A DNA stretch of 64,000 nucleotides. Origin: an uncultured Candidatus Saccharibacteria bacterium (GTDB lineage: Bacteria; Patescibacteriota; Minisyncoccia; Phycocordibacterales; Phycocordibacteraceae). Each line of letters starts with the position of its first letter. Positions within the stretch are counted from its first letter, which is position 1. The notes under the pieces are model-generated. The model worked only from the letters and a program-made list of their open reading frames with translations. It searched no databases and was not told the DNA's origin. Shown here piece by piece: positions 1 through 64,000 of the stretch. The position numbers were made by a program, and so were the translations under genes. The stretch covers positions 1,825-65,824 of the forward strand of contig CAYOCH010000003.1 of assembly GCA_964402535.1 (NCBI GenBank), read 5' to 3'.

Positions 1-160
1 CGAACTTGCGAAGCACCTCAAGAAGAATCCTAAGGATTTCCACTCTCGCCGCGGCCTCCTGCAGATGGTCGCCGACCGTCGCTCGCACCTGCGCTATCTC
101 GAGACGAACGACAAGCGCCGCTATAACGCGGTGATCAAGAAGCTCGGGTTGAAGAAATAA
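1..160 (+). CDS. rpsO: 30S ribosomal protein S15, C-terminal part (5' truncated by window edge)
   Basis: Frame 2 translates ELAKHLKKNPKDFHSRRGLLQMVADRRSHLRYLETNDKRRYNAVIKKLGLKK*, which matches the conserved S15 C-terminus; stop at 158-160. Confidence 0.85.
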   Translation, partial: ELAKHLKKNPKDFHSRRGLLQMVADRRSHLRYLETNDKRRYNAVIKKLGLKK

Positions 161-242
161 ATCCGGCCTCCTGCTGGTATCATGAAGGGGTGGCGGTTGC
201 CGCCCAGATTTAATAGGTTTTCATTTCTATAAGCATATTTTT

Positions 243-758
243 ATGGCAGTTATCAAACATCCGGCCCAGCGTGTGGGCGTATTCATCGACACGCAGAACC
301 TCTATCACAGCGCGAAGCACCTCTATAAGGCGCGCGTCAACTTTGGCAAGATCCTCGAAGAGGCGGTCGGCGGCCGCACGCTCGTGCGCGCCATCGCCTA
401 CGTGATCTCGACGGAGGGCGGTGAGGAGAAGAACTTCTTCGAGGCGCTCACCAAGATGGGCATCGAGACCAAGGTGAAGGATCTCCAGATCTTCGCCGAC
501 GGCGCGAAGAAGGCAGACTGGGACGTCGGTCTCGCGATCGACGCGGTCAAGCTCGCTCCCAAGCTCGACACGGTCGTGCTCGTGACGGGCGACGGCGACT
601 TCGTCCCGCTTATCGAGTATCTCGATATGAACATGGGCTGTCAGGTGGAGGTGATCTCATTCGGCAAGTCCTCATCGGCCAAGCTGAAGGAGGCTGCGCA
701 CGCGTTCACCGACATGTGCGACGATCCGCGCAAGTTCACCATCGCCTCGCGCGCATAA
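243..758 (+). CDS. NYN domain (LabA-like, PIN-like RNase fold) protein
   Basis: 171 aa. N-terminal VGVFIDTQNLY... and VLVTGDGDFVPLIEYL motifs are typical of the LabA/NYN family. Confidence 0.75.
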   Translation: MAVIKHPAQRVGVFIDTQNLYHSAKHLYKARVNFGKILEEAVGGRTLVRAIAYVISTEGGEEKNFFEALTKMGIETKVKDLQIFADGAKKADWDVGLAIDAVKLAPKLDTVVLVTGDGDFVPLIEYLDMNMGCQVEVISFGKSSSAKLKEAAHAFTDMCDDPRKFTIASRA

Positions 759-798
759 CGGTCACAAACCGAGGTCTGATGCGTTACACTAGGTAACG

Positions 799-1935
799 AT
801 GGACACGACGCCGACGCCGATCCCCGACGACAAGCCTGAGAAGAGTGGAGCAGGGAAGTTCATCCGCACCTTTGCGGGCGATATGGAGATCCTGAAGTCG
901 GGCGGGACGCCCGATTTCGTGCCGATGGGCGAGCACGGCAACCCGGCCGAGCGATTGGTGAGCGTCTCTCCGGTCGCCGAGACACCGCCGCCCGCGCCCG
1001 CTCCGGCGCCAGAGCCGGCACCCGACACGCTCATGCCGGAGCATAAAGAGACGCTTGTCTCGCCGCTACAGACCTACTCGGCTGATTTCGCCGATCGGGT
1101 CAAGGATACGCACGCCTCGGCGGTGACGATCCTCGCTGCCGAGCAGGACGCCGGCCCGGCGCCCGAGATGCCCGCGCCCGCACCTGTGAAGCAGCCGATG
1201 GTGAGCAACAAGTTCCTCGTGATCACGGGGCTCGTGCTGCTTATGATAGGACTCGCTGGCGCGGGTATCGCCTACGTGCGCTATCAGTCAGCGATCGCAC
1301 CGGTCGCGGTGGCGCCCACGATCACGGCACCGATCTTCGTCGACGACCGCCAGCAAGTCTCGGGAGCGGGTGACGCGCTCCTCGGCATGGTGCAGGCTTC
1401 GGTCGCGCGTCAACTGTCGGCAAACCAGGTGCGTCTTCTCTATATTGCGACTTCGGCGCCCCAGAGCGTGTTCGCGCTCCTGCCGACCGGCGCGCCGTTC
1501 GTCGTCACGCGCAACGTGCAGCCCTTGGGCAGCATGGCAGGCGTCGTGAACGTGAACGGCGCACAGAGCCTCTTTTTCATCTTATCGGTCGACTCCTACA
1601 GCAATACGTTCGCGGGCATGCTTCAGTGGGAGAACACGATGCCGCGCGATCTCGTGAAGATGTATCCGCCGTACCCGACAGACGTCTCACAAGCAAGTGC
1701 GACGACAACCGCCACGACTACCGCGAAGACTGCACCGAATGCTCCTTCTGTCACCGCCGGATTCGTTGATGCAACGGTCTCGAATCATGACGTGCGCGAA
1801 TATCTCGATGGGCAGGGCAGAGTCGTCATGGTCTACGGCTACTGGGATCAGCAGATGCTTGTCCTCGCGCGCGACGAGAGCGCATTTTCAGAGATCATCA
1901 GCCGCCTCGCGACTTCACGAGCGCAAATGCGATAG
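799..1935 (+). CDS. hypothetical membrane-anchored protein with Pro/Ala-rich N-terminal region
   Basis: 378 aa ORF with GC-rich codon usage, a PAPAPEPAP low-complexity stretch and one TM helix (FLVITGLVLLMIGLAGAGIAYV). No recognisable catalytic motif. Confidence 0.6.
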   Translation: MDTTPTPIPDDKPEKSGAGKFIRTFAGDMEILKSGGTPDFVPMGEHGNPAERLVSVSPVAETPPPAPAPAPEPAPDTLMPEHKETLVSPLQTYSADFADRVKDTHASAVTILAAEQDAGPAPEMPAPAPVKQPMVSNKFLVITGLVLLMIGLAGAGIAYVRYQSAIAPVAVAPTITAPIFVDDRQQVSGAGDALLGMVQASVARQLSANQVRLLYIATSAPQSVFALLPTGAPFVVTRNVQPLGSMAGVVNVNGAQSLFFILSVDSYSNTFAGMLQWENTMPRDLVKMYPPYPTDVSQASATTTATTTAKTAPNAPSVTAGFVDATVSNHDVREYLDGQGRVVMVYGYWDQQMLVLARDESAFSEIISRLATSRAQMR

Positions 1936-1953
1936 TCTGGTATCATACCGTTC

Positions 1954-2301
1954 ATGAAGACCGAACAATACAAGAAGAAACTCGAGGAGGAGAAGCAGAA
2001 GCTTGAGAAAGAACTTGCATCGATCGGCCGCCGCAATCCTGCGGTTCCTGATGATTGGGAGGTCGCGCCCTCTGAGATCGGCACCGAGGCCGATCTCGCT
2101 GACCAAGCTGACGTCGTGATGAATATCGAGAGCAACACGGCGATCCTCGCCGATCTCGAGGCTCGCTATGACTCGGTCATCTCGGCGCTGCACCGGATCG
2201 AGAGCCGGACCTACGGGAAGTGCGAGGTGTGCGGCGAAGAGGTCGGCGAAGCGCGGCTCACGGCCGACCCGGCCGCGACCACGTGCGTGAAGCACCTGTA
2301 A
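1954..2301 (+). CDS. DksA/TraR family C4-type zinc-finger protein
   Basis: 115 aa with an N-terminal coiled-coil (KKKLEEEKQKLEKEL) and a C-terminal C-x2-C...C-x2-H-type finger (CEVCGEEV...TCVKH), characteristic of DksA/TraR. Confidence 0.75.
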   Translation: MKTEQYKKKLEEEKQKLEKELASIGRRNPAVPDDWEVAPSEIGTEADLADQADVVMNIESNTAILADLEARYDSVISALHRIESRTYGKCEVCGEEVGEARLTADPAATTCVKHL

Positions 2302-2307
2302 TCCCGC

Positions 2308-3882
2308 ATGACAGCCGCGCGACCGACAGCACCCTCGGTTCGTAGCGCACAGCAGAAATCATTGCCGAAGGCCGGCTACGCCAAGACGCTCGCCGCGCAG
2401 CCGGTCGGCTCTGCAGCCGAGCTTGTCTCGGTCGAAGCGGATTTGACGCGCGGCCTCCACAACTTTACCGTCGTCGGGCTCGCCGACAAGGCGGTCGAAG
2501 AGGCGCGCGATCGGATCTCGGCGGCGATTCGCCACTCGGGCTACAAGCCGCCCAAGCAGCAGAACAAACGCATCGTCCTCTCGCTCTCGCCGGCAGACTT
2601 GAAGAAGGAGGGCTCGCACTACGACCTCGCGCTGGCGCTCGCGTACCTCACGGCCGCGGGCGACGTGCCAGAGCTCGCTGACGAAGCGCTCCTCATCGGC
2701 GAGCTCGCGCTCGACGGCACGCTGCGCGCGGTGAAGGGCGTGCTGCCGCAGGTGCTCGCTGCGAAGCGTCGCGGGACGAAGACCGTCTTCGTGCCGCCGG
2801 ATAATGCGCGTGAGGCGCTTCTCGCCGACGGCATCGCGGTCTTCGCTCCCGAGTCGCTCGCTGACCTGCTCGCGCACGTGAGGGGCGAGAAGAGCCTCCC
2901 GCGCCTTGCGCGCAACCGGCAGACACAGCTCCCGCCGCCGGCGCTCGACCTTGCCGATGTGAAAGGGCAGGAGAGCGCGAAGCGTGCCCTCGAGATCGCC
3001 GCCGCCGGCCGGCACAACATCGTCTTCTACGGGCCGCCCGGCACCGGCAAGACGATGCTCGCTCGTGCGCTCTCCGGCATCTTGCCGCCACTCACCGACG
3101 ACGAGATGCTCGAGGTGACGGCGATCCACTCGACGGCCGGCATCTTGGGCGGGAGCGAGGCGGTGTATTGGCCGCCCTTCCGCGCGCCGCACCACTCGAT
3201 ATCACACGTGGCGATTGTAGGTGGCGGCGCATTCCCTAAGGCTGGCGAGGTGACTTTGGCGCACAAGGGCGTACTCTTTCTTGATGAATTCCCCGAGTTC
3301 GACTCACGCACACTCGAGGCGCTGCGGCAGCCCTTGGAGGATCGCGTCGTGACGGTCTCGCGAGCGCGAGCGACCATCACCTTCCCGGCCGATTGCATGA
3401 TCGTCGCGGCGATGAACCCGGCGAACACGCTCTCCGAGGACATGCGCGTCGCGATCCGCGAAGCGCAGAAACAGGCGCGACGCATCAGCCGCCCGATCGT
3501 CGACCGCCTCGATCTCTGGATCGAGGTGCCTTTGGTGCCGCACGATACGCTCTCTAAGCTCGGGAGCGGCGAGCCGTCGGCAGAGGTGCGTAAGCGCGTC
3601 GTCACGGCGCGCACTCGTGTCGAGAAGCGCACTGGCAGGCGCGGGGCGACCAACGGCGCCCTGACCGGCCGCGAGCTCGACGAGAAGAGCGGCTTCACTG
3701 TCGCCTCTAAGGAGGCGCTCACCACTGCCGCGTCTCGCTTGAACCTCTCGCCTCGCTCGTATCACCGCACGATGCGCGTCGCGCGCACGATCGCCGACCT
3801 CGCGGGCGCAGAGGCAGTCACGCCGGCGCACATCCACGAGGCGCTCCAGTACCGTCCCCGCGGCCTGTTCGGATTCGAGTGA
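2308..3882 (+). CDS. yifB: YifB/ComM family Mg-chelatase-like AAA+ ATPase
   Basis: 524 aa. N-terminal Lon-protease-like fold ([24 protein letters not shown]), Walker [14 protein letters not shown], Walker [10 protein letters not shown] and the C-terminal ChlI-like domain. Confidence 0.85.
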
Positions 3883-3886
3883 AAAG

Positions 3887-3913
3887 CATTTAAATTTTAA
3901 AATATTTAAATAC
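3887..3913. repeat. AT-rich imperfect palindrome ATTTAAAT-TTTAAAAT-ATTTAAAT at the left edge of a low-GC island
   Basis: Seen directly in the sequence. Related TTTAAAT/GTTTAAAC palindromes recur at 4183-4220, 4398-4412 and 15894-15917. Confidence 0.6.
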
Positions 3914-3922
3914 ATAATAAGT

Positions 3923-4393
3923 ATGGCGACGGTCGAACGGTTCGAGGACCTACTGATGTTCAAGAAGGCACGCGAATTGACGAAGGACGTATATCGCTCT
4001 CTCGCGTCGTGCAGAGATGCCGGTTTTCGCGACCAGATCCAGCGCGCATCCGTCTCGATCGTGTCGAACATCGCAGAAGGGTTCGAGAGCGGGACGAGAC
4101 AGGAATTCCTGAATTACCTGTATATCGCTAAAGCGTCAGCAGGTGAGGTGCGAGCGCAGATCTATGTCGGTCACGACATCGGCTATTTCAATATTGAAAT
4201 GTTTAAACATTTGAAGGCTCTCGCGGAGGAGTGCAGCCGCCTCGTCGCGAGCTTCGCAAAGAAGCTAAAAGCGGGAGGTAAGCTCGGCACGCAATTCAAG
4301 CACATGCCGCGTAAGGATGTCGCCCTCGAAATGCTCACCGCCGCCGGCTACGAACGTCTCCCGAACGGGCAGGTAGTCGAGAAAAAGCCTTGA
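3923..4393 (+). CDS. four-helix-bundle protein (23S rRNA intervening-sequence protein family)
   Basis: 156 aa. The FKKARELTKDVY...IVSNIAEGFESGTRQEFLNYLYIAKASAGEVRAQIYV pattern matches the TIGR02436 four-helix-bundle family. GC content is markedly lower than the flanks, which are AT-rich. Confidence 0.75.
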   Translation: MATVERFEDLLMFKKARELTKDVYRSLASCRDAGFRDQIQRASVSIVSNIAEGFESGTRQEFLNYLYIAKASAGEVRAQIYVGHDIGYFNIEMFKHLKALAEECSRLVASFAKKLKAGGKLGTQFKHMPRKDVALEMLTAAGYERLPNGQVVEKKP

Positions 4394-4481
4394 AATATTT
4401 CAATCTTTAAACATGTATATACGGCAAGCCTTGCGCACCACGTAGTGTTGCGAGGGGGAGCAGAAGCGATATGCTTGACCC

Positions 4482-4889
4482 ATGGAAAACCTTGAAAAGC
4501 CGGTCAGTCCTACAAATGCTGATGAAGGTCGCTTGGGAGAAGAAGAAGCTCGTGAACTCGCAAATATGCAACGGGCCGCAATAAATGCCGATCCGGAGAT
4601 GACGGCTAATACATTCGAGGACGGATTATTTGAGGAAACCACGGCTGCAGATTACGATAGTGCGTTGCAGGCGATCGAAGAACTCAAAAAGCTTTCGGCA
4701 GAGGAACCGGCAACTGAAAAAGTACTATCTGCGTTAGCTCGCGCTTCAGAGGTAGGCCGCTTTCTCGTGATGAATGCTATCAGCACGGGCTGGTACGGGG
4801 CATACGATTTTGAGGAGAAGATGCAGAAACTCGAGGATGCGTCAGCGAAACTTCGTGCCCTCAAGGAAAAGGCGAAGCAATATTCATAA
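4482..4889 (+). CDS. hypothetical acidic protein
   Basis: 135 aa ORF in the same low-GC island; acidic, helical-looking, no known motif. Confidence 0.45.
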   Translation: MENLEKPVSPTNADEGRLGEEEARELANMQRAAINADPEMTANTFEDGLFEETTAADYDSALQAIEELKKLSAEEPATEKVLSALARASEVGRFLVMNAISTGWYGAYDFEEKMQKLEDASAKLRALKEKAKQYS

Positions 4890-4943
4890 CAAGAGATGAG
4901 AAGCCCCGCGGCGCGAAGCGCCGCGGGGCTGTTTCATTTCGCG

Positions 4944-5942
4944 TCACTGCGGGTTGCAGACCGCGCCGAGAGAGCAGTCACGGAGGGGGTTTGCGGCGCC
5001 GCGAACCTCGAAGTGGAGGTGTGGGCCGGTCGAAAGACCCGTTGCGCCGACGTAGCCGATCGTCTGTCCGGCGAGGACGGATTGACCCGGCGAGACGATC
5101 GAACGCGACATGTGCGAGTAGAGCGTCTGCGTGCCGTTGTCGTGCGTGATCACGACGTAGTTGCCGTAGCCGCCGTTCCAGCCGCCGTTGTTGCGCGAGA
5201 TGATGACTGTGCCGTCGGCTGCGGCGCGGATCGGCGTACCGCGTGCAGCCGCGAGGTCGACGCCGTTCCAGCCATGGAGACCTTGTGTGAGAATCGCGCC
5301 GGGTAACGGATCAATGTAGTAGTCATCCTGCGCTGCTCCGCTGCCGCCCAAGTACGGCTCCTTGCCGACGCGTCTCACGGGCGTCTTGGCCTTCGGCGCT
5401 ACCGGAGAGATCTCTGCCCCCGGGATGATGATCGTCGAACCGACCGCCAAGGGCGCGGCCGGATCGAGTCCGTTGAACTGCGCGATCTCTTCTGCGTCGG
5501 CGTTGTACTTCTTGGCAATCGACTTGAGCGTGTCTCCCGCGATGATGGTGCGCTTCACGCCAGAGATCGGGAGGATGATGAGCGTATCGCCGACGCGGAC
5601 GTCATTGATACCGGAAAGATTGTTCGCCCAAATGATGGTATTCACGGAAATGTTGAACATCTTCGCGATCACCGAGAGCGTGTCGCCCGGGCGGACCACA
5701 TAGACGGAGATGCGGTCGGACTGCGTCGTGCCGACGATATCGGCCGTCGTGCCGGCGGGGCCAGAGTTGGCTACAAGCGCGTTGTCGCTCGAGGTCTGGA
5801 CGGCGCCGATGCCCTTGTCCGGGTTCGGATCCATATTGATCGCCGCGGCAAGGACCGGAGTGGCCGAGGCTGGCACGGAGGCGGCCACCGCCGCGTCGGC
5901 GTTAGACGAAAAAGGCCAAAACGCGTGGGCGCGCTTCGGCAT
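4944..5942 (-). CDS. M23 family metallopeptidase with two LysM domains
   Basis: Two LysM repeats (YVVRPGDTLSVIAKMFNISVNTIIWANNL; DTLKSIAKKYNADAEEIAQFNGL) and a C-terminal M23 domain (HxxxD...HLHFEVR). An in-frame upstream stretch encodes a TM segment but has no ATG/GTG/TTG, so the true start is uncertain. Confidence 0.85.
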   Translation of the reverse strand: MPKRAHAFWPFSSNADAAVAASVPASATPVLAAAINMDPNPDKGIGAVQTSSDNALVANSGPAGTTADIVGTTQSDRISVYVVRPGDTLSVIAKMFNISVNTIIWANNLSGINDVRVGDTLIILPISGVKRTIIAGDTLKSIAKKYNADAEEIAQFNGLDPAAPLAVGSTIIIPGAEISPVAPKAKTPVRRVGKEPYLGGSGAAQDDYYIDPLPGAILTQGLHGWNGVDLAAARGTPIRAAADGTVIISRNNGGWNGGYGNYVVITHDNGTQTLYSHMSRSIVSPGQSVLAGQTIGYVGATGLSTGPHLHFEVRGAANPLRDCSLGAVCNPQ

Positions 5943-6223
5943 AAAAGAGACCGCGACCGTGATGATCGCAAAGCCGAGTGCAAGCAGGGCGAACTGGCCG
6001 GCTACTTGGTATGTATCCAGGCTCGATCCTTTCGGCTCGGAGCCTGAAACCTGATGGTTGATTTCGATAGGGTAACGGGGCGATTCAGTCGTGCTTCCTA
6101 ATACAAAAATGGCTTACATAAGCCATTTCTTGCGTACTTCCATATCAGCTATACCTCGAGTATATCCAACGAGGTCGCCCCGTCAATGAGGGCTCCCGAT
6201 GCCTGTGGAGAACGCATTTTAGG

Positions 6224-6292
6224 GTACACCCAGCACTAAAATTGCTCAATTTTACGTTGTGCACTTTGCGGAGCGGTTTAGTGCTGGGTATA
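6224..6292. promoter_or_regulatory. long-range inverted repeat in the helicase leader
   Basis: TACACCCAGCACTAAA at 6224-6239 pairs with TTTAGTGCTGGGTATA at 6277-6292 (15/16 complementary, 37-nt loop); the right arm overlaps a TATATT -10-like box. Confidence 0.4.
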
Positions 6293-6300
6293 TTTGGACA

Positions 6301-8235
6301 GTGAAATACCTCGACGGGTTGAATGATGCGCAAAAAAGGGCGGTTCTCGCCAAAGACGGACCGATTTCTGTCTTGGCGGGCGCCGGGAGCGGCAAAACGC
6401 GCGTCCTCACGACCCGGATCTACCACCTGATCCGCGAGGGGGTCGCGCCGCGGGAGATAGTAGCCGTCACCTTCACCAACAAGGCCGCCCGCGAGATGCG
6501 CGAGCGCGTCCGCGCTATGCTTTCTGCTCCGCACGAGGATACACAGAACGAGCGGCGAGATGGATTAATGCCGTTCATCGCCACCTTTCACGGGCTCGGG
6601 CGCGAACTCCTCGAGAGCTACGGGTCAGTGATGGACATCCCGCGCTACTTCAGCGTCTACGACCGCGACGACTCTGAGAAGGCGATCGCGACCGCTTTGA
6701 AAGCTCTCGATGTTGACGCAAAGGAGCTCTCCCCGCGCGCCGTGCTCGGCCGCATCTCGCGGGCGAAGGGCGAGGGGATGACCGCGCAGGAGTTCTCCGA
6801 ACGCTACGGCCGCTCGAGCTTCGGGGGGCGCATCGCGGCGGAGGCGTGGCTCCGCTACGACAAGGTCTTGAAGGCCGAGAAGGCGCTCGACTTCGACGAC
6901 TTGATCGCGCTGCCGCTCCGGATGCTTGAGGAACACGCGGAGGTGCGCGAGGCCGCGCAGAACCGCTGGCACTACATCCATATCGACGAATATCAAGACA
7001 CGAACGCGCTCCAGGGCCGTCTTGCGAACTTGCTCGCCGCGAAGCACAAGAACCTCTTCGTCGTCGGCGACATCGACCAGACGATTTATACCTGGCGCGG
7101 CGCGACGATCGAGAACCTGCTCGAGTTCGACAAGAACTATCCGGAGGCTCAGACGATCATTCTTGAGCAGAACTACCGTTCGACGAAGAATTTGGTCGAC
7201 GCTGCGAACGCGGTGATCGAGAAGAACAAGAACCGCAAGGAGAAGCGCTCGACGACCGAGCAGGGCCGCGGCGAACCGATCAGCATCCATATCGCGCTCT
7301 CGGCAGAGGACGAGGCGCGCTGGATCGCGCTTAAGATCCGCGAGTTGATGCGGCAAGGGACGAAGCCAGAGGATATCGCGATCCTCTTTCGCACCAACTT
7401 CCAGTCGCGAGCGCTCGAGGAGGGGCTCCTGCATGCCGGTGTTCCGTACAAGCTCCTCGGCACGCACTTCTTCGCGCGCAAGGAGGTGAAGGATGCGCTC
7501 GCGTGGGTGCGCCTCGCGATGGATCCGTCGCGTGAACAGGACAAGATCCGCGCGGCCGCAGCGCCCGCGCGCGGGATCGGCAAGGTCACGCTCGGCAAGC
7601 TTGCGGCGGGTGACCGTGCGGCGCTTCGTGCTGGAGAGCTCGCGAAGGTCGAGGCGTTCGAACGCATTGTCGCCGAACTTGCAGCAGCGACTGAGCAGCT
7701 CGCGCCATCGGAGTTCGTGAAGCTCGTGATCGAGAAGAGCGGCATGCGCCGCGTGCTCCTTGACGAGGGTTCGGCAGAGGACCGAGAGCGCTTTGAGAAC
7801 GTCGAGGAGCTCGCCTCGGTCGCCGCGCGCTACGATGCGACGCCGGGGAAGGGCGGCATCGCCGCTTTCCTCGCCGAGGCGGCGCTCGCGAGCGATCAGG
7901 ACGAGCTCGATCAAGGCGAGAAGACGGGTGTGACGCTCATGACGGTGCATGCCGCGAAAGGGCTCGAGTTCGGCACGGTGTTCGTCGCCGGCATGGAGGA
8001 AGGGCTCTTCCCCCACCAGGGGATGGGCAACGACGCCGACCGCGACGAAGAGGAGGAGCGGCGGCTCTTCTATGTCGCGATGACGCGCGCCAAAGCGCGG
8101 CTCTATCTCACGCTCGCGCGCGTGCGCAAGATCTACGGCACCGACTACGTCTCTGACCCGTCGTCGTTCATCGCCGATATCGACTCGTCGCTCTTGCTCT
8201 ATGATGAGACCGAAGGCTATGTCATCAACTATTAA
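6301..8235 (+). CDS. pcrA: ATP-dependent DNA helicase, UvrD/PcrA/Rep family
   Basis: Motifs AGAGSGKTRVLTTRI (Walker A), TFTNKAAREMRERV, DEYQDTN and VHAAKGLEF. The GTG at 6301 gives MKYLDGLNDAQKRAV, matching the PcrA N-terminus; the longest ORF starts at GTG 6259. Confidence 0.9.
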   Translation: MKYLDGLNDAQKRAVLAKDGPISVLAGAGSGKTRVLTTRIYHLIREGVAPREIVAVTFTNKAAREMRERVRAMLSAPHEDTQNERRDGLMPFIATFHGLGRELLESYGSVMDIPRYFSVYDRDDSEKAIATALKALDVDAKELSPRAVLGRISRAKGEGMTAQEFSERYGRSSFGGRIAAEAWLRYDKVLKAEKALDFDDLIALPLRMLEEHAEVREAAQNRWHYIHIDEYQDTNALQGRLANLLAAKHKNLFVVGDIDQTIYTWRGATIENLLEFDKNYPEAQTIILEQNYRSTKNLVDAANAVIEKNKNRKEKRSTTEQGRGEPISIHIALSAEDEARWIALKIRELMRQGTKPEDIAILFRTNFQSRALEEGLLHAGVPYKLLGTHFFARKEVKDALAWVRLAMDPSREQDKIRAAAAPARGIGKVTLGKLAAGDRAALRAGELAKVEAFERIVAELAAATEQLAPSEFVKLVIEKSGMRRVLLDEGSAEDRERFENVEELASVAARYDATPGKGGIAAFLAEAALASDQDELDQGEKTGVTLMTVHAAKGLEFGTVFVAGMEEGLFPHQGMGNDADRDEEEERRLFYVAMTRAKARLYLTLARVRKIYGTDYVSDPSSFIADIDSSLLLYDETEGYVINY

Positions 8236-9013
8236 AGCGAACCCTTCAACTCCGTTCAGGGCGAGAAAATCGTTGGGGCAGAATTTCCTGATGCATGCGC
8301 GGATCGCGGAGCGGATCGCGAAGGCCGCGGCGCTTCCGGCAGACGCGACCGTGTTCGAGATCGGTCCCGGCACGGGGATGCTCACCCGCGAGCTCCTGGA
8401 CGTCACGAAGAAGGTGATCGCCCTCGAGGCGGATGGCGAGCTCTATGCCCAACTGCGCGAGACGTTCGCCGACGAGATCGCGCACAAACGCCTCGAACTT
8501 ATTCACGGCGACATTCGCAGCTATCCACTAACTTTCACGGCCGTTAGGAATAGTGGATACCATGTTGTGGCGAACATCCCGTATTACCTCACCGGCGAAA
8601 TCTTTCGGATGCTTCTCGCTGCACGGCATCAGCCGCGCTCGATGACGCTCTTGGTGCAGAAAGAGGTTGCCGAGCGTGTCGCACGGTCGAAAAAAGAAAG
8701 CATTCTCTCGCTGTCAGTAAAAGCATTCGGCGTACCGACGTACGAATTCACCGTCCCGCGAGGCGCGTTCAGACCTGCGCCGAAGGTAGACTCGGCCGTC
8801 CTCTCTATACGCGACATTTCTCGCGCTGCCTTCACGAAGAAGGGGAGCGAGGAGCGCTTTTTCACGCTGCTGCATGCGGCGTTCGCGCACAAGCGCAAAT
8901 TCGTGCGCAATAACTTGGCCGAAGCAGGACTCGATGCCGGCGTTATCCCAGAAAAAGCGCGAGCAGAGGATGTCCCGCTCGCAGTGTGGCTCAAACTTTC
9001 AAGCGAGCATTAG
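8219..9013 (+). CDS. rsmA: 16S rRNA (adenine1518/1519-N6)-dimethyltransferase RsmA/KsgA
   Basis: SLGQNFL, EIGPGTGMLT and NIPY motifs. The ATG at 8219 overlaps the helicase stop; the longest ORF starts at 8201. Confidence 0.88.
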   Translation: MSSTIKANPSTPFRARKSLGQNFLMHARIAERIAKAAALPADATVFEIGPGTGMLTRELLDVTKKVIALEADGELYAQLRETFADEIAHKRLELIHGDIRSYPLTFTAVRNSGYHVVANIPYYLTGEIFRMLLAARHQPRSMTLLVQKEVAERVARSKKESILSLSVKAFGVPTYEFTVPRGAFRPAPKVDSAVLSIRDISRAAFTKKGSEERFFTLLHAAFAHKRKFVRNNLAEAGLDAGVIPEKARAEDVPLAVWLKLSSEH

Positions 9014-9396
9014 ATGCTCGTGCCGTAAAACCACGCCGAGGCGGGTACGGTAAAGCCTGTGTTCGGGCTCGTGAGGCAGAATGCCGGCGCCGAATAGCGC
9101 ATCCCTAGCACGCTCTGACCCGGATGCGACATAATATAGAAGAGGAATGGCGACGGATACACGGCAACGTCGATCGGGAACCCGAATGGCGCAAGTGCGA
9201 TGGTCGCAGTCACGAACCCGACGCCGAGACAGGGCCGGATCGCCACCACTTTTCCACCGAACGGCGCGACGAAGGTGTCGGCGCCGGTCGACCCTTCCGC
9301 CCAATCGCTCGCGTGAGCGACTGGATCGGTCGTGACCAAGAAAGAGGTACCGAGAAGGAGGATTGCAGTGAAGAAAACAATAAGAACAGTGCGCAT
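9010..9396 (-). CDS. small secreted/membrane protein (hypothetical)
   Basis: 128 aa with a convincing N-terminal signal peptide (MRTVLIVFFTAILLLGTSFLVTTDPVAHA); sits in a lower-GC patch and ends convergently with rsmA. Confidence 0.4.
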   Translation of the reverse strand: MRTVLIVFFTAILLLGTSFLVTTDPVAHASDWAEGSTGADTFVAPFGGKVVAIRPCLGVGFVTATIALAPFGFPIDVAVYPSPFLFYIMSHPGQSVLGMRYSAPAFCLTSPNTGFTVPASAWFYGTSI

Positions 9397-9436
9397 AGGG
9401 TCATAGTAGCACGCAGCTGCTATACTTTATAGCGAT

Positions 9437-10471
9437 ATGGGGGAACCGATCCAAGCCAATTGGCGCGTCCTGGCCGCATCACTCGTTGCCGCCGTTCTCG
9501 TGATCGGTGCCTACGTCCTTGCGCGGGGCGTCGAGTCGTCGGATGTCGCACAAGCCTCGACCGAGACGGCGCTCCTGCAGGCGATCGCGGCGAAAGATTC
9601 TGACAACGACGGCCTCCCCGACTGGGAGGAGGCGCTCTACGGCACCGATCCGTACGCGGTCGACACCTTCAACCTCGGGATGACCGACGGCGCCGCTGTC
9701 GCCAAAGGGCTCATCGTCCCGAAGGCGATCGCCACCATCTCCTCGGCGACCTCGACGGCGCCTCTTTCAAGCGACGTGGACTACAAGAAGCTCGGCATCG
9801 CGGCGCCGAATGAGGGCTCACTGACCGACGCATTCGCCAAGAGCTTCTTCACCTACTACGCCGAGACCAAAAAGACCAAGGGCGGCGACCTCTCGCAGGC
9901 GGACATCGACGCGATCGAGCAGCAGGCGCTCGACTCGCTCTCCTCCACAATAGCCAAGGCGCCGGATTACAAATCGGCGAGCGATCTTGCTGTCTCGGGC
10001 TCCGGGCCGGACGCGCTCCGCGCCTTTGCCGTGCAGGCCGAGGCGATCTTCAAGAAGAACACGAGCATGGCGACGACGAGCGAGCTCGTGTATCTGCAAT
10101 ATGCGGCAGAGAGCAACGATGCAAAGGCGGTTGCAGCGCTCGAGTCGATCGCGCAGGCGTATCGTGCAGCGGCTGCCGGGCTCGCCGTGCTGCCGGTGCC
10201 GCGCGAGCTCGCGTCAGCGGACCTCGCGCTCATCAATGCGATGGCGCGCGTGAGCGGGATCGTCGAGAACTTCGCCCAAGTGAACAGCGACCCCTTGGTC
10301 GCGATGATGGCGCTCGAACAGTACACGGCGGCGGCGCAAGACCTGGGTGCAGCGTTTGCGAATATCGCAAATGATTATGCGGTTGCCGGTGTTACGCTCG
10401 ACAAGGGGGCGCCCGGCGCCTCGTTCGTGGGCGTGAGCGCGGCTGCCGCGCGTATCCAGCCTGCACCATGA
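9437..10471 (+). CDS. membrane-anchored protein with a DSDNDGLPDWEE (TSP3/dockerin-like Ca-binding) motif
   Basis: 344 aa: N-terminal TM helix, then the D-x-D-x-D-G motif and an Ala-rich extracellular region. Its stop overlaps the next gene (ATGA). Confidence 0.6.
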   Translation: MGEPIQANWRVLAASLVAAVLVIGAYVLARGVESSDVAQASTETALLQAIAAKDSDNDGLPDWEEALYGTDPYAVDTFNLGMTDGAAVAKGLIVPKAIATISSATSTAPLSSDVDYKKLGIAAPNEGSLTDAFAKSFFTYYAETKKTKGGDLSQADIDAIEQQALDSLSSTIAKAPDYKSASDLAVSGSGPDALRAFAVQAEAIFKKNTSMATTSELVYLQYAAESNDAKAVAALESIAQAYRAAAAGLAVLPVPRELASADLALINAMARVSGIVENFAQVNSDPLVAMMALEQYTAAAQDLGAAFANIANDYAVAGVTLDKGAPGASFVGVSAAAARIQPAP

Positions 10472-12132
10472 ACACGCGCTTCGCATCAAGGGTGATCGTC
10501 GCACTGCTCGCCGTCGGCATCATCGCTCCGGCGTTCCTCGTGCCGCAGCGCGCGTCGGCACAGGTGGCGAGCGCAGCAGGGGCGGCATCGTGCTTTGCCG
10601 CCGGCGGTGTCGGTCTCGCAGGCGGCGCGGCCTCTGCAGTGCTCTCGGTGCCTGTGAATGACATGGCGAACCTGGCGCAGAACACGTTCACCGCCGGCGC
10701 GACGCAAGGCGACTGCATCAAGAACAACATCATCACGCCGCTCGCACGGCTCATGGCGCGCATCGTGATCCAGCAGATCACGGCGAGCACAATCAACTGG
10801 ATCACCGGGCGTAACGGCACCGGCCAGCCGACGTTCGTGACGAATCTCTCCCTCAATCTGCAGGCCGTCGGCGACGCGGTCGCGCTCTCGTATATCTCTC
10901 GCGTGACGACTGCCTTCAACTCGCCCTTCGGCCCGATGATCGCGCAGTCGCTCCAGCTCCAGTACAACCAGCAGTCGAGCCTCGCAGGCTTCTTCGCAGC
11001 GAATCAGTCCACGCTCAACCGGTGGTCGCCGAATCCGAATGCCTTCCTTTCCGGACAGTGGGCGCAGGGCGGGATCCCTGCGTGGTTCGCGCTCACGACG
11101 CAGACGCAGAACAACCCGTACACGCTGTATCAGGCAGCAGAAGGGCAGCTCAGATCGAACCTCTCTCAAGCAGAGACGAACCGCCGCCAGGACATCGCGC
11201 AAGGGGGCGGCTTCCTCTCGTGGTGCGGCGTGACGGACGCGGCAGCGCAGGATCAGAGCTCCGCAGCCGGCGGAGGCGCCAATCCGGGTGATGCCTGCAC
11301 CAACAGCGACGGAACGCCGGGGACCGTTCAGACACCGGGTTCGGCGATCCACGACTATGCGCAGAAAGCGATCGTCGGCGCCGGGCTCGACCAGCTCGTC
11401 TCGGTGACCGACATAGATCAGGCGCTCGGCGCGATCGCGATGGCGCTCGTCAACCAGGTACTCGGGAATGGCGGTCTCTTGGGCGCCGGCACGCCGCTGC
11501 CGGGGCGGCCGCCGATAACAAACCAGCTCCAGGCCTACTCGGGTGATACGTCCGCGAACACGGGATCCTCGTCGTCGTTCGCCGGCGCGATGCTCTCGCG
11601 CATCACTGCCTACAAGGCCGCGTGGGGGACTATCACCTCCTCGGCGGACGTCGCCTCCTCGAGCCTCAACAGGCTCGTGACCTACTGCAACTCGCAGGCG
11701 ACGGATCCGAACGCGCTGCAGGGGGTGATCAACGCGAATGTCGCAGCGGCGCAGGCGGCGCTCGCGACCGAGGTCGCGCCGATCTACACTCAAGCCGGGC
11801 AGGCGATCGCCGCGACCGACCCGACGAAGGCGCTCGCGCTCAAGGTGCAGGCAGAGTCCTCGAGCGTGACCTCGACAACGACAGCCGCGACGATCGCGGC
11901 GGACACGGGCGTCTTGGCGACCGCCGCCCCGACCGTGAGCGACCTCACATCCGTGCAGCAGAACGCCTCGGTGATGAACGGCGCCAAGGCGAACCCAGCG
12001 GGCTCGCTCACGGTCGCGGGCGGCTCGCTCGTCGATCAGATGAACCTGATCACGACGAACGCGGCGGCGCTCCAGGCCGCCTGCACGCCGAATGCAGCGA
12101 ACGGACCAAGTGTCATCACTCCGACAGGATAA
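10468..12132 (+). CDS. large secreted Ala/Thr/Gln/Asn-rich protein (hypothetical surface protein)
   Basis: 554 aa with a signal peptide (MNTRFASRVIVALLAVGIIAPAFLVPQRASAQVAS) and low-complexity hydrophilic composition; translationally coupled to its neighbours. Confidence 0.6.
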   Translation: MNTRFASRVIVALLAVGIIAPAFLVPQRASAQVASAAGAASCFAAGGVGLAGGAASAVLSVPVNDMANLAQNTFTAGATQGDCIKNNIITPLARLMARIVIQQITASTINWITGRNGTGQPTFVTNLSLNLQAVGDAVALSYISRVTTAFNSPFGPMIAQSLQLQYNQQSSLAGFFAANQSTLNRWSPNPNAFLSGQWAQGGIPAWFALTTQTQNNPYTLYQAAEGQLRSNLSQAETNRRQDIAQGGGFLSWCGVTDAAAQDQSSAAGGGANPGDACTNSDGTPGTVQTPGSAIHDYAQKAIVGAGLDQLVSVTDIDQALGAIAMALVNQVLGNGGLLGAGTPLPGRPPITNQLQAYSGDTSANTGSSSSFAGAMLSRITAYKAAWGTITSSADVASSSLNRLVTYCNSQATDPNALQGVINANVAAAQAALATEVAPIYTQAGQAIAATDPTKALALKVQAESSSVTSTTTAATIAADTGVLATAAPTVSDLTSVQQNASVMNGAKANPAGSLTVAGGSLVDQMNLITTNAAALQAACTPNAANGPSVITPTG

Positions 12133-12133
12133 T

Positions 12134-14479
12134 ATGCGACGCTTCCTTTCAACACTCATCGTGATGGTCGCGCTCATGGGCGCGGCCGGCGCAGCGCCGG
12201 CCGCGTATGCACAGGCCACGGCAGACCCGGGGCTGGACGGCTATGCGACTGACGAGTCAGGCAACGCGTATACGCAAGCGCAAATCGATGCGACCAATGC
12301 GGCCGGCCAAGCCGGCGTCGCGCAGACAGTGCAGCAGATGACGAATCCGAGCGATGCAAAGAAGTCGATCGATCCGAATGCTAGCAAAGACGCCGGCTCC
12401 CAGTACGGCTCTGTGATGACGTGGATCATGACGCTCTTCGCCTGGCTCGTCGGCGTCGCGGCGCTCCTCCTCGACAACGCGGTCTACTTCACCGTCGTGA
12501 AGATGGGCGATTACATCCGCAACCTATCGGCCGTCGGCGTCACGTGGCGGATCCTCCGGGATATCGGGAACATATTCCTCATCTTCGGCTTCATCTTCGG
12601 CGGCATCGCGACGATCCTGAACATGGATATCTACGGCTGGGGCAAGAAGATGCTCCCGATGCTCATCGTCGGTGCCGTGTTCATCAACTTCTCGCTCTTC
12701 TTCGCCGAGGCGGTGATCGACGTCGGCAACCTCTTTGCGACGCAATTCTATACGCAGATCAATGGGGGGCGTGCTTCGAGCCCGCAATCATTCGGTTCCG
12801 GTTTCGGCGTCCGGCTGCAGAATGAAGGGATATCAAACGTGCTGATGGCAAAACTCGGGCTGCAGACCATCTACGGCGATGCAGCGAAGAATACCAAGCT
12901 GTTCAAGGCGGATAACACCTGGGTGATCGGCTTCATGGGCATCCTCCTGTTCATCGTCACGGCTTTCGTCCTCTTCTCGCTCTCGTTCGTGCTTATCGCG
13001 CGCTTCGTGATGCTCCTCTTCATCATAATATTTTCGCCGATCGGGATCGTAGGCCTCGCGGTGCCCAAGCTCGGCAAGCTCGCGAAACAGTGGTGGGATA
13101 CGCTCTTCGAACAGACTGTCACGGCGCCGCTCCTGCTCTTGTGCCTCTATATCGCACTCGCCGTCATCTCTGACGCGTCCTTTCTCTCGAGCGACACGAG
13201 CGCGGTGGGTTGGGTGAACGGCGACTTCCAGGGCTTCGCGAGCTTTATCCTCTCGTTCCTCATCGCGATGGGGCTCTTGCTTGCCGTGGTACTCATCGCT
13301 AAGAAGCTCTCTGCCGCCGGCGCCGACTGGGCATCGCGAACTGCTGGCACGCTCACGTTCAGCGCTACCGCGCTAGGGCTCCGTTATACGGCGGGGAAGG
13401 GTTCGGATGCGCTTGCGCGCAAAGTGCGTGAGAGCAAGACGCTTAACAGCACGGCGCTCGGACGATTCGCTAGTCGGAAAGTTGCAGGCGCGTTCGACTA
13501 TGGCGCGACCGCGAACTATCATATCGGGGCAGCGGCGAACAAGATCCCGGCTCTCTCTGGCATCGACTACGGCAAGACCCACGAGGGTGGGTATCGTGCG
13601 GAGAAGAAGATCACGGAGGAGTACAAGAAGTCTGCCGAGGACGCGCAGAAGGAGGCTGCGAAGAAGGAACGTGCAGCAGAGGTCAAGAGAGCGATGGAGA
13701 GCGCTGATGCGGAGCTGGACGCAGGCACGATTACTCACGACGAGTATGATGCACGAATCTCCCCGCATCTCGCCAAGATGTCAGCAAAAGAGATAGAGGA
13801 TCTCGACGGGATCAAGAAGGGTACTGAAGAACTCGTCAGGAACCTGTCACCACAGCAGTTCGAGGCACTAATGAAGAGCGATAATTTGAGCCAGTCGCAG
13901 AAAGACGGTATCAAAGAGGCTCGCTTTAGGGACGTTACTGCAAAGATTGCGGCGGCGACCGCGCCTGGCGCGGCACCAGCTGTGATCGCGGATGCACAAG
14001 CGGCCGTTGTGAAGTTGAGTAACAAGGAGCTCGCGCATTTGGACTCAAATACCCTCACGAAAGATTTCGTAGCAGATAACCTGACGAATGATCAGTACGA
14101 ATATATCGGTAAGGAAGGCATACTGAGCGGTGCGCAAAAGACGGCGCTCGATGCACGTCGTAAAAACCGGTTCGATCCCGCAATCACGCCGCACAGTGAC
14201 GTGGCGAACGCGATAAGGTCTCTTAAGTGGAATCGAGATCAGATAAGAAAACTTCCGTCCGCGACTGTTACCAATACCGACGTCTTAAATGACCTGGGTT
14301 CGGAAGCGCTTAACCTTATCGATATTGTTCGGACCGGGAACCTTTCCCCGACAGATCGCCGTCGCCTCGGTACGTACTTCGAAGACATAGCAACTCACCC
14401 GACTGACCCGCGACAGGCAGATTTTGCGGCCTACCTTGCGGCCGATCCACGCATAAAGAGAGATCTTCTCATCACGTAA
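12134..14479 (+). CDS. polytopic membrane protein with long charged C-terminal domain (possibly VirB6/TrbL-like; unverified)
   Basis: Signal peptide MRRFLSTLIVMVALMGAAGAAPAAYA, about 6-7 TM helices over residues ~110-420, then a ~370-aa Lys/Glu/Ala-rich coiled-coil-like tail. The ATG is 1 nt after the upstream stop. Confidence 0.6.
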   Translation: MRRFLSTLIVMVALMGAAGAAPAAYAQATADPGLDGYATDESGNAYTQAQIDATNAAGQAGVAQTVQQMTNPSDAKKSIDPNASKDAGSQYGSVMTWIMTLFAWLVGVAALLLDNAVYFTVVKMGDYIRNLSAVGVTWRILRDIGNIFLIFGFIFGGIATILNMDIYGWGKKMLPMLIVGAVFINFSLFFAEAVIDVGNLFATQFYTQINGGRASSPQSFGSGFGVRLQNEGISNVLMAKLGLQTIYGDAAKNTKLFKADNTWVIGFMGILLFIVTAFVLFSLSFVLIARFVMLLFIIIFSPIGIVGLAVPKLGKLAKQWWDTLFEQTVTAPLLLLCLYIALAVISDASFLSSDTSAVGWVNGDFQGFASFILSFLIAMGLLLAVVLIAKKLSAAGADWASRTAGTLTFSATALGLRYTAGKGSDALARKVRESKTLNSTALGRFASRKVAGAFDYGATANYHIGAAANKIPALSGIDYGKTHEGGYRAEKKITEEYKKSAEDAQKEAAKKERAAEVKRAMESADAELDAGTITHDEYDARISPHLAKMSAKEIEDLDGIKKGTEELVRNLSPQQFEALMKSDNLSQSQKDGIKEARFRDVTAKIAAATAPGAAPAVIADAQAAVVKLSNKELAHLDSNTLTKDFVADNLTNDQYEYIGKEGILSGAQKTALDARRKNRFDPAITPHSDVANAIRSLKWNRDQIRKLPSATVTNTDVLNDLGSEALNLIDIVRTGNLSPTDRRRLGTYFEDIATHPTDPRQADFAAYLAADPRIKRDLLIT

Positions 14480-14490
14480 CAGAGATTAAT

Positions 14491-15420
14491 ATGAAAAGTT
14501 ATTCGGATGACGAAATAATTCAGCTGCTCGATCGCATCCCGCCGATTGTTCGGGAGCGCATCACTCGTCCTGAAACAGCACGAATCATTGCATCGATAGG
14601 AAAGAGCAAACAGCTGCATATCGATAAGATCGGCAAGATAGCCGAACTGAATCGAAATGCGCTTCTCGGGCTTATCGGACCGGCTGAATTCGTTCAAGAG
14701 CTCATCGCTTCTGGAATTTCTGACGCAGATGCAAAGAATATTGTCCAACAGATTAACGAACAGATCTTTAAGCCGTTGCGGGACGAGGAGCTGAAGCGAG
14801 GTATTGATGCAGAACCGAAACCGGTAACGCCAGCTCCTGCACCGGCTCCAGCTCCCGCATCGGCGGCGCCACAGGCACCTGTAGCGCAGACGCCAGCGGG
14901 GCAGACAGGCTCATTCTTCCGCCTGCAGAACAAGATTCAGCCGGCGCCCGGTCCGCGAGCGTACACGCCGCCGCCGCAGTCACCGATGTATCGGCGTCCC
15001 GATCAAGAAGATAGCCCGCTGATCATCAAGGTGTCACCGCCCCCGGTCGTGCAGCAGAAGCGGATAGTGCCCGTCTCGAGCGTGCCTGTAGTACCTGTGG
15101 CGGACAAGACAGAAGTGCCGCCGAACCTGCCTGGCGCAATGCCGCCGCGTCCTGTCGCGCCTGCCGCCCCTGCGGTGCCAGTAACACCGGCGTCGTCGGC
15201 TGTGCTTCCGTCAGCGCGGATTGTTGCTCCCGCTGTACCCGCTATGCCCGTCGCTCCGGTCGCACCGCGGCCGGGCACGCCCGCGGCCCCCGTGGCGCCT
15301 CGCCCGATGCAACCGGTGATGCCCGCTGCACCCGCAGCGCCCAAGCCGCCAGCTCCCGCGCCAGCTGCACCTGCGAAGCCCTACGGCGTCGACCCGTACC
15401 GCGAACCGATCGAGCCGTAG
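14491..15420 (+). CDS. hypothetical protein with Pro/Ala-rich C-terminal half
   Basis: 309 aa: structured N-terminal ~110 aa followed by PAPAPAPA.../PVAP repeats. Confidence 0.5.
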   Translation: MKSYSDDEIIQLLDRIPPIVRERITRPETARIIASIGKSKQLHIDKIGKIAELNRNALLGLIGPAEFVQELIASGISDADAKNIVQQINEQIFKPLRDEELKRGIDAEPKPVTPAPAPAPAPASAAPQAPVAQTPAGQTGSFFRLQNKIQPAPGPRAYTPPPQSPMYRRPDQEDSPLIIKVSPPPVVQQKRIVPVSSVPVVPVADKTEVPPNLPGAMPPRPVAPAAPAVPVTPASSAVLPSARIVAPAVPAMPVAPVAPRPGTPAAPVAPRPMQPVMPAAPAAPKPPAPAPAAPAKPYGVDPYREPIEP

Positions 15421-15424
15421 GTGT

Positions 15425-15453
15425 TTGCATTTCCAGCGCTATTCATTTATATT
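15425..15453 (+). promoter_or_regulatory. sigma70-like promoter upstream of rpsL
   Basis: TTGCAT (15425-15430), 17-nt spacer, TATATT (15448-15453). It is followed by a short hairpin GACCCACCGCGGGTC plus a T-tract before the rpsL ATG. Confidence 0.45.
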
Positions 15454-15485
15454 GCACCTGACCCACCGCGGGTCTTCTTTTTCTA

Positions 15486-15893
15486 ATGGCCACCATCAAT
15501 CAGCTCTCACGCAAGGGACGCAAGAACAAGACCTCGAAGACGAGCGTACCGGCGCTCGCTCGCGGCTTTAACGCTCTCAAGAACCGCCCGACTTTCTATG
15601 CGTCGCCCTTCAAGCGCGGCGTCTGCACCAAGGTGACCACCAAGACCCCGCGCAAGCCGAACTCGGCTATCCGCAAGATCGCTCGTGTCCGCCTCACGAA
15701 CGGCATGGAGGTCACGGCTTACATCCCGGGCGAGGGCCACAACCTCCAGGAACACTCGGTGGTGATGCTCCGCGGCGGCCGCGTGAAGGACATCGGCGTG
15801 CAGTACACGATCGTCCGCGGCAAGCTCGACACGGCCGGCCTCGAGAAGCGCCGCCGCTCCCGCTCGCGCTACGGCGCGAAGCGCCCTAAGTAA
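15486..15893 (+). CDS. rpsL: 30S ribosomal protein S12
   Basis: [12 protein letters not shown]...PKKPNSA[I]RK...[15 protein letters not shown], the canonical S12 sequence. Confidence 0.97.
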
Positions 15894-15917
15894 GTTTAAA
15901 TATTTAAACGTTTAAAT
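15894..15917. repeat. perfect 16-bp palindrome GTTTAAATATTTAAAC plus an extra GTTTAAAT in the rpsL-rpsG spacer
   Basis: Seen directly; same motif family as the palindromes flanking the four-helix-bundle island. Confidence 0.6.
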
Positions 15918-15924
15918 TTTTATC

Positions 15925-16389
15925 ATGCGTCGTCCCCTTAAGAAGCAGCGCACCTGGAAGCCGGATCTCAAGTACGGATCTGAGACGCTGACCCGTTTCA
16001 TCAACGCCGTCATGTGGAGCGGCAAGAAGGATGTCGCGCGCGCCGTCGTCTACGATGCGCTCGCCGTGATCGAGAAGGAGGGTGCGAACCCGCTCGAGAC
16101 GTTTGAATCGGCATTGCGAAACGTCTCTCCCTTGATGGAGGTGCGTTCTCGCCGCGTCGGCGGTGCCAACTACCAGGTGCCCCGCGAGGTGCCGCAGGCC
16201 CGCCGCCTCGCACTCTCGTTCCGCTGGCTCATCAACGCCGCCCGCTCGAAGAAGGGTAAGCCGATGGCAGAGAAGCTCGCCGCGGAGCTCCTCCTCGCCG
16301 CCAAGAACGAGGGCGATGCGATCAAGAAGAAGGACGAGATGCACCGCATGGCGGATGCGAACAAGGCTTTCGCCCACTTCGCCTGGTAG
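15925..16389 (+). CDS. rpsG: 30S ribosomal protein S7
   Basis: 154 aa with a conserved S7 core (SPLMEVRSRRVGGANYQVP). Confidence 0.95.
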   Translation: MRRPLKKQRTWKPDLKYGSETLTRFINAVMWSGKKDVARAVVYDALAVIEKEGANPLETFESALRNVSPLMEVRSRRVGGANYQVPREVPQARRLALSFRWLINAARSKKGKPMAEKLAAELLLAAKNEGDAIKKKDEMHRMADANKAFAHFAW

Positions 16390-16457
16390 CCGTCTTCAAC
16401 CGGCGCTTGTCGGTCCCTGTCGAGTTCAAGGTCGAGTCGTGAGTGTTCGGCAATCAA

Positions 16458-16484
16458 AAGGCGGGAGCGATCCCGCCTTTTCTA
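16458..16484 (+). terminator. intrinsic terminator after rpsG
   Basis: GGCGGGAGCGATCCCGCC stem followed by TTTTCT. Confidence 0.7.
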
Positions 16485-16490
16485 TTTAGT

Positions 16491-16520
16491 AAAAAAGAGC
16501 GGCTCCACAGAGCCGCTTTA
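16491..16520 (-). terminator. intrinsic terminator of the opposite-strand orphan gene
   Basis: GAGCGGCTC-caca-GAGCCGCTT stem with an A-run on + (a U-run on the minus transcript), 13 nt past the minus-strand stop. Confidence 0.6.
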
Positions 16521-16532
16521 TGTGATCGAACA

Positions 16533-17039
16533 TCATTCGAGGATTCTCCCGCCGCTCTCTTCGAGCGAGACATATGTGTAGAGGGCGTCGAGCTGGTCTT
16601 GGGTCCTGGTGCTCGAGTTCCCGTTTGCTGCCCGCGCTTTGCCGATCGTTTCGATCACACCCGGTATGTTCTTTGCGAGCGCATCCCTGAGCTCCTTCGT
16701 CACCGCGTCGAGCCCATAGCGATGCCAGACTTGCAGCAGCGGCTTCAGGTCGACGGCGATGATCGGGACGATCACATTTGTCTCGGCGCGGCAGAGCCAG
16801 AGCTGGCCGAAACGGCGTTCGATGCCATAGTTTTCGCGCGGGTCGGAGCCGGCCGGGTACGGCACGATCGTCATGAAGATCTCGATGGCTAGCGGGGCTG
16901 GGAGCGCGATCTCCTGCAGCGCTTTGTGGAGCGGGCTGAAGACGTTCGGCCCTGGCGGTACGGTGAACGTATCCCGCGCCATACTCTCGACGGTGATGAC
17001 GTCTTCGGCATGGTAGTTCTGTCTGCGCACGAGTCGCAT
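16533..17039 (-). CDS. hypothetical protein (orphan gene inserted between rpsG and fusA on the opposite strand)
   Basis: 168 aa with GC3-rich codon usage, a strong SD (GAAGGAGGG) 4 nt upstream of the ATG on the minus strand, and its own terminator. No recognisable family. Confidence 0.65.
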
Positions 17040-17162
17040 GGTCCCTCCTTCGGTTGGTGTGTAGGTGCAGCCGCCTCGACTCTACCAGCTCCTTGGCATT
17101 TTCGCCATCTTCAGGTATTCTTCACTCGACGCCCAAGCGGCTTTTATTTTTATTCATCACTT

Positions 17163-19310
17163 ATGACCCGCGACTATCCTCTCGAACGAGTGCGCAACTT
17201 CGGCATCATCGCCCACATCGACGCCGGCAAGACGACGACCTCCGAGCGCGTCCTCTACTACACTGGCGCGCAGCACAAGATCGGCGAGGTGCACGAGGGC
17301 GAGACGACGACCGACTGGATGGAGCAGGAGCGTGAGCGCGGCATCACGATCACGGCGGCCGCCATCACCTGCTTCTGGAGCAAGACGGCCGAGAAGGATA
17401 AGAAGGACACCTCCAAGAAGTTCCGTTTCAATATCATCGACACGCCGGGACACATCGACTTCACCGCCGAGGTGAAGCGTTCGATGCGCGTGCTTGACGG
17501 CGCGGTCGTCGTGTTCGACGGCGTCGCGGGCGTCGAGCCGCAGTCCGAGACGAACTGGCGCTACGCCGACGAGGCGAACGTGCCGCGCATCTGCTTTATC
17601 AACAAGCTCGACCGCACGGGCGCATCCTTCGAGAAGTCGTACGCCTCGATCCTTGACCGGCTCTCGCCGAAGGCGATCCGCATGCAGATCCCGATCGGCG
17701 AAGAGGCGCAGCACGAAGGCGTCGTCGACCTCCTCACGATGAAGGCGTTCCGCTTTGAGGGCTCGATGGGCGACGAGGTGATCGAGGGCGAAATCCCCGA
17801 GAATCTGCTCGAGGACGCTAAGAAGTACCGCGCCGAGCTCGTGGAGCGCATCGTCGAGCAGGACGACGCCGCGATGAACGCCTACCTCGAGGGCAAGGAG
17901 CCGTCAGTTGATGAGCTCAAGGCGATCCTGCGCAAGGCCGTGATCGTGAACGCCGTCTTCCCGGTTTACACCGGCTCGGCGCTTAAGAACAAGGGCGTGC
18001 AGCTCGTCCTCGACGCTGTCGTCGACTTCCTCCCGTCACCGCTCGAGCTCCCGGCTGTGACCGGCACCAACCCGAAGACCGGTGAGGCGATCGAGCGCCA
18101 CGCGAATGACGACGAGCCATTCTGCGCGCTCGCCTTCAAGCTTCAGACCGACCCGTTCGTCGGCGCGCTGACCTTCTTCCGCGTCTACTCGGGCTCTGTC
18201 TCGGCAGGTTCGTATATCTACAACTCGACGACCGGCACCAAGGAGCGCTTGGGCCGCATTGTCCGCCTCCAGGCCGACAAGCGCGAGGAGGTGCAGCAGG
18301 TCTTCACCGGCGAGATCGCCGCTGCCGTGGGCCTCAAGGACACCAAGACCTCGCACACGCTCTGCGACGAGGCGAACCCGATCGTGCTCGAGGAGATCAA
18401 GTTCCCCGAGCCGGTGGTGTCGCTCCGCATCGAGCCCAAGACGAAGGCCGACCAGGAGAAGATGGGCGTCGCGCTCAGGAAGCTTAGCGACGAGGACCCG
18501 ACCTTCCGCATCAAGACCGACGAAGAGACCAACGAGACGATCATCTCGGGCATGGGCGAGCTCCATCTCGAGATCCTCGTGGACCGCATGAAGCGCGAGT
18601 TCAACGTCGAGGCGAATGTGGGCAAGCCGCAGGTGGCCTACCGCGAGACGATCCAGGGCGCTGCAGACGCCGAGGGCAAGTACATCAAGCAGACCGGCGG
18701 CCGCGGCCAGTACGGTCACGTGAAGATCAAGATGAAGAAGCTCGAGCCGATCGAGGAGGGCGCCAAGATCGCCAAGAACACGACGCGCGAGGATCACTTC
18801 GAGTTCATCAACAACATCAAGGGCGGCGTGGTGCCGCAGGAGTACATCCCGGCGGTAGAGAAGGGCGTCCGCGAGGCGATGTCGCGCGGCTTCTTGGCCG
18901 GCTTCCCGATGGTGGATATCTCGATCGACCTCTACGACGGCTCCTATCACGATGTAGACTCCTCCGAGATCGCCTTCAAGATCGCGGCGTCGATGGCGTT
19001 CCAGGAGGCGGCCGGCAAGGCCAAGGCGGTCATCCTCGAGCCGATCATGCGCGTCGAGGTGGTGGTGCCGGAGCAGTTCATGGGCGACGTCACAGGCTCG
19101 CTCTCGGGCAAGCGCGGTCAGATAGAAGGGATGGAAGATAGGGGGATGAACAAGGCGATCCACGCCAAGGTGCCGCTCTCGGAGATGTTCGGCTACACGA
19201 CGACGCTCCGCTCGATGACCGAGGGCCGCGGCTCGATGACGATGGAGTTCGACCACTACGACGTGGTCCCGAACAACGTCGCGACCGAGATCATCGCCAG
19301 CCGCAAGTAG
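17163..19310 (+). CDS. fusA: elongation factor G
   Basis: [31 protein letters not shown]... with G-domain motifs ([12 protein letters not shown]). The ORF extends upstream to 16926, but the conserved N-terminus starts at the ATG at 17163. Confidence 0.96.
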
Positions 19311-19321
19311 CTCATACAAGA

Positions 19322-19358
19322 AACAACCCGGCGCCCTTTGGGCGCCGGGTTGTTGTGT
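19322..19358 (+). terminator. hairpin after fusA
   Basis: AACAACCCGGCGCCC-tttg-GGCGCCGGGTTGTT. Confidence 0.6.
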
Positions 19359-19463
19359 GCTACACTGCCCGCACATGCAGACAAGGAACTTCTTTGGCGC
19401 GTATTACTTTACCGGCTCGTCCGGAAGGTTGATCCGCGCGTAGGAAGATTCCCACCCACAGAT

Positions 19464-19496
19464 CAGCCCTCCGGACGGAGGGCTGAGTTCTTTTTA
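19464..19496 (+). terminator. hairpin plus U-tract immediately upstream of a small zinc-ribbon gene (terminator or attenuator)
   Basis: CAGCCCTCCG-gac-GGAGGGCTG followed by AGTTCTTTTT, 13 nt before the SD of the 19509 gene. Confidence 0.55.
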
Positions 19497-19508
19497 GGGA
19501 GGTTCGGT

Positions 19509-19694
19509 ATGGAGATAGAGAAGGACGAGAAGCACTGCCCGCAGCATGGGCCGATGACACACTTCGATCATGTGACGGATACGGAGACCGGCGCGATGCG
19601 GAAATATCGCTGCCAGTCGTGCGCGTTTACCGCCACCGTCGAAGTGCCGCTGCCGTCGTACGTACGGCGCAAAGAGAAGGCACAATGCGCCTGA
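19509..19694 (+). CDS. small zinc-ribbon protein (hypothetical, 61 aa)
   Basis: SD GGGAGG 7 nt upstream of the ATG. C-x2-H...C-x2-C (HCPQHG...CQSC). Followed by hairpin ACACCCCGC-ttcg-GCGGGGTG plus a T-tract at 19698-19730. Confidence 0.55.
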   Translation: MEIEKDEKHCPQHGPMTHFDHVTDTETGAMRKYRCQSCAFTATVEVPLPSYVRRKEKAQCA

Positions 19695-19794
19695 CCTACA
19701 CCCCGCTTCGGCGGGGTGCTTTCTTTACTTTCATGAGAAGGGGAGTAAGGTCATAGATACCCATATTCTGGGTCAACAACGAAGGAGGTGCATC

Positions 19795-20034
19795 TTGAAG
19801 AAAATCCTTTTTTCGCTCTTTTCCGTCATCGCTGCACTCGCCATCGCCTTGCCCGCGCTCGCCGCGAACCACGCGAGCGGCACCATAACTGCCGCGGCGC
19901 CTACGGTCATCGCCGCTGCCGAGAAGGCAAAGCCCGCCGCGAAAGCGACGAAAGCTAAACCCGCCACGGCCAAGAAGGCCAAGGCCGGCAAGTCGAAGGC
20001 CAAGGCAAAAGCGAAGCCAAAAGCGAAGGCCTGA
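19795..20034 (+). CDS. small secreted Lys/Ala-rich (histone-H1-like tail) protein
   Basis: TTG start with SD GAAGGAGGTG 5 nt upstream; signal peptide MKKILFSLFSVIAALAIALPALA; C-terminal KAKPAAKATKAKPATAKKAKAGKSKAKAKAKPKAKA; strong terminator just downstream. Confidence 0.6.
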   Translation: MKKILFSLFSVIAALAIALPALAANHASGTITAAAPTVIAAAEKAKPAAKATKAKPATAKKAKAGKSKAKAKAKPKAKA

Positions 20035-20055
20035 CGCGGCGATCAGGCGAGCAAC

Positions 20056-20090
20056 AAAAAGCGGAGGTCATGCACCTCCGCTTTTTCTTA
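20056..20090 (+). terminator. intrinsic terminator
   Basis: AAAAAGCGGAGGT-catgc-ACCTCCGCTTTTTCTTATC. Confidence 0.8.
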
Positions 20091-20243
20091 TCTTGCGTTT
20101 TTATGAAGGGTCGGTTACCTTTAATCCCAACGCATCTTGGCGTCGCTCTTTGGCTCGTCGGCTGAATTCTCACTGCGGGCCGGGGGTGTTTTCCGACTCG
20201 CGTCGGATTATTAATTCGTGATTTAGAAACGTAATTACCGATT

Positions 20244-21443
20244 ATGGCAGAATTCAATCGTGCGAAGCCGCACATGAACGTGGGCACCATCGGCCACGTC
20301 GACCACGGCAAGACGACTCTCACCGCCGGCATCCTCCACGTCCTCGATATGTTGAAGGGCGAGGGCTATGGCGCCCGCGTCGAAGGCGTCGACAAGATCG
20401 ACAGCGCTCCTGAAGAGAAGGCGCGCGGTATCACTATCGCGCTCCACCACTCGGAGTATGAGTCGCCGAACCGCCACTACGCGCACATCGACGCTCCGGG
20501 CCACGCAGACTACATCAAGAACATGATCACGGGAGCCGCCCAGATGGACGGCGCAGTCCTCGTGGTCGCCGCGACCGACGGCGTGATGCCGCAGACGCGC
20601 GAGCACATCCTCCTCGCGAAGCAGGTGGGCCTTAAGAAGCTCATCGTCTTCCTCAACAAGGTGGACATGGTCGCCGAGGCAGACCTCATCGACCTCGTCG
20701 AAGAGGAGATCCGCGAGCTTCTCACGAAGCAGGGCTACGACGGCGCGAACACACCGATCATCCGCGGCTCGGGCTTGAAGGCCCTCGAGTCGAAGGACGT
20801 GAACGATGAATACGCTAAGAAGGCGAAGGAGCTCGTCGACACGATGGACTCCTACTTCGACCTCCCGAAGCGTGAGACGGATAAGCCGTTCCTCATGCCG
20901 ATCGAGGACATCTTCTCGATCGAAGGCCGCGGCACCGTGGTGACCGGCCGCATCGAGCGCGGCGTGATCAAGGTCGGCGAGGAAGTCGAGATCGTCGGCA
21001 TCAAGCCGACGGCCAAGACGACCGTCACCGGCATCGAGATGTTCAACAAGCAGCTCCAGGAGGGCCAGGCAGGCGACAACGCCGGCATCCTCCTGCGCGG
21101 CACGAAGAAGGAGGACGTGCACCGCGGCCAGGTGCTCGCGAAGACCGGTTCGGTCACGCCGCACACGGACTTCGAGGCAGAGGTCTTCGTCCTCTCGAAG
21201 GATGAAGGCGGCCGCCACACGCCGTTCTTCTCGGGCTACAAGCCGCAGTTCTACATCCGCACGACGGACGTGACCGGCGAGGTCACCCTGCCGGACGGCA
21301 AGGAGATGGTGATGCCGGGCGACACGGTCACCTTCAAGGTGAAGCTCACCGCGCCGGTCGCGCTCGAAGAGCAGCAGCACTTCGCGATCCGCGAAGGCGG
21401 CAAGACCGTTGGCGCCGGCGTCGTGACCAAGATCACCGCCTAA
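20244..21443 (+). CDS. tuf: elongation factor Tu
   Basis: 399 aa with [20 protein letters not shown] and NKVD motifs. Confidence 0.98.
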
Positions 21444-21465
21444 GCGTGTAACAACCAGTACTCGT

Positions 21466-21831
21466 ATGGCTACGGAATCGAAACCCAAGGCGAAGCGCGC
21501 CGCAAAGAAGGCGGCGCCTGCGACGGAGCACAAGCTCCGCATCCGGGTCCGCGCCTATGAGCACAAGATCCTCGACCTCTCGGTGAAGCAGATCATGGAC
21601 ACCGCGGCGCGCTTCGACGCTGTCGTCGTCGGCCCGGTGCCGCTCCCCACCGAGATCAAGCGCTGGACCGTGAACCGCTCGACCTTCGTCCACAAGGACG
21701 CTCGCGAGCAGTTCGAGATGCGCATCCACAAGCGCCTGATCGACATCATGAATCCGTCGCCTAAGGTGATCGAGGCCCTCACGAACCTCAATCTCCCCTC
21801 GGGGGTGACGATCGACGTCAAGATGGTTTAA
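21466..21831 (+). CDS. rpsJ: 30S ribosomal protein S10 (with Lys/Ala-rich N-terminal extension)
   Basis: Conserved S10 core KLRIRVRAYEHKILD...; ~20-aa KAKRAAKKAAPA extension. Confidence 0.93.
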   Translation: MATESKPKAKRAAKKAAPATEHKLRIRVRAYEHKILDLSVKQIMDTAARFDAVVVGPVPLPTEIKRWTVNRSTFVHKDAREQFEMRIHKRLIDIMNPSPKVIEALTNLNLPSGVTIDVKMV

Positions 21832-21849
21832 CCCGAGCGCAGTCGAGGG
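21832..21849. repeat. 18-nt repeat CCCGAGCGCAGTCGAGGG (copy 1, immediately after the rpsJ stop)
   Basis: An identical 18-mer recurs at 36923-36940. Confidence 0.6.
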
Positions 21850-21866
21850 TTCTAACCGCCAAGAGA

Positions 21867-21906
21867 ACACGCAACCGCCCCTCGGGGCGGTTGCGTGTTT
21901 TATTTG
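21867..21906 (+). terminator. intrinsic terminator after rpsJ
   Basis: ACACGCAACCGCCCC-tcg-GGGCGGTTGCGTGT followed by TTTATTT. Confidence 0.8.
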
Positions 21907-21943
21907 GTGCTATCCTACCGGCAGATGTCACGAGGAGATTCAC

Positions 21944-22126
21944 ATGGATTGGATCGACTACGCGCTTGAAGAAGAGAAGAGCCGGGAGCGGAAGAAAGCG
22001 GAAGCGAAAAGAGGCGGCGTGAAGAAGCAGCAGAACCCGGTGCCAGTTGCGCCCGTCGAAACGCTCCCTGATGTTCCCGATTTGTCCCATAACCACATCG
22101 ATTGGATCCCAGTCGACGAACAGTAA
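21944..22126 (+). CDS. small hypothetical protein (60 aa)
   Basis: SD GAGGAG upstream of the ATG; charged KKAEAKR core; begins DWIDYA and ends DWIPVDEQ; followed by a hairpin at 22128-22160. Confidence 0.4.
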   Translation: MDWIDYALEEEKSRERKKAEAKRGGVKKQQNPVPVAPVETLPDVPDLSHNHIDWIPVDEQ

Positions 22127-22214
22127 CCAAGGCCGCGTCTGGAGCACGCGGCCTTTGCATTTGGCGCTCTGCGTCCGGCCTGGTACACTCGCTCGCGGAA
22201 AGGGGGGCACACCT

Positions 22215-22484
22215 ATGCCTATCAGTTGGATGGAACAGCTGGAACTTGACGAGACGCACACAACCTCGAGGGAGACTGCATTGGCTAAAGAACAACCGTA
22301 CATTGTCGCTGGGATCAAGAACTACTTCGGCGGTACTGGCGAGCTTGGCGTAGAGCTCGGCACATTTCGCACTGTTGAGTTTGCGCTCCACGCGCGCGAA
22401 GCGATACTCAAGCTCGCGATAAAAAAGGGCTGGTCGGGCCGTCGCGGAATATTCCAGAACGGGAAGCTGATCAAAGAGATCTGA
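22215..22484 (+). CDS. small hypothetical protein (89 aa)
   Basis: ATG preceded by GAAAGGGGGG; followed by a strong terminator at 22501-22530 (AAAGGCAGGCCCCGGCCTGCCTTTTTTATT). Confidence 0.45.
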   Translation: MPISWMEQLELDETHTTSRETALAKEQPYIVAGIKNYFGGTGELGVELGTFRTVEFALHAREAILKLAIKKGWSGRRGIFQNGKLIKEI

Positions 22485-22500
22485 CAGCACATTCGCAGTG

Positions 22501-22530
22501 AAAGGCAGGCCCCGGCCTGCCTTTTTTATT
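22501..22530 (+). terminator. intrinsic terminator
   Basis: GGCAGGCC-ccg-GCCTGCC stem followed by TTTTTTATT. Confidence 0.8.
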
Positions 22531-22557
22531 GACAGCGTACTCAGACTATTTTATAAT
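22529..22557 (+). promoter_or_regulatory. consensus sigma70 promoter (TTGACA-17-TATAAT)
   Basis: TTGACA at 22529-22534, exact 17-nt spacer, TATAAT at 22552-22557; it drives the small gene at 22589. Confidence 0.6.
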
Positions 22558-22588
22558 AGTCAAACCATGTTCCTTTCGGAGTCATAGC

Positions 22589-22882
22589 ATGTCGAGAAAT
22601 CGATTTAGGGAGGCGCAGGCCTCGCAGTCATTGGTGCGCGTTGGAGGAATAATGTCGGCGTATATGTTGACCGCTCGCCTGAATGCTCTGGGCGGGACCT
22701 CAGCAATCCGTCCGAAGTTCTGGGGAAACGAGCAATTGCTTCAGGAGTATGCACGGCGGAGGGCTGCGTTGAGCTGGCCAGAGCAGAGTCTCGTCGTGCA
22801 GGAAGTTCTCGAAAACGCCAGGCACAATCTCAAACTAATCGAAAAAGAAATCTTGCGTCGCATGAATGCGAAAGCCCGCTGA
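22589..22882 (+). CDS. small hypothetical protein (97 aa)
   Basis: The ATG at 22589 has GGAG 8 nt upstream and a consensus promoter ~30 nt upstream; lower GC; no known motif. Confidence 0.45.
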   Translation: MSRNRFREAQASQSLVRVGGIMSAYMLTARLNALGGTSAIRPKFWGNEQLLQEYARRRAALSWPEQSLVVQEVLENARHNLKLIEKEILRRMNAKAR

Positions 22883-23008
22883 TCGGCGGGTTTTCTGTTT
22901 CCTTGCATGATTTTTCGTTCTCGTGTAGAGTGCCTCCATCGCTACGACCCCATGCGGGTCCTCCAGCAAATCGCGCACCAGCGATTGCTGGCGCGCGATT
23001 TCTATCAA

Positions 23009-23623
23009 ATGAAATTCATCCTCGCCAAGAAAGAGAAAATGACCCGCATCTTCGCGGATGACGGCCGCGCGCTCGCCGGCACGATCCTCAAGGCGGAGCC
23101 GATTACCGTCACGCAGGTGAAGTCGGCCGACGGCAAGGACCAGTACTCGGCCGTCCAGGTCGGGATGGGGGAGCGCCGCGCCACGACGGTCTCTAAGGCC
23201 GTCCTCGGCCACGGCAAGGGCAAGGCCTACGAGGCCGTGCGCGAGTTCCGCGACGCATCCGGCCTCTCCGTGGGTGCTGCGATCGACGCGTCCGTCTTCG
23301 CGGTGGGCGATGTGGTCCGCGTCTCGGGCATCACCAAGGGCAAGGGCTTCGCCGGTGTGGTGAAGCGCCACGGCTTCCACGGCGGTCCGCGCACTCACGG
23401 CCAGAAGCACACCGAGCGCGCCCCGGGCTCGATCGGCGGCTCGGGCGGCCGCGCAGGCGGTCGCGTCGTGAAGGGCAAGCGCATGGCGGGCCGCATGGGC
23501 TCTGACCGCGTCACGGTCAAGAACCTCAAGGTGCTCGCGATCGACCTTGCAGCCGGCGAGATCATCGTCTCGGGCGCCGTCCCGGGCCGCCGCGGCACCG
23601 TGCTCGAGGTAGCCGCCGCATAA
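23009..23623 (+). CDS. rplC: 50S ribosomal protein L3
   Basis: MKFILAKKEKMTRIFADDG aligns with the L3 N-terminus (KKVGMTRIF); the longest ORF starts at 22907. Confidence 0.93.
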   Translation: MKFILAKKEKMTRIFADDGRALAGTILKAEPITVTQVKSADGKDQYSAVQVGMGERRATTVSKAVLGHGKGKAYEAVREFRDASGLSVGAAIDASVFAVGDVVRVSGITKGKGFAGVVKRHGFHGGPRTHGQKHTERAPGSIGGSGGRAGGRVVKGKRMAGRMGSDRVTVKNLKVLAIDLAAGEIIVSGAVPGRRGTVLEVAAA

Positions 23624-23633
23624 TTTCCGTACT

Positions 23634-24338
23634 ATGGCTACCACTAAGACTATGAAGACTAAGAAAGAAGCCCCGAAGGAGGCCCCGATCTACTCGATGG
23701 AGGGCAAGCAGGTGGGCACGATCGCGCTCCCGGAGACGCTCTTCGCGCAGCCGTGGCGCGTCGACCTGGTGCACCAGGTCTCGACCGCGATCCAGGCGAA
23801 CCTCCGCCAGAACCGCGCCCACACCAAGGACCGCTCTGAGGTCTCGGGCGGCGGCAAGAAGCCGTGGAAGCAGAAGGGCACCGGCCAGGCGCGTCACGCG
23901 TCGACCCGCTCGCCGATCTGGCGCCATGGCGGCATCACCTTCGGTCCGCGCACCGAGCGCGACTACAGCGAGAAGATCAACAAGAAGATGCGCGTCGGCG
24001 CGCTCATGAGCGCCCTCTCAAAGAAGGCGAAGGACGGCGAGCTGATCCTCGTCGACTCACTGAGCTTCGCTGCGCCGAAGGCCGCGACGGCCAAGAAGGC
24101 GATCGCCGCGATCGCCAAGGGCGCCGGCGCCGACACCCTCGCCTCGAAAAAGAAGAACGCCGCGCTCCTCGCGCTCGCCTCCTACGACACGAACGCGATC
24201 AAGAGCTTCGGCAACTTCGGCAACGTGATGACCGAGGAGCTGCGCAATTTGAACTTGCTCGACGTGCTCACGCACAAGTACCTCGTGATCGAGAAGCCGG
24301 AGGCTGCGTTTGCAGCGCTCGCCGCCCGCGCGAAGTAA
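23634..24338 (+). CDS. rplD: 50S ribosomal protein L4
   Basis: 234 aa with a conserved L4 core (GGGKKPWKQKGTGQARHAS). Confidence 0.95.
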   Translation: MATTKTMKTKKEAPKEAPIYSMEGKQVGTIALPETLFAQPWRVDLVHQVSTAIQANLRQNRAHTKDRSEVSGGGKKPWKQKGTGQARHASTRSPIWRHGGITFGPRTERDYSEKINKKMRVGALMSALSKKAKDGELILVDSLSFAAPKAATAKKAIAAIAKGAGADTLASKKKNAALLALASYDTNAIKSFGNFGNVMTEELRNLNLLDVLTHKYLVIEKPEAAFAALAARAK

Positions 24339-24348
24339 CAGAACTACC

Positions 24349-24717
24349 ATGGCACTCTTTAGCTCAACCAAGAAGGAGAAGAAGGAAGGCGCGGTGAAGG
24401 CCAAGCGCGTCGCCCGCTCGAAGAAGCCGGTCGCCGGCTCTGCGCACGACGCGATCATCGCGCCGTGGTTCTCGGAGAAGGCGCTCATCGCGACCGAGAA
24501 GGGCGTCTACGCGTTCGCCGTCCCGACGCGCGCGACCAAGGCCGAGATCGCCGGTGCGATCAAGGAGATCTACAACGTCGCGCCGCGCGCGATCCGCATC
24601 GTGAACCTCCCGGCGAAGCGCAAGATGATGCGCACCCGCCGCGGGATCGGCACGCGCGCTGCGCGCCGCAAGGCCTACGTCTACCTGAACGCGGGCGACA
24701 CGATCCAGTTCGCGTAA
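24349..24717 (+). CDS. rplW: 50S ribosomal protein L23 (Lys-rich N-terminal extension)
   Basis: The ATG at 24349 gives MALFSSTKKEKKEGAVKAKRVARSKKP... followed by the L23 core (APWFSEKAL...YAFAVP...AKAEIAGAIKEIYNV). Confidence 0.9.
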   Translation: MALFSSTKKEKKEGAVKAKRVARSKKPVAGSAHDAIIAPWFSEKALIATEKGVYAFAVPTRATKAEIAGAIKEIYNVAPRAIRIVNLPAKRKMMRTRRGIGTRAARRKAYVYLNAGDTIQFA

Positions 24718-24727
24718 TCATCGCCGT

Positions 24728-25570
24728 ATGAAAACCTACAAGCCTACATCCAAGAGCCGCCGCTTCATGACTACGCTCCCGTACAAGGAGCTCCTCTCAG
24801 GCGACGAGCCGTACAAGCCGCTCCTCGGCAAGAAGAAGCGTCAGGGCGGCCGCAACGCGTTCGGCCGGATCACGACGCGCCACCAGGGCGGCGGCCACAA
24901 GCGCCGTCTGCGCGACGTTGATTTCTCGTACAACAAGAAGGACATCCCGGCGAAGATCGAGACCGTCGAGTACGACCCGTTCCGCTCCGCATTCATCGGC
25001 CTCGCGCTCTATCGCGACGGCGAGCGCCGTTACCATATCCTCCCCAAGGAGGTGAAGGTGGGGAGCACGTTCATCGTCTCGGAGAAGGCGCCTTTGACGG
25101 CCGGCAACCGTCTCCCGCTCGGCTCGATCCCCGTGGGCACGTTTATCTACAACATCGAGATCGCCCCGGGCGCCGGCGCCTCGCTCGTCCGCTCGGCCGG
25201 CAGCTACGCCGAGGTGGTCGCACACGACGCGGGCTACGCCCAGATCAAGCTCCCATCGACTGAAGTCCGCAAGGTCTCTGACCTCGCGTGGGCCTCGGTC
25301 GGCGCGGTCGGCAACGAGGAGTACAACCTCGTCGTGATCGGCAAGGCAGGCCGCAGCCGCTGGCTCGGTATCCGTCCGACGGTGCGCGGCACCGCCATGA
25401 ACCCGGTCGACCACCCGCACGGCGGCGGCGAAGGCAAGCAGGGTCGCGGTCTCCGCCGCGCCAAGAGCAAGTGGGGCAAGCCCACCGGCAAGGGTCAGAA
25501 GACCCGCACGCCGAAGAAGTACTCGAACGTCTTCATCGTCTCCCGCCGCAAGGTCGGCAAGCGCAAGTAA
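24728..25570 (+). CDS. rplB: 50S ribosomal protein L2
   Basis: 280 aa with conserved GRNxxGxITxRHxGGGHKR and the C-terminal VRGTAMNPVDHPHGGGEG. Confidence 0.98.
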   Translation: MKTYKPTSKSRRFMTTLPYKELLSGDEPYKPLLGKKKRQGGRNAFGRITTRHQGGGHKRRLRDVDFSYNKKDIPAKIETVEYDPFRSAFIGLALYRDGERRYHILPKEVKVGSTFIVSEKAPLTAGNRLPLGSIPVGTFIYNIEIAPGAGASLVRSAGSYAEVVAHDAGYAQIKLPSTEVRKVSDLAWASVGAVGNEEYNLVVIGKAGRSRWLGIRPTVRGTAMNPVDHPHGGGEGKQGRGLRRAKSKWGKPTGKGQKTRTPKKYSNVFIVSRRKVGKRK

Positions 25571-25579
25571 GACAAAAGC

Positions 25580-25618
25580 AAATCGCCCGCGGCGTCCGCC
25601 GCGGGCGATTTCTTTTAC
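25580..25618. terminator. bidirectional intrinsic terminator after rplB
   Basis: AAATCGCCCGCGG-cgtc-CGCCGCGGGCGATTT with T-tracts on both sides. Confidence 0.75.
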
Positions 25619-26376
25619 TATCGGTACGCCGGTTTGAGGACTGAAGAGAGCTCGGAGAGGGGGATACGGACTGTCTGGGGGCCGGCAGCATAGGGGCCAG
25701 CCTGATAGGGGGCGAAGAGGATCACGAATTCGCGGTTGTCGAAGAAGAAATCGGCAAAATTCTTAGCATCTGGCGCGGTGCCGGCGTTGATCTGCTCGGT
25801 ATCGGCGTTGGGCGCCTGTGCGGCGGCGATCTGGCTGCGCGAGATCGAAGAGAGCGTGTCCAGGTAGTCGCCCTGGAAGATGTCGGAGAGCGCGAGCGCC
25901 TTGCCGGTCTTGGTGTCGAAGGTGAAGGTCGCGAACGTCGTGTTGCCGTGCGCGCCGAGCGTGTCGGCGTAGACCGTGAAGATGTACGAGATGGTGCGTG
26001 ACGACGAGCCGATCAGGTAGACGATGTTCAAGGTCTGTTTGCGTCCCCGATCGTAGCCCATCACGCGGATGTCGCGCGGCGAGAGGTTGTCGAAACGACC
26101 GTCGGTCTTGAACTGCGCGATCGTGTCGCGGATGAAGGTATACAGCTGCGAGCGCGCTGCGGCGTCTGCTGCTGGTGCAAGCGGCGTTGAGGTCGCGTAA
26201 TTTGCCGAGATATCGTAGTACTTCGCGCTCTCTTCGTAGTGGCCGGGCGGGAGCACTATCGCGGACGGGTTCTCGCCCGGGGCGACGGCCGGGGCAGGGC
26301 GGAGGAATGCGTAGGCGGCCAAGAGGGCGGCGATGACGATGGCAAAGATGGTCAGGAGGGTGGTTTTCTGCGGCAT
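25618..26376 (-). CDS. membrane-anchored hypothetical protein (possibly DUF3298/RsiV-like fold), opposite-strand insertion between rplB and rpsS
   Basis: About 252 aa with an N-terminal TM helix (TLLTIFAIVIAALLAAYAFL) and GC3-rich codons. Possible starts are the ATG at 26376 or the GTG at 26394. Family assignment is weak. Confidence 0.55.
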   Translation of the reverse strand: MPQKTTLLTIFAIVIAALLAAYAFLRPAPAVAPGENPSAIVLPPGHYEESAKYYDISANYATSTPLAPAADAAARSQLYTFIRDTIAQFKTDGRFDNLSPRDIRVMGYDRGRKQTLNIVYLIGSSSRTISYIFTVYADTLGAHGNTTFATFTFDTKTGKALALSDIFQGDYLDTLSSISRSQIAAAQAPNADTEQINAGTAPDAKNFADFFFDNREFVILFAPYQAGPYAAGPQTVRIPLSELSSVLKPAYR

Positions 26377-26398
26377 ATGAGGCGAGTGTACCACCGGG

Positions 26399-26427
26399 TT
26401 GCATAAGTTCCAGACATCTTGTATCTT
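26399..26427 (+). promoter_or_regulatory. putative promoter for rpsS and the downstream r-protein genes
   Basis: TTGCAT (26399-26404), 17-nt spacer, TATCTT; followed by a short CGCGCTTGCGCG hairpin plus a T-tract. Confidence 0.35.
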
Positions 26428-26464
26428 TGAGCTATCTCGCGCTTGCGCGGGCTTTTAATTACTT

Positions 26465-26806
26465 ATGGCACGCTCACTCAAGAAGGGACCATTCGTGGAC
26501 GCAAAGCTCCTCAAGAAGGTCGCTCTCAAGAAACCGGCATCCGCCGGGGTCATCAAGACGTGGGCGCGCCGGAGTCAGATCAGCCCGGAAATGGTCGGAT
26601 TCACCTTCGGCGTCCACAACGGCAAGAGCCATGTGGAGGTCCTCGTCTCTGAGGAGATGGTGGGACACCGCCTCGGCGAATTCTCGCCGACCAAGAAGTT
26701 CATGCGCCACGGCGGCAAGATGCAGAAGGAGCTCGAGGCCAAGAAGCAGCAGGCCGAAATCACCGCAGCCAAGGCCGCCAAGGAGGCGCCGGCCGCTAAG
26801 AAATAA
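26465..26806 (+). CDS. rpsS: 30S ribosomal protein S19 (Lys/Ala-rich C-terminal extension)
   Basis: [12 protein letters not shown]...[10 protein letters not shown] core plus a [21 protein letters not shown] tail. Confidence 0.95.
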
Positions 26807-26808
26807 CC

Positions 26809-27129
26809 ATGGCCACAGCATCCCTCAAGAGCTATAACCAGACCCCGCGCAAAGTCCGCCTCGTGACGGACCTCGTGAAGGGCAAGACGGTCACCGAGGC
26901 GCTCACGGCGCTCACGTTCCTCCCGCGCCGCGCAGCCGAGCCGATCGCCAAGCTCATCCGGAGCGCAGCCGCAAACGCCAAGGAGCAGGGCGCCGACGTC
27001 GCGACGCTCCGCGTGAAGTCGATCACCGTCGACAGCGCCGGCATGCTGAAGAAGTACATGCCGCGCGCCTTCGGCCGTGCCTCGATGATCCGCCGCCGCA
27101 AGAGCCAGGTCAACGTGACGCTCGCCTAA
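26809..27129 (+). CDS. rplV: 50S ribosomal protein L22
   Basis: 106 aa with the L22 fold signature; follows rpsS in operon order. Confidence 0.92.
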   Translation: MATASLKSYNQTPRKVRLVTDLVKGKTVTEALTALTFLPRRAAEPIAKLIRSAAANAKEQGADVATLRVKSITVDSAGMLKKYMPRAFGRASMIRRRKSQVNVTLA

Positions 27130-27135
27130 CTTTAT

Positions 27136-27843
27136 ATGACACACATCGTCCATCCGTACGCGCACCGTCTCGGCATCATCCGGGATTGGAAGAGTCGCTG
27201 GTTCGCCGGCGATAAGAAGAGCTACCGCGAGAACATCAAGGTGGACGAGACGATCCGCACCTTCCTCACCAAGCGCCTGCGCGGCACCTACACCTCGAAC
27301 ATCGAGATCGAGCGCGCCGAGGGCGAGCTCCGTGTCGTCGTCTCGACTGCGCGCCCGGGCCTCGTGATCGGCCGCTCCGGCGAGAACGCAACCAAGCTGC
27401 GCGCCGAGCTCACCGAGGTCGTCCGCAAGGCATCCGCCGCCGCGCTCCCCTCCGGGAAGCAGGTCAAGCTCGACATCAACGAGATCCGCCAGCCGGAGAC
27501 CGATGCAGCCGTCGTCGCCTACATGGTCGCCGAGGGCCTTGAGAAGCGCATGCCGTTCCGCCGCGTCCTCAAGCAGACGGTAGAGAAGGTGATCGCTGCC
27601 CGCGAGGTCGAGGGCGTGCGCATCGCGATTTCCGGGCGCTTGGGCGGCGCCGAGATGAGCCGCAAGGAGGAGCTCAAGAAGGGGCGCATCCCGCTCCAGA
27701 CCTTCCGTGCGGACATCGACTTCGCCCGCGAACAGGCCTACCTCCCGTACGGCGTGATCGGCATCAAGGTGTGGATCTATCGCGGCAACATCTATCAGGA
27801 CAAGACGGCGCCGGTGCGCCTTAACGAGCCCGTCCGCGGCTAA
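27136..27843 (+). CDS. rpsC: 30S ribosomal protein S3
   Basis: 235 aa with a KH domain and conserved GRLGGAEM. Confidence 0.96.
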   Translation: MTHIVHPYAHRLGIIRDWKSRWFAGDKKSYRENIKVDETIRTFLTKRLRGTYTSNIEIERAEGELRVVVSTARPGLVIGRSGENATKLRAELTEVVRKASAAALPSGKQVKLDINEIRQPETDAAVVAYMVAEGLEKRMPFRRVLKQTVEKVIAAREVEGVRIAISGRLGGAEMSRKEELKKGRIPLQTFRADIDFAREQAYLPYGVIGIKVWIYRGNIYQDKTAPVRLNEPVRG

Positions 27844-27852
27844 CCGACTACC

Positions 27853-28272
27853 ATGCTTTTCCCGAAGAAGGTCAAACATCGTAAGTGGCAGACGCAGCGG
27901 ATGAGCCCCAAGGCGCTCAGCCGTCCTGAGACGCGCGGCACGACGGTCGCGTTCGGCTCGTTCGCGCTCAAGGCGCTCACGCCGGCGCGCGTGACGAGCA
28001 ACCAGATCGAGTCCGCCCGCAAGGTGCTCACGCGTGCGACCGCCAAGACCGGCAAGCTCTGGATCCGCATCTTCCCTGACCGCCCGGTCACGGCGAAGCC
28101 GGCAGAAGTGGGCATGGGCTCCGGCAAGGGCGACCCGAAGCACTACGTCTTCCAGGTGCGGCCGGGCCGCATCCTCTTCGAGATGGACGGCGTCGACGAG
28201 AAGATCGCTCGTGCGCACCTGCGCCAGGCGGGCATGAAGCTCCCGGTCAAGACGTCGATCGTGACGCGCTAA
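27853..28272 (+). CDS. rplP: 50S ribosomal protein L16
   Basis: MLFPKKVKHRK...FGSFALKA..., canonical L16. Confidence 0.96.
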   Translation: MLFPKKVKHRKWQTQRMSPKALSRPETRGTTVAFGSFALKALTPARVTSNQIESARKVLTRATAKTGKLWIRIFPDRPVTAKPAEVGMGSGKGDPKHYVFQVRPGRILFEMDGVDEKIARAHLRQAGMKLPVKTSIVTR

Positions 28273-28291
28273 TTGCTTTTTCGTACCGGAT

Positions 28292-28495
28292 ATGACAAAA
28301 GTAGAAAACATGACGACGAAGAACGATCAGGAGCTCGCAAAGCTCCTCGCTGACACGCGCGCCGAGCTCCGCTCGGAGCGTTTCTCTGCCGCCGGCGCTC
28401 GCGCCAAGGACACGAACGCGAAGGGGAAGCACCGCGCGACGATCGCCCGCGTCCTCACCGAGCAGCGCCGCCGCGCACTCGCCGCCGCAAACTAA
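28292..28495 (+). CDS. rpmC: 50S ribosomal protein L29
   Basis: 67 aa in operon position; the ELAKLLADTRAELRSERF helix is typical of L29. The start could be the ATG at 28310. Confidence 0.85.
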   Translation: MTKVENMTTKNDQELAKLLADTRAELRSERFSAAGARAKDTNAKGKHRATIARVLTEQRRRALAAAN

Positions 28496-28496
28496 T

Positions 28497-28769
28497 ATGG
28501 AAACGAAACTCACCCGCCCGCAGTCCTTCACCGGCACCGTCGTCAAGACGGCGATGCAGGAGACTGCCACGGTCAAGGTCGACCGCTACGTCAAGAACGC
28601 CAAGTACAAGAAGTACTTCGTGCGCTCCAAGAAGTACCTCGCGCACAATGCCGGCAACGCGGCGAAGGTCGGCGACACGGTGACGATCGTCGCCACGCGC
28701 CCCATCTCCAAGATGAAGCGCTTCGCGATCGACGCTGCGAAGACGGTGAGCTCGGAGACTAACGACTAA
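28497..28769 (+). CDS. rpsQ: 30S ribosomal protein S17
   Basis: GTVVKTAMQETATVKVDRYVKNAKYKKY, typical of S17. Confidence 0.93.
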   Translation: METKLTRPQSFTGTVVKTAMQETATVKVDRYVKNAKYKKYFVRSKKYLAHNAGNAAKVGDTVTIVATRPISKMKRFAIDAAKTVSSETND

Positions 28770-28771
28770 GT

Positions 28772-29149
28772 ATGTTGCAGGATCGCTCCATCGTCACAGT
28801 TGCAGACAACACCGGCGGTCAGGTCGCCCGCATCTTCAAGGTGCTCGGCGGCTCTAAGCGCCGCTACGCCGGCATCGGCGACACGGTCGTCGTCTCGATC
28901 CAGACCGCGCAGCCGCGCAAGGCGGTGAAGAAGAAGGATATCTTCCGCGCGGTGGTCGTCCGCCAGGTGAAGCCCTTCGCCCGCAAGGACGGCAGCTATA
29001 TCCGCTTCGACGAGAACGCCGTCGTGCTGATCGAGAAGCAGGGCAAGGAGATGGGCCCCAAGGGCAACCGCATCTTCGGTCCGGTCCCGCGCGAGCTCTC
29101 GGAGCGCGGCTGGCACAACATCGTCGCATTGGCGCCGGAGGTCGTCTAA
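28772..29149 (+). CDS. rplN: 50S ribosomal protein L14
   Basis: MLQDRSIVTVADNTGGQVARIFKVLGGSKRRYAGIGD, canonical L14 (MIQ..T.L.V.DNSGA). Confidence 0.96.
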   Translation: MLQDRSIVTVADNTGGQVARIFKVLGGSKRRYAGIGDTVVVSIQTAQPRKAVKKKDIFRAVVVRQVKPFARKDGSYIRFDENAVVLIEKQGKEMGPKGNRIFGPVPRELSERGWHNIVALAPEVV

Positions 29150-29159
29150 CTATTTACGT

Positions 29160-29417
29160 ATGAAGGTCAAGAAAGGAGACAAGGTAAAGGTGATCACGGG
29201 CAAGGACAAGGGCAAGTCCGGCGTCGTGCTGCACGCCTACCCCAAGAAGAACGCGGTCGTCGTCGAGGGCGTCGCGCTCTACAAGCGCCACCTGAAGACG
29301 CGCACCGATCAATCCGGTCGCATCATCGAGCGTCCGCGCGCGATCGACGCGTCGAACGTCGCAGTCGTCGAGTCCGCTAAGTCCGCCAAAGGCGGATCCG
29401 CCTCCGGTGGAAAATAA
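29160..29417 (+). CDS. rplX: 50S ribosomal protein L24 (C-terminal tail ends ...KGGSASGGK)
   Basis: KVKKGDKVKVITGKDKGKSGVV, canonical L24 KOW motif; the last 8 codons encode GGSASGGK. Confidence 0.94.
   Translation: MKVKKGDKVKVITGKDKGKSGVVLHAYPKKNAVVVEGVALYKRHLKTRTDQSGRIIERPRAIDASNVAVVESAKSAKGGSASGGK
29391..29414 (+). repeat. 24-nt GGSASGGK-coding segment, copy 1 (rplX tail)
   Basis: GGCGGATCCGCCTCCGGTGGAAAA; near-identical segments at 30440-30463 and 31432-31455. Confidence 0.7.
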
Positions 29418-29425
29418 TCATCTGT

Positions 29426-29977
29426 ATGTCGATCACCAAACAGCGCCAGCAGACCGCCTATCAGGCACTCTCACAGGACTTCGGGTACACGAGCCCGATG
29501 CAGGGTCCGCGCCTCTCGAAGGTCGTGGTCTCGACCGGCGTCGGCAAGAAGCGCGACAAGAAACAGATCGAGCTCATCTCTGATCGTCTCGCTAAGATCA
29601 CGGGGCAGAAGGCGGCGCCGCGCGCCGCGCGCCTCTCGATCGCATCCTTCAAGGTGCGCGAGGGCGACACGGTCGGTCTCCAGGTCACGCTCCGCGGCGC
29701 GCGGATGTACGACTTCCTCGACAAGCTGATCCATATCACGCTCCCGCGTACGCGCGACTTCCGCGGCCTCTCGGCTAAGGCGATCGACGACATGGGCAAC
29801 ATGACGATCGGCATCAAGGAGCACACCATCTTCCCGGAGACCGCAGATGAGGACTTGAAGGACGTGTTCGGGCTCGCCGTGACGATCGTCACGACGGCTA
29901 AGTCGAAGAGTGAGGCCGAGGCGTTCCTGCGCCACATCGGGCTCCCGCTTATCGTTGACGGAGGCGTAAAACGCTGA
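29426..29977 (+). CDS. rplE: 50S ribosomal protein L5
   Basis: 183 aa with the conserved L5 C-terminal TIVTTAK... Confidence 0.95.
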
Positions 29978-30011
29978 TAATCTCAAGGTACGCTCCCCGG
30001 AGCATTTTTTT

Positions 30012-30281
30012 ATGGCTAAAACATCCCAGCTGGCGCGCCTCGCAAAGAAGGCGAAACTCGTCAAGAAGTACGCGGCAAAGCGTGCTGCCTTGAAGGCTGC
30101 CGGGGATTCAGAAGGCCTCCAGAAGCTCCCCCGCAACTCCTCGCCGGTCCGCTTGAAGAACCGCTGCGCTATCACCGGCCGCTCGCGCGGCTATATGCGC
30201 ACGTTCGGCCTCTCGCGCATCAAGTTCCGCGAGCTCGCACGCGAGGGCAAGATCCCGGGCGTTAAGAAAGCATCATGGTAA
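30012..30281 (+). CDS. rpsN: 30S ribosomal protein S14 (long, non-zinc type)
   Basis: 89 aa with the [42 protein letters not shown]-terminus. Confidence 0.93.
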
Positions 30282-30691
30282 CTGACCGCGTCGGCGATTT
30301 CATCATCCGTCTCCAGAATGCCGCCCTTATCGGCAAGGCAGACGTCGTTGTCGCGCACTCGAGCCATCTCGAGGCGATCGCACGCAAGCTCCGTGAGCTC
30401 GGTTTCATCACCGTAGTCGAGGTCGTCGCGCCCGCCGCAGGCGGGTCCGCCTCCGGCGGAAAGCGGACGCTGGTTGCAAAACTTGCCTACGACGAGCGCG
30501 GCGTCGCCAAGCTCCGCGGCGTGAAGCGCATCTCGAAGCCGGGCCGCCGCCTCTATGTCGGCGCAGCCGACGCGCACACGGTGAAGGGCGGCACGGGCGC
30601 GCGCCTCATCTCGACCTCTGCTGGCGTGATTTCCGACAAGGAGGCGCGCAAGGAGGGCAAGGGCGGCGAGAATCTCTTCGAGATCTGGTAA
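30275..30691 (+). CDS. rpsH: 30S ribosomal protein S8 (internal GGSASGGK loop)
   Basis: [16 protein letters not shown] and the C-terminal GGENLFEIW match S8; a loop between beta-strands carries [11 protein letters not shown]. Confidence 0.94.
30440..30463 (+). repeat. 24-nt GGSASGGK-coding segment, copy 2 (rpsH loop)
   Basis: GGCGGGTCCGCCTCCGGCGGAAAG. Confidence 0.7.
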
Positions 30692-30701
30692 CTGTTTACG
30701 T

Positions 30702-31232
30702 ATGTCCCGCCTCGCTAAGAAACCTATAGCAGTCGGAAAGGCCGAAGTCTCGGTCGCCGGAGGCGTGCTCACCGTGAAGGGCCCGAAGGGCACCCTCACG
30801 AAGCGCGTCCATCCGACCGTCTCGGTCACGGTCGAGAACGGCGGGGTCATGATCGCGCCGAAGGACAGCTCACGCCTCGCAAAGGCACTCACGGGCACCT
30901 TCGCCTCGCATGTGAAGAACATGATCACGGGCGTCGAGACGCCGTATGTGAAGAAGCTCGTCCTCGACGGCGTCGGCTACCGCATGGAGGTGAAAGGGAA
31001 GGAGGTCGTCCTCACGGTCGGCTTCTCGCACACGGTGCCGGTCGCGATCCCCGAGGACATCACCGCCAAGGTCGAGAAGAACGTGATGACGCTCGAGTCG
31101 ATCAACAAGGAGTCCGTCGGCCAGTTCGCCGCCGATATCCGTCGCATCAAGCCGCCGGAGCCGTACCTCGGCAAGGGCATCCATTATGAGGGCGAGGTGA
31201 TCCGCCGCAAGCAGGGCAAGAAGGCCGTCTAA
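30702..31232 (+). CDS. rplF: 50S ribosomal protein L6
   Basis: MSRLAKKPIAVGKAEVSVAGGVLTVKGPKG, canonical L6. Confidence 0.96.
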   Translation: MSRLAKKPIAVGKAEVSVAGGVLTVKGPKGTLTKRVHPTVSVTVENGGVMIAPKDSSRLAKALTGTFASHVKNMITGVETPYVKKLVLDGVGYRMEVKGKEVVLTVGFSHTVPVAIPEDITAKVEKNVMTLESINKESVGQFAADIRRIKPPEPYLGKGIHYEGEVIRRKQGKKAV

Positions 31233-31236
31233 TACC

Positions 31237-31620
31237 ATGAACCGCAAACCCACGACCAAGAGCGAACTCCGCGACCGCCGCCACGAGCGCATCCGCGCTA
31301 TCGTGCAGGGCACTGCGGCGCGCCCGCGCCTCGCGGTCTACAAGAGCAACCGCTTCGTCTCGGCGCAGCTTATCGACGACGCAGCAAGGAAGACGCTCGC
31401 ATCCGTGCACGGCCGCGAGTTCTCCACCAAAGGCGGATCCGCCTCTGGCGGGAAGGGCCTGTCGCAGTCGGTGCAGGCGAGTTCGGTGGGTGAGGCTATC
31501 GCCACGAAGGCGAAGGGTCTCGGCGTCTCCTCGGTCGTGTTCGACCGCGGTGGCTACCGCTATGCCGGCCTCGTGAAGACGCTCGCGGATGCCGCGCGCG
31601 CTGCAGGACTCGCGTTTTAA
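31237..31620 (+). CDS. rplR: 50S ribosomal protein L18 (internal GGSASGGK loop)
   Basis: C-terminal VFDRGGYRYAGLVKTLADAARAAGLAF is canonical L18; a loop carries [11 protein letters not shown]. Confidence 0.94.
   Translation: MNRKPTTKSELRDRRHERIRAIVQGTAARPRLAVYKSNRFVSAQLIDDAARKTLASVHGREFSTKGGSASGGKGLSQSVQASSVGEAIATKAKGLGVSSVVFDRGGYRYAGLVKTLADAARAAGLAF
31432..31455 (+). repeat. 24-nt GGSASGGK-coding segment, copy 3 (rplR loop)
   Basis: GGCGGATCCGCCTCTGGCGGGAAG. Confidence 0.7.
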
Positions 31621-31624
31621 TGCT

Positions 31625-32209
31625 ATGACTACGATGATGGAACAGGACAAGGCAGTAGGGAACGCACCGGATACGGCAGCAGCGCCCTCCGGCGAGATGC
31701 GCGAGCGCGCAGGGCGTGGCTCGCTCCGCGGCCGTGCGCCGCGCGGCGGCGGCCGTGCACGCCCTGCGCGCGAGCGCGGCGAGTTCGATCAGGTGACGAT
31801 CGATGCGCGCCGCGTGGCTCGCGTCATGGCCGGCGGCCGTCGCTTCAACTTCTCGCTCGTCGTCGTGATCGGCGACCATAAGGGTCGCGTCGGCGTCGGT
31901 CTCGGCAAGGGCGTCGACACGGCGCTCGCGATCGACAAGGCGACCCGAGACGCCAAGAAGAACCTCATCACCGTCCCGCGCACCTCTTCGGGCTCGATCC
32001 CGCACCAGGTCTCCAAGAAGTACGCCTCCTCGATCATCGAGATCATGCCGTCGAAGGGCCGCGGTCTCGTCGCCGGCTCGGCGATGCGCACCGTGCTCGA
32101 TCTCGCCGGCGTGACCGACGTAGTGACCAAGATCCACTCGCGCTCTAAGAACAAGCTCACGATCGCGCGCGCGACGATCGGCGCCCTGAAGAAGCTCCGC
32201 ACGGCCTAA
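31625..32209 (+). CDS. rpsE: 30S ribosomal protein S5 (Arg/Gly-rich N-terminal extension)
   Basis: The ATG at 31625 follows the rplR stop; S5 core VIGDHKGRVGVGLGKG...GSAMRTVLDLAGV. Confidence 0.93.
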   Translation: MTTMMEQDKAVGNAPDTAAAPSGEMRERAGRGSLRGRAPRGGGRARPARERGEFDQVTIDARRVARVMAGGRRFNFSLVVVIGDHKGRVGVGLGKGVDTALAIDKATRDAKKNLITVPRTSSGSIPHQVSKKYASSIIEIMPSKGRGLVAGSAMRTVLDLAGVTDVVTKIHSRSKNKLTIARATIGALKKLRTA

Positions 32210-32219
32210 CCGCTTTACC

Positions 32220-32699
32220 ATGCAGCTCAACACGATCTCTCCTCGCACGAAGAACACCAAGCGCCCGGCTGTCGGACGCGGCGGCAAGCGCGGCAAGACC
32301 TCGGGCCGTGGCGGCAAGGGCCAGACGGCGCGCGCCGGCCACAAGATCCGCCCGGCCGTCCGTGACCTGATCTGGAAGCTCCCGAAACGCCGCGGCCACG
32401 GCAAGAACCGCTCGCGCACCGTCCGCACGAACCGCATCGCGGCCTCGGTCGTGAACCTCGCAGCGCTCGAGGCAGCCTATAACGCAGGTGAGACGGTCAC
32501 GCCGGCGTCGCTTCTCGCTAAGGGGCTCGTCCGTCGCGCTAAGGGCCGCGCGCCTGAGGTGAAGATCCTCGGCACCGGCACCATCTCTAAGGCACTCATC
32601 GTGAAGGGTTGTGCAGTCTCTGAAAACGCGGCAAAGGCGATACTAGCGGCAGGCGGTTCATCCAGCACTGACATTAGAGCTGGACAAGGCCATGCTTAA
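32220..32699 (+). CDS. rplO: 50S ribosomal protein L15
   Basis: MQLNTISP...GRGGKRGKTSGRGGKGQ, canonical L15. It directly follows rpsE, with no rpmD/L30 gene between them. Confidence 0.95.
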   Translation: MQLNTISPRTKNTKRPAVGRGGKRGKTSGRGGKGQTARAGHKIRPAVRDLIWKLPKRRGHGKNRSRTVRTNRIAASVVNLAALEAAYNAGETVTPASLLAKGLVRRAKGRAPEVKILGTGTISKALIVKGCAVSENAAKAILAAGGSSSTDIRAGQGHA

Positions 32700-33966
32700 T
32701 TCTTTCGTACACAAGCTCAAGCTCGCATTCGGCGATTCCGAGATCCGCTTCCGCATCCTCTTCTTGATCGGCGCCTTGGCGCTCTTCCGCCTCCTGGCGT
32801 CGATCCCGGTCCCGGGCGTCGACAAGAACGCGCTCGCCGCGTTCTTCGCGAACAACCAGTTCTTCGGTCTCTTGAATATCTTCTCGGGCGGCGGGCTCTC
32901 GCGCCTCTCGATCGTGATGCTCGGCGTCGGCCCCTACATCACCGCCTCGATCATCATGCAGCTCGGAACGATCATCTTCCCGCAGGTGAAGCAGGCCTAC
33001 TTTGAAGAGGGTGAGGCCGGCCGCGCCAAGTTCATCGGCTGGAGCCGCCTTCTCACGATCCCTATCGCGATCCTGCAGGGCATCGGCTTTCTCTTCCTCC
33101 TCGAGAGCCAGGGCGTGATCGCGCAGCTCTCGACCCTCGCACTTGTCGCGAACATCGCGGTCATCGCCGCCGGTTCGATGCTCCTCATGTGGCTCGGTGA
33201 GCTCGTGACCGAGTTCGGTATCGGCAACGGCGTCTCGCTTATCATCCTCGCGGGCATCCTCGCGCGCGTGCCGACCTCGATCTCTGAGACCCTCTTCGCA
33301 GCGACCGCGGCGAACATTCCTGCCTTCGTTGGATTCGCCGCGCTCTCACTCGCGATGATCTATGCGGTCGTGGTCGTCTCTGACGCAGAGCGCTCGATTC
33401 CGATCGCGTACGCACGCGCTGTCCGCGGCGCCGCGCTCTCGCAGGGCGCAGCCACCTATCTCCCGATCCGCCTCCTCCAGGCCGGCGTGATCCCAATCAT
33501 CTTCGCGCTCTCGCTCCTCCTCTTGCCGCAGATGGCGCTCTCGGCGCTCGGCGCGTTCAAGATCTCGTTCGCCTCTTCGGCGGCGCTCTGGTACAGCACG
33601 TTCCTCGCTGACCCGTGGAAGTACGGCGCGGTCTACTTCGTCCTCGTCGTCCTCTTTACCTACTTCTACACGGCCGTCACCTTCGAGCCGCACCGCGTCG
33701 CAGAGAACCTGCAGAAGACCGGCGCCTTCGTCCCCGGTGTGCGACCGGGCCGCGAGACTGAGGAGTATATCGGCAAGGTCGTTACGCGCATCACCTTCCC
33801 GGGTGCGTGCTTCCTCGGTCTCCTCGCGGTCGCGCCGTCGGTGATCCAGGGGCTCACGGGCGTCACGACGCTCGTGCTTGGCGGTACGGCGCTCCTCATC
33901 GCCGTCCAGGTGGCTCTCGACCTTGCGCAGAAGATCAACGCTCAGGTCTCGCTCCGCGAATACTAA
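32692..33966 (+). CDS. secY: preprotein translocase subunit SecY
   Basis: 424 aa with 10 TM helices and conserved SIVMLGVGPYITASIIMQL. Confidence 0.97.
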   Translation: MLNSFVHKLKLAFGDSEIRFRILFLIGALALFRLLASIPVPGVDKNALAAFFANNQFFGLLNIFSGGGLSRLSIVMLGVGPYITASIIMQLGTIIFPQVKQAYFEEGEAGRAKFIGWSRLLTIPIAILQGIGFLFLLESQGVIAQLSTLALVANIAVIAAGSMLLMWLGELVTEFGIGNGVSLIILAGILARVPTSISETLFAATAANIPAFVGFAALSLAMIYAVVVVSDAERSIPIAYARAVRGAALSQGAATYLPIRLLQAGVIPIIFALSLLLLPQMALSALGAFKISFASSAALWYSTFLADPWKYGAVYFVLVVLFTYFYTAVTFEPHRVAENLQKTGAFVPGVRPGRETEEYIGKVVTRITFPGACFLGLLAVAPSVIQGLTGVTTLVLGGTALLIAVQVALDLAQKINAQVSLREY

Positions 33967-33977
33967 AGGCAGAAGGG

Positions 33978-34012
33978 GACAGCGCCGGCTCGCGCCGGCG
34001 CTGTTTACTTTT
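33978..34012 (+). terminator. intrinsic terminator after secY
   Basis: ACAGCGCCGGC-tcg-GCCGGCGCTGT followed by TTACTTTTAT. Confidence 0.75.
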
Positions 34013-34091
34013 ATAGAATATATGGTATCATAGTCACAGACTTACGGCATGCGCATGGGGCGCACGTTACGGGTCTTTCAAGGAGATAGTC

Positions 34092-34754
34092 ATGCAACGT
34101 AAGAGAATCGATCCGATTGCCCAATTGCTCGGGACATACTTCAACGCAGCACAGGTGATGAGCGAGGCGGTTTCGGCTTGTGGTGGCAACATGGCGCAAG
34201 CCATTATGCTCATCGGCAGGGAGCCGCGCGTGCACAAGACCGAAATCGATGACATTGCAGCAATTCTCGCGAGAATGTCGCCGCAACAACAAATCTTCAC
34301 GATCCAGCGCGGCATGGGCTGGACCAATCCGGAATTGCTCCTCAACTCGAGTCTCGAGGAGGTGCCCGACGAGGTTGTCGACTATATCAGGTCCGAAGAC
34401 TTCGTCGTGTCATTACCCGAGGAGTCCGCAGATATCGTGCTCCTGGATTTCGGGCGCCATGTCCATACTCGCGCGGTGCTCGACGCATGCAAAGGTCACC
34501 TGTATGAGTGGCCATGGGCAGAAGATGCACTCCATTTCGCGCGGACGTACCCTGCGGAGCTGCAGCGCGGCAGGATCATCTTCCTCCACCGCGCGTGGCG
34601 CATGAATAATGATAACCACGTGCTCGCGCTCGACATGCACGACGGCAAGCGCCGGCTACGTTTCGTCCAGCTCGAGGAACGGGCCTGGGGTGAGAACGAT
34701 CGCTTCGCGGTCATCAAGCCGCGACACTACGAAACGCGCACTGCACAAGACTAA
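34092..34754 (+). CDS. hypothetical protein (orphan gene inserted between secY and adk)
   Basis: 220 aa; SD AAGGAG 8 nt upstream of the ATG; its own terminators before and after; moderately lower GC; no recognisable motif. Confidence 0.6.
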   Translation: MQRKRIDPIAQLLGTYFNAAQVMSEAVSACGGNMAQAIMLIGREPRVHKTEIDDIAAILARMSPQQQIFTIQRGMGWTNPELLLNSSLEEVPDEVVDYIRSEDFVVSLPEESADIVLLDFGRHVHTRAVLDACKGHLYEWPWAEDALHFARTYPAELQRGRIIFLHRAWRMNNDNHVLALDMHDGKRRLRFVQLEERAWGENDRFAVIKPRHYETRTAQD

Positions 34755-34769
34755 ATGCACGTTCGCTTC

Positions 34770-34804
34770 ACGCCGCCTCTTCGGAGGCGGCGTTTTGTTT
34801 TTAT
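34770..34804 (+). terminator. intrinsic terminator
   Basis: ACGCCGCCTC-ttcg-GAGGCGGCGT followed by TTTGTTTTTAT. Confidence 0.8.
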
Positions 34805-34828
34805 CGCTCCGCTTGCTAGAGTGAGCCG

Positions 34829-35398
34829 ATGGATAAACCAATCGTATTTTTCATAGGCAAGCCCGGGAGCGGGAAGGGGACCCAAGCCGAGCTCCTCGCC
34901 AAGGCGACAGGCTGGCCGGTCTTCGGCACGAGCGGCGGGCTGCGCGAGATCGTCGCGACCGGCACCTCTGCCGGGCACAAGCTCAAGCAGGAGATGGACA
35001 GCGGCGGCCTCACGCCCTACTGGGTCGCCTCCTACGTCTACCTGAAGGCGATATTCGGCGTCGGCGACGACAGCACGATCATCTTCGACGGCACGAGCCG
35101 CACGGTCGCCGAGACCAAGATCGTGGCCGACTCCTTGAAGTGGCTGGGCCGCCCGTACCGCATCTTCCATCTCACCGTGCCCGACGAGGAGGTGCACAAG
35201 CGCATCGCGCTGCGCAAAGAGACCGGCGGCCGCGCCGACGACCACCCAGAGGCGGTTGCGCGTCGGCTTGAGGCCTACTACGCCGATACCGACGGATCCA
35301 TCAATCTTCTCCGCGACGAAGGGATGCTGACCGACATCGACGGTCACCGCCCGCCCGAGGTAATCGCGGCAGAGGTGCGGCAGATCCTCAATATCTGA
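34829..35398 (+). CDS. adk: adenylate kinase (short-lid type)
   Basis: P-loop IGKPGSGKGTQ; 189 aa. Confidence 0.9.
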   Translation: MDKPIVFFIGKPGSGKGTQAELLAKATGWPVFGTSGGLREIVATGTSAGHKLKQEMDSGGLTPYWVASYVYLKAIFGVGDDSTIIFDGTSRTVAETKIVADSLKWLGRPYRIFHLTVPDEEVHKRIALRKETGGRADDHPEAVARRLEAYYADTDGSINLLRDEGMLTDIDGHRPPEVIAAEVRQILNI

Positions 35399-36162
35399 TG
35401 ACAATCACGAGCGACAGGCAGCGAGAGAGCCTCATCGAAGCGGGCAAGCGCCTTGCCGCTGTGCTGCGCGCGCTCGAGGCTGCGGTCGCGCCTGGCGTGA
35501 CTGCTGAAGAGCTCGACGACCTGGCCGAGCGGCTCATACGCGATGGCGGTGATGAGCCGTGCTTCCTCGGCTACACGCCAGAGGGAGCCAATCGGCCGTA
35601 TCCGGCGACCTTGTGCGTCTCAGTGAACGACGAGATCGTGCACGGCATCCCGAACGAGTCGGTGAAGACCTTGAAAGAGGGCGACATCGTCGGACTCGAC
35701 CTCGGCCTTAAGCACGATGGCGTGATCGTCGACGCAGCGATCACGGTGCCGGTGGGGAACGTGAGCGAGGAGACGAAGCGGCTCCTCTACGCGACCGAGA
35801 ATGCGCTCGCCGCGGGCATTGCCGCCACCGCGCCCGGCAAGCATGTGGGTGATATCGGTGCTGCGATCCAGAAGGAGATCGAGGCCGCCGGATTCAAGGT
35901 GGTGAAGGAGCTCGGCGGCCACGGCGTGGGCGAGTTCGTGCACGAGGAGCCGTTCATTCCCAACTACGGCAAGGCGGGCGAGGGCGAACTTCTCGTCGAG
36001 GGCATGGTGCTCGCGCTCGAGCCGATCTCTGCTGCCGGCAAGGCGTCAGTCATCCTCGCTCCCGACGGCTACACCTTCCGCACCAAGGACGGCTCACGCT
36101 CGGCACACTTCGAGCACACCATCTTGCTCGAGAAGTCGGGTGCGCGTATCATTACCGCATAG
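35398..36162 (+). CDS. map: type I methionine aminopeptidase
   Basis: 254 aa with pita-bread-fold motifs (VHGIP, GDIVGLDLG, HGVGEFVHEEP). Confidence 0.93.
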   Translation: MTITSDRQRESLIEAGKRLAAVLRALEAAVAPGVTAEELDDLAERLIRDGGDEPCFLGYTPEGANRPYPATLCVSVNDEIVHGIPNESVKTLKEGDIVGLDLGLKHDGVIVDAAITVPVGNVSEETKRLLYATENALAAGIAATAPGKHVGDIGAAIQKEIEAAGFKVVKELGGHGVGEFVHEEPFIPNYGKAGEGELLVEGMVLALEPISAAGKASVILAPDGYTFRTKDGSRSAHFEHTILLEKSGARIITA

Positions 36163-36189
36163 CCGCACCGGCTCTTATTTTTTATATCC

Positions 36190-36666
36190 ATGGCACACGC
36201 AAAAGAAGAGAAGACGCTTATCATCCTCAAGCCGGACGCGGTGCACCGCGGTCTCGTAGGCGAGGTCGTGAGCCGCTTCGAGCGCAAGGGCCTCAAGATC
36301 GTCGGCATGAAGATGATCCAGCTCGGCGACGCGCTCATCGACGCGCACTACGCGCATATCAAGGACAAGCCGTTCTTCGGCGGGATTAAGGATTTTATGA
36401 AGCGCGCGCCGGTCATCGTGATGGTGCTCTCGGGTATCGGTGCCGTCGCAGCGACGCGCATCATCGTCGGCCCGACGAAGGGCTACGAGGCGGCCGCCGG
36501 TACGATCCGCGGCGACCTCTCGCTCTCGACCCAGTCGAACATCGTGCACGCCTCTGACAGCGTCGAAACAGCGCAGGTCGAGGTGGCGCGCTTCTTTGCT
36601 GACAGCGAGCTCCTGGACTACGAGCGGAACGATTTCGGTTTCATCTACGCGGACGAGGTAGCATAA
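36190..36666 (+). CDS. ndk: nucleoside-diphosphate kinase
   Basis: ILKPDAV...GLKIVG...NIVHASDS contains the active-site His motif. Confidence 0.93.
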   Translation: MAHAKEEKTLIILKPDAVHRGLVGEVVSRFERKGLKIVGMKMIQLGDALIDAHYAHIKDKPFFGGIKDFMKRAPVIVMVLSGIGAVAATRIIVGPTKGYEAAAGTIRGDLSLSTQSNIVHASDSVETAQVEVARFFADSELLDYERNDFGFIYADEVA

Positions 36667-36668
36667 GC

Positions 36669-36699
36669 AAAAACCCCGCAAAGATGCGGGGTTTTTCGT
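36669..36699 (+). terminator. intrinsic terminator after ndk
   Basis: AAAAACCCCGC-aaagat-GCGGGGTTTTTCGTT. Confidence 0.85.
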
Positions 36700-36886
36700 T
36701 GTCCACATGGTTTCTTCACTAGCGGTCGGTATACTCGCTATAGGGTCGTTCCTTTTCAAGCAACTTGCCTAACGAACGGGAAGCTCGACATTGAGGCAGC
36801 CTTGGTGAATTCCGAAGAGGAGATCCGATAGATGCCGTTGCGGCGCCCACCTGGCAAGATAAAGTTGCATTTGGGAACGACTCTAC

Positions 36887-36918
36887 GAAAACGCCTCTCC
36901 TTCGGGAGAGGCGTTTTC
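36887..36918. terminator. strong symmetric hairpin with U-tracts on both sides in a 290-nt non-coding region
   Basis: GAAAACGCCTCTCC-ttcg-GGAGAGGCGTTTTC. Confidence 0.5.
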
Positions 36919-36922
36919 GTAC

Positions 36923-36940
36923 CCCGAGCGCAGTCGAGGG
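36923..36940. repeat. 18-nt repeat CCCGAGCGCAGTCGAGGG (copy 2, 18 nt upstream of the beta-CASP gene start)
   Basis: Identical to 21832-21849. Confidence 0.6.
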
Positions 36941-36957
36941 GTTGTGCATGCTAGAGT

Positions 36958-38358
36958 TTGCCTATGTCATTGCGCGTGAGCTTCTACGGCGGAGCAGGGA
37001 AAGTGACCGGCTCCAATTTTTTAGTCGAAACTGACAAAGCGAAGGTACTCGTGGACTGCGGTATCGAGCAGGGTGCGGACTACGCGGTCGAGGAGGTTTA
37101 CGGACCATTCCCATATGACGTCTCTGCGATCGACGCGCTCGTGGTGACGCACGCGCACCTCGACCACGTGGGCAGGATCCCCAAGCTCATGCGGGACGGC
37201 TTCAGGGGCAAGATATACATGACGCCGCCGACCAAAGATTTGGCGACACTGATCCTTCTTGATTCGCTGAATATCCTCACGCAGGAGGCGATCCGGCTCG
37301 GGCGCCAGCCCCTCTACACCGACGTGGACGTCGAGGCGGCGATGCTCGCGACCGAGTCACTCGACTATCACGTCGAGAAGGAGATCGCTCCCGGTCTCTC
37401 GCTCTACTTGCGCAACACGGGGCACATCCTCGGCTCTGCGAGCGTGCGGCTCAAGGATTCAGACGGTACGTCGGTCGCCTTCACGGGCGACATCGGCAAC
37501 TCACCGTCACCTTTGCTGCCGAACTGGGAGGCGGTTCCAGATGCCGACGCGCTCATTATGGAGAGCACCTACGGCAACAAGGTTCACACCGAGCGGGCGA
37601 CGCGCGACCTGCTGCTGAAGGGTCGTTTGCAACTCGCGATACAACGCGGCGGGACGATCCTCATCCCCGCATTCTCGGTCGAGCGCACGCAGCTGATGCT
37701 CTATGAGCTCTCTAATTTCTTCTCGGCAAGAGACTTGCCCCAGATACCGGTCTTTCTCGACTCACCGCTCGCGATCAACGTGACCAAGATCTACGAGAAG
37801 TGGGGGATGACGTACTTCAAGCCCGAAGCCGAGGACGAGATGCAGCGCGAGGGGAGCCTCTTCGAGTTCCCGTTCTTGCAGAAGACTGCGGCGCACCAGG
37901 ACTCTGAGGCGATCGCGGCTATCCCGGGGCCGAAGATCATCATCGCCGGCGCCGGGATGAGCCACGGCGGCCGCATCGGCCGCTGGGAGACGCGCTATCT
38001 GCCGGACCCCAAGTCGACCATCTTCATGGTCGGCTACCAGGCGCCGGGTACGCCCGGTCGCCGCATACTCGACGGAGAGCCGAGAGCGCAGATTAATGGC
38101 GAAGAGGTGAACGTACGTGCGAAAGTCGAAAAGCTCGAGGGCTGGTCTGCGCACGCCGATCGCGACGGTCTCATCCGCTTTGCTGAGGCGGCGCTCAAGG
38201 AGAAGCGCCCCAAGGCGATCTTCACCGCGCATGGCGAGCCCGCTGCAGAGCGCTTCTTGGCGCAGCGCATCCACGACTACCTCGGCGCTCGCGCCATCGT
38301 CCCCGACATGGGCTCGACATGGGAGGTATCTAAAGAGTCGGTGGTTAACGTTGCTTGA
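36958..38358 (+). CDS. MBL-fold beta-CASP family ribonuclease/hydrolase (CPSF/RNase J-like)
   Basis: 466 aa with the HAHLDH metallo-beta-lactamase motif, then beta-CASP motifs and a C-terminal RNA-metabolising MBL domain. Confidence 0.8.
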   Translation: MPMSLRVSFYGGAGKVTGSNFLVETDKAKVLVDCGIEQGADYAVEEVYGPFPYDVSAIDALVVTHAHLDHVGRIPKLMRDGFRGKIYMTPPTKDLATLILLDSLNILTQEAIRLGRQPLYTDVDVEAAMLATESLDYHVEKEIAPGLSLYLRNTGHILGSASVRLKDSDGTSVAFTGDIGNSPSPLLPNWEAVPDADALIMESTYGNKVHTERATRDLLLKGRLQLAIQRGGTILIPAFSVERTQLMLYELSNFFSARDLPQIPVFLDSPLAINVTKIYEKWGMTYFKPEAEDEMQREGSLFEFPFLQKTAAHQDSEAIAAIPGPKIIIAGAGMSHGGRIGRWETRYLPDPKSTIFMVGYQAPGTPGRRILDGEPRAQINGEEVNVRAKVEKLEGWSAHADRDGLIRFAEAALKEKRPKAIFTAHGEPAAERFLAQRIHDYLGARAIVPDMGSTWEVSKESVVNVA

Positions 38359-38403
38359 CTGATAGGTTAACATTTGTTAACCTAATGATTGCATAGGGTT
38401 AAC
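38343..38403. promoter_or_regulatory. operator array of GGTTAAC half-sites
   Basis: AGGTTAAC-ATTT-GTTAACCT perfect palindrome (38364-38383), extra GGTTAAC copies at 38343 and 38397, TTGACT at 38355; immediately upstream of an HTH gene. Confidence 0.6.
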
Positions 38404-38414
38404 AACAGAATCGC

Positions 38415-38690
38415 ATGGAAAACAAAGGTAGAAAGGCCATCTTCATATCAGTAACCGAGCTTGCAAACATGCTCGGTGTGAGCCGTGTCGCCGTCTTTAA
38501 GAGGATTAAGAAGGGCCAGATTCCGGCGGAGAAGATCGGGCGGGCCTACGCGATATCGATGGAACACGTCACCGAACTCATCAATGGTACGAAGGTGTTG
38601 ACCGAAAGCAAGAAAGCTGAGATACGGGAGGCCGTCGAGAAGGTCGTAAGGGAATACGGCGAGACGCTCCGTCTGCTTGGTAAAGAGTAG
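38415..38690 (+). CDS. excisionase-family HTH DNA-binding protein (probable antitoxin of a Doc-type TA pair)
   Basis: 91 aa; the ISVTELANMLGVSRVAVFKRIKKGQIPAEKIGRAYAI HTH_17/excisionase motif; 3 nt upstream of the Doc-like gene; low GC. Confidence 0.7.
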   Translation: MENKGRKAIFISVTELANMLGVSRVAVFKRIKKGQIPAEKIGRAYAISMEHVTELINGTKVLTESKKAEIREAVEKVVREYGETLRLLGKE

Positions 38691-38692
38691 AT

Positions 38693-39115
38693 ATGCGTGT
38701 CGGACGTCTTACTATCGCAGATATCGAATATGTCGCTCATCGTCTCGCCCGCGAGACGATGACATGGTCTGAACCGATCCCCGACTTCAGCACGCGCTAC
38801 ACGCATGCACTCGAGCGTACGATTGACCAGCCGTTTCAGTCATATGGCGGCAAGCAGCTGTACCAGGGTCTGCTCAAGAAGGCTTCGATACTCTTTTATC
38901 TGATGATCAAGAATCATCCGTTTCAAAACGGCAACAAGCGAATCGCGATGGCAGCTCTCTTCTGGTTCCTCTTTGAAAACAAGAAGTGGCTTCGCGTCGA
39001 TAACCAAGAACTCTACAACTTCGCAAAATGGGTCGCAGAAAGCAATCCGAAGCTCAAGGACGCGACCGTCAGTGCCGTTGAGACGTTTCTGAAAGGGTAT
39101 ATGGTTGATCGCTAG
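38693..39115 (+). CDS. doc: Fic/Doc family protein, Doc (death-on-curing)-type toxin
   Basis: 140 aa with HPFQNGNKR, matching the Doc signature HxFx(D/N)(A/G)NKR. Confidence 0.8.
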   Translation: MRVGRLTIADIEYVAHRLARETMTWSEPIPDFSTRYTHALERTIDQPFQSYGGKQLYQGLLKKASILFYLMIKNHPFQNGNKRIAMAALFWFLFENKKWLRVDNQELYNFAKWVAESNPKLKDATVSAVETFLKGYMVDR

Positions 39116-39117
39116 TT

Positions 39118-39339
39118 ATGACCGTCAAACCGGGCATCTACGAACACTACAAAGGAGAGAAGTATCGTGTGCTTGGTGTCGCGAAACACAGCGAGACGCT
39201 TGAAGACATGGTTGTCTATGAGGCGCTCTACGATAATGAATTGTCGAAATTATGGGTGCGTCCGGCGGCTCTATTTCAGGAATCTGTTAGCGTCGGTGGG
39301 AAAACTGTTCCGCGATTCCAATTTGTCGGCACAAACTAG
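39118..39339 (+). CDS. DUF1653 domain protein
   Basis: 73 aa; the YEHYKGEKYRVLGVAKHSETLEDMVVYEALYDN...LWVRP pattern is typical of DUF1653. Confidence 0.65.
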   Translation: MTVKPGIYEHYKGEKYRVLGVAKHSETLEDMVVYEALYDNELSKLWVRPAALFQESVSVGGKTVPRFQFVGTN

Positions 39340-39343
39340 ACGA

Positions 39344-39376
39344 AACGAAACCGCCCCGAGAGGGGCGGTTTCGATT
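39344..39376. terminator. bidirectional terminator between the TA island and rplT
   Basis: CGAAACCGCCCC-gaga-GGGGCGGTTTCG. Confidence 0.7.
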
Positions 39377-39391
39377 GAGGGAGAAGGTAGC

Positions 39392-39739
39392 TTAGGCGAC
39401 CTTCTTGGCGATCCGGGCGAAGACCGCGGGGTGCTCTGCCGCGAACGTCGCGAGGACCTTGCGGTCGAGGGCGAAGCCGTTCTTCTTGAGCTTTGCGATG
39501 AACGTCGAGTACGACTTGTGGCCGTTCTCGCGGACGGCGGCGTTCAAGCGAACGATCCACAGCTGGCGAAAGACCGTCTTCTTGTCGCGACGATGCGCGA
39601 ACGCGTAGCGCCCGGCGCGCATAAGCGCCTCGTGCGCATAGTTCTTCTTCTTCGAGCGGAGGCCGCGGTATCCCTTGGCGCGCTCCAAGACGTTCTTGCG
39701 CTTCTTGTTCGCCATCACCCCTCCTTTGATTCGTGTCAT
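39392..39739 (-). CDS. rplT: 50S ribosomal protein L20
   Basis: MTRIKGGVMANKKRKNVLERAKGYRG...FRQLWIVRLNAAVRENG, canonical L20. Confidence 0.95.
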   Translation of the reverse strand: MTRIKGGVMANKKRKNVLERAKGYRGLRSKKKNYAHEALMRAGRYAFAHRRDKKTVFRQLWIVRLNAAVRENGHKSYSTFIAKLKKNGFALDRKVLATFAAEHPAVFARIAKKVA

Positions 39740-39758
39740 GTCTAAATAGTTAAACGGA

Positions 39759-39950
39759 TTACGCGCTCGTAGCCGGGAGGAAGCGGCGGCGGACCTTGGC
39801 GGTCAGGTGGATCGCGACCGCGCGGCGCTTGCCCGAGCGCTCAGAGCCGCTCTGCTTGGCGTTGAAGTGGTTCTGTCCCGGCTTGCGCGCCATGAGCTTC
39901 CCGTTCTTGGTGACGCGGATGCGCTTCGTATAAGATTTATTGGTTTTCAT
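39759..39950 (-). CDS. rpmI: 50S ribosomal protein L35
   Basis: 63 aa; KRIRVTKNGKLMARKPGQNH, typical of L35. Confidence 0.88.
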   Translation of the reverse strand: MKTNKSYTKRIRVTKNGKLMARKPGQNHFNAKQSGSERSGKRRAVAIHLTAKVRRRFLPATSA

Positions 39951-40503
39951 GGTTTGGTTTTGCTTCCTTGTCGCGTTTCGCCTGCGCGGCCTGGTCGCGC
40001 TCGATCACTCCGGCGAACCCCTTAGGGCTCTTGGCGATCGGCTCGGCGACCTTGTACGCGTAGGGGATGCGGAGCAGGAACTTCTCGAGCCGGTCTTTGA
40101 GGAATTTCTCCTCCATGCCCTTGTAGCGCCCTTTCAGGAAGAGCTCGGCGCGCACGCGGTGCCCCTCGGCGAGCCACTCGGCGGCTTTCTTGGCCTTGAG
40201 GGCCATATCGTTGTCGCCGGTGCCGACCTTGATCTGCACCTCCTTGGTCTCGGATACCTTGACCTTGGCTTTTACGGCCTTTTCCTTCTTGCTACGCTCG
40301 TACTCGAATTTACCATAATCTACGATCTTCGCAACGGGCGGGACGGCAGAGGGCGAGATCTCGATCAGGTCGAGACCGGCCTGTTTGGCGGCCGCCAAGG
40401 CGGCCGAGAGGGAGAGGACGCCCAGGTTCTCGCCCTGTGCGCCAACGACGCGCAGCTCCGCTGCGCGTATCTCATTATTGATGCGGAGTCGTTCTGTAGC
40501 CAC
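39937..40503 (-). CDS. infC: translation initiation factor IF-3
   Basis: INNEIRAAELRVVGAQGENLGVLS... and the C-terminal domain match IF-3. Confidence 0.93.
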   Translation of the reverse strand: MATERLRINNEIRAAELRVVGAQGENLGVLSLSAALAAAKQAGLDLIEISPSAVPPVAKIVDYGKFEYERSKKEKAVKAKVKVSETKEVQIKVGTGDNDMALKAKKAAEWLAEGHRVRAELFLKGRYKGMEEKFLKDRLEKFLLRIPYAYKVAEPIAKSPKGFAGVIERDQAAQAKRDKEAKPNHENQ

Positions 40504-40546
40504 TGGAAGTGAGCTGACTATAGCACAAAATGGCGTCCTTGCGCAA

Positions 40547-41491
40547 TTATTTCGCGATCTGGCTCGGGTCGGAGAGGATCATCTCGGCCTGGCCCTGATA
40601 GGAGGTGATCTTGCCGGTCACGGTGATGGCTCGCCCGGCGTAGCGCGAGAGGTCGCCGAAGGCCTTCGCATCATCGGCGAAGATGACACCCGAGAACGGG
40701 CAGGACTTGTAGCTCGCGCAGAAGTCGAGAAAGACGGTCCCGGAGGCCGAGGTATAGGCCTTCACCAAGGTGCCCTGCACCGAGGCCTGCTCGCCGATGT
40801 GCTTCGGCGCCTCGGAGTAGGGGATCGTGCCGGCTGAAACAGTCGCGGCCGCTCCCGCGGCCGCGCGATTGCCCTTGTATGCCTCAAGCAATTTGAGCAG
40901 GATATTCTCGTACGCTTGGCGGATCGCCGGGTCGGTGCCGATCTCGAGGAGCTCGTCGTTCTTGGTCGTCGCCGATCCGGTCCAGTTGTAACTGCCCATC
41001 GCGTAGGCCGAGTCGGTGACGAGCGCCTTGATGTGCATGATGCCGTTGCCGTCGGCGTGCTTCTCGGTGACGACGGGGATCTTGGCCGCGAGCAGCTCCG
41101 CGATGATCGGCCGGTCGTAGCTCGAAGCGCTCTCGCCAGAATCCACGAGGCCGCGTACCTCCACGCCGCGCTCTTTCGCCCGCACGAGCGCATCGGCGAC
41201 ATCTTTCAAAGTGAATTCGTAGATCGCGAAGTAAATGTGCGTCTTTGCGCCATCGATGAGCGCGATGAGCTCTTTATCGTTCTGTTTTTGATCGAGACTG
41301 TAGATGATGCGGATGGAATCCGCGGGCGGCGCTGTGACCGTCTGCACCGGGATCGCGACGCTTGCAGCACCAGACCCCGTCTGGCCGCTCCCGAGTCCGT
41401 ACCCGGCGCCGCCCGCGGCGAGAGCGAGGATAAGCGCAGCGATCGAGCGGATGAGTTTCTGGTTCATGAAGAGCAGTATACCCTTATCCAC
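40547..41491 (-). CDS. secreted phospholipase-D-like (HKD) nuclease family protein
   Basis: Signal/TM segment LIRSIAALILALAAGG; single HKD motif MHIKALVTDSAYAMGSYNWT; C-terminal OB-like region. An alternative ATG lies at 41467. Confidence 0.75.
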   Translation of the reverse strand: MDKGILLFMNQKLIRSIAALILALAAGGAGYGLGSGQTGSGAASVAIPVQTVTAPPADSIRIIYSLDQKQNDKELIALIDGAKTHIYFAIYEFTLKDVADALVRAKERGVEVRGLVDSGESASSYDRPIIAELLAAKIPVVTEKHADGNGIMHIKALVTDSAYAMGSYNWTGSATTKNDELLEIGTDPAIRQAYENILLKLLEAYKGNRAAAGAAATVSAGTIPYSEAPKHIGEQASVQGTLVKAYTSASGTVFLDFCASYKSCPFSGVIFADDAKAFGDLSRYAGRAITVTGKITSYQGQAEMILSDPSQIAK

Positions 41492-41544
41492 ACCGGCACC
41501 GTATTTCTGGTACGCTACGCTTCACGAGTAATCACACCAACACC

Positions 41545-42078
41545 ATGCATATCATCGCACTCTCCGGGAGCATCAGATCCAAGTCCTCGAACACGGCAAT
41601 CCTGCGCGCCATGCAGCAGCTTGCGCCGGCAGGCATGACGATCGAGATCGTCCCGATCGACACTCTCCCGCTCTACAACTCCGACCTCGAGGCGTCCTTC
41701 CCGCAGTCGGCGCAGGAACTCAAGTCTAAAATCGAGGGCGCCGATGGCGTCATCATCGCGACGCCGGAGTACAACCGCTCGATTCCGGGTGTCTTGAAGA
41801 ACGCAATCGATTGGGCGAGCCGACCTTACGGCAAGAATTCGTTCAAGAGAAAGCCCCTCCTCGCCCTCGGCGTCTCGGGCGGCAAGATTGGCACCGCGGT
41901 CGCGCAGAGTCACTTGAAGCAGATCATGACCTATCTCGACGCGGACGTGATCGGCCAGCCGGAGCTCTACATCGGCCCCGCCTCGGACGTCTTCGACGAG
42001 AACGACAACATCATCGATGACTCCACGAAAGAGCATCTCGCGAAGGCGCTCGAGGTGCTCGCTTCACGCAAGGCGTGA
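41545..42078 (+). CDS. NAD(P)H-dependent FMN reductase family oxidoreductase
   Basis: MHIIALSGSIRSKSSNTAILRA...IIATPEYNRSIPGVLKNAIDWAS, flavodoxin-like fold. Confidence 0.85.
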   Translation: MHIIALSGSIRSKSSNTAILRAMQQLAPAGMTIEIVPIDTLPLYNSDLEASFPQSAQELKSKIEGADGVIIATPEYNRSIPGVLKNAIDWASRPYGKNSFKRKPLLALGVSGGKIGTAVAQSHLKQIMTYLDADVIGQPELYIGPASDVFDENDNIIDDSTKEHLAKALEVLASRKA

Positions 42079-42091
42079 TACCCTGGGGAGG

Positions 42092-42583
42092 ATGGATATT
42101 CTCCCCACGACCAAAGACGAGCGAGAGCGGGACATCCTCTGGTTCTTCGACCTCGCGCTCATAGTGAAGGTGATCAACGGCGCGCTCGAGATGCTCGGCG
42201 CGCTCTTGATCCTCCTTGTGCCGCCCTCGCTCGTGCTTAAGGTCGCCGAGTTCGCGACCTCTGGAGAGGTGGGACGGGACTCTGGCGACGTGGTCGCGAC
42301 GTGGATCCGTACCACGGCGCAGTCGTTCGCCGTACAATCGCACTACCTCCTCGCGGCCTACCTCGCTTCGCATGGGCTTATCAAGGTACTCCTCGTCATC
42401 GGCATCTTCGCCGGCAAGAAGATCGCGTACCCGCTCTTCATGCTGGCGCTCGCGATCTTCGGCGCATACGAGGCATACCGCGGCTTCTTCCGCAACGAGC
42501 TCTTGCTCCAGGCGCTCGCGGTGTTCGACCTCGCCCTCCTCGTGCTCACCTCATACGAATACCGTCGCCGGTATCCGCGTTAG
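42092..42583 (+). CDS. DUF2127 family membrane protein
   Basis: The ATG at 42092 is preceded by GGGGAGG; 4 TM helices; LWFFDLALIVKVINGALEMLGALLIL pattern. Confidence 0.7.
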   Translation: MDILPTTKDERERDILWFFDLALIVKVINGALEMLGALLILLVPPSLVLKVAEFATSGEVGRDSGDVVATWIRTTAQSFAVQSHYLLAAYLASHGLIKVLLVIGIFAGKKIAYPLFMLALAIFGAYEAYRGFFRNELLLQALAVFDLALLVLTSYEYRRRYPR

Positions 42584-43179
42584 CTCTCCGCGTTGCGGTT
42601 CTTGAACTCCCTAAACGAACGCAGGTTGTGACGCGCGATGAAGAAGAGCGCGAGGACGAAGAGGATCGCGATCCCCCAACGAGCTGTGTATTCCCACTTC
42701 GACGTGAATGCGCCGAACCAGTACGAGGCAGAGAAGAGGACAGTAGTCCAGATCGAGGTCGCGACGATCGCCGTGAAGATGAAGGTCGAGAGCGGCGAGC
42801 GGAAGAACCCGCTCGCGGTATAGGTCGGCATCCTCGAGCCGGGGATGAAGCGCGCCGAGAAGACCGTCAGCACGAAACGGTTCTCAAGCCAGGCGCGGAA
42901 GGGCGCGATGAAGTCGTGGTCGACGTATCTCCCGAGGCGAGGGTGCGTGCTCGCGAGATAGCCGAGGAAGTAGAGCGCTAGGTCGCCGACGACGATCCCC
43001 AGATAGAGCGAGGAGAGGGCGAGCGGGACGCTGATCAGTCCGTCTGCGGCAAGCACGCCGACGATCACCGTCGTCGTGTCCTCGAGGAAGAAGGTTCCGA
43101 GCGCGATTGTGAGCATCACGAGGATCGTGCTGCCGAGCGAGCCGCCGATCAAGTTCGAGATGAAGAGTGCGGGGGACAT
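42580..43179 (-). CDS. DedA/SNARE-associated (VTT domain) membrane protein
   Basis: 199 aa, polytopic; ...RFIPGSRMPTYTASG... matches the DedA signature. Confidence 0.8.
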   Translation of the reverse strand: MSPALFISNLIGGSLGSTILVMLTIALGTFFLEDTTTVIVGVLAADGLISVPLALSSLYLGIVVGDLALYFLGYLASTHPRLGRYVDHDFIAPFRAWLENRFVLTVFSARFIPGSRMPTYTASGFFRSPLSTFIFTAIVATSIWTTVLFSASYWFGAFTSKWEYTARWGIAILFVLALFFIARHNLRSFREFKNRNAES

Positions 43180-43266
43180 GAGCGCCTTAATCTTAGCAGA
43201 TTTCCTTATGCACAGGGTGCTTCTACTGGCGTCTTGTCTCCCGCTCCCGGCGGTATCATTGTCCGT

Positions 43267-43656
43267 ATGTCCCGACGATTGTCACTCCTCTTCGGCGCTA
43301 TCCTCGCGCTCCTCGGCGCGCTCGGATTCGTGTCGAACCCGCTCATAGGCACGAACGCCATCTTTGCGGCTGACACGGCGCATAACCTCATCCATATCAT
43401 TCTTGGCGCCGTTCTGCTCGGCATCGGCCTATGGCGGCCGGCACGGGCGGAGTTCTGGCTCAAGGTTGTGGGCGCGATCACGTTCCTCATGGGACTCATC
43501 GGCCTCCTCACGGTGCCCTCGACCGGCGGCTCGCTCCTGGGTCTCGCCTACACGAACGGCGCGATCGACTGGTTCCATGTCATCATCGGTTTGATCCTCT
43601 TTTTTGCTCTGATGGTGGTCGGAGACGACTACCCGGAACCTCGAGCAGCCGCCTGA
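43267..43656 (+). CDS. DUF4383-like small membrane protein
   Basis: The ATG at 43267 gives MSRRLSLLFGAILALLGALGFV; 4 TM helices. Confidence 0.6.
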   Translation: MSRRLSLLFGAILALLGALGFVSNPLIGTNAIFAADTAHNLIHIILGAVLLGIGLWRPARAEFWLKVVGAITFLMGLIGLLTVPSTGGSLLGLAYTNGAIDWFHVIIGLILFFALMVVGDDYPEPRAAA

Positions 43657-43701
43657 ACAGGGCATTTGCGCACTCTCGGTGATGCGCGTATCCTGGGCAT
43701 C

Positions 43702-44166
43702 ATGAAACGGGCCGGTGTCATAGCGATTCTCGTGCTCGCCTTCTTCGGCCTTGCGGATTCAGCCTATCTGACGCAGCACGTGATCTCCGGCACACCGCTC
43801 GTCTGCAACATTCAGAGCCTTTCAGGCTGCAATATCGTCGCCTCGAGCCAGTACTCGAAGATTCTCGGCATCCCGCTCGCCGAGCTCGGCGTCCTCTTCT
43901 ACGGCGTGCTGTTCATCCTCGCGGCGCTCGAGCTCGTCCTTTTTGACCAGCTCCTGCGCCGCGTGATCCAGGTTGCCGCGGTCGTCGGGGCGCTCGCCTC
44001 GATCTATTTCACCTCCGTGCAGGTGTTCCTCATCGGCGCGCTCTGCATCTACTGTTCCGTCTCCGCCGGTATCTCCATCCTCATCCTCCTCATCGCGAGT
44101 TTCCTCGAGCCGCTCCGGCGGCGTACGCACGTTCTCTCCCCGCATCTGCCGATGCCGCCTCGGTAG
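43702..44166 (+). CDS. vitamin K epoxide reductase (VKOR) family protein
   Basis: CNIQSLSGC loop cysteines and the CIYC active-site CxxC in a TM helix. Confidence 0.75.
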   Translation: MKRAGVIAILVLAFFGLADSAYLTQHVISGTPLVCNIQSLSGCNIVASSQYSKILGIPLAELGVLFYGVLFILAALELVLFDQLLRRVIQVAAVVGALASIYFTSVQVFLIGALCIYCSVSAGISILILLIASFLEPLRRRTHVLSPHLPMPPR

Positions 44167-44172
44167 CCGCCT

Positions 44173-45339
44173 ATGCACCGCACGTTCTTCATCGCCACTG
44201 CGCTCCTCCTCCTGCCGGCGAGTGCGCTTGCGGCACGCGCGCCGTCGACCTTCGAGGCGGCGAATTCGCTCCTTATGGCGAGCTCGTCGCCGGGCAACGC
44301 GTACGTCGCTGGCGCGTCGGTCGTTGTAACTGCAACGGTCGCCGGCGACCTCTCGGCAGCCGGCGGGTCGGTCGTCGCAGCCGCACCCGTCACGGGTGAC
44401 AGCCTCCTCTTCGGCGGTTCGGTGAGTTCGCGGGCGCGGGTCGGCGGCGATCTGCGCACAGCGGGCGGGACGATCACGGTCGAAGAGCCGGTCGCAGGCG
44501 ACATCGTCGCATTCGGCTACGCCGTGCATGATTTGAATCGTGCGGGCGGGAGCGTGTTTATCGCCGCTGTCGATGCCGACCTCGAGGACGGCGCTGCCGG
44601 TCCTGTGACGGTTTACGGCAACAATGTCGTGCTCGCCGGCACCTACGGCGGCGATGTGACGGTCGTCGCGAGCAATCATCTTACGCTCGCGGCAAGCACG
44701 ACTATCGTCGGCAAGCTCGTCTATCAGGCGCCGGAGCAGGCGACAATTCCCGCCTCTGCTACGATCATGGGCGGGATCCAGTTCGAGAACGCGTCCTATC
44801 TACCGCCCGCGGGGACATCGCGGGTGCTCGCGGCCGTGAGCCTCGGCTTCTTCCTTTTTGCCCGCATCCTGGGTGCGCTCATCATCGCGGGCCTCGTGGC
44901 CGGCCTCTTCCCGCGGCTGTCTGAAGTCGTGACCGACCGCGCGTACAGCGCTCGCGTGCGGAGCGTCCTGCTCGCGCTGCTTCTTGGATTCGGGATCCTC
45001 GTCGCAACGCCGGTGCTGCTCGTCCTCCTCTCGCTCACGTTCGTCGGCATCGGGCTCGCCATCATCCTCTTCCTCCTCTATGCGCTCCTCGTGCTGCTCT
45101 CGCTCGCATACGCAGGCATCCTGCTCGGGAGCGTCGGCGCGCGGCGCTTCATGGGGCGCGAGGCAGTCTATTGGTATGACGGCGTCTTCGGCATGCTCGC
45201 GCTCTCGCTCGTCTCGCTTATCCCGATCCTTGGGCCGCTCGTGATCGGCCTCCTGATGATCTTTACTGCCGGCGTGCTGCTACAGCTCTTCTTCTCCTTC
45301 GCATTCCCTCACGAAGACCGCACCGCGCAGATGCTATAA
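44173..45339 (+). CDS. bactofilin-like beta-helical repeat protein fused to a C-terminal polytopic membrane domain
   Basis: Signal peptide; repeated V/A-x-GD...G-G-S-V units typical of the bactofilin/polymer-forming cytoskeletal fold; then ~5 TM helices. Confidence 0.6.
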   Translation: MHRTFFIATALLLLPASALAARAPSTFEAANSLLMASSSPGNAYVAGASVVVTATVAGDLSAAGGSVVAAAPVTGDSLLFGGSVSSRARVGGDLRTAGGTITVEEPVAGDIVAFGYAVHDLNRAGGSVFIAAVDADLEDGAAGPVTVYGNNVVLAGTYGGDVTVVASNHLTLAASTTIVGKLVYQAPEQATIPASATIMGGIQFENASYLPPAGTSRVLAAVSLGFFLFARILGALIIAGLVAGLFPRLSEVVTDRAYSARVRSVLLALLLGFGILVATPVLLVLLSLTFVGIGLAIILFLLYALLVLLSLAYAGILLGSVGARRFMGREAVYWYDGVFGMLALSLVSLIPILGPLVIGLLMIFTAGVLLQLFFSFAFPHEDRTAQML

Positions 45340-45348
45340 TCGCCGCCG

Positions 45349-45819
45349 ATGGAGATACCGAAGGCCGCGACGCCCGCGCATCATTTCTCTCTCCCAGATC
45401 AGGACGGGCAGGTGCATGCGCTTGCCGACTATCGTGGCAAATGGGTGCTCCTCTATTTCTACCCCAAGGACGACACGCCCGGCTGCACGATCGAGGCGTG
45501 CACGATCCGCGACCAGTTCAAGGATTTCACCGCTATCAATGCCGCAGTTCTCGGCGTTTCGACGGACTCTGTGGCGAGCCACAAGCGCTTCGCGACGACC
45601 TACGCGCTTCCGTTCACACTCCTCGCTGACGAGCATAAGGAGGTGGTGGGGCGCTACGGCGTCTTCGGCGAGAAGAAGTTCATGAGCAAGACCTACATGG
45701 GCACGAAACGAACGTCGTTTCTCATCAGTCCGGACGGAATGATCGCCAAGGTCTATGAGAACGTGAAGCCCGAGATGCATGCGGCCGAGGTGATCGCAGA
45801 CTTGCGCGCGCTCGTATGA
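45349..45819 (+). CDS. bcp: thioredoxin-dependent peroxiredoxin Bcp
   Basis: FYPKDDTPGCTIEAC matches the Bcp active site. Confidence 0.9.
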   Translation: MEIPKAATPAHHFSLPDQDGQVHALADYRGKWVLLYFYPKDDTPGCTIEACTIRDQFKDFTAINAAVLGVSTDSVASHKRFATTYALPFTLLADEHKEVVGRYGVFGEKKFMSKTYMGTKRTSFLISPDGMIAKVYENVKPEMHAAEVIADLRALV

Positions 45820-46484
45820 CAAGCGCGAAGAAAGCGGAGCGTGCAGCGCGCGCGAAGAAGATCGTCGCGTACCTGAAGAAGGCGTACCCGGAGCCGAAGA
45901 GCGAGCTCAAGCACGCGACCCCCCTTCAGTTCGTCGTCGCGGTCGTGCTCTCGGCGCAATGTACCGACAAAGCAGTGAACAAGCTTACCGCGACGCTCTT
46001 CAAGAAATATAGGAAGCCCAAAGATTTTGCGAACGCGAGGCTCGCGACGTTCACGAAAGAGATCTCCTCGATCCCGTTCTTCAGGAATAAAGCCAAAAAC
46101 ATCATCGCCGCGGCGAAGAAGATCGAATCTGATTATGCCGGGCGCGTGCCCCGTAACGAGAAGGATCTGGTCTCGTTACCTGGGGTCGGCTACAAGACCG
46201 CGCACGTGATCCTCGGCGAGCTGCACGATATCTGGGAGGGGATCGCGACCGACACGCACGTGAAGCGCTTTGCCAAGCGATTCGACCTAACAGACAACGA
46301 CGACCTGACCAAGATCTCGAAGGACTTGGAGGCTCTGATACCGAAAAAGGACTGGAAATACGTGAACAACGGCCTCGTCCTCTACGGCCGGTACGTCTGC
46401 CCGGCGCGCCCGCACGACTGCACCGACCATCCGCTCACCAAGCTGTATCCGCAAGCTGCAACCCGATGGCCCAAAGCGAAATAA
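45816..46484 (+). CDS. nth: endonuclease III
   Basis: HhH-GPD fold, LPGVGYKTAHVIL, and the C-terminal 4Fe-4S cysteines CPARPHDCTDHPL. Confidence 0.9.
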   Translation: MTSAKKAERAARAKKIVAYLKKAYPEPKSELKHATPLQFVVAVVLSAQCTDKAVNKLTATLFKKYRKPKDFANARLATFTKEISSIPFFRNKAKNIIAAAKKIESDYAGRVPRNEKDLVSLPGVGYKTAHVILGELHDIWEGIATDTHVKRFAKRFDLTDNDDLTKISKDLEALIPKKDWKYVNNGLVLYGRYVCPARPHDCTDHPLTKLYPQAATRWPKAK

Positions 46485-47308
46485 CCGTATTCCGAAGATC
46501 AGTGTGGAGGCACTACCAAGTGCACGGGCGGCACGATCTGCCGTGGCGTCAGACGCATGACGTCTACAAGATACTAGTTTCGGAAGTGATGCTCCAGCAG
46601 ACACAAGTTGAGCGGGTGATCCCTTTTTATCGGGCATTCTTGAAGAAGTTCCCGACAGCCAAGAAGCTTGCGGCAGCACCGCTTGCCGACGTCCTCACTG
46701 CGTGGCAGGGGCTCGGCTATAACCGACGCGCCAAGATGCTGCAGCAGGCGGCCAAAGTGCTTGCGACGAAGAATGTGACGACGATTGAAGAGCTTGAGGC
46801 GTTACCGGGCGTCGGCCCGTACACGGCGCGAGCCGTCGCTGCCTTCGCCTGGAACAAAGGCGGCATCGTGATCGAGACCAATATCCGCACAGCCGTGATT
46901 GAACATTTCTTCACGCCAGCAAAGAATAGAAACACTATCATATATGATAGTGTTTCTGACGCGGAGATTGAAAAGAGTTTAGCGAAATGCTTGCCGAAGG
47001 GGAGGGCGCGCGAGTGGTACAGCGCGCTCATGGACTATGGCGCGTCACTGAAGCGCTCGGGCATCTCGCACAACGCGAAGTCTGCGGCGCATACCAAGCA
47101 GCCCAAGTTCGCTGGCTCGCTGCGCCAGGCGCGCGGCGCGATCTTGCGTGAATTAGCTAAAGATTCGCAGACGAAAAAGCGCCTTGTCGGTTTGCTGGGT
47201 GATGTCCGTACTGCGCAACTGACGCACGCACTTTCTGCATTGGTCGCTGAAGGATTGGTTGAGGAGAGACGAAGAAGTCGATACGCACTGGCGGGTTCAC
47301 CCCGTTAG
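46466..47308 (+). CDS. HhH-GPD base-excision glycosylase, MutY/adenine-glycosylase-like
   Basis: LVSEVMLQQTQVERVIPFYRAFLKKFP...LPGVGPYTARAVAAFAW matches the MutY N-terminal domain; no obvious C-terminal Fe-S/NUDIX region. Confidence 0.75.
   Translation: MAQSEITVFRRSVWRHYQVHGRHDLPWRQTHDVYKILVSEVMLQQTQVERVIPFYRAFLKKFPTAKKLAAAPLADVLTAWQGLGYNRRAKMLQQAAKVLATKNVTTIEELEALPGVGPYTARAVAAFAWNKGGIVIETNIRTAVIEHFFTPAKNRNTIIYDSVSDAEIEKSLAKCLPKGRAREWYSALMDYGASLKRSGISHNAKSAAHTKQPKFAGSLRQARGAILRELAKDSQTKKRLVGLLGDVRTAQLTHALSALVAEGLVEERRRSRYALAGSPR
46926..46949. repeat. perfect 24-bp AT-rich palindrome AACACTATCATATATGATAGTGTT inside the MutY-like CDS
   Basis: Seen directly; encodes NTIIYDSV; local GC is far below the gene average. 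Confidence 0.7.
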
Positions 47309-47327
47309 AATCTGATTTCTAACGGGG
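47300..47327. terminator. convergent bidirectional terminator
   Basis: CCCCGTTAGAA-tctgat-TTCTAACGGGG. Confidence 0.7.
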
Positions 47328-48482
47328 CTAACGGAAGTCGCGGATGAAGAGCGTAGCGCCCGCGCCCGCGATCGCGACGAAGCCGCCAGCGAACAAGAAG
47401 AAATACGCGTAGGTGCCGAAGGATAAGACGAAGCTCGCGAGGATCGGTCCGACGAAGTAGGCGATCGGCCATGACGCGCGGAAGATGCTCATCGAGTTCA
47501 CGTCGCGCGCCGACACGCGGCGAAAGAAGTGCCCCTCGGTCGTGCTCTCGACAAGTGCCGCGCCCGTGCGGGTGAGGAGCAGGATGACGAGTACAAGGAT
47601 CGGCGTGCTGACAGAGGTGACGAGCGAGAGCGCGGCGAGTGAGCCACCCGCGATGAGGAAACCGACGAACATCATCTCCTTGTCGCCCAAGTAGCGGTCG
47701 GCAATCCAGCCGGCCGGATATTCGACGAGCGCATAGGGGATGAGCATGATAGCGAATATCCAGCTCAGATCGGACCATGGCATGCCGAGCACGGTGTGCA
47801 GATAGACCGGCACGTAGAAGGGCGCCCAGACGTAGAAGAACCACAAGACCTGGTGACAGAACGTGACGGCGAAAAGGTCGCGGTTGTTGCCGATGCGCGC
47901 GAGCGTCTCTTTGAAGTGAGAGAGCTGCGGCGGCTCGCCCTTGGGGAGCTTGCGCACAGCGAAAAGGATGATGAATGGCGCGAGGACGGCCGCTGCGGCG
48001 AGGAATCCGCGCGCGTAGTCGTTCGTACTGTCCAAGAGAGCTCCGATGAGGAGCGGTGCCGCGAAGACGCCGACGTTCCACGCGGTGAGAAAGAGGGAGC
48101 GCACGCGCCCGACTGCGCCCGACTCGGTGCCTGTCGCCTCGAGCAAGAGGTCGAGAGAATAGGAGATGAACGGCTGGACTGCGATCGTCACCGCGACGAG
48201 GAAGATGCCGGTAACGGCGCCCGGCGCGGTGGCGAGCGCGAAGAGCGCAATCATGAGCGCGATTGCAGAGGCGAGGGAGAGCTCCTGCGCGCCGTAGCGT
48301 TCGACGAGCGCGGGGAGGGAGGGGAAGACAAGCATCGCCAGGAGGCCGCCCGCCGCGATCGCGAGGCCGGTGTATGTCGCCGGCATCACGGTCGAGAGGT
48401 AGGGCAGGAGGATATAGATGATCAGCGTCGAGAAGATCGAGAAGAAGAAATTCGCGACGTAGAGCGTAACGCGCGGGTGCAT
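47328..48482 (-). CDS. MFS transporter
   Basis: About 12 TM helices, typical MFS topology. The longest-ORF ATG (48524) sits in the loop of the upstream terminator hairpin, so the start is placed at ATG 48482. Confidence 0.8.
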   Translation of the reverse strand: MHPRVTLYVANFFFSIFSTLIIYILLPYLSTVMPATYTGLAIAAGGLLAMLVFPSLPALVERYGAQELSLASAIALMIALFALATAPGAVTGIFLVAVTIAVQPFISYSLDLLLEATGTESGAVGRVRSLFLTAWNVGVFAAPLLIGALLDSTNDYARGFLAAAAVLAPFIILFAVRKLPKGEPPQLSHFKETLARIGNNRDLFAVTFCHQVLWFFYVWAPFYVPVYLHTVLGMPWSDLSWIFAIMLIPYALVEYPAGWIADRYLGDKEMMFVGFLIAGGSLAALSLVTSVSTPILVLVILLLTRTGAALVESTTEGHFFRRVSARDVNSMSIFRASWPIAYFVGPILASFVLSFGTYAYFFLFAGGFVAIAGAGATLFIRDFR

Positions 48483-48504
48483 ATTATTTGAAACGATACC
48501 ACAA

Positions 48505-48542
48505 GAAAAAACGCGGCCCGCCATGGCGGGTCGCGTTTTTTC
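48505..48542 (-). terminator. intrinsic terminator after rnj
   Basis: AACGCGGCCCGCC-atg-GGCGGGTCGCGTT with a U-run on the minus transcript. Confidence 0.7.
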
Positions 48543-48557
48543 TTGTGCGCGATGTGA

Positions 48558-50522
48558 TTACATCCCGATCAAGACAGGGATCACCATCGGCGCCTTGTTG
48601 GTGCGAGTGAAAAGGAATCCAGCCATCACGTCGGTGAGGTTGTTCTTGACGTAGTCGAGGTCGATCGGGTTCATGCCGCGCGTCGAGTCCTCGATCGTCT
48701 TCTTGATCAGCACGCGGCCCTCGTTCAAGAGGCTCTGCGACTCGCGCAGGTAGACGAAGCCGCGGCTGATGATGTCCGGCGACTTGCGCAGCTTGCCGGT
48801 CTTGAGGTTGACCGAGGCGATGATCACGAACATGCCGTCCTTGGCGAGCGACTGGCGGTCGCGGATCACGACCTCCTGGATATCGCCGATCGTGAAGCCG
48901 TCCACGACCATCGGGGCAGAGGGGACCTTGTGCTTGTGGATCTCCATCTTGTCACCGTCGATAATGTCGATCACCGTGCCGTTGTCGGCGAGGACGATAT
49001 TCTCACGCGGGAATCCCGACTGCTGCACGGCACGCGCGTGGCAGGTCGTCATCGAGCGGTAGCCGTAGCCCGGCATGAAGAAGTTCGCGTGCACCTGCTT
49101 GTTGATCCATACGAGCTCGCCCGTGTTGCCGTGGCCGGTCGAGTGCACGTCCGAGGAGCGGTAGTGGATCAGCGTCACGTTGTGGCGGTAGAGATTGTCC
49201 TTGAGCTTCTGCACCGAGATCTCGTTGCCCGGGATCACCGATGAGGAGAGCACGATCGTGTCGCGCTCGTTAAGCGTGATGTACTTATGCTGGTGCGTCG
49301 CGATGCGCATGAGTGCGGCGAACTCCTCGCCCTGCGCGCCGGTCGAGAGGATCACGATCTTCTCGGGCGGATAATTGGCGATATCCTGCGCCGGGATGAG
49401 CGTGTCCTTCTTGATCTTCAGGAGCCCCGTCTTCTCGGCGATCTCGAGGTTGTTCTTGATCGAGCGGCCCTCCGTCACGACCTTCTTGCCGAGCTTCTCG
49501 GCGGCCTCGATGATCTTGACCATGCGCTCGAACTGCGAGGCGAAGGTGCCGATGATGAGGCGGCCGGACACCGTCTTGATGATGTCCTCAAGCGTCTGGA
49601 TCACGCGCTTCTCAGGGATCGAGAAGCCGTCCTTCTCAGCGTTCGTCGAGTCGGCGATAAAGAAGATGTTCTTGTCCTTCGAGATGTCGCCCCAGGTCTT
49701 CTGCTCGCGCTCCGCCGGCGTGCCGTCGTCGTGGTCGAGCTTCAAGTCGCCGGTGATCACGACGTTGCCCTGCGGCGTCTCGATCGAGACGCCCATCGAG
49801 TCGGGGATCGAGTGCGTCACCGGGAAGAACTTCACGCGCGTCGAGCCGATCGTGACGGTCTGGCCGACCTCGACCTCGACCATCTCGGGCTTGGGGACGT
49901 CCGGATACTCCTCCTGACGTCGCTGGATCATGATCGACGTGAGCCTTTGGGTGTAGACGGGCGGAGTGCCGAAGCGAGGCAGGGTGAAGGGGATGCCGCC
50001 GATGTGGTCGAGGTGGCCGTGCGTGATCACGACGCCCTTCACGCGGTCGGCGTTCTTCTCGAGGAACTTGGTGTTGGGGAGGATATAGTCGACGCCCGGG
50101 CTCGAGTCCTCAGAGACGAACTGGAAGCCTGCATCGAAGACGAGGATGTCGCCGGTGGCGCCAACCTCGACGGCGGTCATGTTGCGGCCCACCTCCTCGA
50201 CGCCGCCCAAGGGGATGATACGGACGACGTTCGGTGCTGCGCGCTCCGGGAAGTAGTCTGCGCCGGGCGCGGTGCGCGTCGGCATCGCGGTCGGACGGCG
50301 CAGGATCCGCTGGATCCGGCGCGTCGCCGCGCCCGGACGGCCGCTGCCGCCACGGCCTCGGCCGCCGCCAGAGGGCTTGCCGCCCTCGCTCCTGCCGCCG
50401 AAGCGGCGTCCGCGGCCGCCGCGCGGCGGGCGATCGCCGCCACGGCGCGGTGCCGCTGCTGCCGGTCGCGCCTCGCCTGGCTCGTGTCGCGGAGCGGGGG
50501 CTGGTGCTGGTGCTTGATTCAT
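48558..50522 (-). CDS. rnj: ribonuclease J (Arg/Gly-rich N-terminal extension)
   Basis: MBL HGHLDHIGG motif, beta-CASP and C-terminal domains; the first ~90 aa are an RGG/PRGG-rich low-complexity tail. Confidence 0.92.
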   Translation of the reverse strand: MNQAPAPAPAPRHEPGEARPAAAAPRRGGDRPPRGGRGRRFGGRSEGGKPSGGGRGRGGSGRPGAATRRIQRILRRPTAMPTRTAPGADYFPERAAPNVVRIIPLGGVEEVGRNMTAVEVGATGDILVFDAGFQFVSEDSSPGVDYILPNTKFLEKNADRVKGVVITHGHLDHIGGIPFTLPRFGTPPVYTQRLTSIMIQRRQEEYPDVPKPEMVEVEVGQTVTIGSTRVKFFPVTHSIPDSMGVSIETPQGNVVITGDLKLDHDDGTPAEREQKTWGDISKDKNIFFIADSTNAEKDGFSIPEKRVIQTLEDIIKTVSGRLIIGTFASQFERMVKIIEAAEKLGKKVVTEGRSIKNNLEIAEKTGLLKIKKDTLIPAQDIANYPPEKIVILSTGAQGEEFAALMRIATHQHKYITLNERDTIVLSSSVIPGNEISVQKLKDNLYRHNVTLIHYRSSDVHSTGHGNTGELVWINKQVHANFFMPGYGYRSMTTCHARAVQQSGFPRENIVLADNGTVIDIIDGDKMEIHKHKVPSAPMVVDGFTIGDIQEVVIRDRQSLAKDGMFVIIASVNLKTGKLRKSPDIISRGFVYLRESQSLLNEGRVLIKKTIEDSTRGMNPIDLDYVKNNLTDVMAGFLFTRTNKAPMVIPVLIGM

Positions 50523-50584
50523 AGATGTTGGTATTAATCGGGCTTAAGAAAGTAATGTTGAAACCCGTACGAAAATGTCGAACG

Positions 50585-52309
50585 CTACTTCGCGAAGATC
50601 GGCCACACGGCGTCCGTCGTGCGATACCACGTCGCGACCGTCGCGAAGCGGTCAGACGGCGTGATGATCTGCGGCAGCACGACCCCCTTCAAGTCGGCCG
50701 GCACCGTGTAGGTGAAGTCCGGCGCGTAAATGAAGGCAGCTGGGTAGTCCGCGGCGACCGTATCCTCGATCTTCTGCAGGTCGGCTGCGCGCTGGTTGGC
50801 GTCGGTCGTGCTGCGCGCGTCCTCGAGCAGGGCGTCCACGGCCTTATTCGCATAGAGCGCGATATTGAGACCAGGGTCGTTGCGCTCCTGCGAATCCCAG
50901 AACGCGTAGAGGTCCTGGTCGCGGCCGATCACCATCCCGTAGAGCAGCGCCTCGTACTTGCGCGGGCGGATCACGTTCTGCGAGAGGTCGCCCGGCTCGT
51001 AGAGCTCGATATCCACGGGGATGCCGAGCTTCTCCCAGTCAGCCTTGACTGCCGAAGCGACATTCTTCAACTCCGGTACGTTGCTCGTGCGGATCGTGAT
51101 CCCATCGAGCGTCTGCTTGGCGAGGGCGTTCTTCCATACGCGTGCCGTGCCGTCATACGTCCAGCCGCCGGTCTGCAGCGCTGCCGCCGCCGCCGCTGTC
51201 GGATTGGCCGACTGCGGGACGGCCGCCTGGCGGACGTTCTCGCCCGGCGGCACGGGGCCCATGATCGGCGTCGCGTAGCCGCCAAGCACCGTGTTGACGA
51301 TCGCGTCGCGGTCGAGCGCGATCGAGAGCGCCTTGCGCACCTCGGCGCGCGCGTAGACCTGCTTCTCGCTCGGATTGAAGAACACACCGAAGACGCGCGC
51401 GTAGGGCGCAGTGAGCGCGTCAGTCGTGCCGACGTCGTAGGCGCTCTCGTCGGCGCCGCTCTTCATCGCGCTCTCGAGGTCGACGCTCTGCGAGTAGAAG
51501 TCGAAGCGGATGCTGTCGAGGTACGGGCGGCCAAGCACGTAGTTGGGGTTCTCGGCGAGCTCCACGCTCTTGATGAGCCCCGAGGCATCGCGCGAGACGC
51601 TCGCTACCTTGAAGGGGCCCGCGCCGACCGGATTGGTCTCGAGGGTAGAGAAGGGGAACTCCTCATTCGAGATGCCCTGCCACAATCGCGCCGGGAGGAT
51701 CCCGAGCGTCGTCAGGCCGAGGAAGGGCGCGTAGGGCTTCGTGAGCGAGAAGCGGACGGTACGTGCGTCGACGGCGACCGCGCCGACGCCCGTCCAATCG
51801 GCGTATTTGGGACTCTTCAAGGCTGCGTTCTTCGCCTTGTTGACCGTGAAGACGACGTCGTCGGCCGTGACCGGCGAGCCGTCGGCGAACGTGGCGTTCT
51901 TGCGCAAGATGAAGGTGTAGGACTTGCCGTCGGGGCTCATCGTGTAGCCCTCAGCGAGTACGGGAACGAGCTTGCCCGAGCCGTCGAGACCCATGAGGCC
52001 TGCGTAGACGAGCGCCGAGAGATCGCGGTCGGCGTCGCTGATCGCCAAGAGCGGGTTGATGAACTGCGGGCTGCCGACCTCGCCCTCGGTGAGGCTCCCG
52101 CCGTAGGCAGGCACCTCGACGAGGAGCGAGCGCTCGAGCGAGTAGAGCCCGAGAATGCTCGCGGCTGCAAAAAGCACGACGAGCGTATAGAAGATCGCCC
52201 GATCGCCGCTCGAATAGGAGCGCACGCGCCCCTCGATCCGCTCCAGCAGCGGCACCGTCCAGGAACGTTCTAATCGAGCCCGCAACGCCTCTGCGTTAGA
52301 ATCTGTCAT
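50585..52309 (-). CDS. ABC transporter substrate-binding protein, family 5 (OppA/DppA-like)
   Basis: 574 aa; N-terminal TM anchor; conserved SBP_bac_5 core. Confidence 0.85.
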   Translation of the reverse strand: MTDSNAEALRARLERSWTVPLLERIEGRVRSYSSGDRAIFYTLVVLFAAASILGLYSLERSLLVEVPAYGGSLTEGEVGSPQFINPLLAISDADRDLSALVYAGLMGLDGSGKLVPVLAEGYTMSPDGKSYTFILRKNATFADGSPVTADDVVFTVNKAKNAALKSPKYADWTGVGAVAVDARTVRFSLTKPYAPFLGLTTLGILPARLWQGISNEEFPFSTLETNPVGAGPFKVASVSRDASGLIKSVELAENPNYVLGRPYLDSIRFDFYSQSVDLESAMKSGADESAYDVGTTDALTAPYARVFGVFFNPSEKQVYARAEVRKALSIALDRDAIVNTVLGGYATPIMGPVPPGENVRQAAVPQSANPTAAAAAALQTGGWTYDGTARVWKNALAKQTLDGITIRTSNVPELKNVASAVKADWEKLGIPVDIELYEPGDLSQNVIRPRKYEALLYGMVIGRDQDLYAFWDSQERNDPGLNIALYANKAVDALLEDARSTTDANQRAADLQKIEDTVAADYPAAFIYAPDFTYTVPADLKGVVLPQIITPSDRFATVATWYRTTDAVWPIFAK

Positions 52310-52545
52310 CAGCCGACAAGAAGGAAGTTGACGACGGCAGCAAGCACGAGCGCGATAGCGACGACGACCGTCGCATTGAACAGGAATTTCTCAGCGCCAC
52401 GACGCTTATAAAAGGTAGACGCGAAATTATCGCCTCCGAAGGCTCCCCCGAGGGTGGCGCCGCGCTGCTGGAGCGCAATGCCGACGATGAGGAGTATTGC
52501 GAGGATGATTTCCGCGTATGGCAGTGCCGATACGAGTGCCTCCAT
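52309..52545 (-). CDS. secG: preprotein translocase subunit SecG
   Basis: 78 aa, two TM helices with a Gly-rich loop (GATLGGAFGGDNFASTF). Confidence 0.75.
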   Translation of the reverse strand: MEALVSALPYAEIILAILLIVGIALQQRGATLGGAFGGDNFASTFYKRRGAEKFLFNATVVVAIALVLAAVVNFLLVG

Positions 52546-52586
52546 TTGTCCCCAGAGGATACCACGGGCGGGACCGCTGCTGCAAG

Positions 52587-52615
52587 TTGCACAGCCGCGC
52601 GCGGTTCACTATAGT
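52587..52615 (+). promoter_or_regulatory. sigma70-like promoter for groES-groEL (no CIRCE element found)
   Basis: TTGCAC (52587-52592), 17-nt spacer, TATAGT (52610-52615). Confidence 0.5.
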
Positions 52616-52657
52616 AGCGGCACACGGGCGTTCATTATCCCTTTATCTGATACGCAT

Positions 52658-54599
<1,942 letters not shown>

Positions 54600-54649
54600 C
54601 ATCCATATGTTCGCGCTATAGCGTGAAGATTTGGATAGTGTGCGCAAAC

Positions 54650-54686
54650 AAAAAAGCCCCGCGCGAGCGGGGCTTTTTGTTTGATT
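54650..54686 (+). terminator. intrinsic terminator after groEL
   Basis: AAAAAAGCCCCGC-gcga-GCGGGGCTTTTTGTTTG. Confidence 0.85.
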
Positions 54687-54727
54687 GTGTAATGCGCAAG
54701 ACATGTCGCAGTGCTACACTCAATCCA

Positions 54728-56200
54728 ATGAACTTCTCTTTGAGCCGCTTTGCGTTTGCCGGATGGAAGTATGCGGCAGCCGCCGTCGCGATCGTCGCAC
54801 TTCTTTTCACCTATTACGCGACCAAGGCGCCCAACTACGGCGCAACGATGGTGATAGTGCCCGGCAACTTCGACGAGCAGGTGAGCGTCTCGGGCACGGT
54901 CGTCGCCGCACAGAACGTCGCGCTCGGCTTCGCGGCGAACGGCCGCATCGCTGCGACCTACGCACGAGTGGGGCAGCAGGTCGGCGCCGGTACGGTGCTC
55001 GCTGAGATCGAGAACGGCGACCTCGCGGCCGCCGTCGCGCAGAAGAAGGCGACCCTCGCCTCGCTCCTCGCCGGCACGCGGCCCGAGCAGGTCGCGGTCG
55101 CGCAGGCCGCGGTGGCGAACGCGCAGGCCGCGCTCATAAACGCGATCCAGAGCGCCTACACCTCCTCGGACGACGCGGTGCACAACAAGGCCGACACGCT
55201 CTTCCAGAATCCACGCGTGCAGCCCCAGCTCTCGTTCTCGGTCACGAGCGCGACGCTTAAGGCGACGGCAGAGCGCGAGCGCGCTGCGCTCGAGCCGGTC
55301 TTCGCTTCGTGGAACGCGCTCGCCTCTGGCGCGACAAGCGACACCGCGCTTAGCGCGGCGAGGCAGACCCAGGCCTATCTCGCGCAGGTCGCGACCCTGC
55401 TCGCCGACACGAACGCAGCCTTGAACTCTGGCGCTCCCGACCAGACCACGACCGCAGCGACCCTCGCCTCGTATGCGACGACGCTCGCGACCGCGCGCAC
55501 GAACGTGAACGCGGCATCGACCGCGGTCACAAATGCGGTCTCGGCGCTCATCGATGCGCAGAAGACCTTGACCCTCGACGAGGCGGGGCCGACTGCGGCC
55601 GACGTCGCCGCCGCGCAGGCGGACGTGCAGAACGCGCAGGCCGCGCTCGCCAAGACGCGCGTCGTTGCTCCATTCAGCGGCGTCGTGACCCAGATGGACG
55701 CTAAGGTGGGCGAGATCGTCTCGCCCTCGACCTCAGAGATCTCGATGCAGAGCGACGGCGTGTTCGAGATCGAGACCTATATCCCCGAGGTGTCGATCGC
55801 GCGCGTGGCGGTCGGCAACTTGGCGACCACCACGCTCGACGCCTATGGTTCAGCCGTTCCCTTCGGCGCCAAGGTCATCTCGGTCGACCCGGCCGAGACG
55901 GTCAAGGACGGCGTCCCGACCTATAAGACCACGCTCATTTTCAATACGGCCGACCCGCGCATCCGGAGCGGCATGACGACAAGCGTGCTGATCGAGACCG
56001 GTGTACTCACGAACGCGATCGTCGTCCCGGCGGGCGCAGTCGCCAAGGCCGGCACGCCAGACGCCTATGTGACGGCGGTTGAGGGCGGCAAGCTTGTGAA
56101 CCGGAGCGTCACTACCGGCACCGCGCCCTCGCTCGGCCGGCTCGAGATCGTCACCGGCGTCTCTAAGGGCGACGTGATCCTCTTGACCCCGTCGACGTAA
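54728..56200 (+). CDS. efflux transporter periplasmic adaptor (membrane fusion protein, MacA/HlyD-like)
   Basis: N-terminal TM anchor, coiled-coil (QAAVANAQAALINA...), beta-barrel and lipoyl-like domains. Confidence 0.8.
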   Translation: MNFSLSRFAFAGWKYAAAAVAIVALLFTYYATKAPNYGATMVIVPGNFDEQVSVSGTVVAAQNVALGFAANGRIAATYARVGQQVGAGTVLAEIENGDLAAAVAQKKATLASLLAGTRPEQVAVAQAAVANAQAALINAIQSAYTSSDDAVHNKADTLFQNPRVQPQLSFSVTSATLKATAERERAALEPVFASWNALASGATSDTALSAARQTQAYLAQVATLLADTNAALNSGAPDQTTTAATLASYATTLATARTNVNAASTAVTNAVSALIDAQKTLTLDEAGPTAADVAAAQADVQNAQAALAKTRVVAPFSGVVTQMDAKVGEIVSPSTSEISMQSDGVFEIETYIPEVSIARVAVGNLATTTLDAYGSAVPFGAKVISVDPAETVKDGVPTYKTTLIFNTADPRIRSGMTTSVLIETGVLTNAIVVPAGAVAKAGTPDAYVTAVEGGKLVNRSVTTGTAPSLGRLEIVTGVSKGDVILLTPST

Positions 56201-56203
56201 ACA

Positions 56204-57463
56204 ATGTTTTCGTTCACGAATATCCGCGTCGGCTTCTACCTCGCACTCCGCCAGCTGCGCCGCGCGAGCATCTGGACGACGAGCTTGATCGTCTTCGTGA
56301 TGCTGCTCACGTTCTTGAACCTCGTGGTCGTGACCGGCATCCTGGTCGGCATCGTGCAGGGTATCACCGACCAATTCCGCGTGCTCGAGACGGGTGACGT
56401 GGTCGTCTCCTCGCTCGACACCAAGAACTATATCGACAACAGCCAAGAGATCATCAGCCTCATCAGGGGGCTGCCGGGCGTCGAGCGCGTCACGGCGCGC
56501 TCAAGCGCTGGCGGCACGATCGAGGCGAACTATCACGATCGCACTGACCTGGCCGAGAAGCCTAACGAGACGGCCGCGACTATCACCGGTGTCGATCCGA
56601 CGGACGAGATGACCTTCTCGGGGCTAGAGAAGGATGTCCGCGAGGGCACCTTCCTCGCCGAGGGCGACTACGACGCGGTCGTGCTCGGATCGCAGTTCGT
56701 CGACCGCTACTCTTTCGGCGAGATGCCCGGCCTCACGCCCTTGAAGAACGTCTATCCGGGCACCAAGATCCGCCTCACGGTCGGCGGCTCGACGCGCGAG
56801 GTGGTGGTGAAGGGCATCCTCGTGACGAAGGCCAACTCGCCCTTGGCGCTTAAGGTGTTCATGCCTGAGACGGAGCTGCAGCAGCTCATCGGCCGCACCG
56901 ACCAGAACGTGAACCAGATCGCGATCAAGCTCACGCGGGGCGCAGACGCGGTCGCCTTCCGCGACCTCCTGAAGCGCAGCGGGGTAGGAGCGAACGCTAA
57001 GGTGCAGACCTTCGAGGATGCGATCCCGAACGGCATCGCCGAGGTTACAGGTACGTTCGCGACGATCGGCAACGGCATCAGCTCGATCGGGCTCGTCGTC
57101 GCCGCGATCACGATCTTCATCGTGATCTTCATCAACGCGATCACGCGGCGCAAGTTCATCGGCATCCTGAAAGGGATCGGTATCTCGGGCGAGGCGATCG
57201 AGCTCTCCTACATCATCCAATCCCTCTTCTACGCCCTCATCGGCTCGGGGATCGGCTTCGCGGTCATCTACGGATTCATGGTTCCTTACATCAGCGCGCA
57301 CCCGATCAGCCTGCCGATCAGCGACACGATCCTCGTCGCCCCCCTCTCGGGCACGGTGATCCGTGTCGTGATCCTCATCGTCACGACCGTGATCGCCGGC
57401 TATCTGCCCTCGCGCATGATCGTGCGCAAGAATACGCTCGACTCGATCCTCGGGCGCAACTGA
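56204..57463 (+). CDS. ABC transporter permease (FtsX/MacB-like)
   Basis: 419 aa: N-terminal TM, large periplasmic domain, then 3 C-terminal TM helices (FtsX fold). Confidence 0.85.
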   Translation: MFSFTNIRVGFYLALRQLRRASIWTTSLIVFVMLLTFLNLVVVTGILVGIVQGITDQFRVLETGDVVVSSLDTKNYIDNSQEIISLIRGLPGVERVTARSSAGGTIEANYHDRTDLAEKPNETAATITGVDPTDEMTFSGLEKDVREGTFLAEGDYDAVVLGSQFVDRYSFGEMPGLTPLKNVYPGTKIRLTVGGSTREVVVKGILVTKANSPLALKVFMPETELQQLIGRTDQNVNQIAIKLTRGADAVAFRDLLKRSGVGANAKVQTFEDAIPNGIAEVTGTFATIGNGISSIGLVVAAITIFIVIFINAITRRKFIGILKGIGISGEAIELSYIIQSLFYALIGSGIGFAVIYGFMVPYISAHPISLPISDTILVAPLSGTVIRVVILIVTTVIAGYLPSRMIVRKNTLDSILGRN

Positions 57464-57470
57464 CATCCAT

Positions 57471-58144
<674 letters not shown>

Positions 58145-58148
<4 letters not shown>

Positions 58149-58318
58149 GCCGCAAGAACTTCATCTGGGGCGGGATGATCGCGGGCTCGACGAGCGGCGG
58201 CCTCCTGCCGTACCTCTGGAACGGCGACATCATGGCGACGACCGTCTGGGGCGCCGTTGGCGGCTTCGCCGGCATCTGGGCGGGCTTCAAGCTCGCTAAG
58301 GCGACGGGCGCGCTATAA
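58145..58318 (+). CDS. small glycine-zipper membrane protein (GlsB/YeaQ/YmgE-like), 57 aa
   Basis: GTG overlaps the upstream stop (GTGA); translates VSRKNFIWGGMIAGSTSGGLLPYLWNGDIMATTVWGAVGGFAGIWAGFKLAKATGAL. Absent from the ORF track (under 60 aa). Confidence 0.45.
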
Positions 58319-58330
58319 ACGACTCGGGAC

Positions 58331-58359
58331 TTGCATAATACCCCCAGGGGGGTATACTG
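58331..58359 (+). promoter_or_regulatory. promoter with embedded GC-rich palindromic CsoR-type operator
   Basis: TTGCAT (58331-58336), spacer containing ATACCCCC-A-GGGGGGTAT (58338-58356), overlapping -10 TATACT. Confidence 0.6.
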
Positions 58360-58365
58360 GGGTGC

Positions 58366-58641
58366 ATGGAACACCCAGATGCAACGACCAAGAAGAAGCT
58401 CGTGCGGCGATTGAAGATTATCGAAGGGCAGGTGCGCGGACTCGTCTCGATGCTCGAGAAGGATACGTATTGCATCGACGTGATCGCGCAGACGTCGGCG
58501 GCGAAGCAGGGGCTGTCGAACGTTGAAGACCTCCTCCTGGTGCATCACCTGAAGGGCTGCGTGCGCCACCAGATGTCCTCGGGCCAGACCGCGACCGCAG
58601 TGAAGGAGGTGCTCAAGGTGTATCAGCTTAAGCGCAGATAA
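58366..58641 (+). CDS. csoR: CsoR family copper-sensing transcriptional repressor
   Basis: 91 aa; RLKIIEGQVRGL helix; C-H-C metal-ligand triad (YCIDV...HHLKGC). Confidence 0.85.
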   Translation: MEHPDATTKKKLVRRLKIIEGQVRGLVSMLEKDTYCIDVIAQTSAAKQGLSNVEDLLLVHHLKGCVRHQMSSGQTATAVKEVLKVYQLKRR

Positions 58642-58642
58642 C

Positions 58643-60913
58643 ATGACAACCGGAACGTATCCCATCATCGGCATGCACTGCGCCTCCTGCGCAGCGACGA
58701 TCGAGAAGCGTCTCTCGAAGGTTGACGGCGTCGCATCAGTGCAGGTGAATTTCGGCACCGAGGCGGCCAAGATCGCCTATGACGAGTCCAAGACGGATCT
58801 CAAACGACTTTCAAGCGTTATTTCACCGCTCGGCTATACGATCGCTCTGCCGCAGCCGGCAGCCGGCGCAAGCACGCCGGACAGCGAGCACGCAGCGCAC
58901 GTCGGGTCGCACCAGTCGAAGCAGGAGAAGCTCGCGGAGATCGCGGCGATGCGCCGCACCGTCTTCGCGCTCATTCCGCTCGCGGTGCTCGCCTCAGCCT
59001 ATCTAATCGACATCGTCTTCTTCGGACTGCCGCCGGCCCTATCGTGGATCACGGAGTACGCCATGCCGCTCCTTGCGACCGTGTCGTTCGTCGTGGGCGG
59101 CCGGCCCTACCTCCTCGGGCTCTTCCGATTCCTCCGCCACGGTACGGCGAACATGGATACGCTCATCGGGCTCGGCACCTTGGCAGCCTACCTTTACAGC
59201 CTGGCTGTCACGTTCTTCGGCTCAGCGCTCGGATCCTACGTGGACACCACGGCGACCTACTTCGACGTGACGGTCATTGTCATCACGTTCATCACGATTG
59301 GCAAATACCTTGAGGCGCAGGCCAAGGTGAAGACCGGCGATGCGATCGAAAAGCTCTTGAACCTCCAGGCCAAGACCGCGCTCGTCGTGCGCGACGGCAA
59401 GGAGGTCGAGATCCCAGTCTCGGAGGTCGTGCATGGCGACCGGATCATCGTGAAGCCGTCGGCGCGGATCCCTGTCGACGGTACGGTCGCCGACGGCTCC
59501 TCGTATGTCGACGAGTCGATGGTGACCGGCGAGCCGATGCCGGTCAAGAAAGAGGCGGGCGATACGGTCGTCGCTGGGACGATGAATACGAGCGGGACGT
59601 TCACGTTTATGGCGACCAAGGTCGGCAGCGAGACGATGCTCGCGCATATCATCACGATGGTCGAAGAGGCGCAGGGGAGCCGCGCGCCAATCCAGGCGCT
59701 CGTGGATCGGATCTCTGCGGTCTTCGTTCCGACCGTGCTCGTGCTCGCGTTCGTCGCGCTCGGCGCATGGCTCTACTTCGGCACCGGACCGCTCGGCTTC
59801 CCGCAGGCCTTGGCCTATGGCCTCACCTCGTTCATCGGCATCCTCGTCATTGCCTGCCCGTGTGCCCTCGGTCTTGCAACGCCGACGGCGATCATCGTGG
59901 GCGTCGGGAAGGGTGCGCGCGAGGGGATCCTCATCAAGGACGCCGCAACGCTCGAGAAGCTTCACAAGGTCTCGGTGGTGGTAGTCGACAAGACCGGGAC
60001 CCTCACTCGCGGCAAGCCGGACATCGTGTCGACCGAGAACCGCTCGAACCTCAGCGACGATGAGGTCATCTCTGTCCTGGCGTCACTCGAGGATCGATCG
60101 GAGCATCCTATCGCGCACGCGATCGTCTCTTACGCGAAAGGGAAGGATATCGCGCTCTTGAACGTGAGCGACTTCGAGCAGATCAAGGGCATGGGCGTGA
60201 CCGGGATTATCGGCGGCGTGACTTATCACGCGGGCAGCGCGAAGCTGGCGGCATCGCTCGGCGCGCCGCTCGAATCGCTCGACAACGACACGAAGCAGGG
60301 GAGGACGCCGGTCGTGCTCGTGACCGGGGCGAAGGTGATCGCCATCGTGATGGTCGCCGACGCGATCAAGCCGGAATCGATCCAGGCCGTGAAGGATCTG
60401 CACGCGCTCGGGATCCGCGTCGTGATGCTCACGGGCGACGATGCGAACACGGCGCGGGCGATCGCGAAGGAGGCGGGCATCGATGACGTGGTCGCCGAAG
60501 TGATGCCGGCCGACAAGCTTGCGAAGATCAAGGCGCTGCAGCAGGAGGGCGCGATCGTCGCGATGGCCGGCGACGGCGTGAACGACGCACCGGCCTTGGC
60601 GCAGGCGGACGTCGGGATCGCGATGGCGACCGGCACGGACGTCGCGATCGAGTCGGCTGGCATCACGCTCTTGCATGGAGACATCGGCAAGCTCGTGAAG
60701 GCGGTTCATCTGTCGAAGTTCACGATGCGCGGCATCAAGCAGAACCTCTTCTGGGCCTTCGTCTACAACGTGGTCGGTATCCCGCTCGCCGGCGGCGCCC
60801 TGTACCCGCTCTTCGGCTGGCTCCTCTCGCCGGTCTTCGCCGGATTCGCGATGGCGGCCTCGAGCGTGTCGGTCGTAGGTAACTCGCTCCGGATCAAGGC
60901 AAAGGCGCTATGA
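58643..60913 (+). CDS. copA: copper-translocating P-type ATPase
   Basis: N-terminal HMA domain GMHCASCAATIEKRL, TM CPC motif, DKTGTLT, GDGVNDAPAL. Confidence 0.95.
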   Translation: MTTGTYPIIGMHCASCAATIEKRLSKVDGVASVQVNFGTEAAKIAYDESKTDLKRLSSVISPLGYTIALPQPAAGASTPDSEHAAHVGSHQSKQEKLAEIAAMRRTVFALIPLAVLASAYLIDIVFFGLPPALSWITEYAMPLLATVSFVVGGRPYLLGLFRFLRHGTANMDTLIGLGTLAAYLYSLAVTFFGSALGSYVDTTATYFDVTVIVITFITIGKYLEAQAKVKTGDAIEKLLNLQAKTALVVRDGKEVEIPVSEVVHGDRIIVKPSARIPVDGTVADGSSYVDESMVTGEPMPVKKEAGDTVVAGTMNTSGTFTFMATKVGSETMLAHIITMVEEAQGSRAPIQALVDRISAVFVPTVLVLAFVALGAWLYFGTGPLGFPQALAYGLTSFIGILVIACPCALGLATPTAIIVGVGKGAREGILIKDAATLEKLHKVSVVVVDKTGTLTRGKPDIVSTENRSNLSDDEVISVLASLEDRSEHPIAHAIVSYAKGKDIALLNVSDFEQIKGMGVTGIIGGVTYHAGSAKLAASLGAPLESLDNDTKQGRTPVVLVTGAKVIAIVMVADAIKPESIQAVKDLHALGIRVVMLTGDDANTARAIAKEAGIDDVVAEVMPADKLAKIKALQQEGAIVAMAGDGVNDAPALAQADVGIAMATGTDVAIESAGITLLHGDIGKLVKAVHLSKFTMRGIKQNLFWAFVYNVVGIPLAGGALYPLFGWLLSPVFAGFAMAASSVSVVGNSLRIKAKAL

Positions 60914-60949
60914 TGCAAGCGGGGTTCGCTGATGATTATTACATAACAG

Positions 60950-61372
60950 ATGCCCATGATGCAGGGATATAACGACGAGCTCCCGGGAAAGAGCTACACG
61001 ATCAAGAAGAAGGTCCAGGATTCGTTCGCAGATGCTGTCGCGAAGACGAAAGAGGCGCTCGCGAGGGAAGGGTTCGGGATCCTGCACGAGCACGACGTCC
61101 AAGCGACGCTTAAGAAGAAGATCGACGCAGCGATCGGCGGGTACGTCATCCTCGGCGCCTGCAACCCGCCGCTCGCGCGCGACGCGCTCCAGCTCGACAA
61201 GGACGTCGGGGTCTTCTTGCCGTGCAACGTGGTCGTCTACGAGGACGAGGACGCCGTCGTCGTCGCGGCGGTGCGTCCGAGCGCGGTGATGGGGAGCATC
61301 GGCTCCTCGGGGATCGCATCGATCGCGCAGGAAGTAGAGGAGAAATTAACACGTGCTGTCGATAACATATAA
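60950..61372 (+). CDS. DUF302 domain protein
   Basis: FGILHEHDVQATLKKK...ILGACNPPLA...VFLPCNVVVYED, typical of DUF302; often linked to metal-resistance loci. Confidence 0.7.
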   Translation: MPMMQGYNDELPGKSYTIKKKVQDSFADAVAKTKEALAREGFGILHEHDVQATLKKKIDAAIGGYVILGACNPPLARDALQLDKDVGVFLPCNVVVYEDEDAVVVAAVRPSAVMGSIGSSGIASIAQEVEEKLTRAVDNI

Positions 61373-61375
61373 CGC

Positions 61376-61549
61376 ATGAATTCGAATACTCATCCGGTCA
61401 AGATGGTCACTGATGTCGTGTGCGGCATGGAGTTGAACCTAGAAGAAGTACGCTATGCGTACGAACATGGCGGCACGGAATATTACTTCTGTTCCGAAAC
61501 GTGCAAAGACCACTTCGTCGATGATCCCGAGGCGTATGTGGGAGAATAA
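61376..61549 (+). CDS. YHS/TRASH domain metal-binding protein (57 aa)
   Basis: VCGMEL...YYFCSETCKDHF matches the YHS/TRASH domain; below the ORF-track size cutoff. Confidence 0.6.
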   Translation: MNSNTHPVKMVTDVVCGMELNLEEVRYAYEHGGTEYYFCSETCKDHFVDDPEAYVGE

Positions 61550-61552
61550 GAA

Positions 61553-61783
61553 GTGGGATCTGACTCATATATGAAATCATCGACGTTCATACACGGTGTC
61601 GCGATATTCGCCGGGATATGGGGAATGCTCGCACTCATTGCCGCGTGGGCTGCCGGCGATAGGGGGACGGCGCTTGGATTCTCGCAACTGCATCTGTATA
61701 TAGACGCGATTGTCCTGGTCCTCATCTCGATTTCCGCTGGCGTCTGCGCGATCTACCGTCGTCAGCTCGAGCACGAGACTTAG
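61553..61783 (+). CDS. small two-TM membrane protein (hypothetical)
   Basis: 76 aa, lower GC; an alternative ATG lies at 61571. Confidence 0.4.
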   Translation: MGSDSYMKSSTFIHGVAIFAGIWGMLALIAAWAAGDRGTALGFSQLHLYIDAIVLVLISISAGVCAIYRRQLEHET

Positions 61784-61803
61784 TAACATCACACATACAA
61801 GAT

Positions 61804-62094
61804 ATGCACGGTAACAAAAATGAAACCAACGGGAGGTCGATGTCCTGGATGATGCTATTTTTCGCCATCCCGCTCGTACTTCTGTTGATCTTCGGGCTCG
61901 GCGGGCAGGCAGCAGGACTGCCTTCTTGGGCGGTATGGGGATTCGTCATCCTCATGGCCGCGGGTCACCTCTTCACGATGCGGTCGCATAATCCGGACGC
62001 AGAGCGCTCTGCGGAGAGCAGTGACGATACACAACAGCAGCAGCAGCCTGACAAGCACAACGACGCTCCTGCCGGCCGCAGCTGCTGCCATTAG
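61804..62094 (+). CDS. DUF2933-like small membrane protein
   Basis: WMMLFFAIPLVLLLIFGLGG...WGFVILMAAGHLFTMRSHN matches the DUF2933 pattern; C-terminal CCH. An alternative start lies at 61840. Confidence 0.5.
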   Translation: MHGNKNETNGRSMSWMMLFFAIPLVLLLIFGLGGQAAGLPSWAVWGFVILMAAGHLFTMRSHNPDAERSAESSDDTQQQQQPDKHNDAPAGRSCCH

Positions 62095-62098
62095 CGTC

Positions 62099-62557
62099 AT
62101 GAGCACAAAACAAAAAGCCACGATATTCGGGAGCGGCATCATCGCGGTCGTCGCGCTCATGACCGTCTACTTCGGTGTCGTGTCGGCTGTTTCCGGCTTC
62201 CAGTTCGCCAACGCGCAATGGGAGCAGTATTGGCCGTATCTCGGGGCGCTCGTGCTCGGCTTCGGCATCCAGATCATGCTCTACACGTATCTGCGCGAAC
62301 TCGTGCGGACGGCCGGCACGCAGATGTCCGGCGGCACTGTCGCCGCCACCGGGACGACGTCGACGCTCGCGATGATCTCGTGCTGCACGCACTATCTGGT
62401 GAACATCATCCCGATCCTCGGCGTTACCGGCCTCGTCACGATCGTCTCCCAATATCAGGTGAAGATCTTCTGGGTCGGTATCGCGTTCAACGTGCTCGGC
62501 ATGCTCTTCATCGGCAGCCGAATCAGAAAGCTTAAGAAACACGCCTATGCAGCATAA
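62099..62557 (+). CDS. polytopic membrane protein with CC motif (hypothetical, in a metal-resistance context)
   Basis: The ATG at 62099 follows the upstream stop; ~4 TM helices; SCCTHY motif. Confidence 0.55.
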   Translation: MSTKQKATIFGSGIIAVVALMTVYFGVVSAVSGFQFANAQWEQYWPYLGALVLGFGIQIMLYTYLRELVRTAGTQMSGGTVAATGTTSTLAMISCCTHYLVNIIPILGVTGLVTIVSQYQVKIFWVGIAFNVLGMLFIGSRIRKLKKHAYAA

Positions 62558-63005
62558 AGGAATCATCATCGCGTACGTCATCGTGTCCCTCATCGGCGCG
62601 GCGGTCGTCTATCGGATCGTCGCCGGTTCGGGGAGCGGTGCGCCGGTATCGCCGCAGGCGAGCGGCGTGAGCAGCCAATCGCAATGGGAATCGAAGTCAG
62701 ACGATCAGGCGAACGTGACAGTCATCGTGAAGCCTCTCGATCTCCGACCGGAATCAAAGGTGTGGACATTCGATATCGGAATGAACACGCATTCGGTAGA
62801 ATTGAATCAAGATATGACAAAAATCGCCGTGCTGGTCGACGATACCGGGAAGGAATACCAACCGCTCGGGTGGGAGGGCGATGCGGGCGGCCACCACCGC
62901 GAGGGCACCCTCTCTTTCTCGAGCATCTCGCCCACGCCGAAGTCCGTGACGCTTCGGGTGAGCGGCATCGCCGACGTCGTTCGGACGTTCACATGGTCGA
63001 TATAG
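62547..63005 (+). CDS. membrane-anchored hypothetical protein (periplasmic beta-rich domain)
   Basis: 152 aa: N-terminal TM, then a domain with GGHH. Confidence 0.5.
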   Translation: MQHKGIIIAYVIVSLIGAAVVYRIVAGSGSGAPVSPQASGVSSQSQWESKSDDQANVTVIVKPLDLRPESKVWTFDIGMNTHSVELNQDMTKIAVLVDDTGKEYQPLGWEGDAGGHHREGTLSFSSISPTPKSVTLRVSGIADVVRTFTWSI

Positions 63006-63012
63006 CGCTGCC

Positions 63013-64000
63013 ATGACCACTAAAAAGGATATCGCTCGCACGTTACTGGCCACAGCCGGCGTCGAGCTGGACGGCTCCCATCCGTGGGATATGCGCGTGC
63101 ATGACGAGCGCACGTTTGCTCGCGTCTTCCGCGACGGTTCTCTCGGGCTCGGCGAGTCGTATATGGACGGCTGGTGGGAATGCGATGCGCTTGACGGGTT
63201 CTTCTATCGCATTTTGCACTCACGACTCGACGATACGGTGAAGAAGAGTTGGCCGGTGCTCTGGCGAGCCGCCGTGTCGCAGTTGTCGAATCAGCAATCC
63301 CGCAGGCGAGCATTCATCATCGGTGAGCGGCACTACGACACGGGGAATGACCTGTTCGTCCCGATGCTGGGGAGCTCGATGGCCTATTCATGCGGCTACT
63401 GGAGCGGCAATCCGCCGGCAACGGATCTCGACAAGGCGCAAGAGGCGAAGTTCGACCTCATCTGCCGGAAACTCGGCTTGAAGAAGGGGATGACGGTGCT
63501 CGATATCGGGTGCGGTTGGGGAGGATTCATGAAATATGCCGCTACGGTGTACGGTGTCCGCGCGGTCGGCGTCACCGTCTCTAAGGAGCAGGCGGCGTTT
63601 GCGAAAGAGGCATGCAAGGGTTTGCCGGTCGAGGTCAGGCTGCAGGACTACCGGGATATCGATGAGACGTTCGATCGCGTCGTTTCGGTCGGGATGGTTG
63701 AGCATGTGGGGTATAAGAATTACCGCACGTACCTGCAGACCGCATCCCGCGCCTTGAACGAGGATGGGTTGTTCCTGCTCCACACCATCGGCAGCAACGA
63801 ATCCACCACCATGACCGATCCCTGGATCGAGAAATATATCTTCCCCAACGGCCAACTGCCGTCTATCGCGCAGCTCGGGAAGGCGGCTGAGGGACTCTTC
63901 GTCGTAGAGGATTGGCACAACTTCGGTGCGGATTATGATCGTACGCTTGTCGCATGGCACGAGAACTTCGAGAAGGCGTGGCCCGACCTGAAGCAGGCCT
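63013..64000 (+). CDS. cfa: cyclopropane-fatty-acyl-phospholipid synthase family SAM-dependent methyltransferase (3' truncated by window edge)
   Basis: VLDIGCGWGGF SAM-binding motif; ...YIFPNGQLPS...; the open frame continues to the window end. Confidence 0.85.
   Translation, partial: MTTKKDIARTLLATAGVELDGSHPWDMRVHDERTFARVFRDGSLGLGESYMDGWWECDALDGFFYRILHSRLDDTVKKSWPVLWRAAVSQLSNQQSRRRAFIIGERHYDTGNDLFVPMLGSSMAYSCGYWSGNPPATDLDKAQEAKFDLICRKLGLKKGMTVLDIGCGWGGFMKYAATVYGVRAVGVTVSKEQAAFAKEACKGLPVEVRLQDYRDIDETFDRVVSVGMVEHVGYKNYRTYLQTASRALNEDGLFLLHTIGSNESTTMTDPWIEKYIFPNGQLPSIAQLGKAAEGLFVVEDWHNFGADYDRTLVAWHENFEKAWPDLKQA

Follow-up and report, generated by a model that had tools for sequence, protein, structure and literature searches.

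The window, by which we mean the whole stretch of 64,000 nucleotides of DNA that was analysed, comes from a high-GC Patescibacteria genome and includes genes in the str order. The ribosomal protein S7 that it encodes shares 95% identity with its counterpart in a Candidatus Paceibacterota MAG and 93-94% with those in Candidatus Kaiserbacteria MAGs. In brief, rpsL, rpsG, fusA and tuf follow each other on the plus strand, and a gene of 168 codons, here named orf168 (product P0001), is located on the minus strand between rpsG and fusA (Table 1). The gap between rpsG and fusA spans 773 bp. orf168 takes up 507 bp of it, and the remaining 143 bp and 123 bp hold the terminators and the promoter region. 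We place the start of fusA at its ATG and rejected the GTG at 16926 that a mechanical list of open reading frames gives. A plus-strand open reading frame at 16443-16892 was also rejected as a gene; its GC contents at codon positions 1/2/3 are 0.75/0.43/0.57 and its codon log-odds score is about 0. Rfam and tRNA scans of the whole window were empty, and the 16S rRNA gene lies outside the window.

On the 5' side of rpsL there is a promoter-like site (15424-15453) followed by a 5' hairpin and a U-rich leader. The open reading frame directly upstream (14491-15420) encodes a 309-aa Pro/Ala-rich protein that belongs to no Pfam family and has atypical codon statistics (GC3 0.60). It is preceded by a gene for a 795-aa multi-pass membrane-like protein (12092-14479).

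Table 1. Genes and predicted signals around orf168 and at other interruptions of the ribosomal gene cluster, in window coordinates.
Feature	Position	Strand	Remarks
rpsL (S12)	15486-15893	+	first gene of the rpsL-rpsG unit; PF00164
rpsG (S7)	15925-16389	+	31 nt 3' of rpsL; PF00177
Intrinsic-terminator-like hairpin and T-rich tail	16456-16489	+	closes the predicted rpsL-rpsG unit
Intrinsic-terminator-like hairpin and TTTTTT	16490-16517	-	16 nt past the orf168 stop codon
orf168 (P0001)	16533-17039	-	168 aa; ATG is the first start codon past the upstream stop
Shine-Dalgarno sequence GAAGGAGGG	17043-17051	-	3 nt 5' of the orf168 ATG
Candidate extended -10 of orf168, TGGTAGAGT	17079-17087	-	putative; back to back with the fusA -35
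fusA promoter-like site TTGGCA-17-TATTCT	17093-17121	+	fits the clade-wide motif TTGCwTTTT ... TATTsT
fusA leader	17130-17162	+	small GC hairpin, UUUUAUUUUU, A/U/C-rich stretch, no Shine-Dalgarno sequence
fusA (EF-G)	17163-19310	+	715 aa; ATG at 17163
tuf	20244-21443	+	
Open reading frames in the rpsJ-rplC gap	21944-22126, 22215-22484, 22652-22882		no Pfam family
DUF3298 gene	25618-26394	-	258 aa; inserted between rplB and rpsS
245-aa open reading frame	30191-30928	-	GC3 0.74 (coding-type); no Pfam or PADLOC family

The original prediction described a terminator at the end of rpsG, a 168-aa minus-strand gene with a strong Shine-Dalgarno (SD) sequence and a terminator of its own, and a separate fusA promoter, and each of these elements was recovered. 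The hairpin on the rpsG side (16456-16481, plus strand) is strong, with an 11-bp stem and a GAGC loop region followed by CTATTT. The hairpin on the orf168 side (16517-16498, minus strand) has an 8-bp stem (8-10 bp) followed by CTTTTTT and is convergent with the rpsG terminator. The region 16440-16530 is predicted to form far more stable structures than shuffled sequence does, with z-scores of -4.6 and -4.2 for the two strands, and the 5.1-kb region as a whole has 19 terminator-like sites where 4.6 are expected. orf168 is led by the SD site AAGGAGGG, and its 5' UTR is predicted to be unstructured around it. The promoter-like site of fusA consists of the hexamers TTGGCA (17093-17098) and TATTCT (17116-17121), separated by a 17-nt spacer.

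orf168 is a real gene, because GC content by codon position and codon log-odds are of the coding type in one frame only, and because it has a homologue of 31% identity (see below). The GC contents at codon positions 1/2/3 are 0.63/0.43/0.79, compared with 0.62/0.43/0.85 for rpsG. The codon log-odds score is +0.32, which is positive, as for both rpsG and fusA; none of the other five frames of the interval exceeds +0.13. The GC content of the gene does not differ from that of its flanks, and we found no paralogue within the window.

The predicted product is a soluble protein of 18.8 kDa with a pI of 5.95, and no hydrophobic segment is long enough to span a membrane. It had been described as a protein without a recognisable motif. 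This description is borne out by searches of Pfam, NCBIfam, PADLOC and PHROGs, which gave no family, housekeeping or otherwise. Two PHROG matches, with E values of 0.26 and 0.38, were rejected as they are weak and to different families. A sequence search of the PDB returned coiled-coil noise only, and we saw no resemblance to any known EF-G-binding or ribosome-associated family. An AF2 model of the single sequence reached a pLDDT of 40, and a model built from orf168 and its homologue reached a pLDDT of 56 and a pTM of 0.55; the latter, which is of poor quality, points to three strands and, after them, three helices. Searches of PDB and BFVD by Foldseek with the model of pLDDT 56 gave nothing with E < 0.04. 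No fold can be assigned to the protein, since the predicted structures are too poor.

An exhaustive phmmer search of 1.84 billion representatives gave a single relative, P0002, a protein of 173 aa (E = 2e-7). BLASTP aligns the two with 31% identity over 150 aa, from residue 30 of the 168 residues of the orf168 product to the C-terminus, where both proteins have the motif SGGxxLE. In this comparison of two sequences only, 47 positions are invariant, and they are concentrated in residues 30-110. P0002 matched no family in Pfam, PADLOC or PHROGs. Searches with P0002 or with a profile of the two sequences gave no third member in the protein database, metagenome contigs, viral contigs, or phage and plasmid records. 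In a word-indexed search of 5.8 billion protein clusters, the only match was orf168 itself, on two contigs, and repeated searches of this kind gave self matches only. The two contigs, from Logan, are 100% identical to the window and therefore hold no polymorphism information. The family has two members among the approximately 15 billion proteins searched.

The gene for P0002 is found on one contig only, L083 (1369 bp), which has the N-terminus of EF-G on the opposite strand at one end and the C-terminus of S7 (ending NKAFAHFAW) at the other. Read towards fusA, rpsG is followed by a glyoxalase-family gene (PF00903), the gene for P0002 and then fusA, with both inserts on the opposite strand. The only known relative of orf168 is thus also located between rpsG and fusA, where it adjoins fusA and is divergent from it, as orf168 is. 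It has the SD sequence GGGAGGA at the equivalent place and a terminator-like hairpin of its own, and the intergenic DNA between it and fusA can be aligned with that between orf168 and fusA in the window. We place the two in one family based on their significant similarity, which extends to the C-terminus, and their common position.

The two proteins have diverged far faster than their neighbours, with 31% identity compared with 72-94% (mostly 80-90%) for EF-G across related genomes. The region 5' of fusA in L083 is 86% identical to those of the related loci L031 and L048 and 79% identical to that of the window, and the contig has a GC content of 53% versus approximately 60% for the window. Judged from these sequences, the hosts of the two genes do not form a pair of sister taxa. 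Since they are not closest relatives, vertical inheritance of the family would imply that it was lost many times, and the gene may instead have been transferred to the same slot long ago.

In most bacteria, the boundary between rpsG and fusA lies inside a single operon, rpsL-rpsG-fusA-tufA. We compared S7 loci from 80 related species, and the rpsG-fusA gap could be measured in 69 Paceibacteria loci. The rpsL-rpsG junction is tight, with a median gap of 13.5 nt and less than 150 nt in 78 of the 80 loci. The rpsG-fusA junction has a median of 507 nt and ranges from 5 to 5719 nt; 41 of the 69 loci have a gap of 400 nt or more, and 18 have one of 1 kb or more. The fusA-tuf junction has a median of 802 nt, and 32 of 39 loci have 400 nt or more. 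The uncoupling of rpsG from fusA, which had been presented as exceptional, is the norm in this clade. A strict scan detected a terminator directly 3' of rpsG in only 10 of 63 relatives, and we therefore do not claim the rpsG terminator for the clade as a whole.

We did not find a relative of orf168 in the loci of the 80 related species, either by tblastn or by a profile search of the 91 open reading frames of at least 60 aa in their gaps. DNA remnants of orf168 were likewise absent from the gaps of the 69 relatives, where tblastn, blastn and tblastx matched the fusA promoter and leader only. The 91 gap open reading frames, some of which are probably not genes, occur in both orientations, and 67 of them are singletons at E = 1e-4. 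Among those with a Pfam family, Peptidase_M15_4 and NlpC/P60 with SH3 were found in four loci each. The following were found in one locus each: GcpE, CofD, an enzyme of the phosphoglucomutase type (phosphoglucosamine-mutase type), PEBP, a histidine kinase/response regulator, RNHCP, a pilin-like Laminin_G_3 protein, PIF1/AAA_30, SocA_Panacea, PIN and HicA. The same core genes thus flank a content that differs across related genomes, as in a variable slot, and the placement of orf168 is ordinary for its lineage.

A pair of likely cell-wall hydrolases recurs in the gaps of the more distant relatives L058, L064, L067 and L068 (and L061), and this is the only pair of gene families that we found in the slot of several genomes. 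By reading the sequences against the family counts, we assign the PIN-domain protein to L012 (6662-7048) and the HicA-like protein, with an upstream partner, to L050 (6509-7080). The SocA/Panacea protein is assigned in the same way to L045 (2840-3705), where it is followed by a 125-aa protein that is 77% identical to one encoded by L034 (1278-1652).

Approximately 75 nt on the 5' side of fusA are conserved in most relatives regardless of the size of the gap, as seen in an alignment of window positions 17088-17165 with the corresponding regions of 46 relatives (alignment A3, loci L003-L078). The clade pattern consists of TTGCwTTTT, approximately 17 nt, TATTsT, a hairpin of the form AACGC-YNMG-GCG, the U-run UUUUAUUUUU, a further 10-15 nt or so, and the ATG, with no SD sequence. 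The T/A/T of the -10 element is invariant across the 46 aligned relatives, and a regular-expression form of the promoter matched in 40 of 63 loci. The leader hairpin is weak in the window (-3.5 kcal/mol). Across the alignment it has 89% pairing, no better than shuffles, and no compensatory changes, so covariation speaks neither for nor against it; the conservation is mainly one of sequence. We suggest that fusA has its own promoter throughout the clade, which would make its uncoupling from rpsG older than orf168.

The same arrangement, in which a promoter, a 5' hairpin and a U-rich leader come before the ATG, is seen at rpsL (15424-15488), and a hairpin with a U-rich leader is also seen before the starts at 26465 and 36190. 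In some relatives, an element of approximately 70 nt with an internal A/T-rich hairpin and CGCTCGCTTGGTAGTA-like ends lies just 5' of fusA and replaces the usual promoter region. By eye, it has one orientation in L004, L006, L007 and L033 and the opposite one in L028, L034, L067 and L068. An exact-pattern search matched L006, L007 and L028 only, and the element is absent from the window.

In the window, the terminator at 16456-16481 and the promoter-like site at 17093-17121 intervene between rpsG and fusA, which would not be expected of a classical co-transcribed str operon. On sequence grounds, the rpsG-fusA junction is an operon boundary that tolerates gene turnover, because the gap is variable, the rpsL-rpsG junction is tight, and the promoter and leader of fusA are conserved at any gap size.

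The extended -10 listed in Table 1 is a candidate promoter for orf168 itself, and the block GGAGCTGGTA is common to the window and L083. A minus-strand extended -10 on the 5' side of fusA is not significantly enriched among relatives with an adjacent minus-strand gene (5 of 17, compared with 4 of 33; p = 0.24). The divergent arrangement could mean that orf168 encodes a factor linked to fusA or to translation, e.g. a regulator or partner of EF-G, co-regulated through divergent promoters in a shared control region of approximately 55 bp. In agreement with this, both family members are divergent neighbours of fusA, directly 5' of it, in a slot that is hypervariable in other respects, and the intergenic DNA of the window and L083 is homologous, with GGAGCTGGTA, ACCTAyACA and, further on, CAACCG and the SD sequence. 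However, these are two observations only, and shared ancestry alone accounts for the common position. The 80 related species without orf168 keep the same fusA promoter and leader, and the protein resembles none of the known EF-G-binding or ribosome-associated families. We consider such a link to fusA unlikely.

The position of orf168 had also been taken as typical of selfish or defence cargo, such as a toxin or an abortive-infection effector. The descriptive part of this idea stands: orf168 is an inserted opposite-strand orphan with back-to-back terminators and a separate promoter for fusA. The functional part found support in none of our tests, and the slot of the relatives holds housekeeping genes, cell-wall hydrolases and, mostly, orphans. 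No direct or inverted repeats flank orf168, no mobility gene is present at the locus, and GC content and codon use are native. A tblastn search of 50,697 phage and 72,556 plasmid records gave no match, and neither did a profile search of viral contigs with the two family members. In these respects orf168 does not resemble the cargo of a mobile element.

It does not resemble a type II toxin-antitoxin module either. orf168 is a single gene with no partner at the locus, and the gene for P0002 is likewise followed by its own terminator. We found no toxin or antitoxin domain in P0001 (Pfam, NCBIfam, PADLOC) or in P0002 (Pfam, PADLOC), and none of the HMMs of PADLOC-DB 2.0 matched P0001 at E <= 10 or P0002 at E <= 1. 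A solitary toxin, an abortive-infection or other defence effector, or an orphan immunity protein in a hotspot might still look like this. The family is tiny and fast-diverging, the gene would be monocistronic with strong predicted expression signals, and PIN, HicA and SocA/Panacea proteins occur in the same slot of relatives, in one locus each. The toxin-antitoxin domains of these few relatives and the fast divergence keep the idea weakly alive. Against it, the 773-bp gap has no room for a partner gene, the protein has no membrane segment, its composition is native, neither family member matches a defence, Pfam or PHROG family (nor, for orf168, an NCBIfam family), relatives among phages, plasmids and viral contigs were not found, and the content of the slot is mostly unrelated to defence. 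We therefore regard a defence role as quite improbable.

The SD sequence of orf168 stands out in its genome. Among the 62 heuristically called gene starts in the window, 58 have no SD-like motif, and typical leaders are A/U-rich. The intergenic starts with GGAGG-type motifs are those of orf168 and several small open reading frames in gaps. In the relatives, GGAGG-led starts are rare overall, and SD-led starts are not significantly enriched among the gap open reading frames (6 of 85 versus 30 of 766; p = 0.16). We therefore do not generalise the pattern. An anti-SD sequence was detected in only 48% of Parcubacteria 16S genes (Tsurumaki et al., PMC9297842). The difference between core genes without SD sequences and a few small inserted genes that have them could be informative on translation initiation in Parcubacteria. 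It is conceivable, if a long shot, that orf168 and P0002 are the first members of a divergent partner of EF-G or of translation (a regulator or a toxin-like modulator) that is specifically retained beside fusA, and that they also belong to a distinct class of small genes that have an SD sequence and are interspersed among core translation genes that have none. If true, this would point to a separate regime of translation initiation for inserted genes, in a lineage of the Parcubacteria, part of which are reported to have no anti-SD sequence.

That orf168 is a non-functional or decaying frame, the remnant of an old insertion no longer under selection, would agree with its absence from all 80 related species sampled and with its lack of a recognisable domain, but we find this highly improbable given the intact frame of 168 codons, the coding-type codon statistics, the intact predicted expression signals, and a full-length homologue with 47 invariant positions clustered in the core.

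Based on these observations, we suggest that orf168 is probably a genuine, independently expressed and lineage-restricted accessory gene in a clade-variable slot of Kaiserbacteria/Paceibacteria, and not a toxin or defence effector. The str operon of the clade would be split into separate units, rpsL-rpsG, fusA and tuf, with fusA read from its own conserved promoter through a U-rich leader without an SD sequence. The stretch from the end of rpsG to the fusA promoter would then be an inter-operon boundary, where genes may be gained, lost or replaced without disturbing either neighbour. In the window, the convergent terminators would insulate the 3' side of orf168, and transcription of the gene probably starts from a promoter back to back with that of fusA. 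Translation would use the strong SD sequence, unusual in an SD-poor genome. The product is predicted to be a soluble, mildly acidic protein of approximately 19 kDa, with a central, conserved beta-rich core (residues ~30-110) and a helical C-terminal part that ends in SGGxxLE. Our reading is that it is probably an accessory protein of the cytoplasm, that it is dispensable, and that its gene was inherited vertically in the slot and lost or replaced in most relatives. It should be noted that accessory protein denotes a category and not a mechanism, and that a family of two makes conservation analysis thin.

The ribosomal cluster of the window is interrupted at other places as well. The fusA-tuf gap (19311-20243, 933 nt) has two small SD-led open reading frames, each followed by a terminator-like hairpin. 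The first (19509-19694) encodes a 61-aa CxxH...CxxC zinc-ribbon-like peptide with a weak match to DUF7838 (E = 0.006), and the second (19795-20034), which has a TTG start, codes for a protein of 79 aa, whose N-terminus resembles a signal peptide and whose tail is rich in Lys and Ala. The S10 cluster is interrupted between rpsJ and rplC (21832-22906, 1075 nt) by three small open reading frames. Read by eye, all three have a G-rich SD-like motif, and a hairpin and a T-run come after each; on the plus strand, the terminator scanner reported only the hairpin of the last one. A perfect TTGACA-17-TATAAT is located in the same gap at 22529-22557. The inserted DUF3298 gene and rplB are convergent, with a perfect bidirectional terminator of 14 bp (25580-25611) between them. 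Given the similar interruptions at fusA-tuf, rpsJ-rplC and rplB-rpsS, orf168 is one among several in the ribosomal cluster. The neighbours of the 245-aa open reading frame on the minus strand also appear to be members of the ribosomal protein cluster.

On its own, orf168 is one more uncharacterised orphan gene of the CPR, and its context is more informative. In Kaiserbacteria/Paceibacteria the universally conserved str operon appears to be split into autonomous units, and the rpsG-fusA and fusA-tuf junctions behave as slots of gene turnover, which cautions against taking an insertion in a ribosomal operon of these lineages as a sign of selfish or defence cargo. A locus anchored by S7 and EF-G is also easily aligned, which makes it suited for studying the origin, divergence and loss of orphan genes in reduced symbiont genomes.

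Compared with the classical str operon of E. coli and Salmonella, the order rpsL, rpsG, fusA, tuf is kept here, with the S10 cluster next. The differences are the predicted terminator 3' of rpsG, the promoter and leader of fusA and apparently of tuf, and the intervening genes, some of them on the opposite strand. Brandis et al. (2019, PMC6735719) argue that neutral insertions in the translation supercluster are limited to the space between the end of one unit, i.e. its terminator, and the next promoter, and they note that the genes inserted in this way often have no connection with mobility. The present locus is similar in that a terminator precedes the insertion and a promoter follows it and that the inserts are mostly not associated with mobility, and a clade-wide promoter of fusA would fit the same argument. 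As in the variable slots or hotspots of other genomes, the flanking core genes (rpsG and fusA) are constant and the content differs in nearly every related genome; unlike these, the rpsG-fusA slot has no integrase, tRNA or repeat, and small orphan open reading frames dominate instead of islands. The type II toxin-antitoxin genes of some relatives (PIN/VapC, HicA, SocA-Panacea) are also small genes in this hotspot, whereas orf168 is single, has its own terminator and has neither a toxin-antitoxin domain nor an adjacent partner. orf168 is similar in character to the ORFans of CPR/Patescibacteria in being small, fast-diverging, patchily distributed and without a detectable family; it differs from them in having a positional orthologue and unusually explicit predicted expression signals, including a strong SD sequence.

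Follow-up and report, generated by a model that had tools for sequence, protein, structure and literature searches.

The rpsJ-rplC spacer as a probable clade-wide site for unrelated accessory genes in Ca. Kaiserbacteria

In the 64,000 nucleotides of DNA analysed here (the window), the ribosomal-protein genes rpsJ and rplC do not appear to share a transcription unit, and their spacer is probably a clade-wide site for unrelated accessory genes. This spacer measures 1,177 bp from the rpsJ stop to the rplC start and holds three small ORFs of 60, 89 and 97 aa (Table 1). An earlier reading made from the sequence alone (the sequence-only reading) had described 1.2 kb of extra DNA with three small ORFs, which is correct when understood as the surplus over the minimum of the clade (159-216 bp). 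The lineage-specific stretch proper, the cargo, runs from about 21906 to 22902 (ca. 1.0 kb), between the rpsJ terminator and the rplC promoter. The drop in GC content that had been remarked at this place was borne out as well (0.50-0.58 over 21700-23050, against 0.60-0.73 in the flanks); the GC of the cargo is 0.55 vs 0.62 for the whole window, and GC3 is 0.63-0.68 in the cargo ORFs and 0.83-0.90 in the host genes. An SD-like sequence stands before each of the five small cargo ORFs of the window (three at this junction and two in the fusA-tuf gap), before approximately 12 of the 72 host genes (a count based on automatic longest-ORF starts) and before none of the ribosomal-protein genes that were read by eye. 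The low GC and GC3 and the SD-like sequences may be taken as signs of a foreign or atypical origin of the cargo.

Table 1. Features at the rpsJ-rplC junction and their coordinates in the window
Feature	Position	Strand	Remarks
tuf	20244-21443	+	22 nt before rpsJ
rpsJ	21466-21831	+	Pfam Ribosomal_S10, 2.3e-33
18-nt motif CCCGAGCGCAGTCGAGGG	21832-21849	+	exact second copy at 36923-36940
rpsJ intrinsic terminator (predicted)	21857-21909	+	long GC hairpin, core 21868-21897, U-run; -42.5 kcal/mol, z -8.7
Candidate extended -10 of ORF1, TGcTATCCT	21908-21916	+	inferred from sequence only
ORF1	21944-22126	+	60 aa
Weak hairpin after ORF1	22129-22155	+	10 bp, then UUUGCAUUU; z -1.2
Candidate extended -10 of ORF2 cassette, TGgTACACT	22181-22189	+	
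ORF2	22215-22484	+	89 aa
ORF2 terminator (predicted)	22501-22530	+	11-bp GC stem and UUUUUUAUU; hairpin 22501-22524, z -4.4
Sigma-70 consensus promoter, TTGACA-17-TATAAT	22529-22557	+	exact 12/12, upstream of ORF3
ORF3	22589-22882	+	97 aa; alternative start 22652 gives 76 aa
Terminator (predicted) after ORF3, before rplC promoter	22870-22902	+	11-bp stem and U-run; hairpin 22870-22895, z -3.5
rplC promoter (predicted), TTGCAT-17-(gTG)TAGAGT	22903-22931	+	clade-conserved; consensus TTGCAT-17-TGnTAGAGT
rplC 5' leader	22938-23008	+	ca. 75 nt, conserved, z -5.6
Leader P1	22941-22967	+	variable apex
Leader P2	22968-23001	+	long GC hairpin, then U-rich tract, SD-less start codon
rplC (L3)	23009-23623	+	Ribosomal_L3; start MKFILAKKEKMTRIF kept in all relatives
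rplD	23634-24338	+	

Its relatives place the source organism in Ca. Kaiserbacteria / Paceibacterota. The source of the window is a MAG contig, and an assembly or binning chimera has to be considered (the sequence-only reading had named an assembly chimera as a refuting outcome); we found no other point in its support. Two independent Logan contigs, assembled from two different SRA runs, span the 3' end of rpsJ, ORF1-3 and rplC/rplD and are 100% identical over the junction from rpsJ to rplD, so that a chimera is extremely improbable. In addition, the sequences on both sides of the cargo (the rpsJ terminator on one side, the rplC promoter and leader on the other) are the conserved junction sequences of the clade, and insertions of a similar type are present in relatives. 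An exact search of the L3 product for strain variants recovered the same contig alone.

The spacer starts with an 18-nt repeat. There are two exact copies, at 21832 and 36923, and the repetition had been correctly reported before; its reading as the beginning of the insertion has to be given up, since it follows rpsJ even where the gap of a relative is short. CCTGAGCGAAGTCGAAGG comes immediately behind the rpsJ stop in L008 (gap of 216 bp) and L021. The motif is carried by at least 120 metagenome contigs and is best described as a dispersed intergenic mini-repeat that is ancestral to the 3' flank of rpsJ.

Recurrent spacers in the ribosomal-protein cluster

The str/S10 ribosomal-protein cluster is normally contiguous, and the canonical order of the bacterial S10 operon is rpsJ-rplC-rplD-rplW-rplB-rpsS and so on. 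Gene order and strand are kept in the window, but rather than a single S10 operon we found a predicted terminator after rpsJ and a predicted promoter before rplC, a second such split after rplB (a predicted terminator, then a minus-strand DUF3298 gene, then a predicted TTGCAT-17-TATCTT before rpsS), and rpsJ attached to tuf. Adjacency of rpsJ and rplC, which had been assumed to be fixed, does not hold in the close relatives (Ca. Kaiserbacteria, Patescibacteria). Their gap ranges from 159 to 2297 bp (median 785) and contains unrelated cargo; 12 of 16 genomes have more than 300 bp here. Spacers of this size appeared at only two other junctions, fusA-tuf (8 of 14) and rplB-rpsS (11 of 17), and at none of the six further junctions examined; the relatives are MAGs and some of the long gaps could include assembly errors, though the pattern is confined to these three junctions. 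The tuf-rpsJ spacer stays at or below 300 bp throughout the 16 close relatives. Among more distant Parcubacteria, the rpsJ-rplC spacer is longer than 300 bp in 21 of 58.

The contents of the spacer are very different from one genome to another. We identified a Bac_transf sugar transferase (L006, 1.9e-56), a NYN protein (L015) and a CarboxypepD_reg surface protein (L016) in close relatives, and ParE (L035) or HicA/HicB together with ParE/YafQ (L048) in distant Parcubacteria. One family of 173/179 aa is common to L007 and L084 (E 5e-19). When the cargo ORFs of all relatives were compared with the cargo of the window by sensitive tblastn, a homologue of ORF2 was the only match. In the window, the fusA-tuf gap is also filled with small ORFs, among them Zn-ribbon-like and Lys-rich secreted peptides.

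Both borders of the variable stretch are conserved. The terminator that the sequence-only reading had placed at the end of rpsJ is a strong prediction (Table 1) and could be aligned in 10 genomes; in those with minimal gaps of 159-216 bp (L008, L010, L017 and L018) it abuts the TTGCAT. On the other side, 21 of 24 relatives have the rplC promoter with its 17-nt spacing, and the terminator that precedes it in the window is homologous to one at the same position in L005. It should be kept in mind that the promoters are consensus predictions and the terminators energy predictions. To our knowledge, experimentally defined expression signals are almost absent for Patescibacteria. The conserved promoter, terminator and leader sequences could serve the genetic tools that are now emerging for them (PMC10633639).

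These features resemble accessory-gene hot spots between core genes in their conserved flanks (rpsJ terminator and rplC promoter), in the variable and unrelated cargo, in its lower GC and atypical codon usage and in the presence of TA modules in some genomes. The present spot is unlike them in several respects: it is located inside the str/S10 ribosomal-protein cluster, the cargo is tiny (0.3-2 kb), and the cluster has exactly three seams that behave in this way. Neither a tRNA, an integrase, an attachment site nor a target-site duplication was found, no flanking or inverted repeat around the cargo was convincing (the 18-nt repeat being no border), and there was no recombinase among the cargo ORFs in Pfam, PHROGs, PADLOC or NCBIfam. 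Similarity to phages or plasmids was not detected either (IMG/VR scans, blastn against INPHARED and PLSDB, BFVD fold search).

We propose that the str/S10 cluster of Ca. Kaiserbacteria, and of many other Parcubacteria, would be cut into ..fusA / tuf-rpsJ / rplC-rplD-rplW-rplB / rpsS-.., with transcription actually stopping and starting at the predicted signals. The bicistronic tuf-rpsJ unit would end at the rpsJ terminator, and rplC would be driven by its own conserved promoter and structured 5' leader. Where the gap is minimal, the U-run of the terminator passes straight into the -35 box of rplC; this terminator-promoter seam may tolerate insertions, and foreign or novel DNA could have been repeatedly gained and turned over there, presumably by recombination. 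Cargo genes would code for niche-specific accessory proteins and not for components of the ribosome.

The syntenic ribosomal-protein block is a standard set of phylogenetic markers for CPR and is usually handled as one rigid unit. Its division into short operons, with accessory genes recurring at three seams, bears on how genes are called, islands predicted and bins checked in Patescibacteria. In these bacteria translation genes are often flagged by island predictors (PMC12455944), a tendency that we would attribute to the recurrent seams.

One conserved gene and two orphan ORFs in the cargo

The cargo of the window would consist of three cassettes, all monocistronic and on the strand of the operon, each with a promoter-like element, an SD and a hairpin of its own, so that it would stay insulated from the expression of the ribosomal proteins. 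Out of the three terminators announced in the sequence-only reading, those after rpsJ, ORF2 and ORF3 are good predictions; there is a fourth hairpin after ORF1, and it is weak. The terminator of ORF2 abuts the -35 box of the promoter of ORF3, whose perfect sigma-70 consensus, already pointed out before, was fully confirmed as a motif: it is the sole 12/12 match in 64 kb, and none of 20 shuffles produced another. The other two promoter-like elements are candidates. A TGnTAT box similar to that of ORF1 follows the rpsJ terminator of L084, and TACACTCGC at the candidate -10 of ORF2 is identical upstream of the ORF2 homologue of the same genome.

ORF2 was conserved, as the sequence-only reading had asked of the small ORFs; ORF1 and ORF3 were not, both being orphans. 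In L003 and L084, homologues of ORF2 are located immediately before the rplC promoter, which with the window makes three genomes at this site. Its substitutions (pN 0.17 vs pS 0.76, third codon positions accounting for 39 of the 61 differences) show a real protein-coding gene under purifying selection, belonging to a very small family: a word-indexed search of 5.8e9 proteins gave one homologue, and a full HMMER profile search, which covered 1.84e9 representatives, gave five small true relatives (two further hits, P0021 and P0025, were discarded as repeat-protein false positives). It would be a small cytoplasmic protein with a near-neutral pI of 8.05 and a conserved core from about residue 23; there is an alternative TTG start at 22281, preceded by GAGGGAG. 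AlphaFold reached a pLDDT of 53 with two sequences and of 74 with seven (ca. 85 in the core), and the predicted fold is a beta-hairpin, a helix and a second beta-hairpin. ORF2 is the only one of the three cargo ORFs that is demonstrably a real conserved gene.

ORF1 codes for an acidic product (pI 5.0) of low complexity and is preceded by the SD GAGGAG 6 nt upstream; a 15-nt direct repeat, CACAT[G/C]GATTGGATC, is found at 21941 and 22094. ORF3 codes for a basic product (pI 11.3), and its stop codon falls within the loop of the downstream terminator. A basic helical ORF in L009 was considered as a relative of ORF3 and rejected when an alignment failed to appear. Both orphans would be recently acquired or newly arisen, ORF3 behind a promoter of consensus strength, and they may be untranslated. 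One or both could have arisen by chance within DNA that was acquired or is decaying, or a non-coding RNA might be driven by the consensus promoter, a possibility that we take seriously without favouring it. It is in keeping with the lack of homologues for either ORF in the word-indexed search of 5.8 billion proteins and among viral and metagenome contigs, with their low codon scores (0.18 for ORF1 and -0.12 for ORF3, ribosomal-protein genes being at ca. 0.7), with the low complexity and internal repeat of ORF1, and with the ORF3 stop inside the loop of a terminator that also occurs in L005, there preceded by a different sequence. However, the annotated frame has the top codon score among the six frames for both, as it has for ORF2, and both have at the proper distance SD-like sequences that are rare in this genome. 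As to a non-coding RNA, the predicted structure of the ORF3 transcript is ordinary (z -0.64), which led us to reject a structured sRNA, and there were no Rfam matches above chance.

Could the three ORFs form a cassette for toxin-antitoxin or anti-phage defence functions that came to rest in this spacer, as had been suggested? Recognisable type II TA modules (ParE, HicAB) are found in the same spacer of distant Parcubacteria (L035 and L048), and the proteins of the window are similarly small, ORF1 being acidic and ORF3 basic. However, ORF1-3 gave no significant match in Pfam, PHROGs, PADLOC or NCBIfam, no hit in a PDB sequence search and no relatives in IMG/VR and JGI metagenome scans. Neither do they form an overlapping or tightly coupled, co-transcribed pair, since the spacers of 88 (ORF1-ORF2) and 104 bp (ORF2-ORF3) hold hairpins and promoter-like boxes, each ORF having a hairpin of its own. 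ORF1 and ORF3 are not adjacent, and the homologues of ORF2 travel alone. Such a cassette is very unlikely, and accessory genes at a recurrent site are the reading that we prefer.

A further suggestion was that the small proteins might be cationic ribosome-associated factors, an idea that is weakly compatible with the predicted charges (pI 11.3 for ORF3, but 5.0 for ORF1 and 8.05 for ORF2). More generally, one or more of them could be lineage-specific factors tied either to ribosomes or to the operon of rplC, with a functional meaning for the site beside the rplC promoter. The main candidate is ORF2, which is under purifying selection and stands directly upstream of this promoter in three genomes whose other cargo differs; its position could reflect a functional link instead of neutral parking. 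ORF3 may be mentioned because it is basic, and it has the consensus promoter. Against this, the more distant members of the ORF2 family are found in unrelated, non-ribosomal contexts (L085, L086, L207 and L208), ORF2 is missing from the site in most close relatives (L004, L007, L008, L010, L017 and others), its product is weakly basic at most and resembles no ribosomal or RNA-binding protein by fold or sequence, and ORF3 is confined to the present genome. We therefore consider a ribosomal role unlikely.

A conserved structured leader upstream of rplC

Beyond the spacer itself, the analysis yielded a candidate cis-regulatory RNA upstream of rplC along with the tiny conserved family of ORF2, and the conserved rplC leader is the by-product of greatest interest. 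The rplC start ATGAAATTCAT at 23009, which had been thought to be new, is common to all relatives and is ancestral. It is preceded by two stem-loops, P1 and P2. P2 has 14-16 bp, and behind it, 8-12 nt upstream of the AUG, comes UUUGCUUU (in the window, UUUCUAUC); the P2 loop repeats the sequence of its own 3' arm (GCGAUUUGCU), the conserved loop sequence being GCGAUUUGCUG. The pairing is well supported by comparison, with 94.4% of the leader cells paired vs 19-50% in slid controls, and with compensatory changes at seven pairs (32 cells), values that none of 500 shuffles reached. A covariance model gave 20 matches of 61-94 bits, all upstream of rplC and restricted to Kaiserbacteria-like genomes, and it also matched L084, absent from the training set. 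We have here a conserved RNA structure, supported by covariation, in the 5' UTR of an operon for ribosomal proteins. Rfam 15 gave no match to positions 22900-23010 either at E<=1 or at the gathering threshold, and at this threshold a scan of the whole window had no match and detected no rRNA, with chance matches only below it. An rRNA-like fragment upstream of rplC in L005 received no confirmation from Rfam and was dropped.

The E. coli S10 leader, according to the work of Zengel and Lindahl, is said to combine L4-mediated, NusA-dependent transcription attenuation with translational feedback. Both leaders are located in the 5' UTR of an operon that encodes L4, and in both a stem-loop comes first and then a long GC hairpin, whose U-rich tail lies immediately ahead of the first start codon. 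On the other hand, the present leader precedes rplC and not rpsJ, shows no similarity in sequence or in Rfam to any known leader and is limited to Kaiserbacteria-like genomes, its attenuator role being putative. It looks attenuator-like, a candidate for a new cis-regulatory RNA, and would act in feedback by a ribosomal protein of the L4 type.

A more far-reaching reading would join all these elements: the leader as an undescribed, probably L4-responsive feedback attenuator of Kaiserbacteria-like CPR, the seams as protected and highly transcribed "nurseries" for small SD-bearing proteins, and ORF2 as a lineage-specific partner of the rplC operon. We offer it tentatively, as a speculation rather unlikely to hold in all its parts. 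The nursery idea would take in the ORF2 family, the two orphans (ORF1 and ORF3) and, from the fusA-tuf gap, the Zn-ribbon-like and Lys-rich secreted peptides, as small proteins captured or newly arisen in a lineage with core genes that do without SD sequences.

The rpsJ-rplC junction in the window and in relatives

In the window, 1,177 bp separate rpsJ from rplC, and this space holds three small ORFs (ORF1 to ORF3) and an exact consensus promoter (see table). Apart from the latter, the 64 kb contain no 12/12 promoter match, and 20 shuffles that preserved composition yielded none. By folding, rpsJ (-42.5 kcal/mol, z -8.7), ORF2 (z -4.4) and ORF3 (z -3.5) are each followed by a strong predicted terminator hairpin with a U-run, whereas the hairpin that follows ORF1 is weak (z -1.2). 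GC content is 0.50-0.58 at the junction vs 0.60-0.73 outside. Annotation, folding and composition thus bear out what the sequence-only reading had described here, i.e., three ORFs, a consensus promoter, lowered GC and three terminators, to which the weak hairpin is added. The lineage-specific DNA (the cargo, ca. 21906-22902) is bounded by a conserved rpsJ terminator and a conserved rplC promoter. Two Logan contigs, each from a different sequencing run, encode the exact ORF2 product; both are 100% identical to the window from the 3' end of rpsJ through ORF1-3, and one of them extends into rplC and rplD. A chimeric junction, which the earlier reading had named as a possible refutation, is therefore extremely improbable.

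Features of the window around the three gaps of the ribosomal-protein cluster
Feature	Position	Strand	Details
fusA-tuf gap	19311-20243		933 bp, cassette style as at rpsJ-rplC
fusA terminator			in fusA-tuf gap, after fusA
61-aa ORF	19510-19694		CPxH...CxxC (Zn-ribbon-like), SD GGGAGG
79-aa ORF	19795-20034		signal peptide and Lys/Ala-rich tail, SD AGGAGG
fusA-tuf gap terminator	20056-20086
tuf	20244-21443
rpsJ	21466-21831		22 nt after tuf
18-nt repeat	21832-21849, 36923-36940		two exact copies
15-nt direct repeat	21941-21955, 22094-22108		153-nt spacing
ORF1	21944-22126	+	60 aa
ORF2	22215-22484	+	89 aa
TTGACA-17-TATAAT promoter	22529-22557		exact consensus match
ORF3	22589-22882	+	97 aa
rplC promoter	22903-22931		TTGCAT-17-TAGAGT type
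rplC leader (stems P1, P2)	22938-23008
rplC start	23009
rplD start	23634
rplB-rpsS gap	25571-26464
rplB terminator	25578-25612		strong, bidirectional-looking, directly after rplB
DUF3298 gene	25618-26394	minus	Pfam 1.3e-14
Promoter-like element before rpsS	26399-26427		TTGCAT-17-TATCTT; a small GC hairpin also precedes rpsS

The window lies on a contig of a Candidatus Kaiserbacteria (Patescibacteria / Paceibacterota) MAG: its S10 protein groups with those of Kaiserbacteria and Paceibacterota, and the top L3 relatives are Kaiserbacteria MAGs. From GTDB species representatives we took 80 loci, each around an L3 homologue (handles beginning with L, as for further loci named below), and located in them the genes of EF-G, EF-Tu, S10, L3, L4, L23, L2, S19, L22 and S3. 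To our knowledge, rpsJ-rplC adjacency is near-universal outside this clade. The sequence-only reading had counted it among the most conserved in bacteria, a view that the comparison does not sustain for this clade: in close relatives, defined by an L3 identity of at least 66%, the spacer is 159 to 2,297 bp long (median 785 bp) and exceeds 300 bp in 12 of 16, as it does in 21 of 58 more distant Parcubacteria (maximum 3.2 kb). Its contents differ between genomes and are unrelated to each other. They include a bacterial sugar transferase (L006, 1.9e-56), an NYN-domain protein with a secreted protein (L015), a CarboxypepD_reg surface protein (L016), a membrane protein (L019) and, in the distant genomes L035 and L048, ParE, HicA/HicB, ParE/YafQ and glyoxalase; L007 and L084 carry a common 173/179-aa family (36% identity, E 5e-19). 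Long spacers with unrelated contents that vary among relatives make the junction a recurrent insertion site within the clade. A ca. 40-nt stretch, ATCCACA(A/T)TCCAATGTTCGTTATCTCCAACGGTCGT, is conserved in the cargo region of L003 (1390-1440) and L005 (175-225); in L005 the rplC-type -35 box and spacer (TTGCATcttttgagggggtaggg) occur a second time, before this stretch.

We consider it probable that an operon seam serves here as an accessory-gene hot spot, holding in the window three insulated monocistronic cassettes whose products would be niche-specific small proteins and not parts of the ribosome. The site behaves like a genomic hot spot but, unlike the usual ones, it lies inside a ribosomal-protein cluster and lacks the usual integration machinery; no integrase, att site or target duplication was found around the cargo. 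The cargo could plausibly enter by DNA uptake and subsequent recombination against the flanks, which are highly conserved. Patescibacteria have been shown to undergo natural transformation (PMC10633639); horizontal transfer and islands are common in them, and predicted islands over-represent translation genes (PMC12455944).

The 18-nt repeat, of which a second copy had rightly been noticed, does not mark the start of an insertion as had been proposed, because in L021, and in L008 with its gap of 216 bp, CCTGAGCGAAGTCGAAGG likewise comes directly after the rpsJ stop. It is a ubiquitous dispersed mini-repeat: the degenerate motif CCYGAGCGMAGTCGARGG appeared in at least 120 metagenome contigs (GC 0.35-0.72), and also at L101 4269-4367 and L140 21-110; it sometimes forms tandem arrays with 27- or 36-nt periods and could be REP-like. 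GTCAT or CTGC often precedes it.

The cargo genes

Host genes of the window are essentially without Shine-Dalgarno (SD) sequences: a lax GGAGG test was positive in ca. 12 of 72, an approximate fraction because host starts are automatic longest-ORF calls, and the ribosomal-protein genes read by eye have none. In many genes a -10-like box (TAGAGT, TACACT, TATACT or TATAAT) stands only 6-11 nt ahead of the ATG, as in those with starts at 9437, 34829, 36964 and 45349. This spacing suggests that leaderless or SD-independent initiation is widespread. All five small cargo ORFs, the three at rpsJ-rplC (GAGGAG for ORF1, AAGGGGGG or GAGGGAG for ORF2, GGAG or GGAGGA for ORF3) and the two in the fusA-tuf gap, have an SD, and GC3 is 0.63-0.68 in ORF1-3 vs 0.83-0.90 in host genes. 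Taken together, SD presence and low GC3 set the cargo apart from the core in composition and in translation.

ORF1-3 are ordinary orphan or accessory genes, with no match in Pfam, PHROGs, PADLOC, NCBIfam, PDB sequences, viral contigs, or phage and plasmid DNA. A toxin-antitoxin (TA) or defence cassette had been raised earlier; although other genomes do carry TA modules at this site, nothing among the window ORFs resembles one and the same databases returned no defence match, so that this reading is very unlikely.

Conservation, on which the earlier reading had made its case depend, holds for ORF2 and not for ORF1 and ORF3. ORF2 has a sole close homologue (P0002, 59% identity), from which it differs with pN 0.17 and pS 0.76 (saturated) and with 39 of 61 differences at third codon positions, a signal gone in other frames. 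Since pN is far below pS and third positions are favoured, ORF2 is a real gene. When 1.84 billion representatives were searched with a full profile, only five further relatives emerged, all small (65-94 aa); conserved motifs of the family are AKxKYVVA, FRxIEFA and GIFxNGKF. AlphaFold, with seven sequences, predicted a beta-hairpin, helix, beta-hairpin fold (pLDDT 74; ca. 85 for residues 29-89), for which Foldseek found nothing significant in PDB or BFVD. The first 22 residues of window ORF2 form an N-terminal extension that is not conserved, and at 22281 there is an alternative TTG start, preceded by GAGGGAG. L003 and L084 likewise have their ORF2 homologue right before the rplC promoter, but the cargo that precedes it differs: a 357-aa signal-peptide protein in L003, a 179-aa protein in L084. 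L084 has the -10 box TACACTCGC and start position of ORF2 in common with the window; more distant family members are found in unrelated contexts. A functional link of ORF2 or ORF3 (pI 11.3) to the ribosome or the rplC operon seems to us unlikely.

A protein homology search gave no homologues at all for ORF1, which is acidic and of low complexity, or ORF3. Their annotated frames are the best of six, yet codon scores are far below those of host genes, and the ORF3 transcript is not unusually structured. That one or both are non-coding is a possibility of some weight, though still the less probable one, and is compatible with an accessory-gene hot spot. The terminator 3' of ORF3 is homologous to that before the rplC promoter of L005 while the sequences upstream are not, suggesting that cargo turns over while the promoter-proximal segment is retained. 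Two copies of a 15-nt direct repeat, CACAT[G/C]GATTGGATC, enclose most of ORF1, whose product therefore starts with MDWI and ends with ..HIDWIPVDEQ.

Proposed operon seams

Among close relatives, spacers above 300 bp are also found at fusA-tuf (8 of 14) and rplB-rpsS (11 of 17), and none at tuf-rpsJ, rplC-rplD, rplD-rplW, rplW-rplB, rpsS-rplV or rplV-rpsC. The ORFs in the window fusA-tuf gap had no Pfam matches; in L084 a polysaccharide lyase and an M78-like gene fill the rplB-rpsS gap. The minimal architecture is seen where the rpsJ-rplC gap is shortest (L008, L010, L017 and L018): rpsJ stop, optional 18-nt motif, accgccaagaaaa, and a long GC hairpin whose U-run directly abuts TTGCAT. TTGCAT-17-TAGAGT, mostly with an extended -10 TG, precedes rplC in 21 of 24 relatives. 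Our best reading divides the cluster into [tuf-rpsJ], [rplC-rplD-rplW-rplB] and [rpsS-...]; transcription would stop and start at the predicted signals, and DNA added at the terminator-promoter seams would then leave ribosomal-protein expression undisturbed.

The rplC leader

The rplC promoter is followed by a conserved leader of ca. 75-110 nt, with a stem P1 (closed by GCU/RGC, apex of variable length) and a long GC-rich hairpin P2, then UUUGCUUUAAAAA and an SD-less AUG. The start at 23009 (MKFILAKKEKMTRIF), which had been taken as new, is the ancestral one, present in every relative; a 238-aa ORF from 22907 merely reads through the leader. By RNAalifold and explicit pair counting, 94.4% of cells are paired vs 19-50% in slid controls, with compensatory changes at 7 pairs (32 cells), values reached in none of 500 shuffles. 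A covariance model built from 19 sequences matched solely immediately upstream of rplC (20 matches at 61-94 bits, including L084 and L014, both outside the training set), with weaker matches at the same position in L022, L027, L028, L035 and L038. No Rfam family matches. In position and architecture the leader is like that of the Escherichia coli S10 operon, since L4 is encoded in the operon downstream; the two show no relationship in sequence or by Rfam, and the one described here precedes rplC and not rpsJ. We regard it as a candidate for, not a member of, the S10-leader type. A full-text literature search found no published description of this segmentation or leader, and it is the conserved leader, with the three-seam pattern across the clade, that deserves to be followed.

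In the window, L003-L022 and L084, the sequence of the P2 3' arm and tail (GCGCGAUUUGCUUU) recurs in the P2 loop (GCGAUUUGCUG), and P2 could instead be lengthened by the GC of the stem that closes P1 (GCAAA/UUUGC), which leaves room for candidate alternative pairings of the kind typical in attenuators. L004 (5860-6000) and L013 (1-94) have in common an extra segment of ca. 130 nt between leader and rplC start (..aggtttttctaacctcgcttt..gctcgg.aacaaaaacct.ATG).

Follow-up and report, generated by a model that had tools for sequence, protein, structure and literature searches.

A 30-nt paired-hairpin repeat inserted in genes of distant uncultured bacteria matches a peptide shared by three ribosomal proteins

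Introduction

Why should three ribosomal proteins encoded within 2.1 kb of one another carry the same Gly/Ser-rich octapeptide? The question is raised by the window analysed here, a 64-kb stretch of DNA in which a six-frame scan finds GGSASGGK exactly three times: at the C-terminus of L24, in a loop of S8 and in a loop of L18. A first-pass annotation traced the peptide to three near-identical 24-nt segments and offered as explanations a lineage-specific mobile insert or gene-conversion patch, a tag on ribosomal proteins, or an artefact. We report here that the three peptides are almost certainly in-frame copies of a 30-nt element family.

Results

Three ribosomal protein genes share a 30-nt repeat

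The three 24-mers read as first described, at 29391-29414 (the end of rplX), 30440-30463 (in rpsH) and 31432-31455 (in rplR), and differ from one another only synonymously, at three positions between L24 and S8 and at four between L24 and L18. The fourth difference, in the L18 copy, meant that this copy was matched through the reverse complement alone, and the palindromic nature of the repeat was thus already visible. Chance had been considered an unlikely origin, in agreement with the expected number of matches, which is zero in dinucleotide-preserving shuffles; the clustering of three copies in 2.1 kb of the 64-kb window has a probability of about 0.003 by our own arithmetic, assuming uniform placement. 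The shared segment is therefore real, but its unit is 30 nt and not 24, the similarity running past the 24-mers. No fourth 30-nt copy is present in the window when scanned with up to 6 mismatches. The copies and their host genes are as follows, with the two subfamilies defined below.

29160..29417, + strand: rplX (L24, 85 aa), host of copy 1
29382..29411, + strand: element copy 1, subfamily A, TCCGCCAAAGGCGGATCCGCCTCCGGTGGA, 1 mismatch to the core in the window scan
30275..30691, + strand: rpsH (S8, 138 aa; PF00410), host of copy 2
30431..30460, + strand: element copy 2, subfamily B, CCCGCCGCAGGCGGGTCCGCCTCCGGCGGA, S8 residues 53-62
31237..31620, + strand: rplR (L18, 127 aa; PF00861), host of copy 3
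31423..31452, + strand: element copy 3, subfamily A, slightly decayed, TCCACCAAAGGCGGATCCGCCTCTGGCGGG, L18 residues 63-72

Copy 1 is translated as SAKGGSASGG, followed by AAA TAA, and makes up the C-terminal tail of L24, which also contains a short tandem SAK-SAK duplication; its RNA fold has an energy of -18.4 kcal/mol (z -3.5). Copy 3 is translated as STKGGSASGG, is flanked by TTC on the left and AAG on the right, and folds weakly (z -1.5 as RNA, -0.6 as DNA). The 24-nt GGCGGGTCCGCCTCCGGCGGAAAG of the window S8 gene recurs identically in the S8 genes of two metagenome loci (L063 and L064), the proteins of which are only ~70% identical to that of the window. The window copies span both subfamilies, and each lies 1-2 differences from the consensus, compared with the 4 that separate L24 from L18. 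The window has no Rfam match at gathering thresholds (curated covariance models, including ribosomal-protein leaders), and a tRNA scan of it likewise returned nothing.

Architecture and distribution of the element

The same DNA is present at more than 120 loci on metagenome contigs of 30-72% GC. This set was gathered with a DNA pattern fixing 17 bases, so that elements with other loops or centres fall outside the sample, and conservation was scored at the free positions alone. The element consists of two adjacent 15-nt hairpin units with 6-bp stems, (T/C)CCGCC-NNN-GGCGG(A/G) followed by TCCGCC-NNN-GGCGGA, or in summary (TCCGCC-NNN-GGCGGA)x2. Together the GC-rich units form a near-palindrome centred on GGATCC. 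Its boundaries are sharp: over 122 unique metagenome sites, positions -18 to +17 alone have high information content, and the sequence on either side is random. At these sites the number of units is always two and never three, and no longer relative of the 30-bp element was seen among them. Positions -15 and -1 covary (T-A in 87 cases, C-G in 23, other combinations in 12), in support of a 6-bp stem in hairpin 1; the same covariation separates subfamily A from subfamily B. For the consensus, the folding energy is -24.4 kcal/mol (z -5.5). A single long hairpin is the thermodynamic optimum, but is disfavoured by the covariation, in which -15 pairs with -1 and not with +14.

The hosts are phylogenetically distant uncultured bacteria, and the genes entered are many and unrelated. 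Pfam-verified host proteins comprise GyrA, RecG, UvrB, AlaRS, UvrD, LysRS, S19, L23, KsgA and T9SS type A sorting domains; further copies lie in non-coding DNA and in one tRNA-Leu gene. Such a range of GC contents and of dozens of unrelated proteins contradicts the initial description of the repeat as lineage-specific. Overall, 92 of 124 sites fall inside ORFs of at least 150 aa (55 of 76 on contigs below 50% GC). Density is low and irregular, with 3 copies in the 64-kb window and about one extra copy per 38 kb of the element-bearing loci. A profile search with a 45-column peptide query gave just 4 matches, all of them T9SS tail fragments, and a 36-mer BLAST search of plasmids (7.3 Gb) and phage records (2.3 Gb) gave only chance partial matches. 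CRISPR or TIGR-type arrays, DNA uptake sequences and parS-like sites were set aside as candidates given the maximum of two units, the low density, and arrival by insertion and not by substitution.

Filled and empty sites

Comparison with orthologues bears out the expectation that all three segments of the window are insertions or extensions. L18 exceeds all 66 relatives by 11 residues, the loop of S8 is longer than in the common 134-aa form, and the L24 tail has 10 additional residues relative to tails of the VESAKGK type, relatives ending in ...VESAKGK* or ...VESAKGVKK*. Closely related alleles resolve the event to the nucleotide. The S8 genes of L064 and L195, both obtained from Hainich wells, form a filled/empty pair whose sole difference at the insert is exactly CCCGCCGGAGGCGGGTCCGCCTCCGGCGGA. 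At the L18 site, filled TTC[30 nt]AAG contrasts with empty TTC/AAG (the slash marks the insertion point), the empty L198 allele reading TTC/AAGGGA, and a half copy of 15 nt also occurs there. In a tRNA-Leu(UAA) gene (L105), CTT[30 nt]AAAA interrupts an anticodon loop that is otherwise an intact CTTAAAA.

None of the three filled/empty comparisons (S8, L18, tRNA-Leu) contains a target-site duplication, and across the metagenome sites the flanks are no more alike than expected at random, whichever boundary is taken and for k from 2 to 9. The flanks have the consensus tTt/aAA, T-rich on the left and AAR on the right, with empty sites TTC/AAG, CTT/AAAA and ACC/AAG. Judged from these alignments, insertion is evidently clean and adds 30 nt, as a rule with T-rich sequence to the left and AAR to the right. 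The net insertion at the L18 site does vary (30, 33 or 36 nt), and the right junction is therefore only partly understood.

Two permissive sites recur in the sequences compared: the loops of L18 and S8 each carry the element in certain lineages and lack it in the closest relatives of those lineages. S8 has at least four to five distinct junction contexts with empty nearest neighbours; L18 has six further filled lineages, with neighbours at 82-89% identity empty. Patchiness of this kind could partly reflect repeated precise loss of the palindrome and not repeated gain. Old copies decay, as in the S8 variants GRSSSGG and EDKSPFKG and the half-deleted L18 copy, and both substitution and half-deletion follow the phylogeny.

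Reading frame, codons and protein context

Within ORFs of at least 150 aa on contigs below 50% GC, 47 of 55 copies are read in frame 0, which yields the Gly/Ser linker; the other two frames also occur (PPKADPPLAE and RRRIRLWRK). The orientation bias relative to the coding strand is modest, about 3:1. Taken alone, the frame bias fits equally a frame that is the only harmless one and a peptide that is useful, and cannot separate the two.

The codons are more informative. At codons left free by the search pattern, hosts below 45% GC have TCC GCC at 22 of 26 sites, even though TCC makes up 15% of their Ser codons and GCC 30% of their Ala codons. Between L18 lineages the element is identical at 27-29 of 30 positions (8-9 of 10 third positions), as against 72-73% for the flanking gene (47-53% at third positions). 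Such synonymous identity against host codon usage indicates conservation at the level of DNA and not of peptide; a convergently acquired linker, with the peptide kept and its codons varying with host usage, is not what is observed.

In AlphaFold2 models the S8 and L18 inserts both fall in loops. The S8 loop joins strands 45-51 and 65-70, and its pLDDT drops below 50 at residues 58-60; the L18 loop joins helices 59-62 and 77-94, and pLDDT is under 50 for residues 66-72.

Search for mobilizing machinery

Neither in the window nor in ~0.73 Mb of element-bearing loci was a transposase or any other shared neighbour gene found. Pfam annotation of 30 window proteins returned housekeeping genes only, and all-against-all clustering of 1,627 ORFs from the element-bearing loci gave no transposase-like family. 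A phmmer probe with an IS200 TnpA query, of limited sensitivity, had no match in 10,417 ORFs; an enzyme acting in trans could be encoded in another part of the genome. A search for RAYT genes that covered the window and the ORFs of 120 loci likewise gave none. We infer mobility from the distribution, because no machinery was found in the window or the element-bearing loci.

Discussion

The reading that we consider probable is a DNA-level insertion family filtered by selection. Selfish or mutational DNA would spread at the DNA level, and purifying selection would remove most insertions. The survivors would be multiples of three in disordered loops or tails, in the frame that gives the flexible, hydrophilic S-A-x-G-G-S-A-x-G-G. 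Because such survivors would be harmless, their tolerance by essential ribosomal proteins would be explained. The original suggestion of a small mobile insert in loops and tails was essentially right but needs correction: the unit is 30 nt and not 24, and it is confined neither to one lineage nor to ribosomal proteins.

The hairpin might instead be a functional nucleic-acid signal kept by selection, a site in DNA or mRNA that is bound or processed, for instance by an RNase or by a protein of the nucleoid, of segregation or of uptake, with the peptide as by-product. Near-identity across hosts of very different GC would also be expected from a conserved cellular function of a DNA or RNA hairpin, and the compensated stem with its strong fold, conservation exceeding that of synonymous sites and the ~3:1 orientation bias all point the same way. 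We nevertheless regard this as unlikely: copies decay freely after insertion (the poorly folding L18 copy of the window, the S8 variants, the half copy), the nearest relatives lack the element at the same site, a tRNA anticodon loop is disrupted by it, its density is low and irregular, its placement bears no fixed relation to the start or end of genes, and the window matched no Rfam family. Selection on the peptide itself, as a linker, modification site or recognition tag gained convergently or by exchange, draws on the strong bias to the SAxGGSAxGG frame, the location of copies in exposed loops and tails, and the several ribosomal proteins that carry it (L24, S8, L18, S19, L23). It is scarcely credible given codons fixed against host usage, copies that are read in other frames or lie in a tRNA gene or non-coding DNA, and host proteins that have no common function or cellular location. 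Even the three ribosomal proteins of the window are far apart on the ribosome, S8 in the 30S body, L18 in the central protuberance and L24 at the tunnel exit. The proposed ribosomal-protein tag accordingly does not survive the conserved synonymous sites or the out-of-frame, non-coding and tRNA copies.

Local events could also be invoked, with the repeat copied or converted between the three ribosomal genes, or produced by slippage, and belonging to no mobile family. The proximity of the copies within 2.1 kb, the SAK-SAK duplication in the L24 tail, the arrangement of the two units as direct repeats and the existence of a half copy would suit this, but the same element occurs at more than 120 unrelated loci and S8 and L18 insertions are found separately in other lineages. 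The split into two subfamilies, and window copies nearer to the consensus than to one another, argue against gene conversion in its simple form. Local copying is thus contradicted as a full explanation and could survive only as a local contribution; as an account of the repeat it is very improbable. An assembly, adapter or engineering artefact is the least credible reading of all. In its favour, the palindrome has the BamHI recognition sequence GGATCC at its centre, and cloning often makes use of Gly/Ser linkers; in a full-text literature search covering the DNA and peptide strings as well as the concept, the strings turned up only in synthetic constructs, the peptide as a synthetic linker, and no natural element was described. 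Against this, the flanks are contiguous and in frame, variants and decay track phylogeny, and the element is absent from the plasmid and phage records, where vector-derived sequence would be expected. Moreover, the insert-bearing S8 and L18 proteins are identical in NCBI and independent Logan assemblies, and the same S8 insertion was recovered in three replicate samples assembled separately, so that the artefact raised at the outset can be dismissed.

The insertion family resembles several known systems and coincides with none. Rickettsia palindromic elements (RPEs), as summarized in PMC10969869 after Ogata et al. 2000, are ~100-150 bp long, fall into ten sequence families and are described there from Rickettsia only; they are selfish palindromic DNA found in frame in many unrelated, often essential genes at fold-neutral positions. 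The element is likewise inserted in frame in unrelated genes at permissive positions. Relative to that summary it differs in its length of 30 bp, far short of the RPE range, in having one near-invariant sequence that hits the same sites repeatedly, and in a host range that takes in both Patescibacteria and the distant T9SS-bearing bacteria. REP/REPIN sequences are extragenic, species-specific, carry a GTAG or CGTC end tag, reach hundreds of copies and are mobilized by RAYT (PMC3733652, PMC8049555). With its 30 nt, two 6-bp stems and stem covariation, the element resembles these 20-40-nt GC-rich stem-loops, which are likewise non-autonomous and leave no target-site duplication. It is, however, mostly intragenic and translated, cross-phylum and sparse (roughly one copy per 20-40 kb), and in place of the GTAG/CGTC tag (PMC3733652) it has the ends (T/C)CCG...CGGA. 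MITEs are about 50-500 bp long, have terminal inverted repeats from a parent IS and are flanked by a target-site duplication, whereas the element has 30 bp and no target-site duplication. IS200/IS605 elements have two similar same-strand hairpins, at least 100 nt apart, and defined cleavage motifs; they insert without target duplication next to a short preferred sequence. The element inserts in the same manner, but its hairpins are adjacent and no TnpA was found in the window or the element-bearing loci. Among organelles, yeast mitochondrial GC clusters are short GC-rich elements, and sponge mitochondrial genomes contain repetitive hairpin-forming elements, also short and GC-rich (PMC2800124). 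The organelle elements share with ours the recurrent, independent invasion of AT-rich genomes, coding regions included, but have different sequences, are usually intergenic and show no consistent reading frame, whereas ours is bacterial.

Two same-strand hairpins, the lack of duplication, a short preferred target and the orientation bias together suggest a hairpin-recognizing ssDNA enzyme. By analogy, mobilization in trans by tyrosine (HUH) transposases like those of IS200/IS605 or REP-RAYT is conceivable; it is the most speculative step of our proposal and one we hold doubtful. Somewhat less tentatively, the element might represent a previously unrecognized ultra-small (30 bp) class of mobile element, consisting only of two recognition hairpins, mobilized in trans by a dedicated ssDNA enzyme or a repair pathway, inserting preferentially at TT/AA-like sites and spreading between phyla. 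Such an element would keep supplying Gly/Ser loop insertions of 10 residues to essential proteins, both in ultra-small (CPR) bacteria and in other uncultured ones, and might also give rise to intron-like interruptions of tRNA genes. That Patescibacteria and T9SS-bearing bacteria carry nearly the same sequence implies that it has spread horizontally or that a hairpin-recognizing enzyme is widely shared. The 30-mer can serve as a search key for genome surveys, and the mobilizing gene may be sought by phylogenetic profiling.

Should the proposal be confirmed, no shorter repeated insertion element that colonizes coding sequence would be known, and the family would be a clear natural case of selfish DNA surviving as code for a harmless linker. 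Loop insertions that are specific to single lineages in universal proteins, ribosomal phylogenetic markers among them, would gain a concrete mechanism; homoplasious indels in marker proteins would follow, and alignments built on them could be misled.

A 30-nt double hairpin in ribosomal protein genes

The ribosomal protein cluster of the window (L22-S3-L16-L29-S17-L14-L24-L5-S14-S8-L6-L18-S5-L15-SecY; 62% GC) contains three 24-nt segments, starting at 29391 (L24), 30440 (S8) and 31432 (L18), that all encode the octapeptide GGSASGGK, as the first-pass annotation described. A six-frame scan of the 64 kb revealed no further occurrence of this peptide, and the expected number of matches in shuffled sequence is zero. 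Once the comparison is extended, the repeated unit is 30 nt rather than the 24 nt originally proposed. Its palindromic nature was first seen through the L18 copy, picked up in a pattern search as the reverse complement; GGCGGATCCGCC is a perfect 12-nt palindrome. Each core comprises two tandem 15-nt units, each with a 6-bp stem and a 3-nt loop:

29382-29411 (+), L24 tail, subfamily A: TCCGCCAAAGGCGGA-TCCGCCTCCGGTGGA
30431-30460 (+), S8 loop, subfamily B: CCCGCCGCAGGCGGG-TCCGCCTCCGGCGGA
31423-31452 (+), L18 loop, subfamily A: TCCACCAAAGGCGGA-TCCGCCTCTGGCGGG

A scan allowing 6 mismatches found no fourth copy in the window. The L18 copy is decayed (fold z -1.5). Each copy differs from the consensus at 1-2 positions, fewer than the 4 that separate the L24 copy from the L18 copy, which indicates independent derivation from consensus-like sources and speaks against the suggested gene-conversion patch among the three genes. 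The chance of three copies falling within 2.1 kb is about 0.003; ribosomal proteins are not obviously over-represented in the wider host set. The exact S8 and L18 proteins lie on one 68-kb contig in NCBI and Logan assemblies alike, and the closest S8 relatives are annotated Candidatus Kaiserbacteria or Paceibacteria (Patescibacteria/CPR).

Elsewhere in the window, rpmD (L30) is missing between rpsE and rplO (31620-32220), as is usual in Patescibacteria, and the N-terminus of S5 is extended by about 60 residues rich in Arg/Gly. EF-G (16926-19310; 794 aa) has a GTPase domain match stretched across residues 87-371, implying an N-terminal extension and a large G-domain insertion. No tRNA genes were found in window 1-64000, and no Rfam family reached the gathering threshold in the 64 kb, including any ribosomal-protein leader despite the long cluster.

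The element behaves as a DNA insertion

Alignment bears out that all three window copies are inserted relative to relatives. L18 exceeds all 66 relatives, drawn from genome and metagenome loci, by 11 residues; S8 relatives are mostly 134 aa with a short loop of the KAKGESEV type, and L24 relatives end in ...VESAKGK or ...VESAKGVKK. AlphaFold2 models built on 60-sequence alignments put the S8 copy (residues 53-62) in the loop joining strands 45-51 and 65-70 and the L18 copy (residues 63-72) in the loop joining helices 59-62 and 77-94; pLDDT falls below 50 only in the segments holding these copies. The L24 tails of L004, L008, L024 and L045 (L numbers denote compared loci) read ...ESAKG(V)KK with codons TCA GCC AAA GGC, resembling one decayed unit. 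In the window, TCC GCT AAG (29367-29381) abuts the full element on its 5' side, giving SAK-SAK, which may be what is left of an older copy, a product of slippage or a coincidence.

Filled and empty alleles show the element behaving as a DNA insertion. L064 and L195 come from one aquifer, and an exact 30-nt difference separates their S8 genes, located between GAG GTG/ACC and AAG AAA. For L18, the window, L197 and L200 carry TTC[30 nt]AAG and L198 carries the empty TTC/AAG. L18 of L199:817-1182 (relative's protein P0131) retains a single 15-nt unit (SAKGG), and across the P0131 and P0206 genes one unit (SAKGG) or a shorter remnant occupies the same site; from the one-unit remnants, copies seem to decay by losing one of the two direct-repeat units. 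At L105:2373-2490 (-), a full-length tRNA-Leu(UAA)-like gene has the element inside its anticodon loop (CTT[30 nt]AAAA) between nucleotides 34 and 35, where the group I intron of cyanobacterial tRNA-Leu genes classically lies. The adjoining intact tRNA-Leu(UAA), L105:2731-2817 (-), reads CTTAAAA, and a third, 5'-truncated L105 copy has the same interruption. No target-site duplication was found at any boundary tried; the flank preference is T-rich/AAR.

The element recurs across lineages. In L18 it lies at the same site, as SA(K/E/G)GGSASG... between EF and K, in six other lineages whose neighbours are 82-89% identical, empty and 116 aa long. Among three L18 lineages the element is 27-29/30 identical (third positions 8-9/10) and the surrounding gene 72-73% identical (third positions 47-53%), so either insertion came after the lineages had separated or the DNA is under constraint. 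One S8 clade passes its insert on vertically, with decay to GRSSSGG, EDKSPFKG and KGDHAASG; in S8 of the window, P0002, P0006, P0010 and P0096 the junctions differ and the nearest neighbours are empty. Repeated precise loss in these L18 and S8 lineages is possible, instead of recurrent gain.

Conservation of DNA rather than peptide

What is conserved is the DNA and not the peptide. In hosts with less than 45% GC, where TCC makes up 15% of Ser and GCC 30% of Ala codons, 22/26 forward sites have TCC GCC at the two codons that the search did not fix. Some copies read PPKADPPLAE or RRRIRLWRK and others lie outside long ORFs. Codons fixed against host usage, the use of other frames and the many unrelated host proteins together tell against a peptide tag on ribosomal proteins. 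The Gly/Ser frame is nevertheless used by 47/55 copies in ORFs of at least 150 aa (contigs <50% GC), a bias that probably reflects a selection filter; the third frame would be partly excluded because a T/AA target would make a stop codon.

A widespread element family

Metagenome contigs with GGCGGRTCCGCCTCYGGNGG comprise at least 120 loci, from 30 to 72% GC, in groundwater, sediment and other samples; with Patescibacteria not the sole hosts, the proposed lineage-specific insertion does not hold. In 122 unique sites, high information content is confined to positions -18 to +17 relative to the centre, with none outside, so the element is a discrete block with unrelated flanks. Two units are invariably present, and three never occur. 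Covariation links positions -15 and -1 (T-A 87, C-G 23, other 12), and 32 sites, most of them with C-A, break the -15/+14 pairing needed for a single long hairpin, which supports two hairpins. The consensus folds at -24.4 kcal/mol (z -5.5), and subfamilies A and B have TCCGCC...GGCGGA and CCCGCC...GGCGGG stems, respectively. The element is rare on viral contigs, where the general pattern has 3 exact matches, and neither PLSDB plasmids nor INPHARED phages carry it.

Hosts confirmed by Pfam/NCBIfam are GyrA, RecG, UvrB, AlaRS, UvrD (two copies), LysRS, KsgA, S19 (at the C-terminal tail, like L24), L23 and T9SS type A sorting domains; the last mark Bacteroidota-type (FCB) lineages, extending the element beyond Patescibacteria. 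AtpA/AtpD, DnaJ, RseP, XerC/D and RluD are further likely hosts, judged from sequence. On an IMG/VR viral contig, a group II intron-type reverse transcriptase (L073:384-1820 (-)) ends in ...GGSASGGK, the element then stop, arranged as in the L24 and S19 tails.

Paired copies at short distance occur in L166:59-2008 (-), L097, L121, L167 and L089; one UvrD gene has two copies 159 nt apart, and other pairs, in seemingly non-coding DNA, are separated by 44-52 nt. Such pairs hint at local reinsertion. A second, longer palindromic family, TGTCATTCTGAG-(T/C)CCGCC-NNN-GGCGG(G/A)-CGAAGAATC, has the hairpin core CCGCC-NNN-GGCGG in common with the element and may be its relative or possible parent:

L104:~10800-10840, longer palindromic repeat
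L142:~925-965 and ~6880-6920, longer palindromic repeats
L177:~1385-1480, longer palindromic repeat

Mobilisation and relation to known elements

No shared neighbour gene, including any transposase or reverse transcriptase, was found in the window or loci. The element could be mobilised by single-strand hairpin-recognising (HUH/Y1) transposases, whose substrates it resembles in its two same-strand hairpins, lack of target-site duplication, short preferred target and bias of about 3:1 in orientation with respect to the coding strand.

In behaviour it matches the Rickettsia palindromic elements, selfish DNA within protein-coding genes (PMC10969869), but it is one fifth as long, consists of a single, nearly invariant sequence and occurs across phyla. 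REPs are defined by extragenic location and a GTAG/CGTC tag (PMC3733652), neither of which applies, and the lack of target-site duplication and the size both exclude a MITE. Full-text literature searches yielded no report of the DNA, of the peptide as a natural motif or of the concept in Patescibacteria, and there is a real chance that the element constitutes a new mobile-element class.
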